A stretch of 40,041 bases of DNA from Chloroflexota bacterium. GTDB taxonomy: Bacteria > Chloroflexota > Anaerolineae > Anaerolineales > UBA11657. The notes beneath the pieces are model-generated. The model had not been told where the DNA came from and made no database searches. It saw nothing but the letters and a program-made list of their open reading frames with translations. This document shows, piece by piece, positions 1 to 40,041 of this stretch; positions within the stretch are counted from its first letter, which is position 1; the number at the start of each line of letters is the position of its first letter. The position numbers were made by a program, and so were the translations under genes. The stretch is taken from the NCBI GenBank assembly GCA_003670425.1, contig QWRL01000002.1, positions 4,955 through 44,995 of the forward strand. The letters run 5' to 3'.

Positions 1-407
1 AAGCGGCGCCAATCGCGGAGAAAACTGCTGCTTTGAATGTGCAACAGATTGCGCTGAAAGCGGCAATCGCTGCATCCGGTCCGCCGATTGTGGCGAAGGA
101 TGGGGAGATTGCATTGAAGAATGTGGAGATCGCAGCGCTTGCTCCGCTAATTGACGCGAAGAAGCAGGAGCTTGATGCCAACACTGTACTAAATGACGCT
201 GCGATGGCAGCCGTCGTGGCAGCTGTGGTGGTGCCGCATGGTGCGGCGGCGGTGCCGGACACTTGGGTGGAGCCCAACGTGCGCAAAAATGTGCTTGCCG
301 CCACCGGTGCGGCGCTGGCACTCAGCCTGATGCTTGTCTTCGGCTATGAATATGTGTGGGGCCGCGGTCTGCCGGGTGACACGGCTGTGCCCGTGCAAAT
401 GAACTAG
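1..407 (+). CDS. hypothetical protein, C-terminal fragment (5' end outside window); Ala-rich region followed by one C-terminal TM helix
   Basis: The frame of the 33..407 ORF stays open back to base 3 and ends at TAG 405-407. It has a hydrophobic segment VLAATGAALALSLMLVFGY near the C-terminus. I recognise no domain. Confidence 0.4.
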   Translation, partial: AAPIAEKTAALNVQQIALKAAIAASGPPIVAKDGEIALKNVEIAALAPLIDAKKQELDANTVLNDAAMAAVVAAVVVPHGAAAVPDTWVEPNVRKNVLAATGAALALSLMLVFGYEYVWGRGLPGDTAVPVQMN

Positions 408-490
408 CGGCTGCGCGTCGCGCCCAGCGGCCACATCCGCCGGCGGGCTTGCGCAGTCCCCGCCAGCCCCCAGTTAGGCAGCGCCGGCCT

Positions 491-2041
491 TCACCATGAG
501 ACGCGGTTTTGGTCGGACACGCATTGGCAGGCGCGCACCTCGCGCGCGGGCAGCGCAAAACTAAGGCGCCCTTTGTACGCGGTTCCATCAGACACCGCCC
601 GCCAGCCACCCAAATCAAACGCCACCGCGCTGTCAGCCGCCAGCCACTCGCCGTTGTACTTGCGTGCCACATGCACATGCGTGCCCGTGCTGCGCCCGCC
701 CTCGCAAGACGCAACGCCAAGTGCATCGCCGGCTGCCAGGCGCGTGCCCACCGCCGCAATGCTGTCTGAGCGCAGGTGGAAGTAAAAGATCACCCAGCCG
801 GTATGCTCGTTGTTGTCGCCATCGGTGTCCAGCAGCGCAGTGGCGTAGCCGTTGCGCACAATCACGCCCGGCGCCATGGCGGTAACCGGCTCGTTGGATT
901 GCCCGCAGGTGCCGGCCAGCGCCGGTGGCGCAAAATCCATGGCGGCCCACGGCAATGAGCTGCCCCACGCCGGATGCGGACCGCCGGTCAAAGACCAGAT
1001 GACGCCGGGCTTAAAGGGCAGCGTGAATGCGGGCTGGCGCAAGTTTGCCGGCTGCAGCAGCAACGCGCCAGCAAATGCATCGCCAAACAGCTGCTGGTAG
1101 GTGGCGGCAAACCCCTGCGGGCCAATGCTCTGCTCAAACTCCGCCGGCTGTTCCAGCTGGCTGAAGAGCTGCAGCAGCGCCACGGTGCCGGCGTTCTGCC
1201 ACGGGTCAATGCGCTGCACGCTGCCATCCAGCAGGCGCAGCTCCACTTGCGTGCCGGCGCGCCAGGCGTAGTAGCCGTCGTTCAATTGCGCGGCAGCCCA
1301 CTCCAGCTGGTTGGCCATGCCGGTGCGCGTGTCCGGCGGCAGGCGCAGCGGATTGCGCGCGGCACCGGCGGGCGGGTCGGCGTTGCGCAGCAGGCCGCTG
1401 CGGTATTCCAGCAGCGCCAGCAGCACGCGCGGGTTCACCGAATATTGCAGCGCCACCTCGTTTATCAAGTCCCAAGACGGGCGCGCTTCATCCCAGCTGC
1501 CATCGCGCGCGCTGTAGGCCGGCTCGTGGCGGTGCGCCACCCAGCCGTCAAAGTTTTGCAGCTGTTCAGCGAGGTTACCCGGTGCCTCGGCGTACACCAC
1601 GGCGCTGTCTGGCAGCATGTGGAAGGCGCTGCCCAGCAGCGGCGCGTAGCTGGCGGGAATGTTGATGGCGCGCCCGGGCGGCAGCGTGCTTTGAAAAACC
1701 GCCAGCGCCGGGTTGGCTTTTAGGATGGCATCCGTGGTCTGGTTGAAGCGCGCTGCCAGCGCCGGCAGTGTGTCTCCGGATTGCACCACATATGGCAGCA
1801 GCTCGCCAAACTCCCAGCGCGTGCGCACTGGCACAGCTGTGGGCAGCGCTGCCGGCGCCGCCGGCTGCAGCTCCGGCCCGGCAGCTGCCGGCGCTGCGGG
1901 CAGCGCGCTTTCAGCCGGGGGCAGCACCAGGCGCGATATCAGCGTAAGCGTCAACGCTTTTGCAGATTCAATTGTGGGCAGTGCGGCGCGTGGCGCTGCA
2001 ATCACAATTGCAACCGCTGCCAGAATGAAGACGGCCGTCAT
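491..2041 (-). CDS. LysM domain-containing M23 family metallopeptidase (membrane anchored)
   Basis: LysM-like segment YVVQSGDTLPALAARFNQTTDAILKANPAL. C-terminal M23 motifs FYFHLRSDS...GDALGVASCEGGRSTGTHVHVARKYNGEW. ATG at 2041 (verified cat at 2039-2041) precedes signal-anchor MTAVFILAAVAIVIAAP. An alternative GTG at 2101 would add a basic N-region. The track ORF extension to 2494 overlaps the upstream gene and is rejected. Confidence 0.85.
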   Translation of the reverse strand: MTAVFILAAVAIVIAAPRAALPTIESAKALTLTLISRLVLPPAESALPAAPAAAGPELQPAAPAALPTAVPVRTRWEFGELLPYVVQSGDTLPALAARFNQTTDAILKANPALAVFQSTLPPGRAINIPASYAPLLGSAFHMLPDSAVVYAEAPGNLAEQLQNFDGWVAHRHEPAYSARDGSWDEARPSWDLINEVALQYSVNPRVLLALLEYRSGLLRNADPPAGAARNPLRLPPDTRTGMANQLEWAAAQLNDGYYAWRAGTQVELRLLDGSVQRIDPWQNAGTVALLQLFSQLEQPAEFEQSIGPQGFAATYQQLFGDAFAGALLLQPANLRQPAFTLPFKPGVIWSLTGGPHPAWGSSLPWAAMDFAPPALAGTCGQSNEPVTAMAPGVIVRNGYATALLDTDGDNNEHTGWVIFYFHLRSDSIAAVGTRLAAGDALGVASCEGGRSTGTHVHVARKYNGEWLAADSAVAFDLGGWRAVSDGTAYKGRLSFALPAREVRACQCVSDQNRVSW

Positions 2042-2117
2042 CCAGCCCAGCAAGCGGCGCTGGCGCCGGCGCTGGCGCGTGATATGCGGAGAGAGTGGCA
2101 CGCCGGGCGGTGCTGCG

Positions 2118-3482
2118 TCAGGCGTCCGCGAAGCGCTGCAGCAAGTGCGCGCTGTGGCGGATGCCCTGCTGCAGCATGTCCAGGCGCACATGCTCGTTGG
2201 GTGCGTGTGCCTGCGAGCCGGGGTAGCCCGCGCCGCAGGTGACGATGGGAACTTTGAGGTGCTCGATGAATGCGTGGTTGGGGCCGGAGCCGCCGGACAT
2301 GGGCACCAGCACCGGCTCGCGCCCGTACACAACGCGCGCGGTGTCAGCTGCCATTTGCACAAACGGATGGTCGGGGTCTGTGCGCGCTGGCGGCTCGCTG
2401 CCCAGGTCTTCCACGAGCACATCGGCAAACCCCTGCGCGTCCAGATGGCTGCGCAGCTTTTGTAAAATGTCGGCCGGCGTTTGGTTGGGCACAAGCCGGA
2501 AGTCCACCTTGGCGCTGGCCTCGGCGGGCAGCACAGTCTTGGAGCCCGCGCCCTGGTAGCCGCTGTTCAACCCGCAGATGGTGCAGGTGGGCTCAAAGCT
2601 GGCCTGGCGCTCCAGCGCCACGCCGCCCGTTACGCCGCGCAAAAATTCTGTGACACCGTAGCGCTCGCGGTAACTTTGCGCGGGGTCCGGAATGTGCGCC
2701 AGCAGTTCCAAGTCGCGCGCGCTCGGCGCCTGCACCGCGTCGTAGAAGCCGGGGATCAAGATGCGCTCCATTGAATCTTTGAGGGAGTTGAGCGCCCATG
2801 TAAGGCGCCACGCTGCGTTGGGAAAGATGGAGCCGCCAAGGCCGGAGTGCACATCCTGCGTGAGGCTGCGCACGGAGAGCCCCACATAACAAATGCCGCG
2901 CAGGCCAAGGAACAAATTGGGATTGCCCAGGTGGTCCACGCCGCCAAACTCCCAGATGCAAGCATCCGCTGCAAGGCGCTGCTTGTGCGCTGCCACAAAC
3001 GGCTCAAGCCCGGTGCTGCCGGTCTCCTCCTCGCCCTCAATTACAAACTTGATGTTGCACGGGTAGGCGCCGCCGTGCAGCGCGCGCACCGCGTCCAGCG
3101 CAGCCAGGCGGCAAAGCAGGTTGCCTTTGTCATCAATGGCGCCGCGCGCATACAACGCGCCGGCGCGCACGGTGGGCTCAAATGGCGGCGAGTCCCACAG
3201 CTCCAGCGGCTCGGGCGGCTGCACATCGTAATGATTGTAAAAGAGCAGCGTGCGTGCGCTGCGCCCGCGCGCTTCGGCCACCAGCACGGGGTAGCCGCTG
3301 GTGGGCAGCAGCTCCACATCAAAGCCGCGCGCTGCCAGCAGCCCGGCCACCAGGTCGGCGCAGGCTGCCATGCCCTCGCCCGTGGCGGAGATGCTGGGCT
3401 GCGCGCACAGGCGCGCCAGCTCGGCGGTGGACTGTGCCATGTGGCTGGCAATGAAGGCGTCGAGCGCAGCCGTGGCGCTCAT
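2118..3482 (-). CDS. M20 family metallopeptidase (dipeptidase / ArgE-DapE-CPG2 family)
   Basis: Motifs NHYDVQPPEP, ARGAIDDKGN and FVIEGEEETGS are typical of M20. ATG at 3482 gives MSATAALDAF. That start overlaps the stop of the upstream small ORF as ATGA (3479-3482). Confidence 0.9.
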   Translation of the reverse strand: MSATAALDAFIASHMAQSTAELARLCAQPSISATGEGMAACADLVAGLLAARGFDVELLPTSGYPVLVAEARGRSARTLLFYNHYDVQPPEPLELWDSPPFEPTVRAGALYARGAIDDKGNLLCRLAALDAVRALHGGAYPCNIKFVIEGEEETGSTGLEPFVAAHKQRLAADACIWEFGGVDHLGNPNLFLGLRGICYVGLSVRSLTQDVHSGLGGSIFPNAAWRLTWALNSLKDSMERILIPGFYDAVQAPSARDLELLAHIPDPAQSYRERYGVTEFLRGVTGGVALERQASFEPTCTICGLNSGYQGAGSKTVLPAEASAKVDFRLVPNQTPADILQKLRSHLDAQGFADVLVEDLGSEPPARTDPDHPFVQMAADTARVVYGREPVLVPMSGGSGPNHAFIEHLKVPIVTCGAGYPGSQAHAPNEHVRLDMLQQGIRHSAHLLQRFADA

Positions 3483-3811
3483 GCCGGCACCTGCGGCAGA
3501 AAGTGGCGGATGATGCAGCGCGCGTCGCTGAGCGCGTCGGCCTCGCCGGGCAGCTGGTGGCTGGTGGTGATGCGCAGCGTGAGGTGCGTGGCTGCGCTGC
3601 GAATGTGCGCCGGCTGCGCGCTGTCTTGCGCAATGCGCTGCAGCTGCCCGTAGGCAGTGCGTGCAGCGCTTGCGCCCGCGCCGGCTGCCACGGCCCAGCC
3701 GGCAGCGCGCCGCGCACAAACGCGCGCGCGCCCTTCGTTGCCGGCTTGGCGCGCCTGCTCGGCCAGCGCCAGCTCACGCGCAATCGCAACTTCAGCAGCC
3801 GGGTTAAGCAT
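3479..3811 (-). CDS. hypothetical helical protein (110 aa), translationally coupled to the M20 peptidase
   Basis: ATG at 3811. Its TGA stop overlaps the M20 ATG (ATGA). Composition looks protein-like rather than a shadow frame. No recognisable domain. Confidence 0.5.
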   Translation of the reverse strand: MLNPAAEVAIARELALAEQARQAGNEGRARVCARRAAGWAVAAGAGASAARTAYGQLQRIAQDSAQPAHIRSAATHLTLRITTSHQLPGEADALSDARCIIRHFLPQVPA

Positions 3812-3982
3812 GGGTTGGCGGGGCTATGTGCGCGGCGCTGCAGTGCGCGCCGGACTGTGCCGGCTGCTGAATTCGCTGCGCAAATATTCTGCGGCATTAT
3901 ATCCGAGCACCTGTTGCAATGCGCTTTTTTGCGGTTGGATGCGGTGCGCTGCACTTGGTTGACGCACCCGCGCACGGTCGGT

Positions 3983-3988
3983 TAAACT
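3983..3988 (+). promoter_or_regulatory. putative -10 box TAAACT, 6 nt upstream of the ATG at 3995 (leaderless candidate)
   Basis: The sequence gttaaactggcagcATG was read directly. No SD is possible in the 6-nt gap. Confidence 0.3.
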
Positions 3989-3994
3989 GGCAGC

Positions 3995-4684
3995 ATGCTG
4001 CCGGACAGAGGCGATGTGGATGAACTGATTGCGCGCGCCGAGGCGGGCGATGTTGCGGGCGCACGCAACGGCTTGCGCGAATTTACGCGCCGCCACCCCA
4101 ACATGCTGCTGGCGTGGAAGTGGCTGGCGGACATTGCCGACTCGCCCAAAGAGCGCGCTGATTGTGTGCGGCGCGCACAACTGCTGGCGCCGGGCGACCC
4201 GTGGCTGGTGGAAGCCAAGAAGCTGCGCCTGCCGCCCGGTGTGCCGCGGCGTGCGCCTGCGGCAGAGCTGCCCACGCGGCCTTATCCCAGTCCGCTGGCA
4301 CCTGTGCCGGCTGCCCCAGCGCTTGGTTTTCCGCGGCGCGATATAGCGCCCGCAGTGGTACGCCCGGATGACTTGATGCCAACAACCACGCTGGGTGTGC
4401 GGGCGCCGGCCGTTGCCAGCGCGCCGGCCGTTGCGCCCCTGCCGCCGGTTGGCGCAGCACCCGCCTTGGTGCCATTGATTGACGACTTGCATGAGCAAGT
4501 GCAAGAGCCACCCGCGGCACCGCCGCTTGCACCGCCATTGCTGGCACCGGCTGCTGCGGTTGAGAACGGCTTTGCCGATTACTCCGGCCCGGCAATGGGC
4601 GGCTGGCTGCTGGGCGTGGCAATTGGCCTGGCGGTGCTGGGTGTAGTGCTGATTGGGTGGGCGTGGATCATCTACGGCGCGTAA
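3995..4684 (+). CDS. hypothetical membrane-anchored protein: N-terminal TPR-like helical domain, Pro/Ala-rich linker, C-terminal TM helix
   Basis: N-terminal segment DELIARAEAGDVAGARNGLREFTRRHPNMLLAWKWLADIA. A long PA-rich spacer follows. C-terminal hydrophobic segment WLLGVAIGLAVLGVVLIGWAWIIY. Confidence 0.6.
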   Translation: MLPDRGDVDELIARAEAGDVAGARNGLREFTRRHPNMLLAWKWLADIADSPKERADCVRRAQLLAPGDPWLVEAKKLRLPPGVPRRAPAAELPTRPYPSPLAPVPAAPALGFPRRDIAPAVVRPDDLMPTTTLGVRAPAVASAPAVAPLPPVGAAPALVPLIDDLHEQVQEPPAAPPLAPPLLAPAAAVENGFADYSGPAMGGWLLGVAIGLAVLGVVLIGWAWIIYGA

Positions 4685-4718
4685 TGCTGCGCGCTTGCGC
4701 AGCCTGAGCGCCGCCCGC

Positions 4719-5210
4719 GTGAAGCCCGGGGTGCGCCGCGAGCGCTGGTGGGTTGGCGGGCTGGCAGCCGCAGCAATTGCGGCTTATGCCTTCCTCACCT
4801 GGCTGGGCAACGAGGACATTCACAGCCTGGCGCGCATGTTTGGCATCAGCACGCTCAACGTGCGCATGCGCAACGCCAACTTTTCCAACCAGAAGATGAG
4901 CGCCTTTACGCTGGCGGGCGCGGATCTGGAGTCCGCCAACTTTAACGGCGCCGACCTGAGCCGCGCCGACCTGACCGGCGCGTACTTGCGCTACGCCAAC
5001 CTTACCAACGCCAACCTGCAGGGCGCGCAACTGCGCAATGCGGTGCTTGCCAACGCAAGCCTCGTGGGCGCGGACCTGACGGGCGCCAGCCTGCGCGGCG
5101 CGTACATTGTTGATGCAAACCTGCAGGGCGCCATTGTTACAGACGCGCAGCTGGCAACGGCGCGCACGCTGCGCGGCACGGTGCTGCCAGATGGCTCAAC
5201 GCACCCCTAG
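4719..5210 (+). CDS. pentapeptide repeat-containing protein with N-terminal TM helix
   Basis: Tandem A(D/N)LxG-type pentapeptides: ADLESANFNGADLSRADLTGAYLRYANLTNANLQGAQLRNAVLANASLVGADLTGASLRGAYIVDANLQGA. The start is uncertain: TTG 4653, TTG 4695, GTG 4719 or GTG 4731. All precede the TM segment WWVGGLAAAAIAAYAFLTWL. Confidence 0.85.
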   Translation: MKPGVRRERWWVGGLAAAAIAAYAFLTWLGNEDIHSLARMFGISTLNVRMRNANFSNQKMSAFTLAGADLESANFNGADLSRADLTGAYLRYANLTNANLQGAQLRNAVLANASLVGADLTGASLRGAYIVDANLQGAIVTDAQLATARTLRGTVLPDGSTHP

Positions 5211-5274
5211 GTTTCCAGCCCCCACAATTTAACCTTTGCGCGCGCCTGCCGATACCTTTAATGGATACCGGCTC

Positions 5275-5376
5275 ATGCAACAGACTCACTTTGCAGCCTT
5301 GTACCTTGGGTTGGCGTATGCGGTACTTTTCGGGGTGCTGTATTTCGTCTTCCTGGCGCAAGAACTGCTGCACTAA
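5275..5376 (+). CDS. candidate 33-aa hydrophobic small membrane protein
   Basis: ATG 5275 to TAA 5374-5376 encodes MQQTHFAALYLGLAYAVLFGVLYFVFLAQELLH, a single TM-like helix. It lies in an otherwise empty 180-nt spacer. It is below the ORF-track size cutoff and I cannot test conservation. Confidence 0.2.
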   Translation: MQQTHFAALYLGLAYAVLFGVLYFVFLAQELLH

Positions 5377-5391
5377 TCCGCAGCGCCCGCA

Positions 5392-6189
5392 TTAGGCGCC
5401 GGGCAGGCGCGCAGCCGCAAACCCGCCCGCAATATCCACGCGCGTCGCGGGCTGCGCAATGGCCGCCAGCAGCAGCGGGTGCGCCGCCGTTTGCCCCAAG
5501 TCCGTTCCGTAAACAAACTCCAGTTTGTGTACATGCAAGCCGGCAGCGGCCAGGGCGTGCGCAAAGTGCGCCGTGCTTGCAGCCGTGGCATGCGCCAGCA
5601 CTGTTACCAAAATGCCGGCGGGGTGCAGTGCGCTGCGCACCAGCGCCAGCGTGGCAGCTGCGTCTGGCAATGTGGAGATGGTGTGCGTGTCGGTGATGGC
5701 GTCGAAGCTGCCGGCGGGCAGCGCCTGTGTGATGTCCCCGGCTACAAACTTGGCTGCTGCGCCCGCGGGCAGTGCCAGTGCGCGCGCGCTGGCAATGCAC
5801 TGCGGCACAAAATCAATGCCGGTGACAGTGCGCACCGCACCGCAGGCCGCATACCATGTGGTGAGGTGGCCGATATTGCAGCCCAGATCCAGCAGCAGCG
5901 GCCGCCCGGCAACCAGCGCTGCAACCGCGCTGCCAATTGCGTGCAGTGTGCTGGCCTGGCGCGAGTACATCACGCCGGCTACTTGCGGCTCGGCCATGGC
6001 TGCGTAAAAGCGCAGCTGCTCTGCAGTTGTGGGGGCGCGGGTTGCGCCGGGCTGGCGCGTGGCGTCCAGCGCTGCGCGCAGCGCCGGGTCCACTGCGCGC
6101 CAGCGTGCCTGCCAGTGCGCCGCGCTGGCGCACGGCGTGATGCCGTAGTGCGCCAGGTGGCGCGCTAATGCGCGCGCATCATTGGGCAT
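5392..6189 (-). CDS. class I SAM-dependent methyltransferase
   Basis: Motif I LLLDLGCNIGHLT followed by VTGIDF. ATG at 6189 (cat 6187-6189) lies 7 nt after the serC stop, so the two are probably co-transcribed. The track extension to 6273 overlaps serC. Confidence 0.8.
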   Translation of the reverse strand: MPNDARALARHLAHYGITPCASAAHWQARWRAVDPALRAALDATRQPGATRAPTTAEQLRFYAAMAEPQVAGVMYSRQASTLHAIGSAVAALVAGRPLLLDLGCNIGHLTTWYAACGAVRTVTGIDFVPQCIASARALALPAGAAAKFVAGDITQALPAGSFDAITDTHTISTLPDAAATLALVRSALHPAGILVTVLAHATAASTAHFAHALAAAGLHVHKLEFVYGTDLGQTAAHPLLLAAIAQPATRVDIAGGFAAARLPGA

Positions 6190-7279
6190 GCTGCGCGCAA
6201 AACTCCACCATGAAGTCGCGCAGCGCCTGCGCGCCGGCCAGCGGCATGGCGTTGTAAAGCGAGGCGCGCACACCGCCCACAGAGCGATGCCCCTCCAAAC
6301 TTTGCAGCCCGCGCGCAGCCGCCTGCGCCAGAAAGTCGCGCTCCAGCTGCTCGCTGGGCATGCGAAAAGTCACATTCATTTGCGAGCGGCTGTCTGCGCG
6401 CGCATGCCCGCGATAGAAGCCCGCGCTCGCATCAATGGCTGCATACAGCAGGCCGGCCTTGCGCGTATTTAGCTCTGCCATCTTTTGCAGCCCGCCAATT
6501 TCATTGCGCAGCCAGTCTGTCACCAGCTGCAGCAGGTAAATGGCAAACACCGGCGGGGTGTTGTACATGGAGTTGTTCTGCGCGTGAATGCGGTAGTCAA
6601 GCATCGTGTGCAGGTCTTGCGGGGCGCGTTCCAGCAGCGCTTCGCGCACAATCACAATCGTCACGCCGGCCGGGCCGGCGTTCTTCTGCGCGCCGGCGTA
6701 CAGCAGGCCGTGGTCCGCCACGGGCAGCGGCCGGGAAAGAAAGTCTGACGAGCAGTCGCACACCAGCGTGGCGCCGCGCGGCTGCAGCGCCTGCGGAAAC
6801 TGCACGCCCTGAATGGTCTCGTTGGATGTGTAGTGCAGGTACGCGGCCTGTGCGTCGGGCGCCAGCTCCGCGGGCTGCGGCACGCTGCTGTAGCTGCCTG
6901 CCTTGCCATTCCACACTACGCGCACCTCGCCCTCACGCTGCGCCTCCTTGACGGCTTTCTCGCCCCACACACCGGTCACCACATAGTCTGCCGGCTTGTC
7001 CGCAGCGCGCAGCAGGTTTAGCGCCACCATCGAAAACTGCAGCGTAGCGCCGCCCTGCAAAAACAAAATTTTGTAGCCGGCCGGCACGCCCAGCAGGCTG
7101 CGCAGATTGTCCTGCGCCTTGTCTATGATGGCGTCAAACGCGGGCGAGCGGTGGCTGATCTCCAGCACAGACATGCCGCTGCCCGGCAGGCACAGCAGGT
7201 CACGCTGTGCTTTTTGCAGCGCGGGCAGCGGCAGCGTGCACGGCCCGGCGCCAAAGTTGAAGATGCGGTCTGAAGTCAT
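6179..7279 (-). CDS. serC: phosphoserine aminotransferase
   Basis: MTSDRIFNFGAGPCTLP, ISHRSPAF, LFLQGGATLQF and AGAQKNAGPAGVTIVIVRE are classic SerC motifs. ATG 7279 is chosen. The alternative ATG 7294 would add MEAPN. Confidence 0.93.
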   Translation of the reverse strand: MTSDRIFNFGAGPCTLPLPALQKAQRDLLCLPGSGMSVLEISHRSPAFDAIIDKAQDNLRSLLGVPAGYKILFLQGGATLQFSMVALNLLRAADKPADYVVTGVWGEKAVKEAQREGEVRVVWNGKAGSYSSVPQPAELAPDAQAAYLHYTSNETIQGVQFPQALQPRGATLVCDCSSDFLSRPLPVADHGLLYAGAQKNAGPAGVTIVIVREALLERAPQDLHTMLDYRIHAQNNSMYNTPPVFAIYLLQLVTDWLRNEIGGLQKMAELNTRKAGLLYAAIDASAGFYRGHARADSRSQMNVTFRMPSEQLERDFLAQAAARGLQSLEGHRSVGGVRASLYNAMPLAGAQALRDFMVEFCAQHAQ

Positions 7280-7471
7280 GTTTGGTGCTTCCATAATATT
7301 TTGTGGGTTGGCTGATTGCAATCCAGCGCTGCGGTGGGGTGATTGTACAGCGGGCACAGCAGCCCGTGCCCGTTGGCAGCCGCCGGCAAATATTATGCTC
7401 CGGGGCCTGCAAAGTGCCGTTAAAACACTGCCATGCTATACTGCCGCTGGCAAACATTTTAAAAATAAAAC

Positions 7472-8251
7472 ATGAATTCTGCTAACTTTTATATTCCTGA
7501 GTCTGCGATGGCCATCATGGCCCACCCGGACGATATCGAATTTTCCTGCGCGGGCACGCTGGCGCGCTGGGCGCGCGCGGGTACGCGCGTGTGCTACTGC
7601 CTGTGCACCAGTGGCGACGTGGGCATCAGCAAACCCGGCGTGAGCAGCGCGCAAGCGGTGGAGATTCGCGAACGCGAGCAGCGCGCGGCTGCGCATGTCA
7701 TTCGCGTGGCGGATGTGGTGTTTCTGCGCGAGCCGGACGGCATGCTGCAGGCCACACTGGAGATGCGCAAGAAGCTGGTGCGTGAGATCCGGCGCTTCCG
7801 CCCGGAGGTGGTGATTTGCGGCGATCCCACCATTGTGTGGGCGGGCGAGGGTTACATCAACCATCCGGACCACCGCGCTGCGGCCACGGCCGCGGTGGAC
7901 GCAATTTTTCCGGCTGCCGGGCAGCCCAATTTGTTTGCGGAGCTGGAAGCCGAGCAGCTGTTTGCGTTCAAGCCGCGCAAGGTTTTTGTGGCGCACTGGC
8001 AGCGCGGGGACCACTTCATCTCCATCGATACCACCATGGACGTAAAGCTGGAGGCGCTGCATCTGCACGCCAGCCAGTTTGAAACCAGCGACCCGGAGAA
8101 GTTTGTGCGCGAGCGCGCTGCACAGCTTGCCAAAGGCAAAGAGATGGAATACGCCGAGGCATTTTCGGTTGTGACGCTGGAAGACGACGAAACATGGGAA
8201 AAATACCATGGCGATGTGCGTGCCCGCCATAATGGAGCGGCGCCGGCATAG
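7472..8251 (+). CDS. PIG-L / LmbE family N-acetylglucosaminyl deacetylase
   Basis: AIMAHPDDIEFSCAGTL and INHPDHRAA are motifs of the PIG-L zinc deacetylase family. Confidence 0.85.
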   Translation: MNSANFYIPESAMAIMAHPDDIEFSCAGTLARWARAGTRVCYCLCTSGDVGISKPGVSSAQAVEIREREQRAAAHVIRVADVVFLREPDGMLQATLEMRKKLVREIRRFRPEVVICGDPTIVWAGEGYINHPDHRAAATAAVDAIFPAAGQPNLFAELEAEQLFAFKPRKVFVAHWQRGDHFISIDTTMDVKLEALHLHASQFETSDPEKFVRERAAQLAKGKEMEYAEAFSVVTLEDDETWEKYHGDVRARHNGAAPA

Positions 8252-8313
8252 CGCCGAGACCAACCACAGGTCGCCACCAGTAGGTGGCGCTGTTTAGAAA
8301 GCCAAGAGGAATC

Positions 8314-10647
8314 ATGGCCAAGAAAAAGAAGTCTCCACCGCCTGCAGCCGAGGCATCATCAGAAGACAATCTGCCGAAGAAGAAGGCGGGGCGCTTCAGC
8401 AAGCTGCGCGCAATTCTGCTCAATCGCAGTTTTCTGATTGTGACGGTTACGCTGCTGGTGCCGGTGCTGGCCGCATTGGGCGTGTTTCAATCGCTCGAGT
8501 ATTCGGTCTCCAACCAGTACTTTCAACTGCGCGGGCCGATTGCGCATTCGGAAGACATCATCATTGTTGCGATTGACGACGAATCCTTCCAGCAGACCGG
8601 GCTGCAGTGGCCGTGGCCGCGCGACTACATTGCCAAAATTGTGGCGGGGATTAGCGCCGGCAAACCCAAGGCCATCTCAATCGATGCATTCTTCTTTGAA
8701 CCCAGCAACGATAAAGCTTCCATTGAGGTCAGCGGGGCGGATGTGCAGAAGATTTCGGGCGGCACCATGACCAGCGAGCAGCTGATCGCGGCACTGTCCA
8801 CAATCGGCATGTCCGTTGAAAGCGAGGGCGGAAACTTTAAGCTGACCGTGGATGCGGGCCAGGCGCAAGACAAGGTGTTTGCGGGTGCACTTGCAGAGGC
8901 TGGCAATGTCATTCTTAACAGTGAAATCAATGTTGATAACTCAGGCGGCGCCAGCATCGAGCGCTATATCCAGCCGATTGACATTTTGAAAGACGCTGCT
9001 TATTTGACGGCGGCTGCAAACTTCACTGCTGACGCAGACGGCTTTGTGCGGCGCTTTCCAATGTTTGTGGTGAGCAAGCGTGACAAGCAGGCGCACTACA
9101 CCTGGCCGGCAATGACGGCCTTCACTTATATGGGCCAGGCGCTGCCCACGCAAATGCGTGCCACCGGCAATGTCACCATCGGCACCGGCCCGGACAAGAC
9201 GGTGGCAACGCTGCGCTCCGGCTTCTTCAACATTAATTTCCGCGGCCCGGCCAAAACCTACCGCTACATCCCGGCCTACCAAATTCCAATTGGCGACCAT
9301 CCGCCGGAAACCTTCACTGACAAGATTGTGCTGATCGGCGCCACCAGCCCGTCGCTGCAGGATATTTGGCCCACGCCCTACCTTTCGCGCACGAACTCCA
9401 CCCAGACACCGGGAGTGGAGGTCGGTGCGCATGCCATCGACACCATCCTCCACGGCGATTACATCATCACCTACCCTGTGAACATGGGTGCGCTGATTGC
9501 GTTGATTGTGGGCTTGCTGGCGGTGGCACTGACGCGCATTGAGAAGCTGGCGATTGGCCTGGCGCTGCTGGCTGTGCTGATTGTGGGCTACCTGGCCGGA
9601 AGCTATTTTCTCTTTACCCAGTTCAACACTGTGGTGGCGGTGGCCGGCCCGTTGGTGGCCATGGTGCTCTCCTACGCTGTGCCAACCGTGGAGCGCGCAG
9701 CTGCCGAGGCAAAGAAGCGCCAGGAGATCAAGGGTGCATTCTCGGCCTACCTTTCCCCGGCGATGGTGGAAATTGTGGCCAAGGATCCATCCAAGCTGCA
9801 ATTGGGCGGCGAGGAGCGCGAGATGACGATTCTGTTTTCAGACATTCGCGGCTTCAGCGGCATCTCAGAGTTGTTTGATGCGCATGGGCTGGTGGGCTAC
9901 ATCAACAAATTTTTGACGCCGATGACCAATGTGATTCAAGACCACAAGGGCACCATTGACAAATATGTGGGCGACTGCATCATGGCTTTTTGGAATGCGC
10001 CGCTGGATGATGTGGAGCATGCCACCAACGCCTGCGCCTGTGCCGTGGCGCTTAACCGGCTGCTGGCCCCGTTGAACGTAACCTTTAAGGCGGCCGCCGA
10101 TGCTGCCGGGCGCAAGCATCTGCAGCTGCGCGCCGGCATTGGCATGAACACCGGCCCTACCGTGGTGGGCAACATGGGCTCGGACACGCGCTTCAATTAC
10201 ACCGTGATGGGCGACTCCGTGAACGTGGCTTCGCGGCTGGAGTCCAGCTCCAAGCAGTACGGCATTGTGCTGGTGGTGGGCGAGACCACGCGCGCGCTGG
10301 CGCCGCAGTTTGCAGCGCTGGAGATAGACAAGGTGGTGGTGAAGGGCAAGACCGAGGCGCTGCACTCCTTTACGCTGCTGGGCGAGCCGGATATTGCCCT
10401 GACGCCCGAGTTTAAAAAACTTGAAGAAGCGCATATTGAGATGCTGCGCCTTTTTCGGTCACAGGACTGGGAGGGCGCCAACGCAAAGATTACCGAGTGC
10501 CGCGGGCTGGAGCCGGAGGGCTTGTGCGTGGAGCCGGGCGTGGGCCTCGGCAAACTCTATGACATGTATGCCGACCGCATAGTGCACTATATAGAAGAGC
10601 CGCCGGGTGCGGACTGGGACGGCAGCTACCACGCCAAGGAAAAATAA
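8314..10647 (+). CDS. CHASE2 sensor domain-containing class III adenylate/guanylate cyclase
   Basis: N-terminal TM helix, a long extracytoplasmic CHASE2-like region, and a cluster of TM helices. The C-terminal cyclase domain has MTILFSDIRGFSGISE, KYVGDCIMAFWNAP, GMNTGPTVVGNMGS and YTVMGDSVNVASRLES. ATG 8314 is preceded by aagagga (SD). The track start at 8284 is GTG without an SD. Confidence 0.9.
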   Translation: MAKKKKSPPPAAEASSEDNLPKKKAGRFSKLRAILLNRSFLIVTVTLLVPVLAALGVFQSLEYSVSNQYFQLRGPIAHSEDIIIVAIDDESFQQTGLQWPWPRDYIAKIVAGISAGKPKAISIDAFFFEPSNDKASIEVSGADVQKISGGTMTSEQLIAALSTIGMSVESEGGNFKLTVDAGQAQDKVFAGALAEAGNVILNSEINVDNSGGASIERYIQPIDILKDAAYLTAAANFTADADGFVRRFPMFVVSKRDKQAHYTWPAMTAFTYMGQALPTQMRATGNVTIGTGPDKTVATLRSGFFNINFRGPAKTYRYIPAYQIPIGDHPPETFTDKIVLIGATSPSLQDIWPTPYLSRTNSTQTPGVEVGAHAIDTILHGDYIITYPVNMGALIALIVGLLAVALTRIEKLAIGLALLAVLIVGYLAGSYFLFTQFNTVVAVAGPLVAMVLSYAVPTVERAAAEAKKRQEIKGAFSAYLSPAMVEIVAKDPSKLQLGGEEREMTILFSDIRGFSGISELFDAHGLVGYINKFLTPMTNVIQDHKGTIDKYVGDCIMAFWNAPLDDVEHATNACACAVALNRLLAPLNVTFKAAADAAGRKHLQLRAGIGMNTGPTVVGNMGSDTRFNYTVMGDSVNVASRLESSSKQYGIVLVVGETTRALAPQFAALEIDKVVVKGKTEALHSFTLLGEPDIALTPEFKKLEEAHIEMLRLFRSQDWEGANAKITECRGLEPEGLCVEPGVGLGKLYDMYADRIVHYIEEPPGADWDGSYHAKEK

Positions 10648-10668
10648 TCCCGCCGCAAACAGCGCGGG

Positions 10669-10674
10669 TATAAT
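10669..10674 (+). promoter_or_regulatory. putative -10 box TATAAT for the pheST T-box leader
   Basis: The sequence gggTATAATttgcgc lies about 24 nt upstream of the first T-box stem I nucleotides. Confidence 0.45.
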
Positions 10675-10697
10675 TTGCGCAGCCGAATAATTTAAAA

Positions 10698-10958
10698 GCT
10701 GCGACGGAGAAGAGTAAGCTGGCGTGCGCCGACAGGAAAGCGGGCCCGGACTGAGAGCCCGCGCGGTGGCAACCGGCTGAAGTTCACTCCCGAGCTGCGC
10801 GGGTGAACCGCGCCTGCGGGCGCGCTTTAGCCGGCGCCGTGAGCCCCGCGTTAGGGGGTGGCCGGTTAGCCGGCACAGAGCGGGCCCTGCGGGGCTCAGT
10901 AGGGTGGTACCACGGGGCAGCAGCTCCCGTCCCTTCACCGGGGCGGGAGTTTTTATTT
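10698..10958 (+). promoter_or_regulatory. T-box riboswitch leader, Phe-specific (UUC specifier)
   Basis: The 5' GCGACGGAGAAGAGTAAGC matches the stem I K-turn/AGUA region. An AGAGA-like box is present (ctgagagccc). The distal loop GGTGGCAACC is present. The specifier context is ctGAAG-TTC-Actcc, with TTC at 10783-10785 followed by A. The T-box sequence TAGGGTGGTACCACGGGG lies at about 10899-10918. A terminator hairpin plus T-run follows, and the whole element sits directly upstream of pheS. Confidence 0.85.
10924..10958 (+). terminator. intrinsic terminator of the T-box expression platform
   Basis: The stem is ctcccgtccc (10924-10933) pairing with ggggcgggag (10940-10949), with loop ttcacc, followed by tttttattt. 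Confidence 0.8.
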
Positions 10959-10995
10959 ACGCCGGGCGCAGGCGCGGCAGTGGAGTGTGATCAAG

Positions 10996-12021
10996 ATGGA
11001 GCAGGATTTTTCAATTATGGAGCAGGCGGCGCTGGCAGCGCTGCGCGCAATTGGCGATGAAGCCGGGCTGCGCGCATGGCAGGCTGCCTGGCTTGGCAAG
11101 CGCAGCGCGCTGGCGCTGGCACTTGCCGGCCTGGGGCAGCTGCCGGCCGCGGAGCGCCCGCTGGCCGGGCAGCGCGCCAACGCGTTGCGGGTGCAGCTGG
11201 AGCAGGCGCACGCTGCGCACGCGGCAGCGCTGCGCGAAAGCGGATTGGCTGCCAGCCTGCAGGCCGGCGCGCTGGATGTGACGCTGCCCGGCCGCCCCGC
11301 TGCGCGCGGGCGCCTGCACATTGCCACACAAACGCTGCGCCAGATCTGTGCCATCTGGGCGCAGATGGGCTTCCAGATTTATCGCTCGCGCGATGTGGAA
11401 ACCGAGGCCTACAACTTTGAGCTGCTCAACATTCCGCCGCACCATCCGGCGCGCGACATGTGGGACACATTTCACACCACCACCAGCGGCAGCCTGCTGC
11501 GCACGCATACTTCGCCCGGGCAGATTCACGCCATGCGCGAGTACGCGCCGGAGCCAATCCGCGTGGTGCTGCCCGGCATGTGTTATCGCTACGAGCAAAT
11601 TACGCCGCGTTCGGAAATTCAGTTTAACCAGGTGGAGGGCCTGGCGGTGGGCAAGGGCATCCGCTTCACGGACCTGAAGGGCACGCTTACGGATTTTGCG
11701 CGGCGCATGTTTGGCGCGCAGACGCGCACGCGCTTTCGCGCTTCGTACTTTCCGTTTACCGAGCCCAGCGCAGAGATGGACGTGGAGTGCTTTTTGTGCA
11801 CCGGCAGCGGCTGCGTGGTTTGCAAGCAGGCGGGCTGGCTGGAAATTCTGGGCTGCGGCATGGTGCACCCCAAGGTGCTGCAAAACGGCGGCTACGACCC
11901 GGCGCAATACACGGGCTTTGCATTTGGCATGGGGCCGGAGCGCATTGCCATGCTCAAGTACGGCATCAAAGACATCCGCTACTTTTGGGGCAACGACCTG
12001 CGCTTCCTGCAGCAGTTCTAA
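10996..12021 (+). CDS. pheS: phenylalanine--tRNA ligase alpha subunit
   Basis: HPARDMWDTF, LLRTHTSPGQ, EIQFNQVEGL, RFRASYFPFTEPSAEMDV and GCGMVHPKVL are class II PheS motifs. ATG 10996 has ggag 11 nt upstream. ATG 11017 is an alternative. Confidence 0.95.
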   Translation: MEQDFSIMEQAALAALRAIGDEAGLRAWQAAWLGKRSALALALAGLGQLPAAERPLAGQRANALRVQLEQAHAAHAAALRESGLAASLQAGALDVTLPGRPAARGRLHIATQTLRQICAIWAQMGFQIYRSRDVETEAYNFELLNIPPHHPARDMWDTFHTTTSGSLLRTHTSPGQIHAMREYAPEPIRVVLPGMCYRYEQITPRSEIQFNQVEGLAVGKGIRFTDLKGTLTDFARRMFGAQTRTRFRASYFPFTEPSAEMDVECFLCTGSGCVVCKQAGWLEILGCGMVHPKVLQNGGYDPAQYTGFAFGMGPERIAMLKYGIKDIRYFWGNDLRFLQQF

Positions 12022-12074
12022 GATGCACGGCAACGCACCCGCCCTAATGCCCGCCTGACGGCGGAGGAAAGATT

Positions 12075-14618
12075 ATGCGCACACCTTTATCCTGGCTGCG
12101 AGATTATGTGGACATCACCATGGCGCCGCACGAGCTGGCGCACCGGCTTACATTTGCGGGGCTGGAGGTGGAGGCGCTGCAGTACGTGGGGCTGGCGCTG
12201 CCGGCGGGTGCAAGCGCCGCCCGGCACAGCGGGCTGGCGTGGGAGCGCGACAAAATTGTGGTGGCACACATTACACAGGTGGACGCGCACCCGGATGCCG
12301 AGCGCCTGGTGCTGGTGCGGCTGTATGACGGCGAGCGCGAGCACACGGTGCTCACCGGTGCGCCGAATCTGTTTGCGTACAAAGGCAGCGGCCCGCTGCC
12401 CACAGCGCTGCGCGTGGCGTACGCGCGCGAGGGCGCGCAGCTGTACGACGGCCACAAGCCGGGCTGGGAGTTGACGCGCCTGAAGCGCGCCAAAATCCGC
12501 GGCTTCGATTCCTACTCGATGGTGTGCTCGGAAAAAGAACTGGGCATCTCCGAGGAACATGAAGGCGTGATTTTGTTTGACGCTGATGCGCCGCCGGCCG
12601 GCACGCCGCTGGCCGACTACATTGGCGATGTGGTGTTTGAGATTGCGATTACGCCCAACATGGCGCGCAATGCCAGCATGCTGGGCGTGGCGCGCGAGAT
12701 TGCCGCGCTGACCGGCACCAGCGTGCGCCTGCCGTGGCGCAGCGTGCCCACGCGCGCGGCCGCGCAGCCCATGCCGCAGGTGCAGATTGCAGCGCCCGCG
12801 CTCAACCCGCGCTTTACCGCGCTGCTGGTGGAGGATGTGCGCGTGGCGCCGGCGCCGTACTGGATGCAGCTGCGGTTGCGCCTGGCCGGCATGCGCTCCA
12901 TCAGCAACATTGTAGACATCACCAACTATGTGATGCTGGAAACCGGCCAGCCGCTGCATGCGTTTGATTATGCGGTGCTGCGCCGGCGCGCTGGCAGCCG
13001 GCCTGCGCCGCTGATCACCACACGCCTGCCCGCGCCGGGCGAGACCATCGCCACGCTTGATGGCGCGCAGCGCAAACTGGATGACTTCACCGTGCTTGTT
13101 GCAGACAGCGCCGGTGCGCTCTCAATCGGCGGTGTGATGGGCGGCGGCGAGTCAGAAGTTTCTGCCGCCACCGAGCATGTACTGCTGGAAGCCGCCAGCT
13201 GGAACTTTACAAACATCCGGCGCACGGTGCAGGCGCAGCAGCTGCACAGCTCACAGGCCGGCTACCGCTTCAGCCGCGGCGTGCACCCGGCCATGGCGCC
13301 GCTGGCCAACTTGCGCGCGGCTGCGCTCATGCAGCAGCTCGCGGGTGGCAGCGTCAGCACCGAACTGTGCGACGTGTATCCGCAGCCCGTTGTGGCGCCA
13401 GTGAACCGGCTGCCGCTGGCAGAAGTGCAGCGCCACTTGGGCATGCAAATTCCCGCGGCGGAGATTGTGCGCATCCTGCGTGCGCTGGAGTTTGTGGTTG
13501 AGGATGCGGGCAGCACGCTGGTGGTGACCGCCCCGGACCATCGCCTGGACATTGGCACGGGCGCGGAGGGCATCGCCGATTTGGTGGAAGAGGTGGCGCG
13601 CATTTATGGCTATGAGCGCATGCCGGAAACGCAAATCAGCGACACCACGCCGCCGCAGCGCGCCAACCCGGCGCTGGAACACGAGGAGCGCGTGCGCGAC
13701 CTGCTGGCCGGGCTTGGCATGCAAGAGGTGATTACCTACCGCCTCACCGCGCCGGAGCGCGAGCAGCGCCTGCTGCCGCCGGGCGTGCCCGTGCCCGCAG
13801 CGCATTATGTGACGCTGCTAAACCCGGTGGCTGCGGAGCGCGTAGTGCTGCGCCGTGCGCTGCTGGCCAGCGTGCTGGAAGTGGCCGAAGCCAATGCGCG
13901 CTTTCAGCAGCGCCTGGCGCTGTTTGAGATTGGGCCGGTGTTCCTTCCCGTGGCGGGCGCAGCGCTGCCGCTTGAGCAGCGCCGCCTGGCGCTTGTGTTG
14001 TGGGGGCCGCGGGCGCAGTCCGGCTGGCAGGCAGCCGACGCCGGCGCGCAAGACTTCTTTGACTTGAAGGGCTTGGTGGAGCTGCTGCTTGAAAGCCTGC
14101 GCATTGAAGGCGTGCGCTTTGAGAGCGCGCAGCATGCAGCGCTGCATCCCGGGCGCTGCGCGCAGGTGTTTGGCGCGGATCCGGCCGTGGTGCTTGGCAC
14201 GCTGGGCGAGCTGCACCCGCAAGTGAGCGCAGCGTACAGCCTGGCGGAGCACGCCGCACTGTGCGCAGATTTTGATTTGGAGGCGCTGCTGGCTGCCACG
14301 CCGGCGCGCCACGCCACGGCGCCGGTGCCGCGCTTCCCCGCCGTTGTGGAAGACATTGCGCTGCTGGTGGATGAGGAGCTTTCGGCTGCGCGCGTGCAGG
14401 CGCTGATTGTGCAAACCGGCGGTGCACAGCTGGCTCAGGTGCAGCTGTTTGATGTGTTTCGCAGCGCGCAGCTGGGCGCGGGCCGCAAGAGCCTGGCCTA
14501 CCGCCTCAGCTATCAGTCCGGCGAGAAGACGCTGACGGATGCAGAGGCCGCCAAGCTGCGCAACAAGATTGTGCGCCGCCTGCAGCAAGAGCTGGGCGCC
14601 ACGCTGCGCGACAAGTAA
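12075..14618 (+). CDS. pheT: phenylalanine--tRNA ligase beta subunit
   Basis: MRTPLSWLRDYVD is a typical PheT N-terminus. It is 847 aa with B3/4, B5 and FDX-ACB-like C-terminal regions, e.g. FDVFRSAQLGAGRKSLAYRLSYQS. The SD ggagga precedes the ATG. Confidence 0.95.
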   Translation: MRTPLSWLRDYVDITMAPHELAHRLTFAGLEVEALQYVGLALPAGASAARHSGLAWERDKIVVAHITQVDAHPDAERLVLVRLYDGEREHTVLTGAPNLFAYKGSGPLPTALRVAYAREGAQLYDGHKPGWELTRLKRAKIRGFDSYSMVCSEKELGISEEHEGVILFDADAPPAGTPLADYIGDVVFEIAITPNMARNASMLGVAREIAALTGTSVRLPWRSVPTRAAAQPMPQVQIAAPALNPRFTALLVEDVRVAPAPYWMQLRLRLAGMRSISNIVDITNYVMLETGQPLHAFDYAVLRRRAGSRPAPLITTRLPAPGETIATLDGAQRKLDDFTVLVADSAGALSIGGVMGGGESEVSAATEHVLLEAASWNFTNIRRTVQAQQLHSSQAGYRFSRGVHPAMAPLANLRAAALMQQLAGGSVSTELCDVYPQPVVAPVNRLPLAEVQRHLGMQIPAAEIVRILRALEFVVEDAGSTLVVTAPDHRLDIGTGAEGIADLVEEVARIYGYERMPETQISDTTPPQRANPALEHEERVRDLLAGLGMQEVITYRLTAPEREQRLLPPGVPVPAAHYVTLLNPVAAERVVLRRALLASVLEVAEANARFQQRLALFEIGPVFLPVAGAALPLEQRRLALVLWGPRAQSGWQAADAGAQDFFDLKGLVELLLESLRIEGVRFESAQHAALHPGRCAQVFGADPAVVLGTLGELHPQVSAAYSLAEHAALCADFDLEALLAATPARHATAPVPRFPAVVEDIALLVDEELSAARVQALIVQTGGAQLAQVQLFDVFRSAQLGAGRKSLAYRLSYQSGEKTLTDAEAAKLRNKIVRRLQQELGATLRDK

Positions 14619-14631
14619 GCCCGCGCGCCGT

Positions 14632-15789
14632 TCAGCTTTCGGCCAGCTCCGTGCGCAGCGCGTGCAGCAGGCGCTCAACATCTGCGGCTGTGTTGTAGGC
14701 CTGCAGCGAAACGCGGATGAATGCCTGGCCGTTCCACGCTACCAGCGGCACCTCCACTTTGTGGCGCCCGTACAAGCGTGCTTGCAGGCGCTTGATGTCC
14801 ACGGCTGGCAGGCGCGCCGCCACCATTTGCCCAAGCCACTGCGTGCCATCACTGCATAACGGCGCGAGCCCCGTAAGGGCGTTGATTTGCGCCAGCGCTG
14901 CGTGCGCCAGTTTTCGGCAGCCAGCGCTGACGGCAGTCCAGTTGTGCTCCTGCTGAAAGCGGATGGCATCCGGCACCGTGAGGAACGCTGCCAGATCGCG
15001 GGTGCCCTGCCACTCATGGTAATCAATAAATTGCGACACGCCCGGCTTCTCTGCTTCATAGCCCCAGCTGACAACCAGCGGGTCCAGCTGCGCCTGCAGC
15101 GCCGGCCGCGCGTAGAGGAACGCCGCACCCTTTGGCGCACACATCCACTTGTGGCAGGCGCCGGTGTAGATGTCCGCGCCCACTTGCTCCAGGTTTAGCG
15201 CCACATGCCCGGGCGCATGCGCACCGTCCACAATTGTGAGGATGCCGCGCTCACGCGCCCGCCGGCAGATCTCCGCCACCGGAAACACCAGCGCGGTGGG
15301 GCTGCTGATGTGGCTGATGAAAATGACGCGCGTGCGTGCCGTGACCCCCGCCAAAAACCCCTCAATAAATTCGGCGTGGCTGCCCACAGGCAGCGCCACC
15401 GCGCGGTTGATGTATTGCGCGCCATTCTGCGCACACACAAAGCGCCACGTGCGGTCCAGCGCACCGTACTCGTGGTCGGTGGTTAATATTTCGTCGCCGC
15501 GCTGCAGCTGCAGGCTGCGCACCACCATGTTGATGGCGGTTGTCGGGTTTGGAAAGAAGACGACGTCATTGGCTGCCGCCCCCAGGTAGGCAGCCAGCTG
15601 CGCGCGCGCCTCGGCCAGCAGCGGCGCAGCGCGCCGCCCCAAAAATTCCACCGGCTGGCGCTCCAGCTCGCGCTGCCAATTTTGATACGCCGCAAACACC
15701 GGCGCGGGGCACGCGCCAAACGATCCGTGGTTGAGGAAGGCAACTTCCGGGTCAAGCAGAAACAGGGCGCGCAATTCTGCGGGTGTCAT
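14632..15789 (-). CDS. class V aminotransferase-fold PLP enzyme (isopenicillin-N epimerase / cysteine desulfurase-like)
   Basis: FLNHGSFGACP at the N-terminus, VDGAHAPGH, and the PLP-lysine context YTGACHKWMCAPKGAAFLY. Its ATG (15787-15789) overlaps the TGA of the upstream VWA frame (15786-15788) as ATGA. Confidence 0.85.
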   Translation of the reverse strand: MTPAELRALFLLDPEVAFLNHGSFGACPAPVFAAYQNWQRELERQPVEFLGRRAAPLLAEARAQLAAYLGAAANDVVFFPNPTTAINMVVRSLQLQRGDEILTTDHEYGALDRTWRFVCAQNGAQYINRAVALPVGSHAEFIEGFLAGVTARTRVIFISHISSPTALVFPVAEICRRARERGILTIVDGAHAPGHVALNLEQVGADIYTGACHKWMCAPKGAAFLYARPALQAQLDPLVVSWGYEAEKPGVSQFIDYHEWQGTRDLAAFLTVPDAIRFQQEHNWTAVSAGCRKLAHAALAQINALTGLAPLCSDGTQWLGQMVAARLPAVDIKRLQARLYGRHKVEVPLVAWNGQAFIRVSLQAYNTAADVERLLHALRTELAES

Positions 15790-16745
15790 TGGGCAGCGTC
15801 CAGCTCGCGGCGCACGGTGGCATACAGGCTTTCAGCTTTCAGCTCCTGCAGCGTTAGGCACGGCGCGCCCAGGTTCAGCGCCAGCTCGCGTGCCAGGCCC
15901 TGGTCAAACGCAACGTGCTCCATGTTGATCACAACGCTGCGCAGGTGCGCATCCTTAAAGCGCTGCGCGGTGCGGCGCGCTTCTTCGCGCGGTGCCAGCG
16001 ATGTCATCGACACATTGCCGGCACCGTCAGTGAGCACAATCAGCAGCGGCGTGACATCCGGATGCAGGTTTTTTTCGCGCAAGATTACCTTGTGGGCCAG
16101 ATGCAGGCCGGCGGAGAGCGGCGTCTTGCCGCCCACCGGAATATCTGCCAGTGCGCGCTGTGCCAGCTGCACGGAGTTGGTGGGCGGCAGCACCAGCGTG
16201 GCGCTGCTTTTTTGAAACACCACCAACCCCACGCGGTCGCGGCGCTGGTAGGCATCCGTCAGCAGTGACATGATGGCGCCCTTGGTGGCCGTCATGCGCT
16301 CGGCCACAGCCATGGACCATGATGCATCCACCAGAAACAAGACCAGGTTGGCGGCTTTGCGCACGCGCACCTTGCGCTGCAGGTCGTGGCGCATGATGGC
16401 AAAGGCCACATGCTGGCGCTGCGCAGCGCGCGCCGGCTGGTGCGGCGCTGCGGCGCGCAAGGTTGCGTCAAACGCGATGTCGTTGGTTTTGCCGTTGGCG
16501 GGGCGCGCCTGCACATAGCGCCCGCGTTTGCGGTCCGTGCGCGTGCGGCTGCGCCGGCCGCTGTGCTTGCGCGTAAGTTTGTCTAGCGGTGTGTTGAGGA
16601 TGCGCGTTTCAAATTCTTTGCCAACGGCAGCGTGCTGGCCGCCGTCCCACCATTTGTTGTCGCCGGAGCTGGTGGTGTTTTGCAGCGCGGGTTGCGCCGC
16701 GCCCGGGTCTATTTCTTGTTCAGAGCCGGCTTGCGCTACTTCCTG
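15786..16745 (-). CDS. ChlD/BchD-type linker + von Willebrand A domain frame, with no start codon of its own upstream of the conserved region; reachable by a -1 shift from the ChlI frame
   Basis: VWA/MIDAS motif LVLFLVDASWSMA, TPLSAGL and LIVLTDGAGN. The ChlD-like pre-VWA motif is RKRGRYVQARPANGKTNDIAFDATLRAAAPHQ. The only start found by the track is GTG 16514, which falls inside that motif (RGRY-V). The frame is open for 85 codons upstream, back to TGA at 16770-16772, with no ATG, GTG or TTG. Confidence 0.75.
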   Translation of the reverse strand, partial: QEVAQAGSEQEIDPGAAQPALQNTTSSGDNKWWDGGQHAAVGKEFETRILNTPLDKLTRKHSGRRSRTRTDRKRGRYVQARPANGKTNDIAFDATLRAAAPHQPARAAQRQHVAFAIMRHDLQRKVRVRKAANLVLFLVDASWSMAVAERMTATKGAIMSLLTDAYQRRDRVGLVVFQKSSATLVLPPTNSVQLAQRALADIPVGGKTPLSAGLHLAHKVILREKNLHPDVTPLLIVLTDGAGNVSMTSLAPREEARRTAQRFKDAHLRSVVINMEHVAFDQGLARELALNLGAPCLTLQELKAESLYATVRRELDAAQ

Positions 16746-17842
16746 TTTTTTTTTACGGAGCTGGCCGGGTCATCTGCGGCTTGCGCGTCGCCCTTCTCGG
16801 ATTTGCCGGCTTCGCTGCGCGCCTGCTCCAGCCGTTCTTCGAGGCCGTTCAGGTCCACCACGGCGCTTTCAAGCGGGCCCTTGCGGGCGCGATGCGGCAG
16901 CGCCAGCTCAGCCGCCAGCAAAATGTCGCGGTCGGTAATGGCGCTGCGCCCTTCGAAGGCTGCCTGGGCGCGTGCGCCGCGCAAGATCACAAGGTCCGCG
17001 CGATGCCCATCCACGCGCAGGCCGGTGGTCAGCGCTGCAATTGTGCCCAGGTCCGCGCGCGTGTGCGTCACGGCCGGCAGGCGCTGCCGTGCAGCTTCAA
17101 TCTCGTGCGAGATGCGCTGCACTTCATTGCTCCACTCTGCGGCAAAAGCCTGCGCGTCAGCTTCGAAGCTCAGGTTGCGCTCCATAATCAGCACGCGGTC
17201 GCGCGCATTGTTGAGCCCCTGAATATCCACGGAGAACGCAAAGCGGTCCAGCAGCTGCGGGCGCAGATCGCCTTCTTCCGGATTCATGGTGCCCACTAGA
17301 ATGAAGCGCGCCGGATGCGAAAACGAAATGCCTTCGCGCTCCACCACATTGATGCCCATGGCGGCCGAGTCCAGCAGCAGGTCCACTACGTGGTCATCCA
17401 GCAGGTTTACCTCATCAATGTAAAGCAGGCCGAGGTTGGCGGAGGCCAAGATGCCGGGGTCAAAATGGCGCTCGCCTTTTTGGATCGCCTTCTCAATGTC
17501 AAGCGTGCCCACCACGCGGTCTTCGGTGGCGCTCACGGGCAGGTCTACAAACGGAGTGGTGCGCAGCGTGGACTGCAGTGTGCCGTTGACGCCCGCGCGC
17601 TCTACGCACTCGGTGCACCATTGGCCGGGCTGGGCGGGATCGCAGCCAAAGCGGCAGTTTGCCACCACCGCCACCTGCGGCAAAAGCGCTGCAAGTGCAC
17701 GCGCCGCAGTGGATTTGGCCGTGCCGCGCTCTCCGCGGATTAAAACGCCCCCAATGCGCGGGTTCACCGCATTCAGCAGCAGGGCGCGCTTCATGCGCTC
17801 TTGGCCCACAATGGCCGGAAATGGAAATATTTTGGAAGCCAT
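16736..17842 (-). CDS. ChlI/BchI-type AAA+ ATPase (Mg/Co-chelatase motor subunit family)
   Basis: FPFPAIVGQERMKRALLLNAVNPRIGGVLIRGERGTAKSTAARALAALLP closely follows the ChlI/BchI N-terminus and Walker A. LLYIDEVNLLDDHVVD is Walker B. ARFILVGTMNPEEGDLRPQLLDRF holds sensor and arginine-finger residues. The 0-frame ends three codons after the A9 run. Confidence 0.9.
   Translation of the reverse strand: MASKIFPFPAIVGQERMKRALLLNAVNPRIGGVLIRGERGTAKSTAARALAALLPQVAVVANCRFGCDPAQPGQWCTECVERAGVNGTLQSTLRTTPFVDLPVSATEDRVVGTLDIEKAIQKGERHFDPGILASANLGLLYIDEVNLLDDHVVDLLLDSAAMGINVVEREGISFSHPARFILVGTMNPEEGDLRPQLLDRFAFSVDIQGLNNARDRVLIMERNLSFEADAQAFAAEWSNEVQRISHEIEAARQRLPAVTHTRADLGTIAALTTGLRVDGHRADLVILRGARAQAAFEGRSAITDRDILLAAELALPHRARKGPLESAVVDLNGLEERLEQARSEAGKSEKGDAQAADDPASSVKKNRK
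16746..16754 (-). other. A9 homopolymer (T9 on the + strand): candidate -1 frameshift / transcriptional slippage site, or a homopolymer indel
   Basis: The minus strand reads tcc gta aaa aaa aac agg aag TAG in the ChlI frame. In the VWA frame it reads ctc cgt aaa aaa aaa cag gaa gta gcg. It is the only 9-nt homopolymer I saw inside coding sequence in the window. Confidence 0.7.
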
Positions 17843-17859
17843 TGTGCGCTGGAACCCTG

Positions 17860-17865
17860 ATTATA
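17860..17865 (-). promoter_or_regulatory. putative -10 box TATAAT (minus strand) for the ChlI operon
   Basis: The minus strand reads gggTATAATcagggttccagcgcacaATG, placing the box 20 nt upstream of ATG 17842. Confidence 0.4.
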
Positions 17866-17902
17866 CCCTTGAGCTGAATTTGCGCCTCCATTGGAAGTAA
17901 TC

Positions 17903-17908
17903 TATAAT
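17903..17908 (+). promoter_or_regulatory. putative -10 box TATAAT for rpsA
   Basis: The sequence tcTATAATgt lies 36 nt upstream of ATG 17945, with aggag at 17927-17931. This makes the track TTG start at 17891 implausible. Confidence 0.45.
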
Positions 17909-17944
17909 GTTGGCGGGAAGAAACACAGGAGCACTGCAACCGTA

Positions 17945-19267
17945 ATGATAGATATTAATCCGGCTCAAAACGAGCCGGAAGACATGGATGTGACCGCTTG
18001 GCTGCCGGACGAAAAACCTGAGGACTCGCTGCCCAAACCGGGCGAAATGCGCCAGGGCCGGATTGCGCGCATCTCGCCCACCGAAATCCTGATTGAGATT
18101 GGCACCAAGAGCGAAGGCGTGCTGAGCGAGCAGGAGCTGGCATCGCTGCCGCAGGCGCAGCGCGACGCGCTGCAAGTGGGCGCCATTGTCACCGTAGAGG
18201 TGCTTGGCGAATCGGAAGACGACGATGGCCGCATCCTGGTGTCGATGGCGCGCGTGCGCGAGGTGCGCCACTGGGGCCACCTCGATGAGCTGTTCGACAA
18301 GCAGCTGGCCATCACCGGCGAGATTGTGCACTTCAACAAAGGCGGCTTGATTGTATCTGCCCCGGAGTTTGCCGGGCAGCGTGCGTTCCTGCCATCTTCG
18401 CAGGTGGGGCTGGAGCGCCATCAGCGCGCCGTTGGCAGCACTCCGGCCGAGCGCTGGGGCAGCATGACCGGCGAAACGGTTGTGGTCAAAATTTTGGAGA
18501 AACCCGATGCGGAGCGCAACCGGCTGATTGTTTCTGAGCGCTCTGCCAGCAAAGAAGCGCGGGCTGTGCGCCGCAAGCAGGCCATGGATGCAATTGCGCC
18601 CGGGCAGGTGCACACCGGCCGCGTGGTTTCCATTTCCAGCTTTGGCGCCTTTGTGGATATTGGCGGCGCGGACGGGCTGGTGCATCTCTCCGAGCTTTCG
18701 TGGCGCCACATCGACCACCCGAAGGAAGTGGTGCGCGTCGGGCAGCAGTTGCAGGTCAAGGTGCTGTCAGTGGATTTTGAGCGCCAGCGCATTGCACTCT
18801 CCAGCCGTGTGATTGAGCAAAATCCGTGGGAGGCATTCGCCTCCAAGTTTCAGGACGGGCAGCTGGTGCGTGCCACCATCACGCGCCTCACAAAGTTTGG
18901 CGCCTTTGCCACCATCTCCGCGGCGCCGGAAATTGAGGGCCTCGTGCATGTATCCGAGCTGGCAAACAATACCGTGGAACACGCCCGTGAAGTGGTATCG
19001 CAAGGCGAAGAACTGACGCTGCGCATTCTGAAGATTGAGCTTGAGCAGCAGCGCGTGCGCCTGAGCCTGCGCGAGGTGGCCTCGGCAAATTATGCCGAGC
19101 AAGACTACGCCTTCTACATGGCTGCCACGGATGCACAAGGTGCTGCACCGGAAGCCGCCGCCCCCGAAAATTCCGCCGGCGAGCCCGGTATGCCGCAAGA
19201 CGCTGCGCTGGATGAAGGTGCCAGCGGGCCGGCAGCAAGCGACTCGTCCGCTGCCGACGGAAACTAA
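17945..19267 (+). CDS. rpsA: 30S ribosomal protein S1
   Basis: Four or more S1 OB-fold repeats, e.g. GRVVSISSFGAFVDIGGADGLVHLSELSW and RATITRLTKFGAFATISAAPEIEGLVHVSEL. An acidic/Ala-rich C-terminal tail follows. Confidence 0.9.
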   Translation: MIDINPAQNEPEDMDVTAWLPDEKPEDSLPKPGEMRQGRIARISPTEILIEIGTKSEGVLSEQELASLPQAQRDALQVGAIVTVEVLGESEDDDGRILVSMARVREVRHWGHLDELFDKQLAITGEIVHFNKGGLIVSAPEFAGQRAFLPSSQVGLERHQRAVGSTPAERWGSMTGETVVVKILEKPDAERNRLIVSERSASKEARAVRRKQAMDAIAPGQVHTGRVVSISSFGAFVDIGGADGLVHLSELSWRHIDHPKEVVRVGQQLQVKVLSVDFERQRIALSSRVIEQNPWEAFASKFQDGQLVRATITRLTKFGAFATISAAPEIEGLVHVSELANNTVEHAREVVSQGEELTLRILKIELEQQRVRLSLREVASANYAEQDYAFYMAATDAQGAAPEAAAPENSAGEPGMPQDAALDEGASGPAASDSSAADGN

Positions 19268-19282
19268 GACCAGAATTGCAGT

Positions 19283-19315
19283 AAAGTGCGGCTAAAGCCG
19301 CACTTTTTATTTATT
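19283..19315 (+). terminator. intrinsic terminator after rpsA
   Basis: The stem is aaagtgcggc pairing with gccgcacttt, with loop taaa, followed by tttttatttatt. Confidence 0.85.
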
Positions 19316-19383
19316 GATGCTAATCAAAGCGGTGTTTGTGCAGATTAATGTTTTATTAGCATAACGGCGCGGCAGCTGTTGTT

Positions 19384-19392
19384 TGGTACAAT
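19384..19392 (+). promoter_or_regulatory. putative extended -10 promoter TGgTACAAT for clpC
   Basis: The sequence gtttGGTACAATtttt was read directly. It lies about 30 nt upstream of GTG 19422, which has gggagga 8 nt upstream. Confidence 0.4.
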
Positions 19393-19421
19393 TTTTGCAA
19401 GGTATCTGGGAGGACTAACCA

Positions 19422-21953
19422 GTGGCAGATAACATGGCTCGCTTTACACAACGCGCCCGCCGCGTGCTCAGCATTGCGCAGGAGCAGGCGGAGCGCATGC
19501 GCCAGAATGTGATTGGCACTGAGCATTTGCTGCTGGGCCTGATGCTGGAAGATGGCGGCGTTGCCAGCCGGGTGCTGCACGATGTGGGCATCGAAATTGA
19601 TCGCCTGCAGGAAACCGTACAGAAGCTGGGCGGCACCGGGAAAGCAGCTGCCAAAGGCAAGCTGGAGCTGGCGCCCTCCACCAAAGAAATTCTTAAATGT
19701 GCGATTGAAGAAGCGCGCCGCATGGACCACCATTACATTGGCACCGAGCATCTGATCCTCGGGCTGGTGCGGCTGGATGACAGCGTGGCAATGGAAGTGT
19801 TGAAGCAGCTGGGTTCCTCGGCGGAGCAAATCCGCCGCAGCACGCGCCGCATTCTGCAGGAGACTCCCACCCCCACAAAGGAACTGCAGCCCGCAGCGCA
19901 GCCCGCCACCAAGCGCAAATCAAAAGACAAAACCAAGACGCCGCTCTCAGACCAGCTGGCCACCGACCTGACGGCACTGGCCGAGCAGGGCAAACTGGAT
20001 CCGGTCATCGGGCGGGTTACAGAAGTGGAGCGTGTGATTCAAATTCTGGCGCGGCGCACCAAGAACAACCCGGCACTGATTGGCGAGCCGGGCGTGGGCA
20101 AGACTGCAATTGTGGAAGGCTTGGCGCAGCGCATCGTCAACAGCGATGTGCCCGAACTGCTGCTGGGCAAGCGCGTCCTGCAGCTGGATGTGGGCTCGCT
20201 GGTGGCCGGCACCATGTATCGCGGGCAGTTTGAGGAGCGCCTCAAGCGTGTGATCGACGAGGTCAAGCAGTCCGGCGCAATCTTGTTCATCGATGAAGTG
20301 CACATGCTGGTGGGCGCTGGCGCTGCGGGTTCCTCCGTGGATGCCGCCAACATCCTCAAGCCGGCGCTGGCGCGCGGCGAGATGCAGGTGATTGGCGCCA
20401 CCACGCTTGATGAGTACCGCAAGCACATTGAAAGCGATGCCGCCCTCGAGCGGCGCTTCCAGCCCATCACCGTGGACGAGCCCTCGCCGGAGGAAACCAT
20501 TGCCATCCTGCACGGCATCCGCGAGCGCTATGAGCAGCATCACAAGCTTTCCATCACCGATGAAGCTATCAACGCTGCGGTGGAGATGGCCGTGCGTTAT
20601 GTGCCCGACCGCTTTTTGCCGGACAAGGCCATCGACCTGATTGACGAGTCATCTTCGCGCGTGCGCATGTACAAGAGCCCGCGCGAGAAGCAACTGCGCC
20701 AGATGCTCTCCGAGCTGCGCCAGGCGCGCAGTGATTTGGAGCGCGCAACGCAAGAGGCGCGCAGTGCGGACGGACAGGAGCTGCGCCAGCGGGAAGAGAT
20801 GCTGGAGCAGCGCCTGGAGAAGCTGCGCGGCGGATGGGACCAGGCTGCGGCGCCCAAAGTGGTGGCGCAAGACATTGCCGAAGTGGTGTCGATGTGGACC
20901 GGCGTGCCGGCCACGCAAATTACCGAGGCCGAGTCTGAGCGCCTGCTCAAAATGGAAGACGCCATTCGCGAGCGCATCGTGGGGCAGGATGTGGCCATCA
21001 GCGCCATCTCGCGTGCCGTGCGCCGCGCGCGCGCCGGCCTCAATGATCCGCGCCGGCCGATCGGCGCCTTCATGTTCCTGGGACCCACGGGTGTGGGCAA
21101 GACGGAGCTCACCAAAGCACTTGCCAGTTTTATGTTTGGCTCGGAAGCGGCGTTGATCCAACTGGACATGTCTGAGTTTATGGAGCGCCACTCTGTGAGC
21201 CGTTTGGTGGGCGCTCCCCCCGGCTATGTGGGCTATGACGATGCCGGGCAGCTGACCGAGGGCGTGCGCCGCAAGCCCTACTCGATTGTTGTGTTTGACG
21301 AGATTGAGAAGGCGCACCCGGAAGCCCACAACATGCTGCTGCAAATTATGGAGGAGGGCCAGCTTTCCGACGCGCGCGGGCGCAAGGTGAGCTTCCGCAA
21401 TGCCATCATTGTAATGACCTCCAACATTGGCGCTGAGCTGATCAAGCGCCAGAACCTTGGCTTCCAAGGCAAGCTGGACGAGGCGCGCGAGGCACAGGAA
21501 TCCTACGACACGATGAAGAAGAAACTCACCGAGTCATTGCGGCGCGTGTTCCGCCCGGAGTTCATCAACCGCCTGGATGACACCGTGGTGTTCCGTTCGC
21601 TGGGGCAGGCTGACATCAGCAAGATTGTGGATTTGGAGCTGGCCAAAGTTGCCGGGCGCATCAAGTCCAAGGGCTTTGACCTGAAAATTTCGGATGCGGC
21701 GCGCAAGTTCATCTCCACTGAGGGATACGATGCGGAGTTTGGTGCGCGGCCGCTGCGCCGCGTGATCCACCAGCATGTGGAAGACGCCATGACGGATGCG
21801 CTGCTTTCTTCCAAGGCCGGCACTGGCCGGGCGCTTGTGGACTACGACGAGAGCACCAAGAAGATCACCGTAAAGATACGCAAGGGCCGGGCGCCTTCCG
21901 CAGGCAAGGCCGCCAAGGCCAAAGCCGAAGTGGCCGCACTGCCGGCCGCGTAA
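19422..21953 (+). CDS. clpC: ATP-dependent Clp protease ATP-binding subunit ClpC (class I Clp/Hsp100)
   Basis: The Clp N-domain repeats begin [19 protein letters not shown]. There are two AAA+ modules ([15 protein letters not shown] and [17 protein letters not shown]) and a short ClpC-type middle domain. GAR sensor-2 motif in [12 protein letters not shown]. The start is GTG 19422 (better SD spacing) or ATG 19434. Confidence 0.93.
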
Positions 21954-21966
21954 ACCAGCCCCCTGC

Positions 21967-22005
21967 GAGGCGGCTTGCAAAAACTGCAAGCCGCCTCTTT
22001 TTTTT
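21967..22005 (+). terminator. intrinsic terminator after clpC
   Basis: A perfect 13-bp stem, gaggcggcttgca pairing with tgcaagccgcctc, with loop aaaac and then T8. Confidence 0.9.
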
Positions 22006-22037
22006 GGTGGTTGCGCCACAGAGTGTGTTGGCGCGCC

Positions 22038-22043
22038 TATAAT
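22038..22043 (+). promoter_or_regulatory. putative -10 box TATAAT for radA
   Basis: The sequence ccTATAATcc lies 15 nt upstream of ATG 22059. It sits inside the track ORF 5' extension, which is therefore rejected. Confidence 0.4.
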
Positions 22044-22058
22044 CCAAGCGCCAAACCT

Positions 22059-23444
22059 ATGCCCGCTGATAGAACCGATTATGTGTGCCGCAATTGCGCG
22101 CGCGTTGTGCCGCGCCCGATGGGCAAGTGCCCGCAATGCGGCGAGTTCAACCCCTTTGAAGCAGTGACGGTGCAGGCGCCGGCGCGCACGCGGCGCGCGG
22201 CAGCAGCCGCTGCCGGCGCAGCAGCCGTGCCGCAGCGCCTGAGCGATATTGCGGGCGATGTGGAAGCGCGCCTGCCGCTGGCCATGAATGAGTTTGCGCG
22301 CGTGCTGGGTGGCGGCATTGTGCCGGGCTCCGTGGTGTTGATTGGCGGCGACCCCGGCATTGGCAAGAGCACGCTCATGCTGCAAGTGGCGGGCGATCTG
22401 GCGCACAGCATGCCCGTGCTGTATGTGTCCGGCGAAGAGTCGGCGCGCCAGATTAAGATGCGCGCGCTGCGCCTGGAGAACGGCACCGCTGTGCACGCCG
22501 AGAATTTGCTGCTGATGACCGAGACCGGCCTGGAGAACATACTGGCGCAGATTGATGCAAGCGGCGCACGCGTGGTGGTAATCGACTCAATTCAGACCAC
22601 GCATTGCGGAGACGTTGAGTCGGCTGCCGGCTCAATCACACAGGTGCGCGAGTGTGCTGCACGCCTGACTGCGCTTGCCAAGCGCAGCGCAGCCGCCATC
22701 TTTTTGGTGGGGCATGTAAACAAGGAAGGCACGCTGGCCGGGCCGCGCGTGCTTGAGCACATGGTGGACACTGTGCTCTACCTCGAAGGCGACCGCCATC
22801 ACGTCTATCGCCTGCTGCGCAGCGTGAAGAACCGCTTTGGCCCAACCTCGGAGCTGGGGGTGTTTGAGATGCGCGGTGCCGGCATGGTGGAGGTGGCCAA
22901 TCCGTCTGAGGCTTTTCTGGCGGAGCGCCTGCAAAGCGCACCGGGCTCTGCGATTGCGGTGCCGCTGGAGGGCACGCGCCCGCTGCTGGTGGAAGTGCAG
23001 GCGCTGGCCAGCCCTACCGCGTTTGGCAATCCGCGCCGCACTGCAAACGGGGTGGACTTTAACCGCCTGCTGCTGGTGACTGCAGTGCTGACGCGCCGGC
23101 TGGGCCTGCGGCTTGCCGACCAGGATGTGTTTGTAAATGTGATTGGCGGCATGACAATTGAAGAGCCGGCTGCGGATCTTGCAATGGCTGTGGCGATTGC
23201 GTCCTCAGTGCGCGACCTGCCGGTGGCGGCTGATGTTGCGCTGGTGGGCGAGGTGGGTTTGTCTGGCGAGCTGCGCGCCGTGAGCCAGCTGGATACGCGC
23301 CTGCGCGAGGCGGCCAAGCTGGGCTTCAAGCGTGCCGTAGTGCCGCGTGTGCTGGTGCAAACCGAGCCGTTTCCGGCGGGCATCACGGTAATCCAGGCGC
23401 CATCCGTGGGCGATGCGCTGCGGATTGTGCTGCCGGCCGCGTAA
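22059..23444 (+). CDS. radA: DNA repair protein RadA/Sms
   Basis: N-terminal zinc finger YVCRNCARVVPRPMGKCPQCGEFN. Walker A GGDPGIGKSTLMLQ. The RadA-specific motif KNRFGPTSELGVFEM is present, plus a Lon-like C-terminal domain. Confidence 0.95.
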   Translation: MPADRTDYVCRNCARVVPRPMGKCPQCGEFNPFEAVTVQAPARTRRAAAAAAGAAAVPQRLSDIAGDVEARLPLAMNEFARVLGGGIVPGSVVLIGGDPGIGKSTLMLQVAGDLAHSMPVLYVSGEESARQIKMRALRLENGTAVHAENLLLMTETGLENILAQIDASGARVVVIDSIQTTHCGDVESAAGSITQVRECAARLTALAKRSAAAIFLVGHVNKEGTLAGPRVLEHMVDTVLYLEGDRHHVYRLLRSVKNRFGPTSELGVFEMRGAGMVEVANPSEAFLAERLQSAPGSAIAVPLEGTRPLLVEVQALASPTAFGNPRRTANGVDFNRLLLVTAVLTRRLGLRLADQDVFVNVIGGMTIEEPAADLAMAVAIASSVRDLPVAADVALVGEVGLSGELRAVSQLDTRLREAAKLGFKRAVVPRVLVQTEPFPAGITVIQAPSVGDALRIVLPAA

Positions 23445-23488
23445 AACACCCCCGAAACCGCACAAGCCCAAAGCCCGCAGCACACGGC

Positions 23489-23494
23489 TATACT
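23489..23494 (+). promoter_or_regulatory. putative -10 box TATACT, 7 nt upstream of ATG 23502 (leaderless candidate)
   Basis: The sequence ggcTATACTgcatcccATG was read directly. Confidence 0.4.
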
Positions 23495-23501
23495 GCATCC
23501 C

Positions 23502-24404
23502 ATGCTGCAAAAGCTGGGCGAGCAGTTGCAACAGGCGCGTCAGGCGCGCGGCGTCTCGCTGGAAGATGCTGAGCGCATCATCCGCATCCGCCGCAAATAT
23601 TTGGCGGCGCTGGAGCGTGGTGACCATTTAGCGCTGCCCACGCCGCTGCAGGTGCGCGGCTTTTTGCAGAGCTACAGCACTTATCTTGGCCTGGATGCGG
23701 CCGCATTAGTGGCACAGCTGGATCTGGCGCTGGCGGCTGCCCGCCGCACCAACCGCTGGCAGGTGCGTGGCTTTGAGGCTGGCCGGGCCGGGTCGCCACT
23801 CGTGGCGCGCGTTAGCGGGCGCCGCATGCCTTTTCATTCCATCGCTAACAAACCCAGCAGCTGGCGCCGCGTGCAGCGCATTGTCAATTTTGAATTGTTG
23901 GCGATGCTAACAGTGATTGCGGCGCTGGGTTGGGCATTGGTGTGGGGCGGCCGGCGCATTGCGCCGACGCTGCTGGCCACGGCGCTGCCGGCCGGCACGC
24001 TGGCAGCGGTTGTCCCAACCGCCACGCCCACGCTCATCCAAGAGGTGCTGCAAACCCCCACGCCGCCGCCGCCGCTTGCCACTTTTACAGATGTGCAGCT
24101 GGGCTTGTTGTTTGAGCAGCGCAGCTATGTGCGCGTGCTTGTAGATGACCGGCTGGATTTTGACGGGCAGGTTGTTGTGGGTGAGCGGCTGGAGTACACC
24201 GGTGTGCAGCGCGTGGAGGTCACCACCGCCAACGGCGCCGGGGTGCGCGTGCAATTCAATCAGCGGGACGAGGGCTTGATGGGTGCATTTGGCGAGAATG
24301 TGACATGGGTGTTTTTGCCAAACCAAAAAAGTACGCCCACGCCGGGTGCGCCGCTGGCGCCCAGTGCGGAGACGCCCGCACCGGCTGGCACAAAGGTGCC
24401 GTGA
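23502..24404 (+). CDS. RodZ-like helix-turn-helix (XRE family) membrane protein with a DUF4115-like C-terminal domain
   Basis: N-terminal HTH LGEQLQQARQARGVSLEDAERIIRIRRKYLAALERGD. A central TM helix LLAMLTVIAALGWALVWG. The C-terminal beta-rich segment is SYVRVLVDDRLDFDGQVVVGERLEYTG. Confidence 0.75.
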   Translation: MLQKLGEQLQQARQARGVSLEDAERIIRIRRKYLAALERGDHLALPTPLQVRGFLQSYSTYLGLDAAALVAQLDLALAAARRTNRWQVRGFEAGRAGSPLVARVSGRRMPFHSIANKPSSWRRVQRIVNFELLAMLTVIAALGWALVWGGRRIAPTLLATALPAGTLAAVVPTATPTLIQEVLQTPTPPPPLATFTDVQLGLLFEQRSYVRVLVDDRLDFDGQVVVGERLEYTGVQRVEVTTANGAGVRVQFNQRDEGLMGAFGENVTWVFLPNQKSTPTPGAPLAPSAETPAPAGTKVP

Positions 24405-24432
24405 TGCGCCAGCCTGCAGACTGCTGCGCAGT

Positions 24433-24438
24433 TATAGT
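24433..24438 (+). promoter_or_regulatory. putative -10 box TATAGT, 7 nt upstream of ATG 24446 (leaderless candidate)
   Basis: The sequence gtTATAGTttgagcgATG was read directly. Confidence 0.35.
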
Positions 24439-24445
24439 TTGAGCG

Positions 24446-25762
24446 ATGCCCGCCGATAGCCAGTCGCCGTTTCGGTTTGCAAGCGCCAGCTTGGCGGGCT
24501 TGCAGCCATCTGCCACGCTGCATATTAACGAGCGCGTGCAGGCGCTGCGCGCAGCCGGGCGTGATGTGCTGCATCTGGGCTTTGGCGAGTCGCGGTTTCC
24601 CGTGCCGGCTGCGGTGGTTGCTGCGCTGCGCGAACATGCGGAAGAGCGCAGCTATCTGCCGGTGCTTGGCCTGCCGGAACTGCGCGCCGCCATTGCTGCG
24701 TTTTACGGGCGGCATTTTGGGCTGGCAGTTGCCGCAGAGCAGGTGGTGATCGGGCCGGGCAGCAAAGCGCTGCTGCTGGCGCTGGCGCTGGCTACCGATG
24801 GCGCCGTGCTGCTGCCCACACCCGCCTGGGTTTCGTATGCACCGCAAGCACAGCTGGCGCGGCGCAGCGTAGTTCCGGTGCCCATGGATCCGGCTGCCGG
24901 CTACGCGCTGGATCCGGAGCGTCTGCAGCATGCATTGCAAAAAGCTGCCGCCAATTGGCAGCGCCCGGAAATGCTGCTGCTCAACACGCCCAGCAATCCG
25001 CTGGGCAGCGCGCAAAATGCGGACGCGCTGCAGGCCTGCGCAGAATTTGCGCGGCGCAACCGCTTGATGGTGGTGAGCGACGAAATCTACAGCTTGACGG
25101 CGCACAACGCGCGCGGCGCTGCGTCGATGGCTGCGCATTATCCGGAGGGCACGGTGGTCACGGGCGGTTTGAGCAAGCATCTGTCGCTGGGTGGCTGGCG
25201 CTTTGGCGTGGCCATCTTGCCGCCGGGTGCCGCCGGGCGCGAGTTGGCTGCAGCGCTGCAAATTGTGGCCGGTGAAATTTGGTCTTGCGTGGCGGCGCCG
25301 GTGCAGCATGCCGCGCTGGCAGCTTACGGCGCTGATCCCGCCATTGCGCAGCACATTGCGCAGAGCGCACGCCTGCATGGCGCGCGCACGCGTGTGCTGC
25401 ACAGCGTGCTGCAAGAGTTTGGCGTGCCATGCCCGCTGCCGGACGCCGGCTTTTATTTGTATCCAAATTTTGAGCGCTGGCGCGCGGTTCTGGCGCAGCG
25501 CAACGTGCACACCAGTGCGCAGCTGGCGGCGCACCTGCTGGAAAAATATGCAATTGCCACGCTGCCCGGCAGCGCCTTTCATGATGATGCGCTGACGCTG
25601 CGCCTGTCTTCAAGCTATTTGGACACGGAGCTGGCAGCTGGCGGTGCGCAAGTGTTCGCGGAGTTTGCGCGCGATGCGGATGATTGCATCAGCCGCGGGC
25701 ACCCGCGTTTGCAGCGCGCCGCTTCCACCCTGGCGGAGTTCATCTCCGGGCTGGGCAGCTAA
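24446..25762 (+). CDS. class I/II PLP-dependent aminotransferase
   Basis: LLLNTPSNPLGS, VVSDEIYS, and the PLP-lysine context GGLSKHLSLGGWRFG. Confidence 0.85.
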   Translation: MPADSQSPFRFASASLAGLQPSATLHINERVQALRAAGRDVLHLGFGESRFPVPAAVVAALREHAEERSYLPVLGLPELRAAIAAFYGRHFGLAVAAEQVVIGPGSKALLLALALATDGAVLLPTPAWVSYAPQAQLARRSVVPVPMDPAAGYALDPERLQHALQKAAANWQRPEMLLLNTPSNPLGSAQNADALQACAEFARRNRLMVVSDEIYSLTAHNARGAASMAAHYPEGTVVTGGLSKHLSLGGWRFGVAILPPGAAGRELAAALQIVAGEIWSCVAAPVQHAALAAYGADPAIAQHIAQSARLHGARTRVLHSVLQEFGVPCPLPDAGFYLYPNFERWRAVLAQRNVHTSAQLAAHLLEKYAIATLPGSAFHDDALTLRLSSSYLDTELAAGGAQVFAEFARDADDCISRGHPRLQRAASTLAEFISGLGS

Positions 25763-25824
25763 CCTGATGCGCATCGCTGCAGGCAGCGTGTACGGGAAAG
25801 ACCAATCTCCCCGCTGAAATAATC

Positions 25825-27075
25825 ATGCAAACAAATGAAGTTGTGATTGTGGCGGGTGTGCGCACCCCAATTGGGCGTGTGGGTGGCGCGCTGGCAGCCG
25901 TGCGCCCGGACGACCTGCTGGCCACCGTGCTGCGCGGCGTGGTGGAGCGCGCCGCTATTGACCCGCAGGGCATTGATGAAGTGTATGCCGGCTGCGCAAA
26001 CCAGGCGGGCGAAGACAACCGCAATGTGGCGCGCATGGCCACCCTGCTGGCGGGTTTTCCGGACAGCGTGCCGGCCGTAACGCTCAACCGCTTGTGTGCC
26101 TCGGGCTTGGAAGCGGTGAACCAGGCTGCACGCTGCATTGCCGTGGGCGAGGCGCAGCTGTGTGTGGCGGGCGGCGTGGAAAGCATGAGCCGCGCGCCCT
26201 GGGTGCTGCCCAAGCCGGAGGGTGCGTACCCGGTGGGCAGTCCGCCCGTCTATGACACCACGCTGGGCTGGCGCTTTCCAAACCCGCAACTGGCTGCGCG
26301 CTTTCCGCTGCTCAGCATGGGCCAGACCGCCGAGAATATTGCGCAAGAGCTGGGCATCACGCGCGCCGAGCAGGATGCGTTCGCACTGGAGAGTCACCGG
26401 CGCGCCGTGGCGGCGCTAAATGCCGGTTACTTTGCGGCGGAGGTGCTGCCTGTCAGCGTGCCGCAGCGGCGCGGCGCAGCGCACATTGTGGATGTGGATG
26501 AGGCGGTGCGCTGCAAGCGCAGCGCGCATGGCTTTGAGCTTGATACAGACATGGAACGCCTGGCGCAGCTGGCGCCGGCTTTCCGCGAGCAAGGCAGCGT
26601 AACGCCGGGCAACTCCAGCGGCCTCAACGATGGCGCAGCCGCGTTGGTGTTGATGAGCGCCGCACGCGCACAGGAGCTGGGCTTGCGGCCGCTGGCGCGC
26701 TGGCTGGGTGCGGCTTCGGCCGGCGTGGACCCAAGCGTGATGGGCTACGGCCCGGTGCCGGCCACGCAGCAACTACTCGCCCGGCATCAGCTCACTGTGC
26801 AAGACATTGGCCTGGTGGAATTGAACGAGGCGTTTGCAGCGCAGGCGCTGGGTGTGATGCGCAAGCTGGGCCTGCGCCATGAAATTACAAACGTAAACGG
26901 CGGCGCAATTGCGCTGGGCCACCCGCTGGGCTGCAGCGGCGCGCGCATATTGGTGACGCTGCTGCACGAGATGCAGCGCCGCGCGCCGCAACAGGCGCGC
27001 CCATATTATGGACTGGCTACTTTATGTGTGGGTGTCGGACAGGGTGTCAGCACGCTGGTGGAGTGGCTCGCCTGA
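25825..27075 (+). CDS. acetyl-CoA C-acyltransferase (thiolase)
   Basis: [13 protein letters not shown], the active-site segment [39 protein letters not shown] and LCVGVGQG are thiolase signatures. Confidence 0.92.
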
Positions 27076-27121
27076 GCCGCGTGTGTTGTGAAGGCAGCCG
27101 CCGGCAGGCGCGGCAGCCGGG

Positions 27122-27961
27122 CTAAAACAGGACGCTGGCCAGTTCGCCGCGGTACTCGCGGGTCAGCGGGTCATCATCGCCCAGCAGCGCAAACACACCC
27201 AGCATCACCTTGCGCGGCTCTCCGCCGCGAAACTTCTTGTCCTTGCGCAGCACTTCCATCAGCCCGTCCATGCCGGCAGCATACCGGCCGTTGGCCAGCA
27301 GCCGCGCGGACTGCCAGTACTGCGCCAGCTGCAAGTCGGACTCGGTGCGGTGGTCGTTGTCCTCTGCAACCTCAGCCAGCATTTCCGCCAGCGGCCGCAG
27401 CTGCTCCGCAGCCACAATCTCCGGTCCACTGGGAAAGTCCTCAATGATTTCAAGCGCCTCGCGCCCTTTGCCTTGCGCCACAAGTGCGCGCACCATGCCC
27501 AAAGCCGCAGCGGCATTGCGCGGCTGCGCTTCCAGGATCACGCGCAGCTTCTCTTCGGCGTCCGCCCAATGGCGTGTGGCCAGCAGGCTGATCGCTTCGG
27601 CCAGCGTGTGGTCGGTTTCGTTCGGCGCCACCTTTTGCAAAAACTCGCGCACGCGCGGTTCCGGAATGGCGCCCACAAAACCGTTGATCACCTGCCCGTT
27701 GCGAAACGCCTTCACCGCCGGAATGCCTTGCACGCCGAAGCGCACTGAAAGATTTGGATTCTCGTCTACATTGACCTTGGCAAGAAAAAATCCGCCGTCA
27801 CTTTCTGCCGCCAGCTTTTCCAGCACCGGGCCAAGCGAGCGGCACGGGCCGCACCACGGCGCCCAAAAATCCGCCAGCACCGGCGTCTCGTAAGAGCGGT
27901 TGACTACGTCAACCTCAAAGGTGCTCTCGCTTACGTCAAAAACAAAATTAGAAGATCCCAT
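27122..27961 (-). CDS. thioredoxin domain + TPR co-chaperone (YbbN/CnoX-like)
   Basis: The N-terminal Trx fold has FWAPWCGPCR. The C-terminal helical TPR-like repeat region ends in DPLTREYRGELASVLF. Confidence 0.85.
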   Translation of the reverse strand: MGSSNFVFDVSESTFEVDVVNRSYETPVLADFWAPWCGPCRSLGPVLEKLAAESDGGFFLAKVNVDENPNLSVRFGVQGIPAVKAFRNGQVINGFVGAIPEPRVREFLQKVAPNETDHTLAEAISLLATRHWADAEEKLRVILEAQPRNAAAALGMVRALVAQGKGREALEIIEDFPSGPEIVAAEQLRPLAEMLAEVAEDNDHRTESDLQLAQYWQSARLLANGRYAAGMDGLMEVLRKDKKFRGGEPRKVMLGVFALLGDDDPLTREYRGELASVLF

Positions 27962-28048
27962 TGGTTTTGCCTTTATATTGTAGCATTATGTCCAGTCCCA
28001 CTTCAGAGGCTAAGCAACTCTTATTAACTTTATATCAGCATCTGTAAA

Positions 28049-29251
28049 ATGAAAATCCGCTCAATTACTTACTTTTGCGACGGCAGTTTCCCGCTGGATG
28101 GCCAGGCTATGGCGCAAGCGGGCGCCTGCCTGCATCGGGCGCGGGCTGCCCTGCTGCAGGCGGGCTACGAAGTGCAAACAACGCGCGCAGCGCTGCAGGC
28201 GCCAAGCGCTGGGCCCCGCCGTGCGCCCCGCCCGGTGCCGGATTACGGCCTTGCGCTGCAGGCGCAGCTGGCGCTGCACAACATCGATTACGCGGGCCTG
28301 GGGCCGGTGCTGCTGGCGGATGCGCAGCCTTTCTGGGCGGCGCTGCCAGACGTGCTGGCCGCCACGCAGCGCATCTTCACCGCGGCAGAGATTGCCACGC
28401 GCGCTGGCGGCGTCAGCCTCGGTGCCATCCAGCGCGCAGCGCAGGTGGTGCTGCGCAACTCACAACTCAGTGCTGATGGCCTTGGCAACTTGCGCTTTGC
28501 AGCGCTGGCGGGTGTGGCGCCCGGCACGCCCTTTTTACCGGCGGCGTTTCATGGCGGTGGTGCGCCGGTGTTTGCAGTTGCCACCGAAGCTGCTGACCTG
28601 GCGGTAAAGGCCTTCACTGGCGCAGACAGTGTTGCACACGCGTGCAGCCGGCTGGTGGCGGCGCTGGAGCTGCACGGCGCGCAAGTGCAGCAGGCGCTGG
28701 CCGGCATACCGCACACATTTACCGGCATCGACTTTTCGCTTGCACCGTTCCCGGAGCAGTCCGTTTCGATTGGGGTGGCGCTGGAGGCGCTGGGTGTGGC
28801 GGCTGTGGGCAGCCATGGCACGCTTGCAGCCGCTGCGCTCGTGGCCGATTGCGTGCAGCACGCGCGCTTTCTACACGCCGGCTTCAGCGGCTTGTTTTTG
28901 CCGCTCCTGGAAGACCAGCGCCTCGCGCAGCGCGGCGCAGAAGGCATGCTCACCGTGAATGATTTGCTGCTGTACTCCGCTGTGTGCGGCACGGGCCTGG
29001 ATACCATTCCGCTGGCAGGTGATATTGCGGCGGGGGAGCTGGCAGCAATTATGCTGGATGTGGCAGCGCTGGCCTTGCGCTTGGGCAAGCCGCTGACTGC
29101 GCGCTTGATGCCCATCCCCGGCAAGCGTGCCGGTGACCCAATCGAGTTTGACTTTCCGTTCTTTGCAAATGGCAGCGTGCTGGCGCACAAGCGCGGAACG
29201 CTCAGCGCCGCTCTCGGTGGCACCGAAGATTTTGCGCTGCGCGCGCGCTGA
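28049..29251 (+). CDS. DUF711 (UPF0210-like) family protein
   Basis: MKIRSITYF at the N-terminus and LLYSAVCGTGLDTIPLAGD resemble the DUF711/UPF0210 signature. I assigned the family from memory of these motifs only. Confidence 0.6.
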   Translation: MKIRSITYFCDGSFPLDGQAMAQAGACLHRARAALLQAGYEVQTTRAALQAPSAGPRRAPRPVPDYGLALQAQLALHNIDYAGLGPVLLADAQPFWAALPDVLAATQRIFTAAEIATRAGGVSLGAIQRAAQVVLRNSQLSADGLGNLRFAALAGVAPGTPFLPAAFHGGGAPVFAVATEAADLAVKAFTGADSVAHACSRLVAALELHGAQVQQALAGIPHTFTGIDFSLAPFPEQSVSIGVALEALGVAAVGSHGTLAAAALVADCVQHARFLHAGFSGLFLPLLEDQRLAQRGAEGMLTVNDLLLYSAVCGTGLDTIPLAGDIAAGELAAIMLDVAALALRLGKPLTARLMPIPGKRAGDPIEFDFPFFANGSVLAHKRGTLSAALGGTEDFALRAR

Positions 29252-29260
29252 CGACCAGGC

Positions 29261-30880
29261 TTAAGCAGTGGCGGCGGGCAGCGTGCGCAGCATGTAAGTG
29301 CCGCACAACTCAAAGCCTGCGCGCCGGTAGTATTCGCGTGTGCCGATGGCGGCAATGACGGCCAGCCGCGCATAGCCGTGCGCGCTGGCGATGCGCTCGG
29401 CTGCGGCCAGCAGGCGCTTGCCCAGGCCGCTGTGCTGCGCCGTGTTGTGGCCGCCGCCGTCCGCACCCAGCGGCAGCGCCGCGCCATACACATGCACCTC
29501 GCGCACAATCGCGGCACCTTCAAGTTCGGCCAGCCCAAGCTCTGCTGCCGCCGGCAGCGACAGGCGCAGGTATCCGGCCAGCTTGTCATCGGTTGTGTTG
29601 AAAGACAGGAAGTGCTCCGTGCTTTGGGCGGCTGGATACACGAGGCTGTCCAGCGTCAAGTCGCCGGCAGCTGCGCCGTTACCGCGCACTTCGCGGCAGC
29701 GCAGGCACAGGCAGCGCTGGCCGGCTGCGCGCATTTGGCGCTGCACCACCTCGCGCAGGTTGGAGCATGTGCTGCCGGCAACAATGTTGGGCGCGGGAAT
29801 GTCACGGTATACGCGGTTGATGCGGCAGTAGCGCGGCACCAGCTGCTTGCACGCTGCCACCAGCTCCACCAGCGTTTCATCAGAGTACGGGTGGTACTCG
29901 CCGCGCTGCCAGTAAGCGTACAAGTCGGCGTTCGCCAGCAGCGAGCAAGGGTAAATTTTAATTTCATCCGGCTGCAGCGCCGGGTCGTCCCACAGTTTTT
30001 GGAAGTCTGCCAGGTCACTCTGCGGCGTGGCGCCCAGCAGGTTGGGCATCCAGTGCAGCACCACCTTGAAGCCGGCTGCGCGCAGCAGCGTCACCGCTGC
30101 GCGGGTTTGCGCCACAGTGTGGCCGCGCTGGTTCTGCTCCAGAATGTTGTCATCCAGTGACTGCGCCCCCATCTGCACCTTGGTTACGCCCAAGGCGCGC
30201 ATCCAGCGGATCTCCTCCGCGTGCACGTGGTCCGGGCGCGTCTCCACAACGAGGCCCACATTGCGATGCTGTGCAGTCTGGTTCCAGGCGTGCGCCTCAG
30301 CCAGGCAGCTGGAGTCGCGCCCGTTCATCGCATCAAAGCAGCGCTGCACAAACCATTCCTGATAATCACGCCGATAGCTGGACCACGTTCCACCCAAAAT
30401 CAGCAGCTCAATTTTGTCTGTGGCGTGGCCGTTGCCGGCAAATGCTGCAATGCGCGACGCAGTCTGGGCATAGGGGTCGAAGGCGTGCTGCTCAGCGCGC
30501 ATTGCACCGGGCTCATCCGGCAGGTAACTCTTGGGCATGCGCGCATCAGTGGGGCAGAAGATGCACTTGCCGGGGCACGGGTAGGGTTTGGTGAGCACCG
30601 TCACCGGCGCCACGCCGGAGATGGTGCGCATTGGTTTGCGCTGCAGGCACTTGAGCACGCGCGCATCCAGCGCCAGCTCGCCGGTCTTCACCAGATGCTG
30701 ATAGGTGCGCGTGAGCTCTGCCTTGGCATAGGTGCCGGAGCCGGCGCGTGGGAAGCGCTGCAAGGTTGCGCGCAGTGCTTCCGGTGTGTAGTGCCCGTCG
30801 GCGTGCAGCGCCTGCACGATGCGGCGCACGTCCGGCGCAAAGCGCTCCAGCTCAGGCGCGTCCAGTTCTTTCAGCAGCAT
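29261..30880 (-). CDS. elp3: Elp3-type tRNA wobble-uridine modification enzyme (radical SAM + GNAT acetyltransferase)
   Basis: Radical SAM cluster segment VLTKPYPCPGKCIFCPTD and the Elp3 central region QMGAQSLDDNILEQNQRGHTV. The C-terminal GNAT domain has HVYGAALPLG...QHSGLGKRLLAAAERIA...IGTREYYRRAGFELCGTYMLRTL. ATG 30880 is chosen because the longer starts (ATG 30937, TTG 30946) would overlap the divergent gene, and a -10 box sits 6 nt upstream of 30880. Confidence 0.9.
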   Translation of the reverse strand: MLLKELDAPELERFAPDVRRIVQALHADGHYTPEALRATLQRFPRAGSGTYAKAELTRTYQHLVKTGELALDARVLKCLQRKPMRTISGVAPVTVLTKPYPCPGKCIFCPTDARMPKSYLPDEPGAMRAEQHAFDPYAQTASRIAAFAGNGHATDKIELLILGGTWSSYRRDYQEWFVQRCFDAMNGRDSSCLAEAHAWNQTAQHRNVGLVVETRPDHVHAEEIRWMRALGVTKVQMGAQSLDDNILEQNQRGHTVAQTRAAVTLLRAAGFKVVLHWMPNLLGATPQSDLADFQKLWDDPALQPDEIKIYPCSLLANADLYAYWQRGEYHPYSDETLVELVAACKQLVPRYCRINRVYRDIPAPNIVAGSTCSNLREVVQRQMRAAGQRCLCLRCREVRGNGAAAGDLTLDSLVYPAAQSTEHFLSFNTTDDKLAGYLRLSLPAAAELGLAELEGAAIVREVHVYGAALPLGADGGGHNTAQHSGLGKRLLAAAERIASAHGYARLAVIAAIGTREYYRRAGFELCGTYMLRTLPAATA

Positions 30881-30886
30881 GCCGTC

Positions 30887-30894
30887 AGTATAAT
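30887..30894. promoter_or_regulatory. overlapping face-to-face -10 boxes in the 22-bp Elp3 / methyltransferase spacer
   Basis: The + strand has TATAAT at 30889-30894, 8 nt before ATG 30903. The - strand has TATACT at 30892-30887, 6 nt before ATG 30880. Both genes would be leaderless. Confidence 0.45.
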
Positions 30895-30902
30895 CCGGAA
30901 GA

Positions 30903-31604
30903 ATGCGCACTTTTGTGGCGCGCCGCTTGCTGCGCATCAACGCCAATTTTTACCGGCAGTTTGGCGCGGAGTTTGCCGCGTCGCGCAGCGCGCTGCAGCC
31001 GGGCATGCTGCGCGCGCTGCAGGCGCTGGATGGCTGCGCTGCGCTGCTGGATGTGGGCTGTGGCAACGGGCGTTTTGCCGGTGCCCTGCCGGCGCCGGTG
31101 CAATATGTGGGGGTGGACAGCAGCGCGGCATTGCTGGGCTGTGCCACGCCGCGCGCAGGTGCCCGCTTGCTGCAATTGGATCTGATGAATGCGGCGTGGG
31201 TGCTGCGCATGCGGCGGCGCTTTCCCGCAATTGTGTGCTTTGCCGTGCTGCACCATGTGCCCGGCGCGCGGCGGCGCCTGCGCCTGCTGCGCCAGCTGCG
31301 CGGATTGCTCCGGCCCGGCGGTGTCTGTGTGCTTTCAGTGTGGCAGTTTGTGCACGTGCCGCGTTTGCGCCGCAAGATTTGTGACTGGCAGCAAGCCGGC
31401 ATCACAGCCGCGCAGGTGGATGCGCATGACTATCTGCTCGACTGGCAGCGCGGCGGCAGCGGCCTGCGCTACGCCCATCAATTTAGCGTGCCGGAACTGG
31501 AGCAGCTGTGCACGCGCGCCGGCTTCGAAATCCGGCAAACCTACCGCAGCGATGGTGCCACGGGCGACATGGGCTTGTATGTAGTTTTGCGGGCGGCTGG
31601 TTAA
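30903..31604 (+). CDS. class I SAM-dependent methyltransferase, Trm9/ALKBH8-MTase-like
   Basis: By eye it is collinear with yeast Trm9. FYRQFGAEFAASRSALQPGMLRAL matches VYNKIAPHFSQTRYKPWPIVTEFL. LLDVGCGNGRF matches GIDVGCGNGKY. VGVDSSAALLGCA matches IGSDRSDGLIECA. FAVLHHVPGARRRLRLLRQLRGLLRPGGVCVLSVW matches IAVVHHWSTRERRVEVIRHVLSKLRQGGQALIYCW. DYLLDW...LRYAHQFSVPELEQLCTRAGF matches DVFVPW...RYYHLYREGELAEDCRQAG. Confidence 0.7.
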   Translation: MRTFVARRLLRINANFYRQFGAEFAASRSALQPGMLRALQALDGCAALLDVGCGNGRFAGALPAPVQYVGVDSSAALLGCATPRAGARLLQLDLMNAAWVLRMRRRFPAIVCFAVLHHVPGARRRLRLLRQLRGLLRPGGVCVLSVWQFVHVPRLRRKICDWQQAGITAAQVDAHDYLLDWQRGGSGLRYAHQFSVPELEQLCTRAGFEIRQTYRSDGATGDMGLYVVLRAAG

Positions 31605-31608
31605 ACAC

Positions 31609-31638
31609 CGAGCGCGGGCCCGTAAATGCCCGCGCTCG
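31609..31638. terminator. 11-bp perfect GC-rich hairpin just after the methyltransferase stop (no U-tract)
   Basis: The stem is cgagcgcgggc pairing with gcccgcgctcg, with loop ccgtaaat. A second hairpin, actgcaa / ttgcagt, lies at about 31658-31678 and is followed on the minus strand by tttcttct. Confidence 0.35.
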
Positions 31639-31875
31639 ATGTAGGAGGAGAAGAAACTGCAACTGTGTTTTGCAGTACTTCAATAATACGGGCAAAGCAC
31701 ATGCTGTGCTTGACGCCAATCCGCCGGCAGCCTGACGGAATCCCTACGCTGGGTCGCGCCGCCAATAAAACGGGGGGTTAGTTGCGGGCCGGCTACATTC
31801 CACTTCACCCCAAGTGATGGGCGCGGCTTTGCTGCTTGGCCACATCTAAGGGTTCTCGCCCGCGGCTGTCCGCAT

Positions 31876-32688
31876 TTAGTGATGGTCAACGCGGGGTTTG
31901 ACCGCAATGGTTTGAAATTCCTGGACCAGCTCCACAAAGCGCTGCACGGTCACTTCAAACATGCGCCGGCCAAACTCCGGCGTGGCCGCGGCTGCGTCGC
32001 CGCACACACCGTTGCGTGAGAACCGGCTCCACCAATCCTGCCATGTGTACGCGCTGGGGGTTGGCTGATCCCAGTTGAAGTACTTTAGTTTGATCTGCCC
32101 AATGTCGCGTTCGGCTTTGTCCATTTGCACCAGGCCGGGCTGCGCATGCAGCATCATGGCCGTCTCATACTCGCAGGCATGGCCCACGCTGCCCGCGCCG
32201 CCTTTGCGCTCCGCAGCCAGCACGTCAGCCACCAGCGCCGGGTCCACCGCAGCGTTCACAGTTGTGGCGGCGCAGATTGCGCCCGTTGCCAGCACGCACT
32301 TGCGCGCAGCCAAATCGCAAATGGACTGGTTGGAGCCGTGCCCGTTCACAATCAAGATATGCGTGAACCCGTGCCGGGCCACCGAGATTGCCGCTTGCGA
32401 AAGATACGCGAGCGTGGTCTCGATGTCGATTGCAATCACACCCGGAAAATCCATGTGATGCTCGTCCAGCCCAAACGGAATGGTGGGCAGCACCAGCAGG
32501 TTGCCGCCCGCCTGGCGCCCGCACTCGGCCAGCACACTCTCCAAAATGTCGTTGTCAGTTGAGAGCGGCAGATGCAGGCCGTGGTCCTCCACTGCCCCGA
32601 TGGCCAGCGCCACCACGGGCTGCGGCTTGCGCGCAATCGCTGCATTCATCTCCGGCCATGTCAGCCGGTCATAGCGCCACTGTGTCAT
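31876..32688 (-). CDS. creatininase family amidohydrolase
   Basis: LAIGAVEDHGLHLPLSTDN, FGLDEHHMDFPGVI and ILIVNGHGSN are motifs of the creatininase/MftE/ArfB fold. ATG 32688 is preceded by ggagg. Confidence 0.85.
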   Translation of the reverse strand: MTQWRYDRLTWPEMNAAIARKPQPVVALAIGAVEDHGLHLPLSTDNDILESVLAECGRQAGGNLLVLPTIPFGLDEHHMDFPGVIAIDIETTLAYLSQAAISVARHGFTHILIVNGHGSNQSICDLAARKCVLATGAICAATTVNAAVDPALVADVLAAERKGGAGSVGHACEYETAMMLHAQPGLVQMDKAERDIGQIKLKYFNWDQPTPSAYTWQDWWSRFSRNGVCGDAAAATPEFGRRMFEVTVQRFVELVQEFQTIAVKPRVDHH

Positions 32689-32778
32689 GTTGCCTCCGTG
32701 TAATCCGCTGCACAAGCGGATTGGAACAATGATTGCATGTTGCTGCCAAGTTGGTGCACATGAGCGTGCGTTGCTGCA

Positions 32779-32790
32779 GCATAATTATGC
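32779..32790. promoter_or_regulatory. 12-bp perfect palindrome GCATAATTATGC in a divergent promoter region (candidate operator)
   Basis: Read directly. It lies between the creatininase-family gene (start 32688, minus) and the GH127 gene (start 32864, plus). CATAAT follows at 32813-32818. Confidence 0.3.
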
Positions 32791-32863
32791 ATCAGCCCGT
32801 GTGGCGGGCTGCCATAATGCTGGCGCTGGGCGCAACCCGTCGCGCCCGGCCGGGGGCCCCACC

Positions 32864-34759
32864 ATGTCCCTAAAACAACAACCGACGCCGCTGCCATTTA
32901 CCCAAGTGCAATTGCACGATGCGTTTTGGGCGCCGCGCATGCTAGCCAACCGCAGCGCCACATTGCCCGCCGAGTATGCGCAGCTGGAGAGCACCGGTCG
33001 CCTGGCAGCGCTCGAACTTGCCTGGCAGCCCGGCGCCGGCAATCCGCCGCACATCTTTTGGGACTCAGATATTGCCAAGTGGATCGAAGCCGCCGCTTAC
33101 GCGCTTGCCGCGCAGTTTGATGCGCAGCTGGACGCGCAGCTCGATGCAGTCATTGCGCGCCTTGCGCGCGCGCAGCAACCGGACGGGTATCTCAACACGC
33201 ACTTCATTGTCACGGAGCGGGCCGGCTTGCAGCGGCGCTGGACAAACTTGCGCGACTCGCACGAGCTTTACTGCGCCGGCCATCTGATTGAGGCGGCGGT
33301 TGCACATTTTGAGGCCACCGGCAAACGCACGCTGCTGGATGTGATGTGCCGCTATGCGGACTGCATTGACCGCAGCTTTGGCCGCGGTGCGCAGCAGCAG
33401 CGCGGTTATCCCGGCCATGAGGAGATAGAGCTTGCGCTTGTAAAACTGCATCGGGCCACAGGGGAGGCGCGTTATCTGGCACTGGCGCGCTACTTCATTG
33501 ACGAGCGCGGGCAGCAGCCGCACTATTTTGATGGCGAAGCGCGCGCGCGCGGCGAGGATCCGGCGCAGTTCCGCTTTACCAATTACGAGTACAACCAGTC
33601 ACACCTGCCGGTGCGCCAGCAGACTGTGGTGACCGGGCACGCCGTGCGTGCCATGTATCTCTATTCCGCCATGGCAGATGTGGCCAACGCGGACGGAGAT
33701 GCAGGCCTGCTGGCCGCCAGTCAGCGCTTGTGGCACAGTGTTGTGGACGAGCGCATGTATATCACCGGCGGCATCGGGCCGGCAGCCAGCAATGAGGGCT
33801 TTACACACGCGTACGACCTGCCGGACGAGACTGCATATGCGGAGACCTGCGCTGCAATTGGCATGGTGTTTTGGAATCAGCGCCTGCTGCAATTTGCGGG
33901 GGACGGGCGCTACGCAGATGTGCTTGAGCGCGCGCTCTACAACGGCGTGCTGAGCGGCGTCTCGCTGGATGGCTTGCGCTTCTTCTATGAGAACCCGCTG
34001 GCCTCGCGCGGTGCGCATCACCGCGCCGAATGGTTTGATTGCGCCTGCTGCCCGCCCAACATTGCGCGCCTGATGGCCGGTGTGGGTGGGTACTTTTACT
34101 CCACGGCGGCACGCAGCTTGTGGGTACACCTGTATGCTGCCGGCACGGCTGCGGCGCAGGTGAATGGTGCGACCGTGCGCATTGCGCAGCACACGCAATA
34201 CCCATGGGATGGGCGCGTGGAGCTAACCATTGAACCGGAACGGCCGTTGCGCTTTGCCCTGCACCTGCGCGTGCCCGGCTGGTGCCGGCGCTTCACACTG
34301 GCGGTCAATGGCAAACGCGTTGCGGTTCGGGCGCGCAAAGGTTATGTTGCGGTGCGGCGCTTGTGGCGCACTGGGGACAAGCTGCTGCTGCAGCTGGCAA
34401 TGCCCGTGCGCTTGACGCGCGCCAATCCGCACGTGCGCCAAATGGCGGGCCGCGTGGCGGTCGAGCGCGGTCCGCTAGTGTATTGCCTGGAGGGCACAGA
34501 CCACAAACACGCAGAGCTCGATGACATTGCGCTGCCGCTGCGGGCGCGCTGGACGGTGGTGCAGCGCCCGCAATTATTGGGCGGGGTTGCGGTGCTGCGC
34601 ACGCGGGGCTTGGCTGCCAAGCCGTGGCGCGGCGGCCTTTATGCCGAAGCCCAGACCATTGCCGACCAGCCGGTAAATATTACGGCAGTGCCCTACTGCG
34701 TGTGGGACAACCGCGCACCCGGTGAGATGCGCGTCTGGCTGCGCACGGCTGCGAAATAA
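32864..34759 (+). CDS. glycoside hydrolase family 127 (DUF1680, beta-L-arabinofuranosidase-like)
   Basis: About 630 aa. QLHDAFWAPR near the N-terminus, HELYCAGHLIEAA, GHEEIELALVKL, ETCAAIG and CCPPNIARL are typical of DUF1680/GH127. ATG 32864 is chosen. The track extension to 32687 crosses the divergent promoter region. Confidence 0.85.
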   Translation: MSLKQQPTPLPFTQVQLHDAFWAPRMLANRSATLPAEYAQLESTGRLAALELAWQPGAGNPPHIFWDSDIAKWIEAAAYALAAQFDAQLDAQLDAVIARLARAQQPDGYLNTHFIVTERAGLQRRWTNLRDSHELYCAGHLIEAAVAHFEATGKRTLLDVMCRYADCIDRSFGRGAQQQRGYPGHEEIELALVKLHRATGEARYLALARYFIDERGQQPHYFDGEARARGEDPAQFRFTNYEYNQSHLPVRQQTVVTGHAVRAMYLYSAMADVANADGDAGLLAASQRLWHSVVDERMYITGGIGPAASNEGFTHAYDLPDETAYAETCAAIGMVFWNQRLLQFAGDGRYADVLERALYNGVLSGVSLDGLRFFYENPLASRGAHHRAEWFDCACCPPNIARLMAGVGGYFYSTAARSLWVHLYAAGTAAAQVNGATVRIAQHTQYPWDGRVELTIEPERPLRFALHLRVPGWCRRFTLAVNGKRVAVRARKGYVAVRRLWRTGDKLLLQLAMPVRLTRANPHVRQMAGRVAVERGPLVYCLEGTDHKHAELDDIALPLRARWTVVQRPQLLGGVAVLRTRGLAAKPWRGGLYAEAQTIADQPVNITAVPYCVWDNRAPGEMRVWLRTAAK

Positions 34760-34860
34760 TTATCAGCTGTTGTTGCGCCTAGAACTTCAAGAGCGGACGG
34801 GATTGAGCTGTGCATCTTCTTTGCCGGCCTGCGTGGGATGAGCTGCCCCCAACTGTCTAT

Positions 34861-34890
34861 TTACAAAACTTGTTTGAATCAGTGTATACT
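34861..34890 (+). promoter_or_regulatory. putative sigma-70-type promoter TTACAA-N18-TATACT
   Basis: TTACAA lies at 34861-34866 and TATACT at 34885-34890, in an AT-rich island about 100 nt downstream of the GH127 stop. Confidence 0.5.
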
Positions 34891-34896
34891 GCGGGA

Positions 34897-35175
34897 GTAA
34901 TGGGCCACGGCCTAAGTAAATGATGCGCGATTACTATTCAAACACCACTGCCGAAGTTTGCACTGCACTGCAACCTGTGCAGTGTGTGGCTGGCGCAGCG
35001 CGCAGCACCATGCTGGCGCAGTATTTGCCTGTGGCATCGATTGTTAAGTTCTCGAAGCAGTTGAAGCAACCCGCAAGGGCCTTCAGTTGTTTTACTTAGG
35101 GGTGCGGCAAGCCTAAGCCCCTGGCAATTACGCAACTTGAAGGCCTCTCCATGTGAGAGGCTTTTTTATTTATTT
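34897..35175 (+). promoter_or_regulatory. structured leader (candidate translation-sensing attenuator) or stand-alone small RNA upstream of the homocitrate synthase operon
   Basis: The unit is bounded by the promoter above and a strong intrinsic terminator. A 12-bp helix, 35078-35089 with 35133-35145, shares 5 nt with the terminator 5' arm and so competes with it. It contains a 7-codon mini-ORF (34900-34923) overlapping, via ATGA, a 59-codon ORF (34920-35099). Confidence 0.55.
35141..35175 (+). terminator. intrinsic terminator 6 nt upstream of the homocitrate synthase ATG
   Basis: The stem is aggcctctc pairing with gagaggctt, with loop catgt, followed by ttttttatttattt. Confidence 0.85.
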
Positions 35176-35180
35176 CTGGC

Positions 35181-36539
35181 ATGAATCACTTCACCGCATA
35201 CACCCCGCGCCCGCTGGAGATTATTGACTCCACGCTGCGCGAGGGGCAGCAGACTTCACTATTGCATGACCATCAGCGCTACTTCTTCTCGCGCGAGGAC
35301 AAAGAGGAAATTCTGCGCGCGCTGATTCTTTACGGCGTAAAGTTCGTCGAGTTGTTTTCGCCGGCTGTCAGCGCCCGCGAGCGCGCCGATTGGGCCGCGC
35401 TGCGGGCCGTGCGTGACGCGCTCATAACGCAGAAGGGCTACACTTTTCTGCTGGCGCACGTGCGCTGCCATCCGCACGATGTGGCGGCTGCGATTGCTGC
35501 GGGTGCGGACGGCTTGAATGTTTACATTGGCACCTCCGCCGAGTCGCGCACGTTCAATCACGGCCATGATCTGGCCGGCATTGTGCTGAGGGCGCGCGCC
35601 CTGCTTGAGGATGTGCGCCGCAGCCACCCGCAGTTGGTGCTGCGATTTTCTGGCGAGGATGCATTTCGCACCAGCCCGGCTGATCTTTTCCGGGTCTACG
35701 ATGAGATTGCGCCACTGGTGCACCGCCTTGGTTTACCGGATACGGTGGGCGTGGCTACGCCGGCCAGTGTGGCAGCGCGTGTGACGGCGTTGCGCACGCG
35801 CTATCCAGTGCTGGAGTTGGAGGGGCATTTTCACAATGATCGCGGGCTGGCGTTGGTAAACGCGCTGGAGGCCGTGAAAAATGGGGTGCGCTTTTGCAAC
35901 ACCACCGTGTGCGGTGTTGGCGAACGCTCGGGCATTACATCGCTTACCAGCCTGCTCTTTAATTTGCATGCGGACCGCGACTATGACCGGCTGGAGGGCT
36001 ATCAGCTGCGCGGTTCTTACCCCATCAATGTGCTGGTGGCGGACAAGCTGCGCATGCTGGTGCCATCCACCGAGCCGGTGAGCCTTACCAACCGGACGCA
36101 CACCGCCGGCGTGCACCAAAGCGCCGTGCTGCGCGGCGCAGCCAGCTACGAGGCGCACCCGCTGGATAACTTTGGGGTGAGCGAGAGCGGCATACTGCTC
36201 GGGCCACTCTCGGGCTGGAACATCATCCATTATTTTTTGAAGGAGATTCGCTACTTTCAATTAGATGAAGATACTGCGCGCCAGATTGCGCGCGTGTTCA
36301 AGGAGCGTGTGTACGGCATACAGCCGGACGAATCACCGGAGGAACTGCTGACAGCGATTGCGGAGCGGGAGTTTGGCCTTGTGCATGCGCAGCTCCCGCT
36401 GGCGGCAAGCCCGATTGTGCAGCGCTTGGACTCCCCGCTGCCGGGCCAGGTGCGGCGGATTGCCACCGCCAAACCGCCTGCTGAGCGCGCGAATGTTGCT
36501 GCAGCGCTGCAAGCATTTGAGTCACAATCAAATGGTTAG
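35181..36539 (+). CDS. homocitrate synthase (HMGL-like / LeuA-NifV family)
   Basis: [50 protein letters not shown] and [12 protein letters not shown] track the Thermus-type homocitrate synthase pattern ([42 protein letters not shown]). Confidence 0.85.
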
Positions 36540-37863
36540 TTCAGTGCGCACGGGCAAAACATTTGCGGAGAAGGCGCTGGCGCGCGCAGCCGGATTGCAA
36601 ACAACAATTGCCGGGCAAGTGGTGGATGCCCGGCCGGATGTGGTGCTGTCGCATGACAACACGGCGGCAATCGCAAAGATTTTTCGCAGCATCGGGCTGC
36701 AGCGCGTGGCAATTGCGGAGCGGCTTGTGGTTACGCTTGACCATGCGGTGCCGGCGCCAACCCCGCAGCATGCGCGTAACCACGCCGAAGTGCGCGCGTT
36801 TGTGCAGGAGCAGGGCATCCGGCATTTCTTTGAAGTGGGGCGCGGCATCTGCCATCAAGTAATTACGGAAGAAGCGCTGATCCTTCCCGGGCAGCTGATC
36901 ATTGGCGCAGATTCACACACCACACACTTTGGCGCGCTGGGGGCTTTCGGCGTTGGCGTGGGTCGCACAGAGGTGGCGGCGCTGTGGGCCACGGGTGAGC
37001 TGTGGTTGCGCGTGCCGGAGAGCATCAAGATTGTGGTGACGGGCGCGTTGGGCAAAGGCATCTCTGCCAAAGATTTTTGCCTGCATTTGATCGGACAGTT
37101 GGGGGCAGAGGGCGGGCGCTATCAATCGATTGAGTTTTCCGGCGCAGCGATCGACAGCTTGTCTTTGGACAGCCGCATGGTGATCCCGAACATGATGGCG
37201 GAGTTTGGCGCCAAGAATGCGTACCTTGCACCGGATGAAAAAGTGTTTGACTATTTGGCCGGGCGCGCATGCCGGCGGCTGCAGCTTGCCAGCGGCAGCC
37301 CGCAGGCGGCACAACTGGCAGACAGCTTGCGGGCAGGCGCGCTCTATCCAGACGCAGCTGCAATCTACAGCGCAGAGCATACATTTGACGCAGCCGCCAT
37401 TCAACTTACAGTTGCCTGCCCGCACACGGGGGACGCAGCGCGGCCGCTGGCGGAAGTGCGCGGCATCCGCGTGCAGCAGGCATTTATTGGAACGTGCACC
37501 AACGGGCGCTTGGAAGATTTGGCGCTGGCGGCGGAAGTGCTGCGCGGCCAGCGCGTGGCAGCGGGCACGCGCCTGCTGGTTGTACCTGCATCTTCGCAAG
37601 TGTATGCGGATGCGATCGAGCGCGGGTACATGCAGATATTGCTGGCAGCGGGCGCGGCGATTGGCACGCCGGGCTGCGGGCCGTGCATGGGCAACCACAT
37701 GGGCGTGCTGGCGCCTGGTGAAGTTTGCATCTCCAGCGCCAACCGCAACTTCAAGGGGCGCATGGGCGAGCCGGACGCCGAGATTTATTTGGCGAGTCCC
37801 GCGGTGGTTGCCGCTGCGGCAGTTGCGGGCTACATCATTGATCCACGGGAAATTGGAAACTAG
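36532..37863 (+). CDS. homoaconitase / 3-isopropylmalate dehydratase large subunit (archaeal-type)
   Basis: [41 protein letters not shown] and [11 protein letters not shown] carry aconitase-family Fe-S ligand motifs. ATG 36532 overlaps the upstream stop (ATGGTTAG). Confidence 0.9.
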
Positions 37864-37902
37864 CGCATTGCCACCACGCTGCGCGCGGCCGGGCAGCCCG
37901 CA

Positions 37903-38457
37903 ATGAATGCTGCAGCACCAGCTGAAGCAGCGCGGTCTGGCTGCGCTGGCCGGGTTTGGAAGTACGGCGATGGCGTGAACACAGATGTGCTGTTTCCCGG
38001 CAAGTACACATATACGCTGCGGGCCGCGGCGGACATTGCTGCGCATGCGCTGGAAGACTTGGACCCATTGTTTACCGCCGGGGCAGTGGCCGGCGATGTG
38101 ATTGTGGCGGGCCGCAACTTCGGGAACGGCAGTTCACGGGAGCAAGCTGTTACCTGCCTGCTGTATCGCGGCGTGGCGGCGGTTGTGGCGCGGTCTTTTG
38201 CGCGCATCTATTTTCGCAACGGCATCAACCAGGGCCTGCTGCTCATCACTTGCCCGGCGGTGGTGGACGCAGCGCAAACGGGCGATGCGATTGAGATTGA
38301 CCTTGCGCAGAGCATCATCCGGCTCAACGGTGCAGCGCACGCCTTTCCGCCGCTCTCGCCCAACATGCGCAGCATCATTGCCGCTGGCGGCTTGGTGGCG
38401 CACGTGCGGCACAAACTTGGCTTGAGCAGCACCACCGCGGTTAAGTTCTCTGAATGA
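37903..38457 (+). CDS. homoaconitase / 3-isopropylmalate dehydratase small subunit
   Basis: GRVWKYGDGVNTDVLFPGKY, AGRNFGNGSSREQAV and ARSFARIYFRNGINQGL are LeuD/HacB motifs. Confidence 0.9.
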   Translation: MNAAAPAEAARSGCAGRVWKYGDGVNTDVLFPGKYTYTLRAAADIAAHALEDLDPLFTAGAVAGDVIVAGRNFGNGSSREQAVTCLLYRGVAAVVARSFARIYFRNGINQGLLLITCPAVVDAAQTGDAIEIDLAQSIIRLNGAAHAFPPLSPNMRSIIAAGGLVAHVRHKLGLSSTTAVKFSE

Positions 38458-39524
38458 TTGAAGATTGCGTGATGACCACACTCTCCGCGCCCGCACCGCC
38501 AAGTTTGCCAGCCACAATTGTGTTGATTGCCGGCGATGGTGTGGGGCAGGAGGTGATCCCCGCGGCGGCGGAGGTGTTGGCTGCCCTGGGATTGGGGCTC
38601 AAGTTTGTGGAGGCGCCGGCTGGCTTCGGACATTTTATGCGCACTGGAAATGCAATCCCTGCCGAAACGCTGGCCGCGGTGCGAGCTGCCGGTGTGGCGC
38701 TTTTTGGTGCCACTGCATCGCCTTCCACTGATGTGCGCGGGTATCAAAGCCCGATTCTTGTCATGCGCCGGGAGTTTGATTTATACGCGAATCTGCGCCC
38801 CGCGTTTTCGCTGCCGGGCAGCTATGCGCGCGCCAATGTGGACCTGCTGATTGTGCGCGAAAACACCGAAGGCCTGTATTCCGGCCGGGAGCGGCGCGAG
38901 GGTGATACGGCGATTGCGGAACGGGTGATTACTGTGCGCGGCTCAGAGCGCATTGCGCGCATGGCATTTACGCAGGCGCAGGCGCGGCAGCGGCCGGCTG
39001 GCCGTGGCGGGCCATGCGTCACAATTGTGCACAAAGCCAATGTTCTAAAAATTACCGATGGCTTGTTTCGGGAAACATGCCTGCAGGTGGCTGCGGAGTT
39101 TCCGGATGTGGCGGTGAACGAAGTGCTGGTGGACACGATGGCGCTGCGCTTGATGCGTGACCCGCAGGCATTTGATGTGATTGTCACAACTAATTTGTTT
39201 GGCGACATCTTGTCGGATGAGGCCAGCGGGTTGATGGGCGGGTTGGGCGTGGCGCCATCGGCTAATGTGGGCGGGCAGGCGGCAGTCTTCGAGCCGGTGC
39301 ATGGCTCGGCTCCGGACATTGCCGGCCACGGCTGGGCCAATCCGGTTGGCACGCTGCTAGCGGCAGCCATGTTGCTGGTGCACATCGGGCACCACACTGC
39401 CGCCGGGCGCGTGCGCCAGGCGGTGATGGATACGCTGCGCGCCGGCATCCTAACGCCGGACCTCGGCGGCACAGCCACCACAAAAGCTGTCACCCGCAGA
39501 GTGATTGCGGGGTTGGAAGTGTGA
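38454..39524 (+). CDS. homoisocitrate dehydrogenase-like beta-decarboxylating dehydrogenase (isocitrate/isopropylmalate DH family)
   Basis: IVLIAGDGVGQEVIPAA, FVEAPAGFGHFMRTGNAIPAETL, DLYANLRPA, LLIVRENTEGLY, NLFGDILSD and FEPVHGSAPDIAGHGWANP. The first half closely parallels Thermus homoisocitrate dehydrogenase. Its ATG overlaps the upstream TGA (ATGA at 38454-38457). Confidence 0.88.
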   Translation: MIEDCVMTTLSAPAPPSLPATIVLIAGDGVGQEVIPAAAEVLAALGLGLKFVEAPAGFGHFMRTGNAIPAETLAAVRAAGVALFGATASPSTDVRGYQSPILVMRREFDLYANLRPAFSLPGSYARANVDLLIVRENTEGLYSGRERREGDTAIAERVITVRGSERIARMAFTQAQARQRPAGRGGPCVTIVHKANVLKITDGLFRETCLQVAAEFPDVAVNEVLVDTMALRLMRDPQAFDVIVTTNLFGDILSDEASGLMGGLGVAPSANVGGQAAVFEPVHGSAPDIAGHGWANPVGTLLAAAMLLVHIGHHTAAGRVRQAVMDTLRAGILTPDLGGTATTKAVTRRVIAGLEV

Positions 39525-39670
39525 GCAAAGGCTGCGCTGCCAAACAGCGCGGCGTGCTTTGTGCGGCTCGCAGCAATCCGCAGCTGGGCGGAATCCAGTG
39601 AACGATCTTAGAATACCTTGCGGCTGGTATTTTCACACGCAGGATTGGTGCCTGGCACTAAGGCAGATTT

Positions 39671-40041
39671 ATGAGTACAACAATTTCCATTGCAACAGAA
39701 GTTACAGACGAACTCGTGCAGGCCTTTGCCCAACTTGTTCCGCAACTGTCTGCGGCGAACCCACCACCCACGCGTGAGCAACTACAGACAATTGTTTCTT
39801 CCGAAGCAAGCACTATTTTTATTGCCTGGGTCGATGGCAACATTGTTGGTTCGCTCACGCTCGCCGTGTTTTCGATCCCTACCGCAACCCGGGCGTGGGT
39901 GGAAGATGTTGTGGTTGCCGAATCTGCGCGTCGGCGTGGCGTGGGCGCAGCGCTGAATGCCGCGGCTATTGCTGAGGCGCGGCGCCGCGGGGCACTTACG
40001 GTGGAGGTTAAGTCGCCCCCCGCCCGCCGCCCCGGCCAACG
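39671..40041 (+). CDS. GNAT family N-acetyltransferase (3' end outside window)
   Basis: The ATG at 39671 stays open to the window end, so it is absent from the ORF track. It encodes MSTTISIATEVTDELVQAFAQLVPQLS...IVGSLTLAVFSIPTATRAWVEDVVVAESARRRGVGAALNAAAIAEARRRGALTVEV. This carries the GNAT motif A (E-D-V-x-V-x6-RRRGVG). Confidence 0.7.
   Translation, partial: MSTTISIATEVTDELVQAFAQLVPQLSAANPPPTREQLQTIVSSEASTIFIAWVDGNIVGSLTLAVFSIPTATRAWVEDVVVAESARRRGVGAALNAAAIAEARRRGALTVEVKSPPARRPGQ

Follow-up and report, generated by a model that had tools for sequence, protein, structure and literature searches.

The window analyzed here, a 40,041-nucleotide stretch of a Chloroflexota contig, carries on its minus strand what we consider, with a probability of about 0.88, to be a single chlD-type AAA+/VWA chelatase-motor gene with a conserved programmed recoding site, yielding a short and a long product from one locus. 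This was one of three readings offered in the original prediction (programmed recoding, by which the locus would make both an I-type subunit and a longer I-D fusion), and it is supported by the data presented below and by published experiments on the chelatase family. The programmed-frameshift chlD gene (fs-chlD) is an already published kind, and the present locus is a further member of it rather than a new phenomenon.

The whole recoded gene occupies positions 15786..17842 of the minus strand, and its conceptual −1 product is 685 aa long (74.5 kDa, pI 9.2). The 0-frame open reading frame (ORF; 16736..17842, minus strand) starts at ATG 17842 and ends at TAG 16738-16736, a stop included in these coordinates, and encodes a 368-aa protein (39.8 kDa, pI 5.8) made up of a ChlI-like AAA+ ATPase and the start of a linker, with a Walker A motif, GERGTAKS, at aa 37-44 (17711..17734, minus strand) and a Walker B motif, LYIDEVN, at aa 140-146. 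The A9 slippery run that constitutes the recoding site (16746..16754, minus strand; GT[A AAA AAA AA]C in the 0 frame) lies, at the coordinates first given for it, in the overlap between the ChlI frame and a −1 frame for the linker and VWA domain, and the ChlI frame does stop three codons past the run, its TAG sitting 7 nt beyond. The length of the overlap, which had been given as 33 nt, needed correction: it is 37 nt when both bounding stops are counted and 31 nt between them, the upstream stop being a TGA (16770..16772, minus strand) that closes the −1 frame and forms the 5′ boundary of the frameshift box. The run contains two overlapping −1 heptamers, A_AAA_AAA and A_AAA_AAC, which had been described as classic slippery sequences and are both on the published list of such heptamers (Antonov et al. 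2013, PMC3711429).

Past the run, the −1 frame continues (15786..16745, minus strand) for the 319 codons that had been reported, closing at a TGA (15788-15786). It encodes an acidic/Pro-rich linker, the motifs WWDGG, PLDKLTR, RKRGRY, and AAAPHQ, and a VWA domain with the MIDAS motif DASWSM (DxSxS; aa 506-511; 16311..16328, minus strand) and the further MIDAS elements GGKTPL (aa 571) and LTDGAGN (aa 604). Recomputation of the possible starts gave the same result as before, in that the first ATG, GTG, or TTG in this frame is GTG 16514, which is 85 codons past the TGA at 16772-16770 and falls inside the conserved RKRGRYV motif. On conceptual translation, one added A or a −1 shift at the run joins the two frames into a fusion of 685 aa whose junction, SSVKKKQEVAQAG, is the very one that had been predicted.

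The GC content of the window is 63.8%, and the A9 run is the sole homopolymer of at least 9 nt in it. The mere presence of such a run is not very rare (0.15 A9 runs are expected anywhere in the window, and 12 of 100 shuffled sequences had at least one), but its position within a frame overlap of ~35 nt, together with its conservation in orthologues, excludes chance.

The fusion best matches TIGR02442, the NCBIfam hypothetical equivalog “putative cobaltochelatase,” and does so from end to end (residues 6-665 on model positions 1-640 of 641; 761.7 bits), narrowly missing the curated cutoff of 779.45 bits. It scores 425.8 bits against TIGR02031 (BchD-ChlD, the Mg-chelatase subunit D), for which the cutoff is 499.55, and the 368-aa ORF scores 412.5 bits against TIGR02030 (BchI-ChlI; residues 6-327 on model positions 1-322 of 337); the scores lie under the curated equivalog cutoffs of all three families. 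The domains of the fusion are Mg_chelatase, AAA_lid_2, and VWA (aa 501-648); its N-terminal part matches the solved structures of ChlI (8osf and 6l8d) and BchI (1g8p) with E values of about 1e-95, and its C-terminal part is matched by BchD (2x31_A) over aa 499-631. ChlD proteins always have an N-terminal ChlI-like AAA+ module, and the “I-D fusion” is therefore an ordinary full-length ChlD-type protein. The domain architecture is the same as in the BchI/BchD and ChlI/ChlD proteins of Mg-chelatase and in ChlID, which acts with CobN as a cobaltochelatase; unlike BchI/BchD and ChlI/ChlD, however, the I-like and D-like proteins here would come from a single gene. The AAA lid and an AAPxQ-type pre-VWA motif are intact besides the Walker A, Walker B, and MIDAS motifs, and the linker motifs show conservation across 60 homologues. 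Among 31 sequences, the invariant residues include G37, E38, R39, G40, T41, K43, S44, D143, and E144 of the Walker region and D506, S508, S510, T574, and D606 of the MIDAS.

Alignment of orthologous loci, which had been proposed as a check, showed that the run is kept and that 52 of 79 close Anaerolineae loci, including 19 distinct GTDB species, have the −1 split, while 26 of the 79 have an in-frame fusion. A divergently oriented rpsA neighbor, present in 15 of 19 loci, supports the orthology. In the 52 split loci the run is A9 (35 loci), A10 (15 loci), or A7 (2 loci), the 0-frame stop lies 1 to 23 nt past the run except in L142, where it is at +168 nt, and the −1 frame continues without a stop for about 950 to 1,000 nt wherever the contig extends far enough. 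The A run itself is invariant, whereas its flanks are nearly randomized (0.0 to 0.5 bits, with 1.0 at position +1). A run of A7 to A11 is also found at the same linker position in 24 of the 26 in-frame close relatives, where it is conserved at the nucleotide level; the in-frame locus L003 has the same GTA AAA AAA AAC as the window. By contrast, all 78 loci of the distant homologues have the in-frame layout, and 63 of them lack a run of A5 or longer. In-frame genes with the same A run sit both at the base of the −1 genes and among them, and lineages have switched between the two layouts at least three times with the run kept. In the in-frame genes the −1 frame closes 11 to 56 nt past the run; we considered this closure as a sign of selection and rejected it, because the distance is not clearly shorter than expected by chance for an off-frame.

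Homopolymers are error prone, and the simplest alternative is that A9 is a sequencing or assembly error in an ordinary in-frame (A10) fused chlD gene. The exact in-frame 685-aa version does exist on 4 ENA contigs, with A10 in all three that were fetched, and the best 120 protein matches to the fusion are all in frame and full length (63 to 71% identity, 97 to 100% coverage). The latter observation, however, is an artifact of sorting by full-length bit score, and the exact 368-aa ORF, which depends on A9, is found on 197 contigs from four sources (NCBI, JGI, Logan, and ENA). Furthermore, A9 was present in 10 of 10 independent assemblies inspected, on differing single-nucleotide polymorphism (SNP) backgrounds, and the same −1 split recurs in the 52 related loci, among them 19 species from different assembling groups. 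We concluded that A9 is not an assembly error, the chance of one being negligible, and this reading of the original prediction is refuted. Its second reading was a real frameshift that left either a pseudogene or a split gene. Taken as an unprogrammed frameshift, with the VWA part of a split gene translated from GTG 16514 or by reinitiation, it would fit the output of gene callers, which give two ORFs (368 and 242 aa), the name “VWA domain-containing protein” that NCBI gives to some members of the cluster, and the incidental ATG, GTG, or TTG codons that occur 5 to 27 codons past the run in some relatives. We nevertheless disfavor it and consider it very unlikely. A start at GTG 16514 would cut the RKRGRYV motif and remove two conserved linker motifs, WWDGG and PLDKLTR; conservation of the −1-frame peptide begins at the run although no start codon position is conserved, and in five loci the first start lies 80 to 115 codons past the run with the peptide conserved throughout. 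Moreover, the invariant catalytic and MIDAS residues are retained in both halves of the protein, the N and C parts have similar identities among relatives, and an unprogrammed frameshift leaves the conservation of a pure A run in GC-rich genes unexplained.

A third alternative is phase variation at the DNA level, in which replication slippage toggles the run between A9 and A10 as a contingency switch, so that each subpopulation makes just one of the two proteins, short or long. A10 occurs in the same population on two SNP haplotypes (L172 versus L171 and L173), showing that the change in run length is recurrent, and the lineage switches between layouts point the same way. These DNA-level variants count against recoding to the extent that a subpopulation could be the source of part of the long product. 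However, A10 makes up only ~2% of contigs, which is within assembly noise, and the run lengths in relatives are tightly held at 9 to 10, without the broad spectrum typical of contingency loci. An I/D motor requires both subunits in the same cell, as is established for BchI/BchD, and a population switch would not give one cell both. We therefore regard phase variation as improbable and programmed recoding as the reading that best accounts for the locus.

Under programmed recoding, standard decoding would end three codons past the run and give the 368-aa ChlI-like ATPase, and in a fraction of expression events a −1 move at the run would give the 685-aa ChlD-like protein, in which the same AAA+ module is followed by the linker and the VWA/MIDAS domain. 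The small (I-like) and medium (D-like) subunits of an I/D motor would thus be made from one locus, in a ratio set by the frequency of slippage. The anatomy of the gene, the A9 genotype, the conservation of the run with its −1 arrangement, and the conservation of the start-less −1 peptide are observed; that this organism produces both proteins, and in what ratio, we infer; the experimental evidence is heterologous and concerns other family members. In Escherichia coli reporters, A runs from chelatase genes shift at frequencies of 10% (A7), 40% (A9), and 63% (A11) (PMC3711429).

Slippage could occur during transcription or translation, and the two would be distinguishable in part by the junction: SSVKKKQEVAQAG would arise from an A10 mRNA or from a slip on A_AAA_AAA, and SSVKKNQEVAQAG from a ribosomal slip on A_AAA_AAC. 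We slightly favor RNA polymerase slippage, in which the transcript gains one A and becomes A10, as the principal route at the A9/A10 sites, because the runs are longer than the heptamer needed by the ribosome, are found in all three phases, have no downstream structure on average, and are retained by lineages that swap the in-frame and −1 layouts. An A or T run of at least 8 to 9 nt at the frame junction, the criterion for slippage of the Thermus dnaX type, is found here (A9) and in 50 of the 52 loci with the −1 split (A9 or A10). A contribution from −1 slippage by the ribosome on A_AAA_AAA or A_AAA_AAC is probable too, and the A7 sites with a hairpin in relatives resemble classical cases of ribosomal frameshifting. 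By the criterion of Antonov et al., a single direction of shift favors ribosomal frameshifting; 52 of the 53 shifts among frameshifted relatives are −1, which is weak evidence for the ribosome, since the −1 loci represent essentially a single lineage.

Published fs-chlD sites are described as “usually” followed by a stimulatory structure, whereas the mean z-scores of downstream folds were −0.17 at the A9 sites (n = 52) and −0.11 at the A10 sites (n = 20), and clear downstream hairpins were found only at the A7 loci, such as L078 and L002. In the window, a single-sequence fold of the 45-nt downstream segment had a minimum free energy of −14.1 kcal/mol and a z-score of −1.98 relative to shuffled sequences, and the 70-nt segment had a z-score of −0.70 with a different fold. 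The candidate here is an interrupted stem-loop (GCGC, CCGG, and TCTG stems; 16699..16736, minus strand) that begins 9 nt past the A9 run. It is borderline, and its spacing, which is compatible with programmed ribosomal frameshifting (PRF), counts against pure polymerase slippage. The stem-loop was not seen in the nearest relatives, and a check against strain SNPs revealed no covariation, the only SNP affecting an unpaired base in a bulge; we therefore regard it as only a putative frameshift stimulator. An Rfam scan of positions 15700-18000 gave no match beyond a chance snoRNA hit (E = 0.43). Two other possible stimulators were dropped: a hairpin in the nascent RNA upstream of the run could favor slippage by the polymerase, but its z-scores scattered around 0, and the Shine-Dalgarno-like GAGG found right before the run in many relatives belongs to the Glu codons of an acidic linker and is not spaced correctly to stimulate a −1 shift.

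The following features of fs-chlD genes are found at this locus: a ChlI-like upstream ORF and an overlapping −1 ORF for the ChlD linker and VWA domain, annotated as separate genes; an A-rich heptamer within a poly(A) slippery site in the overlap, A9 being among the lengths assayed; and conservation in orthologues, with in-frame fused homologues in other taxa. A cluster of Mg-chelatase genes with −1 frameshifts, in which efficiency tracks run length and Herpetosiphon is among the genera, has been described (Antonov et al. 2013, PMC3711429), a review devotes a section to the Mg-chelatase shift site (Atkins et al. 2016, PMC5009743), and fs-chlD has been reported in Anaerolineae (Kuznetsov et al. 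2022, PMC9227772). The present lineage is not named in these three papers. Conservation of the A run in in-frame genes, the relation between hairpin and run length, and loci without a partner subunit go beyond them as well, and Antonov 2020 may cover some of these points.

The closest parallel outside the chelatases is dnaX, which makes tau and gamma by −1 PRF on A_AAA_AAG in E. coli, by transcriptional slippage on A9 in Thermus thermophilus, and from a two-ORF arrangement of the Chlorobi type, the mechanism being either ribosomal or transcriptional (PMC3711429). As here, an A run lets a single gene encode an AAA+-family protein in both full-length and truncated forms, and orthologues occur in both layouts, with the long form produced by standard decoding or only by recoding; a run length of A9 to A10 is common to the chlD sites described here, Thermus dnaX, and Chlorobi-type dnaX. 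The protein family and the cellular role are unrelated, however, and, unlike in dnaX, the shared part here is an N-terminal ATPase and the optional part a VWA/MIDAS domain. The in-frame chlD genes of this clade are annotated as ordinary “putative cobaltochelatase” genes. The A run conserved in these in-frame relatives suggests a reverse, dnaX-like logic, in which in-frame genes would slip to make the short ChlI-like subunit and −1 genes would slip to make the long one. We extend this only tentatively, at somewhat less than even odds, to a two-way scheme in which the genomic phase would be almost irrelevant, slippage would depend on the ribosome and a hairpin at A7 sites but on RNA polymerase at A9/A10 sites, and the resulting I/D motor would be partnerless. 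If this were true, a motor working without CobN or ChlH would imply a nonchelatase client. The loci also form a clean natural series for weighing run length against RNA structure, in which A7 sites have a hairpin, A9/A10 sites lack it, and both −1 and in-frame layouts occur; this series bears also on whether RNA polymerase or the ribosome is the slipping agent.

The fs-chlD genes are reportedly also treated in Antonov 2020 (MBE, msaa081), and “stage 8” is said to stand for the cobaltochelatase S and M subunits, in genomes with cobN and the aerobic B12 pathway but no separate chlI/cobS. A chelatase function of the present locus is putative, because no large subunit was seen in the window or in the flanks of its relatives: the 40-kb window has no chlH, cobN, or tetrapyrrole genes (its largest ORF is at most 847 aa), and the flanks of the 79 relatives have no CobN or ChlH, no second ChlI-like region, and no tetrapyrrole genes. 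Three ORFs of more than 1,000 aa beside relatives were considered as CobN or ChlH and rejected, being of the beta-helix or lactonase type or belonging to no Pfam family. Judged from these 40 kb, the locus resembles “stage 1” of Kuznetsov et al., which has no large subunit (PMC9227772), and Anaerolineae and other Chloroflexi are carriers in the fs-chlD literature, some of them without any large subunit or B12/chlorophyll pathway. The locus thus reinforces a question already posed in that literature, the role of an I/D AAA+/VWA motor in organisms or at loci without a large chelatase subunit. Current understanding is not overturned, and the fs-chlD family gains a well-sampled, uncultured, GC-rich lineage. 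For annotation, the 368-aa “ChlI” and 242-aa “hypothetical/VWA” ORFs, a split present on hundreds of public contigs, should be annotated jointly as a single recoded chlD gene. Immediately downstream, a class V aminotransferase gene overlaps the chlD stop codon in the ATGA manner; this neighbor is kept among strains of the same organism only, and not across genera.

The chlD-type gene lies on the minus strand of the window. Its 0 frame is a 368-amino-acid ChlI-like open reading frame (ORF) running from an ATG at 17842 to TAG 16738-16736, and it reads TCC GTA AAA AAA AAC AGG AAG TAG through an A9 run at 16754-16746. The −1 frame, which encodes the linker and the VWA domain, is closed upstream by TGA 16772-16770 and then stays open until TGA 15788-15786; its earliest ATG, GTG or TTG is GTG 16514, 85 codons past the upstream TGA and 81 past the A9. 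One added A, or a −1 shift at the A9, gives a 685-amino-acid fusion with the junction SSVKKKQEVAQAG. Recomputing the frames reproduced the layout, run, stops, first GTG and junction of the original prediction, as well as the location of the frame overlap, the length of which (put at 33 nt) differed trivially. No other homopolymer in the window (63.8% GC) reaches 9 nt, but the mere presence of the A9 says little because 0.15 A9 runs are expected by chance anywhere in 40 kb; what counts as evidence is its placement within the ~35-nt frame overlap. A second, shorter run, an A7 at 16069-16075 (minus strand; CGC GAA AAA AAC CTG), makes an in-phase A_AAA_AAC heptamer within the VWA-coding part and is probably incidental, since the peptide there is variable among homologues.

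We found the exact 368-amino-acid sequence, which requires both the A9 and the stop that follows it, on 197 contigs (NCBI, JGI, Logan and ENA) and the 242-amino-acid ORF beginning at the GTG on 149, whereas the exact 685-amino-acid fusion was present on only 4, all from ENA. A9 was found in 10 of 10 fetched contigs from different samples, the genes of which are at least 99% identical to that of the window and differ in their SNPs, and A10 was found in 3 of 3 fetched fusion contigs of otherwise identical sequence. These A10 versions (L171-L173, gene at 1501-3558) belong to the same sample series as the A9 versions (L161-L170). Because A10 accompanies either allele of a C/T SNP 39 nt past the run, the A9-to-A10 change is recurrent, as either true polymorphism or assembly noise. 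A9 is the true majority genotype, and the counts effectively exclude the suggestion that the broken frame is a homopolymer assembly error. This organism has been sampled very broadly: its short ORF turns up in about 300 indexed blocks of the assembly collection. Many contigs with it belong to one ENA series, GROS21-1, and its cluster includes one member named “LBMAG37 Anaerolineae bacterium.” In public annotations the gene is divided in two, as “Mg-chelatase subunit ChlI” and “hypothetical/VWA domain-containing protein.”

The fusion contains the Pfam domains Mg_chelatase, AAA_lid_2 and VWA. Its residues 6-665 match positions 1-640 of 641 of TIGR02442 (putative cobaltochelatase) with 761.7 bits (curated cut-off, 779.45), residues 6-327 match positions 1-322 of 337 of TIGR02030 (BchI-ChlI) with 412.5 bits (cut-off, 466.95), and residues 15-672 match positions 1-606 of 608 of TIGR02031 (BchD-ChlD) with 425.8 bits (cut-off, 499.55). 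Solved ChlI and BchI structures match residues 5-327 (E about 1e-95), and the integrin-I-like domain of BchD matches residues 499-631. Walker A (GERGTAKS, residue 37), Walker B (LYIDEVN, residue 140) and the MIDAS elements (DASWSM, 506; GGKTPL, 571; LTDGAGN, 604) do not vary among 31 aligned homologues. Since, to our knowledge, ChlD always starts with a ChlI-like AAA+ module, the apparent ChlI-ChlD fusion is an ordinary full-length ChlD-type protein. Standard decoding is predicted to give a 39.8-kDa I-like product and shifted decoding a 74.5-kDa D-like product; by computation, the products of A8 or A11 transcripts would also be short, at 373-374 amino acids.

Searching proteins with the fusion gave at least 120 in-frame homologues (645-736 amino acids, 63-71% identity) from Chloroflexota/Anaerolineae, a list in which split genes cannot show up because it is sorted by bit score. 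In nearly all of 60 aligned homologues, KKK, KKN or KKT occupies precisely the column where the run lies, in an otherwise variable linker. We then took the DNA of 160 loci (80 GTDB species representatives and 80 metagenome loci) and determined for each the frame relation of the N-terminal AAA+ part to the C-terminal VWA-side part. Among 79 close loci (N-terminal part at least 60% identical to that of the window), the A-run and the −1 layout are kept in 52 (A9 in 35, A10 in 15, A7 in 2), which answers the ortholog comparison suggested with the original prediction; 26 are in frame (A7-A11 in 24, no run in 2) and 1 is anomalous. All 78 distant loci (below 60%; Streptomyces, Dehalococcoidia and archaea) are in frame, 63 of them without any run of A5 or longer. 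The −1 loci cover 19 distinct GTDB species, the safest independent count because some metagenome loci are duplicates of one another or of genome loci. The anomalous relative (L143:806-2843) resembles its −1 sisters in its A10 and 0-frame stop, but its −1 frame closes after 274 nt and the C-terminal part is in the +1 frame; it likely carries a second indel, through assembly error or gene decay.

In every −1 locus except L142 (+168 nt), the 0-frame stop lies 1-23 nt past the run, GAA AAA AAA ACT TAA being the conserved form of run and stop in many, and the −1 frame is open for about 950-1000 nt, contig end permitting. Orthology is supported by synteny, divergently transcribed rpsA adjoining the gene both in the window and in 15 of 19 genome loci. 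When the loci were anchored on the run, which is invariant, the information content at the 30 positions on each side was just 0.0-0.5 bits, apart from 1.0 bit at +1. The −1-frame peptide is conserved from the run onward (e.g., GKKNLKLEDE..., WWEGG, PLDKLTR and RKRGRY), and no conserved start position was found in that frame among the relatives' loci, the first start codon lying 80-115 codons downstream in five of them. A pseudogene or split gene, or a VWA gene with its own initiation, is effectively excluded by conservation of this kind, which is a recoding-site signature. We put at roughly 0.88 the probability that the gene undergoes programmed recoding, as had been proposed, and makes an I-like and a D-like subunit.

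The phenomenon is already published for the chlD family and for the class Anaerolineae. A group of 23 −1-frameshifted genes termed “magnesium chelatase,” from genera including Herpetosiphon (Chloroflexi), has been described, with shifting in E. coli reporters of 63% for A11, 40% for A9 and 10% for A7 cassettes (Antonov et al. 2013, PMC3711429), and a review gives the Mg-chelatase shift a section (Atkins et al. 2016, PMC5009743). Frameshifted chlD (fs-chlD) has been reported in Anaerolinea, Ornatilinea, Longilinea, Levilinea and Brevefilum, and some carriers have neither the large subunit nor a B12 or chlorophyll pathway, the role of I/D there being unknown (Kuznetsov et al. 2022, PMC9227772). 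The window gene is an fs-chlD orthologue in an uncultured Anaerolineae lineage. The present analysis shows the site, how it is conserved and the two frames; efficient shifting of such runs in a heterologous host is taken from the literature, and we infer which machine slips.

In a neighbor-joining tree of the N-terminal parts, in-frame A9-bearing genes form the base of the clade and the −1 genes, that of the window among them, make up a large derived group, inside which at least two sublineages (L081/82 and L084/85/89) are back in frame, all keeping A9-A11. The run-bearing in-frame loci (L001, L003, L005, L013 and the L081-L103 junctions) have the run at the same linker position but in all three codon phases, so that the encoded peptide varies (EKKT, PKKV, VKKN, GKKKA and SKKKR); L003:5212-5220 reads GTA AAA AAA AAC, identical to the window, yet is in frame. 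These genes average 63% GC (range, 54-71%) and use AAA for 37% of Lys codons elsewhere, and one, at 71% GC, uses it in 0 of 12 others. The run thus appears to be kept at the nucleotide level. The −1 frame closes 11-56 nt past the run in these genes, not clearly sooner than by chance. dnaX occurs in two layouts, with dual products from one gene. The simplest reading is that in-frame chlD genes too would make two products, the short one by slippage, the same duality as in dnaX with the layout reversed. This goes beyond Antonov 2013, Atkins 2016 and Kuznetsov 2022, and Antonov 2020 may already contain it.

Downstream folding differed with run length, the mean z being −3.25 for A7 (4 loci), −0.17 for A9 (52 loci) and −0.11 for A10 (20 loci). 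The only four A7 sites among the close loci (L078:7083-7140, L079:7083-7140, L002:3263-3320 and the L088 junction) fall into an in-frame lineage and a −1 lineage that are independent of each other, and all four are in exact X_XXY_YYZ phase (CC A AAA AAA G) with a strong predicted hairpin, the stem beginning 6 nt past the heptamer in L078/L079 and about 10 nt past it in L002/L088; they have the makings of classical ribosomal −1 frameshifting sites. A9 and A10 sites fall in all three codon phases and on average have no downstream structure. In the window, an interrupted stem-loop at 16699-16736 is borderline (z −1.98 on 45 nt; a different fold, z −0.70, on 70 nt) and is not conserved in relatives; the single strain SNP within it falls on an unpaired base.

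The A9 of Thermus dnaX is a site of RNA polymerase slippage, and slippage of that kind seems slightly the more likely main route here, because the runs exceed a heptamer, phase is immaterial, there is no conserved stimulator and switches of genomic phase have recurred. A probable contribution would come from the ribosome slipping on A_AAA_AAA or A_AAA_AAC. That the frameshifted relatives need −1 almost uniformly could argue for the ribosome as the main agent, a single shift direction being ribosomal under Antonov's heuristic, but the −1 genes are essentially a single clade in the tree, which weakens the argument. A further, more tentative hypothesis is that the A-run is used in two ways irrespective of layout and that mechanism divides between run length and hairpin.

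The window neighbors are housekeeping genes (pheS, pheT, a class V aminotransferase, rpsA, clpC, radA and others). The 40-kb window contained no ORF of more than 847 amino acids and no tetrapyrrole genes, and the 79 close loci, which together span 590 kb, showed no second ChlI-like region or CobN/ChlH gene in their flanks; the cobN search covered the window and these flanks. The cysteine desulfurase-like aminotransferase ORF (14632-15789, minus strand) overlaps the chlD stop codon in an ATGA, which suggests that the two may be translationally coupled; this neighbor is kept among strains of the same organism (L161-L173) and not in other genera. Another class V aminotransferase paralogue lies less than 9 kb away (6179-7357, minus strand), with a CHASE2-adenylate/guanylate cyclase gene and pheST between the two. 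The second-longest homopolymer of the window, a T8 at 21998-22005 (plus strand), sits between clpC and radA, just past the TTG given as the start of the radA-like ORF (21975-23444).

Follow-up and report, generated by a model that had tools for sequence, protein, structure and literature searches.

Known pathways of wobble-uridine modification

In eukaryotes, Trm9 converts the cm5U derived from Elp3 activity into mcm5U, and both the eukaryotic and the archaeal Trm9 depend on Trm112. The eukaryotic system consists of Elongator together with Trm9-Trm112 or ALKBH8-TRMT112, and its products are mcm5U and mcm5s2U. The archaeal counterparts (HVO_1032-Trm112 of H. volcanii and the cluster of S. solfataricus) operate with a stand-alone Elp3 and a Trm9 that works with Trm112, within a published range that comprises only the Sulfolobales and Halobacteriales. 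The nucleoside mcm5U is documented in H. volcanii, and the genes for Elp3 and the Trm9 orthologue cluster in Sulfolobus solfataricus (PMC6144793, PMC5372719, PMC7663514); of the known arrangements, the latter comes closest to the physical linkage described here.

The C5 position of U34 is also decorated by MnmE/MnmG/MnmC (cmnm5U, mnm5U) and by CmoM, which forms the methyl ester of mcmo5U. CmoM, too, is a class I methyltransferase, and its ester is formed on a carboxylate of the wobble-uridine side chain, but the chemistry and protein families of both systems are unrelated to those of the Elp3/methyltransferase pair. According to a 2017 review, Trm9 is not detectable in bacteria, and reviews report no detectable bacterial homologue of the Trm112-dependent methyltransferases. 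A description of a bacterial Trm9 was not found in the searchable literature; the automatic, KO-based annotation of JGI already applies the name TRM9 to members of both methyltransferase subfamilies treated below.

Organization of the locus

In a freshwater Chloroflexota bacterium, elp3 and a gene for a Trm9-like methyltransferase are arranged head to head within the stretch of DNA analyzed here (40,041 nucleotides, hereafter the window; Table 1). We interpret the locus, with a probability of about 0.7, as a two-gene bacterial module for wobble-uridine modification of the eukaryotic and archaeal type, leading from cm5U to mcm5U. The window encodes the same two catalytic proteins as the eukaryotic system: its Elp3 also combines radical-SAM and GNAT domains, and its methyltransferase is collinear with Trm9 of Yarrowia. 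The eukaryotic system differs in having the Elp1, 2, 4, 5 and 6 subunits, which are absent from the window, and Trm112, for which no linked gene was found; moreover, the two bacterial genes form a physical pair with divergent transcription. The stand-alone Elp3 is shared with the archaeal systems, as judged from their published description.

Both open reading frames were verified, at 29261-30946 on the minus strand (561 aa) and at 30903-31604 on the plus strand (233 aa). In this form they share 44 bp at their 5' ends, the longest Elp3 frame opening at TTG 30946. This start was rejected in favor of Met23 (ATG, 30880-30878), which the aligned N termini of 18 bacterial Elp3 proteins indicate as the probable start, so that the two genes would not overlap and would lie 22 bp apart.

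Table 1. Features of the elp3/methyltransferase locus (window positions; Elp3 residues in 561-aa numbering; A1, 31-member methyltransferase family alignment; Sc, yeast; Yl, Yarrowia)
Feature	Position	Strand	Remarks
elp3	29261..30880	-	stand-alone long-form bacterial Elp3, radical SAM + GNAT/KAT, 539 aa from probable ATG
GNAT acetyl-CoA-binding motif Q504-H-S-G507-L-G509	29420..29437	-	Elp3
Radical-SAM cluster motif C124-x3-C128-x2-C131 (CPGKCIFC)	30554..30577	-	Elp3
Elp3 N-terminal extension, ~78 aa (residues 23-100)	30647..30880	-	typical of long-form bacterial Elp3
Spacer between divergent start codons, 22 bp	30881..30902	.	overlapping -10-like hexamers, read from sequence
Trm9-like class I SAM-dependent methyltransferase	30903..31604	+	233 aa; predicted tRNA cm5U34 carboxyl O-methyltransferase
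R28 = ScTrm9 R29 (YlTrm9 R40)	30984..30986	+	invariant in A1
SAM-binding motif I, D50-VGCGNG56	31050..31070	+	invariant in A1; YlTrm9 DIGCGNG
D72 = ScTrm9 D72, SAM-binding Asp (YlTrm9 D83)	31116-31118	+	invariant in A1
H117-H118 = ScTrm9 H115-H116	31251..31256	+	H118 invariant in A1, H117 at least 90%; YlTrm9 AVIHH
W147 = ScTrm9 W145 (YlTrm9 W156)	31341..31343	+	invariant in A1
Subfamily-specific insertion, residues 150-176 (27 residues)	31350..31430	+	invariant W162, D176; A1 and cross-family alignment
W181 = ScTrm9 W168 (YlTrm9 W179); R189-Y190-A191-H192 = ScTrm9 R241-Y242-Y243-H244	31443..31478	+	alignment
G224, start of last beta-strand = inferred ScTrm9 N271	31572..31574	+	cross-family alignment, AF2 secondary structure

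The Elp3 protein

The minus-strand protein is unambiguously an Elp3, in agreement with the original prediction, which had recognized its radical-SAM and GNAT domains. It scored 497.3 bits against the NCBIfam model TIGR01211 (ELP3; cut-off 350), covering model positions 48-521 of 522, and its Pfam domains are Radical_SAM, Radical_SAM_C and GNAT, with the GNAT matches spanning residues 450-549. The best PDB match is the Elp3 of D. mccartyi (5l7j, E 4e-123), which aligns end to end, and the yeast and mouse Elp3 chains gave E values of 1e-83 to 1e-90. The cysteines C124, C128 and C131 of the radical-SAM cluster (CPGKCIYC in the D. mccartyi enzyme, DmcElp3) are invariant in the 18-sequence alignment of bacterial Elp3 proteins, as are Q504, H505, G507 and G509 of the acetyl-CoA-binding motif (AQHRGLG in DmcElp3). 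Moreover, the Cys-rich linker RCLCLRC is intact.

The TIGR01211 match begins only at residue 94 and the PDB matches at residues 97-103. The N-terminal extension is partly conserved among the 18 bacterial proteins, with the consensus RRxPK...SK..L...YR.L. Proteins of the DmcElp3 type are about 460 aa long and, in the case of the 459-aa D. mccartyi enzyme, lack the extension of ~78-100 aa. Elp3 had also been predicted to be rare in bacteria; this part has to be abandoned, as Elp3 is abundant among uncultured bacteria, and a 2026 paper places it in "numerous bacteria".

Family placement of the methyltransferase

The divergent neighbor had been predicted to be a class I methyltransferase bearing a set of Trm9-type motifs, and every one of these was found: F24-A-A-S-R28...P33, D50-VGCGNGRF, A114-VLHH118, RRRLRLLRQLRGLLRPGG...W147 and R189-Y-A-H192...EL...C...AG. 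Their occurrence is not attributable to chance, because in the 31-member family alignment most of them occupy columns that are invariant or nearly so. The protein matched Methyltransf_23, 11, 12 and 25 in Pfam, and its AF2 model (pLDDT 94.4) has a Rossmann-type topology.

In a single-sequence phmmer search of the PDB, Yarrowia Trm9 (5cm2_Z) ranked first, with an E value of 1.9e-7 versus 3e-6 for the next match. It was again first when the family profile was used (E 1.8e-14, profile positions 25-222 of 242; 3sm3, E 1.8e-13), and among the leading PDB matches only Trm9 aligned with the methyltransferase over nearly its full length. Foldseek with the AF2 model ranked Trm9 third, yet with the highest target-normalized TM-score (0.78). 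Neither sequence nor fold scores set Trm9 far apart from other class I methyltransferases, and it does not stand out in the Foldseek ranking; the case for Trm9 therefore rests on the individual residues and on gene linkage.

None of the NCBIfam models came near its cut-off, including CpaM (32 bits; cut-off 180), UbiG (29; 103), UbiE (16; 216), BioC (16; 185) and CmoB (15; 275; E 0.006). Assignment as CmoM was considered and rejected, as the structures 8joz and 4htf matched the family profile no better than E 1e-6, with an alignment confined to the Rossmann core. Profile searches thus did not move the protein into an unrelated family: Trm9 is the top PDB match, although by a margin that does not decide the matter, and no NCBIfam cut-off was reached. 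The KO-based pipeline of JGI arrived at the name TRM9 independently.

Active-site residues

Eight residues of yeast Trm9 are essential as judged by mutagenesis, namely R29, D72, H116, W145, W168, R241, Y243 and N271 (PMC4678810). Six of these (R29, D72, H116, W145, W168 and R241) are kept in the methyltransferase and invariant in its family, and H115 and Y242 of Trm9 are kept as well. The predicted collinearity with Trm9 agrees with the near-full-length alignment to the Yarrowia protein, but two of the eight essential residues are lacking in the window's methyltransferase. In yeast Trm9, the proposed task of R29 is to hold the cm5U carboxylate in place, H116 lies beside the SAM methyl group, and W145 is proposed to stack on U34 (PMC4678810). 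The equivalent of R28 was present in all 32 Elp3-linked methyltransferases compared. Similarly, W181, R189, Y190 and H192 are invariant in the family alignment, with their counterpart in the VPW...RYYH segment of YlTrm9.

The essential Y243 is replaced by Ala191 in the window protein and by A, V, C or I across its subfamily, versus a tyrosine in the Dehalococcoides-type and several CPR methyltransferases. The inferred counterpart of N271 is G224, equated by position rather than by structural superposition; glycine occurs here in the window protein and in the Anaerolineales, and asparagine (x-N-[LI]-x) in the Dehalococcoides-type proteins and in CPR, Acidobacteriota, Myxococcota and Caldilineae relatives. 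In yeast Trm9, the Y243A and N271A mutants retain ~10% and ~4% of activity, respectively (PMC4678810). Unlike eukaryotic Trm9, the window protein lacks the long internal loop and has an insertion of its own, a segment that is different or shorter in the Dehalococcoides-type neighbors and in fungal Trm9; D180 is invariant in this region along with W162 and D176.

These two replacements and the insertion would be expected if the protein, descended from Trm9 and coupled to Elp3, had a remodeled pocket in its Anaerolineae-type form. It would then act on another form of the Elp3 product (2-thiolated or amidated) or read the base differently, and the end product would be something other than plain mcm5U. 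The docking model, in which N271 reads uracil O2/N3, the face of 2-thiolation (PMC4678810), is in line with such a change, although the equivalence of N271 is drawn from alignment alone. Against it, R28, H117/H118 and R189, whose proposed role is to hold the carboxylate and the methyl group of SAM, are unchanged in all of the Elp3-linked subfamilies and in YlTrm9, and linkage to Elp3 is equally tight in the Anaerolineae-type subfamily. We consider a remodeled specificity unlikely and favor the conversion of cm5U to mcm5U.

Linkage to elp3 across bacterial phyla

Co-occurrence with elp3 beyond this genome, as the original prediction implied, proved very strong whichever of the two genes served as the anchor, and it held across phyla. 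Among 80 methyltransferase-anchored loci from species-representative genomes, 67 had elp3 upstream within 2.4 kb, divergently oriented in 66; the proportion is 67 of 77 if the count is restricted to loci whose available upstream sequence reaches 2.2 kb. Conversely, of 65 metagenome loci anchored on elp3 and extending at least 900 bp upstream of it, 52 carry the methyltransferase gene there, or 55 when three weaker adjacent matches are included. Unbiased clustering of ORFs revealed no conserved neighbor other than the pair itself. The pair occurs in Chloroflexota, at least eight lineages of Patescibacteria, Ca. Multivorans, Acidobacteriota, Myxococcota and Fermentibacteria. This conserved divergent adjacency indicates that the methyltransferase is functionally coupled to Elp3, in the same pathway, and the presence of the same pair in many bacterial lineages suggests a tRNA chemistry so far undocumented in bacteria.

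In the Dehalococcoidia, the pairing with elp3 evolved or persisted with a second methyltransferase subfamily, which lies divergently beside a short elp3 in five of the six informative loci, including that of D. mccartyi. On the chromosome of the latter, the Trm9-like gene is located 44 bp from the gene for DmcElp3 (PDB 5l7j, 5l7l, 6ia6), the closest solved relative of the window Elp3. No mention of this neighbor was found in the literature. Its product belongs to another subfamily than the window methyltransferase, with which it shares 25% identity; the two subfamilies are related with a probability of 99.5% by hhalign. The Dehalococcoides-type proteins carry all eight of the essential Trm9 residues, Y243 and N271 included, and are the more Trm9-like. 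Against a clear-cut placement, Trm9 was only the seventh phmmer match of the Dehalococcoides-type protein and the second match in the profile search.

Adjacency could also reflect a shared promoter or co-regulation, with the methyltransferase acting elsewhere than on tRNA U34, be it at another RNA site, on a protein or on a small molecule. The Pfam matches are to generic class I families only, no curated NCBIfam cut-off was passed, fold and sequence scores are alike for many unrelated methyltransferases, and no elp3 lies within 10 kb in ten amply flanked methyltransferase loci. The pairing is nevertheless kept in ~80-87% of the loci, in at least six phyla, while all other neighbors change, and it recurs with the second subfamily in the Dehalococcoidia. 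Moreover, outside the Rossmann core, conservation falls on precisely the residues that make up the active site of Trm9. An unrelated target is thus improbable, and a role of the methyltransferase on Elp3-modified U34 is preferred.

Trm112 and MnmE/MnmG

No Trm112-like ORF was detected in the 40-kb window, no small ORF recurs beside the Elp3/methyltransferase pair in 82 loci, and none of the eight long members of the methyltransferase family that were checked contains a Trm112 fusion. As the eukaryotic and archaeal Trm9 need Trm112, this result counts against the Trm9 reading; the bacterial enzyme may act independently of Trm112, or a Trm112/YcaR homologue may be encoded elsewhere in the genome. 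Neither mnmE nor mnmG is located within the 40-kb window.

Spacer and transcription

On the plus strand, the spacer contains TATAAT at 30889-30894, 8 nt ahead of the methyltransferase start codon; its minus-strand counterpart, TATACT at 30892-30887, is 6 nt ahead of the Elp3 ATG. This geometry, as read from the sequence, would fit leaderless or near-leaderless divergent mRNAs. Against it, a consensus promoter scan gave no full -35/-10 promoter.

Both genes are transcribed in situ, as seen from lake metatranscriptome contigs that cover them and that, being assembled, may include DNA. Contig breaks cluster around the spacer: adapter-flanked ends of X28 lie at 30866 and 30910, and further breaks were observed at 30864/30981 (X26) and 30784/30990 (X27). 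Against a break at the spacer, one X25 contig runs across the junction.

Proposed pathway

In the proposed module, Elp3 would work alone, without the other Elongator subunits, using its radical-SAM domain and acetyl-CoA to place a carboxymethyl group on C5 of tRNA U34 and thus to form cm5U. The Trm9-family methyltransferase would then esterify the cm5U carboxylate with SAM, yielding mcm5U; in the tRNAs for Lys, Glu and Gln, additional action of a 2-thiolase could lead to mcm5s2U instead. Both genes would be expressed outward from the 22-bp spacer, probably as leaderless mRNAs.

That Elp3 does not make cm5U34 here, serving instead in protein acetylation or on another RNA so that the pair would be unrelated to the wobble uridine, is very improbable. 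In favor of this reading, DmcElp3 is only weakly active in vitro, and xcm5U has not been detected in any bacterium, these lineages included, with direct evidence lacking in Dehalococcoides (PMC7663514); the latter point also counts against the proposed pathway. Against this reading, all catalytic motifs are intact, Elp3 enzymes from bacteria, archaea and eukaryotes hydrolyze acetyl-CoA in response to tRNA and not to peptides or other types of nucleic acid (PMC6367351), and the partner methyltransferase keeps the carboxylate-binding residues of Trm9.

Implications

A broader picture is put forward only tentatively. Chemistry of the eukaryotic and archaeal type, possibly extending to mcm5s2U, may be widespread in uncultivated bacteria, among them Chloroflexota, Patescibacteria, Acidobacteriota and Myxococcota, by way of a minimal two-gene module with a Trm9 that acts without Trm112, and in some lineages this module might replace MnmE/MnmG; the Anaerolineae-type enzymes may make or recognize a derivative that has not been described.

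If the proposed module is real, nucleosides of the mcm5U type, now regarded as a eukaryotic and archaeal trait, occur in bacteria, and predictions of tRNA modification for the genomes of Patescibacteria and Chloroflexota would be affected. The pairing offers a concrete candidate for the step that follows bacterial Elp3, also in D. mccartyi, the source of the Elp3 crystal structures. Structural work with tRNA would benefit from a small Trm9 that might not need Trm112 for solubility, and the subfamilies supply natural variation of the active site where Trm9 has Y243 and N271. Finally, the distribution of the pair bears on the spread of the Elp3/Trm9 pathway between the domains of life.

Conserved linkage of Elp3 and the methyltransferase

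The co-occurrence of the methyltransferase with elp3 across bacterial genomes, raised in the original prediction, exceeded chance in both directions of search. When a single genome for each GTDB species was searched with the methyltransferase profile (80 loci, Elp3 located by tblastn), Elp3 lay at most 2.4 kb upstream of the methyltransferase in 67 loci; the two genes are on opposite strands in 66 of these and share a strand in one (L073), and the gap was below 300 bp in 51. Three of the 13 loci without Elp3 end at a contig edge; with these set aside, Elp3 is present in 67 of the 77 loci that have 2.2 kb or more of upstream sequence. When metagenome contigs were scanned with an Elp3 profile (80 loci), a methyltransferase of at least 100 bits was located upstream of Elp3, on the opposite strand, in 55 cases. 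Where 900 bp or more of upstream sequence was available (65 loci), it was present in 52 (55 including three weaker adjacent matches), and several truncated loci carried a partial methyltransferase match at the contig edge.

The pair was detected in Anaerolineae, Caldilineae, Ardenticatenaceae, Aggregatilineales and Ca. Aquidulcis. Further carriers are Saccharibacteria, Dojkabacteria, Pacebacteria, WWE3, Gracilibacteria, Komeilibacteria, Kuenenbacteria and Peregrinibacteria, together with Ca. Multivorans, Acidobacteriota, Myxococcota, Fermentibacteria and some proteobacterial MAGs. Complete genomes such as CP019867.1, OZ241994.1, OZ241910.1 and AP024679.1 also contain it. The sole co-directional case among the 67 paired genome loci is L073, a Gracilibacteria MAG, in which Elp3 (276-1979, plus strand) is followed 14 bp downstream by the methyltransferase (1990-2643, plus strand). 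At another locus (L086), only a short methyltransferase-like fragment lies upstream of Elp3, possibly a decayed copy, or a sequencing error or pseudogene.

No other conserved neighbour of the pair emerged when all ORFs of 82 loci were clustered against one another. CysH was rejected as a third component of the module: it is a bona fide phosphoadenylyl-sulfate (PAPS) reductase (258 bits versus a cut-off of 154), found between the two genes on the Elp3 strand in only four Anaerolineae loci (L006, approximately 9213-9971 on the minus strand, L014, L026 and L050). A lineage-specific insertion is the most likely explanation, and any tie to the supply of sulfur for 2-thiolation would be speculative. 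An SDR (Ca. Multivorans, Thermoanaerobaculia) and a small membrane protein (Aggregatilineales) were likewise dismissed as lineage-specific insertions.

The Elp3 protein

The predicted coordinates of both ORFs were confirmed, and the identification of the minus-strand ORF as Elp3 was borne out by its score of 497 bits against the NCBIfam ELP3 model TIGR01211 (cut-off 350) and by its Pfam architecture of Radical_SAM, Radical_SAM_C and GNAT domains. The closest solved structure is that of Dehalococcoides mccartyi Elp3 (DmcElp3; 5l7j, E 4e-123), with archaeal and eukaryotic Elp3 chains ranking next. In an alignment of 18 bacterial Elp3 proteins, the cysteines of the radical-SAM motif (C124, C128 and C131) and the GNAT acetyl-CoA motif Q504-H-x-G-x-G509 occupy invariant columns; the Cys-rich linker RCLCLRC is intact.

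The N-termini of homologues point to Met23 (ATG 30880-30878) as the start, in preference to the TTG further upstream. The protein is a long form with an extra N-terminal region of ~78-100 aa, in contrast to the 459-aa DmcElp3, which has no such extension. A possibly related extended basic N-terminus of archaeal and eukaryotic Elp3 is important in tRNA binding (PMC6367351). In a Caldilineales MAG (L001:6336-7995, minus strand), gene calling split Elp3 into ORFs of 405 and 152 aa, which may represent a decayed copy, or a sequencing error or pseudogene.

Coordinates of the features of the pair and of the zinc-ribbon ORF (window positions unless a locus is named)
Feature	Position	Strand	Remarks
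elp3	29261-30946	-	561 aa as listed; NCBIfam TIGR01211 ELP3
TATACT, -10-like hexamer	30892-30887	-	6 nt before Elp3 ATG; overlaps TATAAT; read from sequence
TATAAT, perfect -10-like hexamer	30889-30894	+	8 nt before methyltransferase ATG; read from sequence
Trm9-like class I SAM-dependent methyltransferase	30903-31604	+	233 aa; generic Pfam models and Trm9 residue conservation
Four-Cys zinc-ribbon ORF	L163:4423-4650, L164:4387-4605, L168:3005-3217, L169:2691-2909	-	conserved, 70-75 aa

Classification of the methyltransferase

All of the motifs listed in the original prediction were found in the methyltransferase, most of them on invariant or near-invariant columns of a 31-member family alignment. 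The whole-sequence scores of the protein (METHYLTRANSFERASE) lean towards Trm9 without settling the matter. Only generic class I models were matched in Pfam, and all curated NCBIfam models scored far below their cut-offs. Yarrowia Trm9 (5cm2_Z) was the first PDB match both of the single sequence (phmmer, E 1.9e-7; runner-up 3e-6) and of the family profile (E 1.8e-14, aligned from position 25 to 222 of the 242 in the profile; runner-up 1.8e-13). The margins were small, and Foldseek placed Trm9 only third when the AF2 model (pLDDT 94.4) was compared with the PDB, behind 3sm3 and 9icz, with the highest target-normalised TM-score (0.78). Foldseek does not discriminate for Trm9, because the class I fold is too common. 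Since neither the Pfam and NCBIfam matches nor the phmmer and profile margins were decisive, residue-level and linkage evidence was used.

The KO-based annotation of JGI independently applies the TRM9 label to members of both bacterial subfamilies, i.e., the Anaerolineae-type, to which the window protein belongs, and the Dehalococcoides-type, found beside DmcElp3. The exact window sequence occurs on 143 contigs, under the NCBI name 'hypothetical protein' and the JGI name 'TRM9'; the similarity is thus not invisible to databases. An exhaustive profile search over 1.84 billion representatives yielded 1,653 family clusters, formed at 50% identity, with E <= 1e-30; with E <= 1e-10 the number rises to 5,466. 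Three family members (P0276, P0284 and P0305) carry an in-frame DUF559 (Vsr-like endonuclease) domain between motif I and the HH region, which looks like a mobile endonuclease domain in a variable loop, and another (P0292) ends in a fused GNAT acetyltransferase domain.

Active-site residues

The activity of yeast Trm9 requires eight residues: R29, D72, H116, W145, W168, R241, Y243 and N271 (Létoquart et al. 2015, PMC4678810). The window protein was aligned by MAFFT with the Yarrowia Trm9 chain, 26 further bacterial methyltransferases adjacent to Elp3 and five neighbours of the Dehalococcoides type. Its residues R28, D72, H117/H118, W147, W181 and R189-Y190 fall on Trm9 R29, D72, H115/H116, W145, W168 and R241-Y242, in columns conserved in all of the aligned groups. 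The position of Y243 is occupied by Ala191 (A, V, C or I across the subfamily), and D270/N271 map to M223/G224 in the cross-family alignment, the equivalence of N271 being deduced at the start of the last beta-strand.

At the Y243 and N271 positions, the Dehalococcoides-type neighbours and several Patescibacteria proteins retain Tyr and Asn, which argues that the full Trm9 set is the ancestral bacterial state. On the same alignment, the Anaerolineae-type subfamily has diverged at two positions of substrate contact and acquired an insertion, residues 150-176, that contains invariant residues of its own. Judged from these comparisons, the evidence that discriminates for Trm9 lies outside the Rossmann core. 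As far as sequence analysis reaches, residue conservation together with linkage to Elp3 supports the Trm9 reading of the methyltransferase. One methyltransferase (L159) bears the changes H118G, W147F and H192A and is possibly a decayed copy, or a sequencing error or pseudogene.

The pair in Dehalococcoides

In D. mccartyi (chromosome CP019867.1), the crystallised Elp3 of 459 aa has a divergent upstream neighbour at a distance of 44 bp, a methyltransferase of 224 aa, and the same arrangement was observed in four of five further informative Dehalococcoidia loci. This neighbour shares only 25% identity with the window methyltransferase, but homology between the two families is clear (hhalign probability 99.5%). 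The Dehalococcoides-type motifs FRHR, ASFHH, TVWN, VPW, RYY[HRY]L and RN comprise the complete Trm9 residue set. Against the PDB, the corresponding profile matched Trm9 over nearly its full length (5.3e-19) and 1ve3 over the core only (3.1e-19). A divergent Trm9-like neighbour beside Elp3 is common to D. mccartyi and the window, the former keeping all of the Trm9 residues and the latter having Ala191 and Gly224. Each of the five pair-bearing Dehalococcoidia loci has a GNAT gene no more than ~2 kb from the methyltransferase.

Search for a Trm112 partner

No Trm112-like protein, the partner of eukaryotic and archaeal Trm9 that the original prediction proposed to look for, is linked to the pair in the window or in the compared loci. 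A Trm112 motif pattern, which constitutes a weak test, had no match in the window or in 82 loci, and unbiased clustering of all ORFs in the 82 loci disclosed no recurrent small ORF beside the pair. The published Trm112-contact residues could be mapped onto the methyltransferase only with ambiguous placement.

A short zinc-ribbon ORF (MLVKIxCPxC...YxGPYKCWKCR...) is located downstream of the Dehalococcoides-type methyltransferase on the same strand, including in D. mccartyi, and is absent from the window and from the Anaerolineae-type loci. It was rejected as a demonstrated Trm112, having no match to Pfam Trm112p or to any PDB Trm112 chain; it could still be a partner protein.

Promoter geometry and expression

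With the Elp3 start at Met23, 22 bp separate the divergent start codons. The spacer (30881-30902) contains no obvious Shine-Dalgarno sequence, and a consensus scan of 30600-31200 found no complete sigma-70 -35/-10 promoter. The position of the -10-like hexamers suggests that the divergent transcripts would be leaderless or nearly so, and the overlap of the two boxes possibly makes RNA polymerase binding mutually exclusive.

Both genes are covered in four lake metatranscriptomes (X25-X28), as contigs rather than reads, with DNA carry-over possible. Contigs break at the spacer in X28 (adapter-flanked ends at 30866 and 30910), X26 (30864/30981) and X27 (30784/30990), while one X25 contig spans the start-codon junction. 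One contig of run X25 joins 30692 to 30984, omitting 291 bp that include both start codons, with only 20 nt on the shorter side; the join is probably an assembly artefact.

Genomic surroundings

The source is an uncultured Chloroflexota bacterium from freshwater lakes. The rest of the window is ordinary chromosome, encoding PheS/PheT, S1, a ClpB/C-type ATPase, RadA, thiolase, thioredoxin-TPR and DUF711 proteins, together with a creatininase-family gene, GH127 and leucine-type biosynthesis genes. No tRNA gene, mnmE/mnmG (for the usual bacterial wobble-uridine enzymes), tRNA thiolase or Trm112 gene was found within the 40 kb. The S1-domain and ClpB/C-type ATPase genes (17891-21953) lie about 8-11 kb from the pair, and similar genes occur near the pair in one Caldilineales locus (L001:4109-4990) and one Anaerolineales locus (L002:12876-15347), which hints at wider synteny within the Chloroflexota. 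A CHASE2-adenylate/guanylate cyclase gene (8284-10647, plus strand) is located in the stretch of lowest GC in the window (0.57 versus ~0.64-0.67 around it).

Proposed function and significance

We consider it likely, with a probability of roughly 0.7, that the two enzymes act jointly on U34 to form an mcm5-type side chain. The identities, residue conservation, linkage and transcription of the pair are observed, and its two reactions are inferred. In the first step, Elp3 alone would carboxymethylate U34, an activity that has been established in archaeal Elp3 and is a proposal in the case of DmcElp3 (PMC6367351, PMC7663514). The Trm9-like enzyme would then methyl-esterify the carboxylate, which R28, H118 and R189 would hold beside the SAM methyl group, as proposed for Trm9 (PMC4678810). 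The pathway would be that of eukaryotic and archaeal Elp3 and Trm9, but in a bacterial, minimal and divergently paired form, with active-site changes specific to the subfamily and without a linked Trm112.

In archaea, the Elp3 and Trm9 genes have been noted to cluster in Sulfolobus solfataricus, and Haloferax volcanii is documented to contain mcm5U (PMC6144793, PMC5372719, PMC7663514). In 2019, DmcElp3 was termed 'a rare example of bacterial Elp3s' (PMC6367351). Neither a bacterial Trm9 nor the neighbour of Elp3 is described in the literature searched, which does not include the DmcElp3 report of Glatt et al. 2016 (PMC5018218), and that literature says nothing on mnmE/mnmG in genomes carrying the pair. 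The two-gene module, with its conservation, its breadth and its occurrence in D. mccartyi, appears to be undescribed. The mcm5-type chemistry expected by analogy is directly testable and, if real in bacteria, would revise its textbook distribution.
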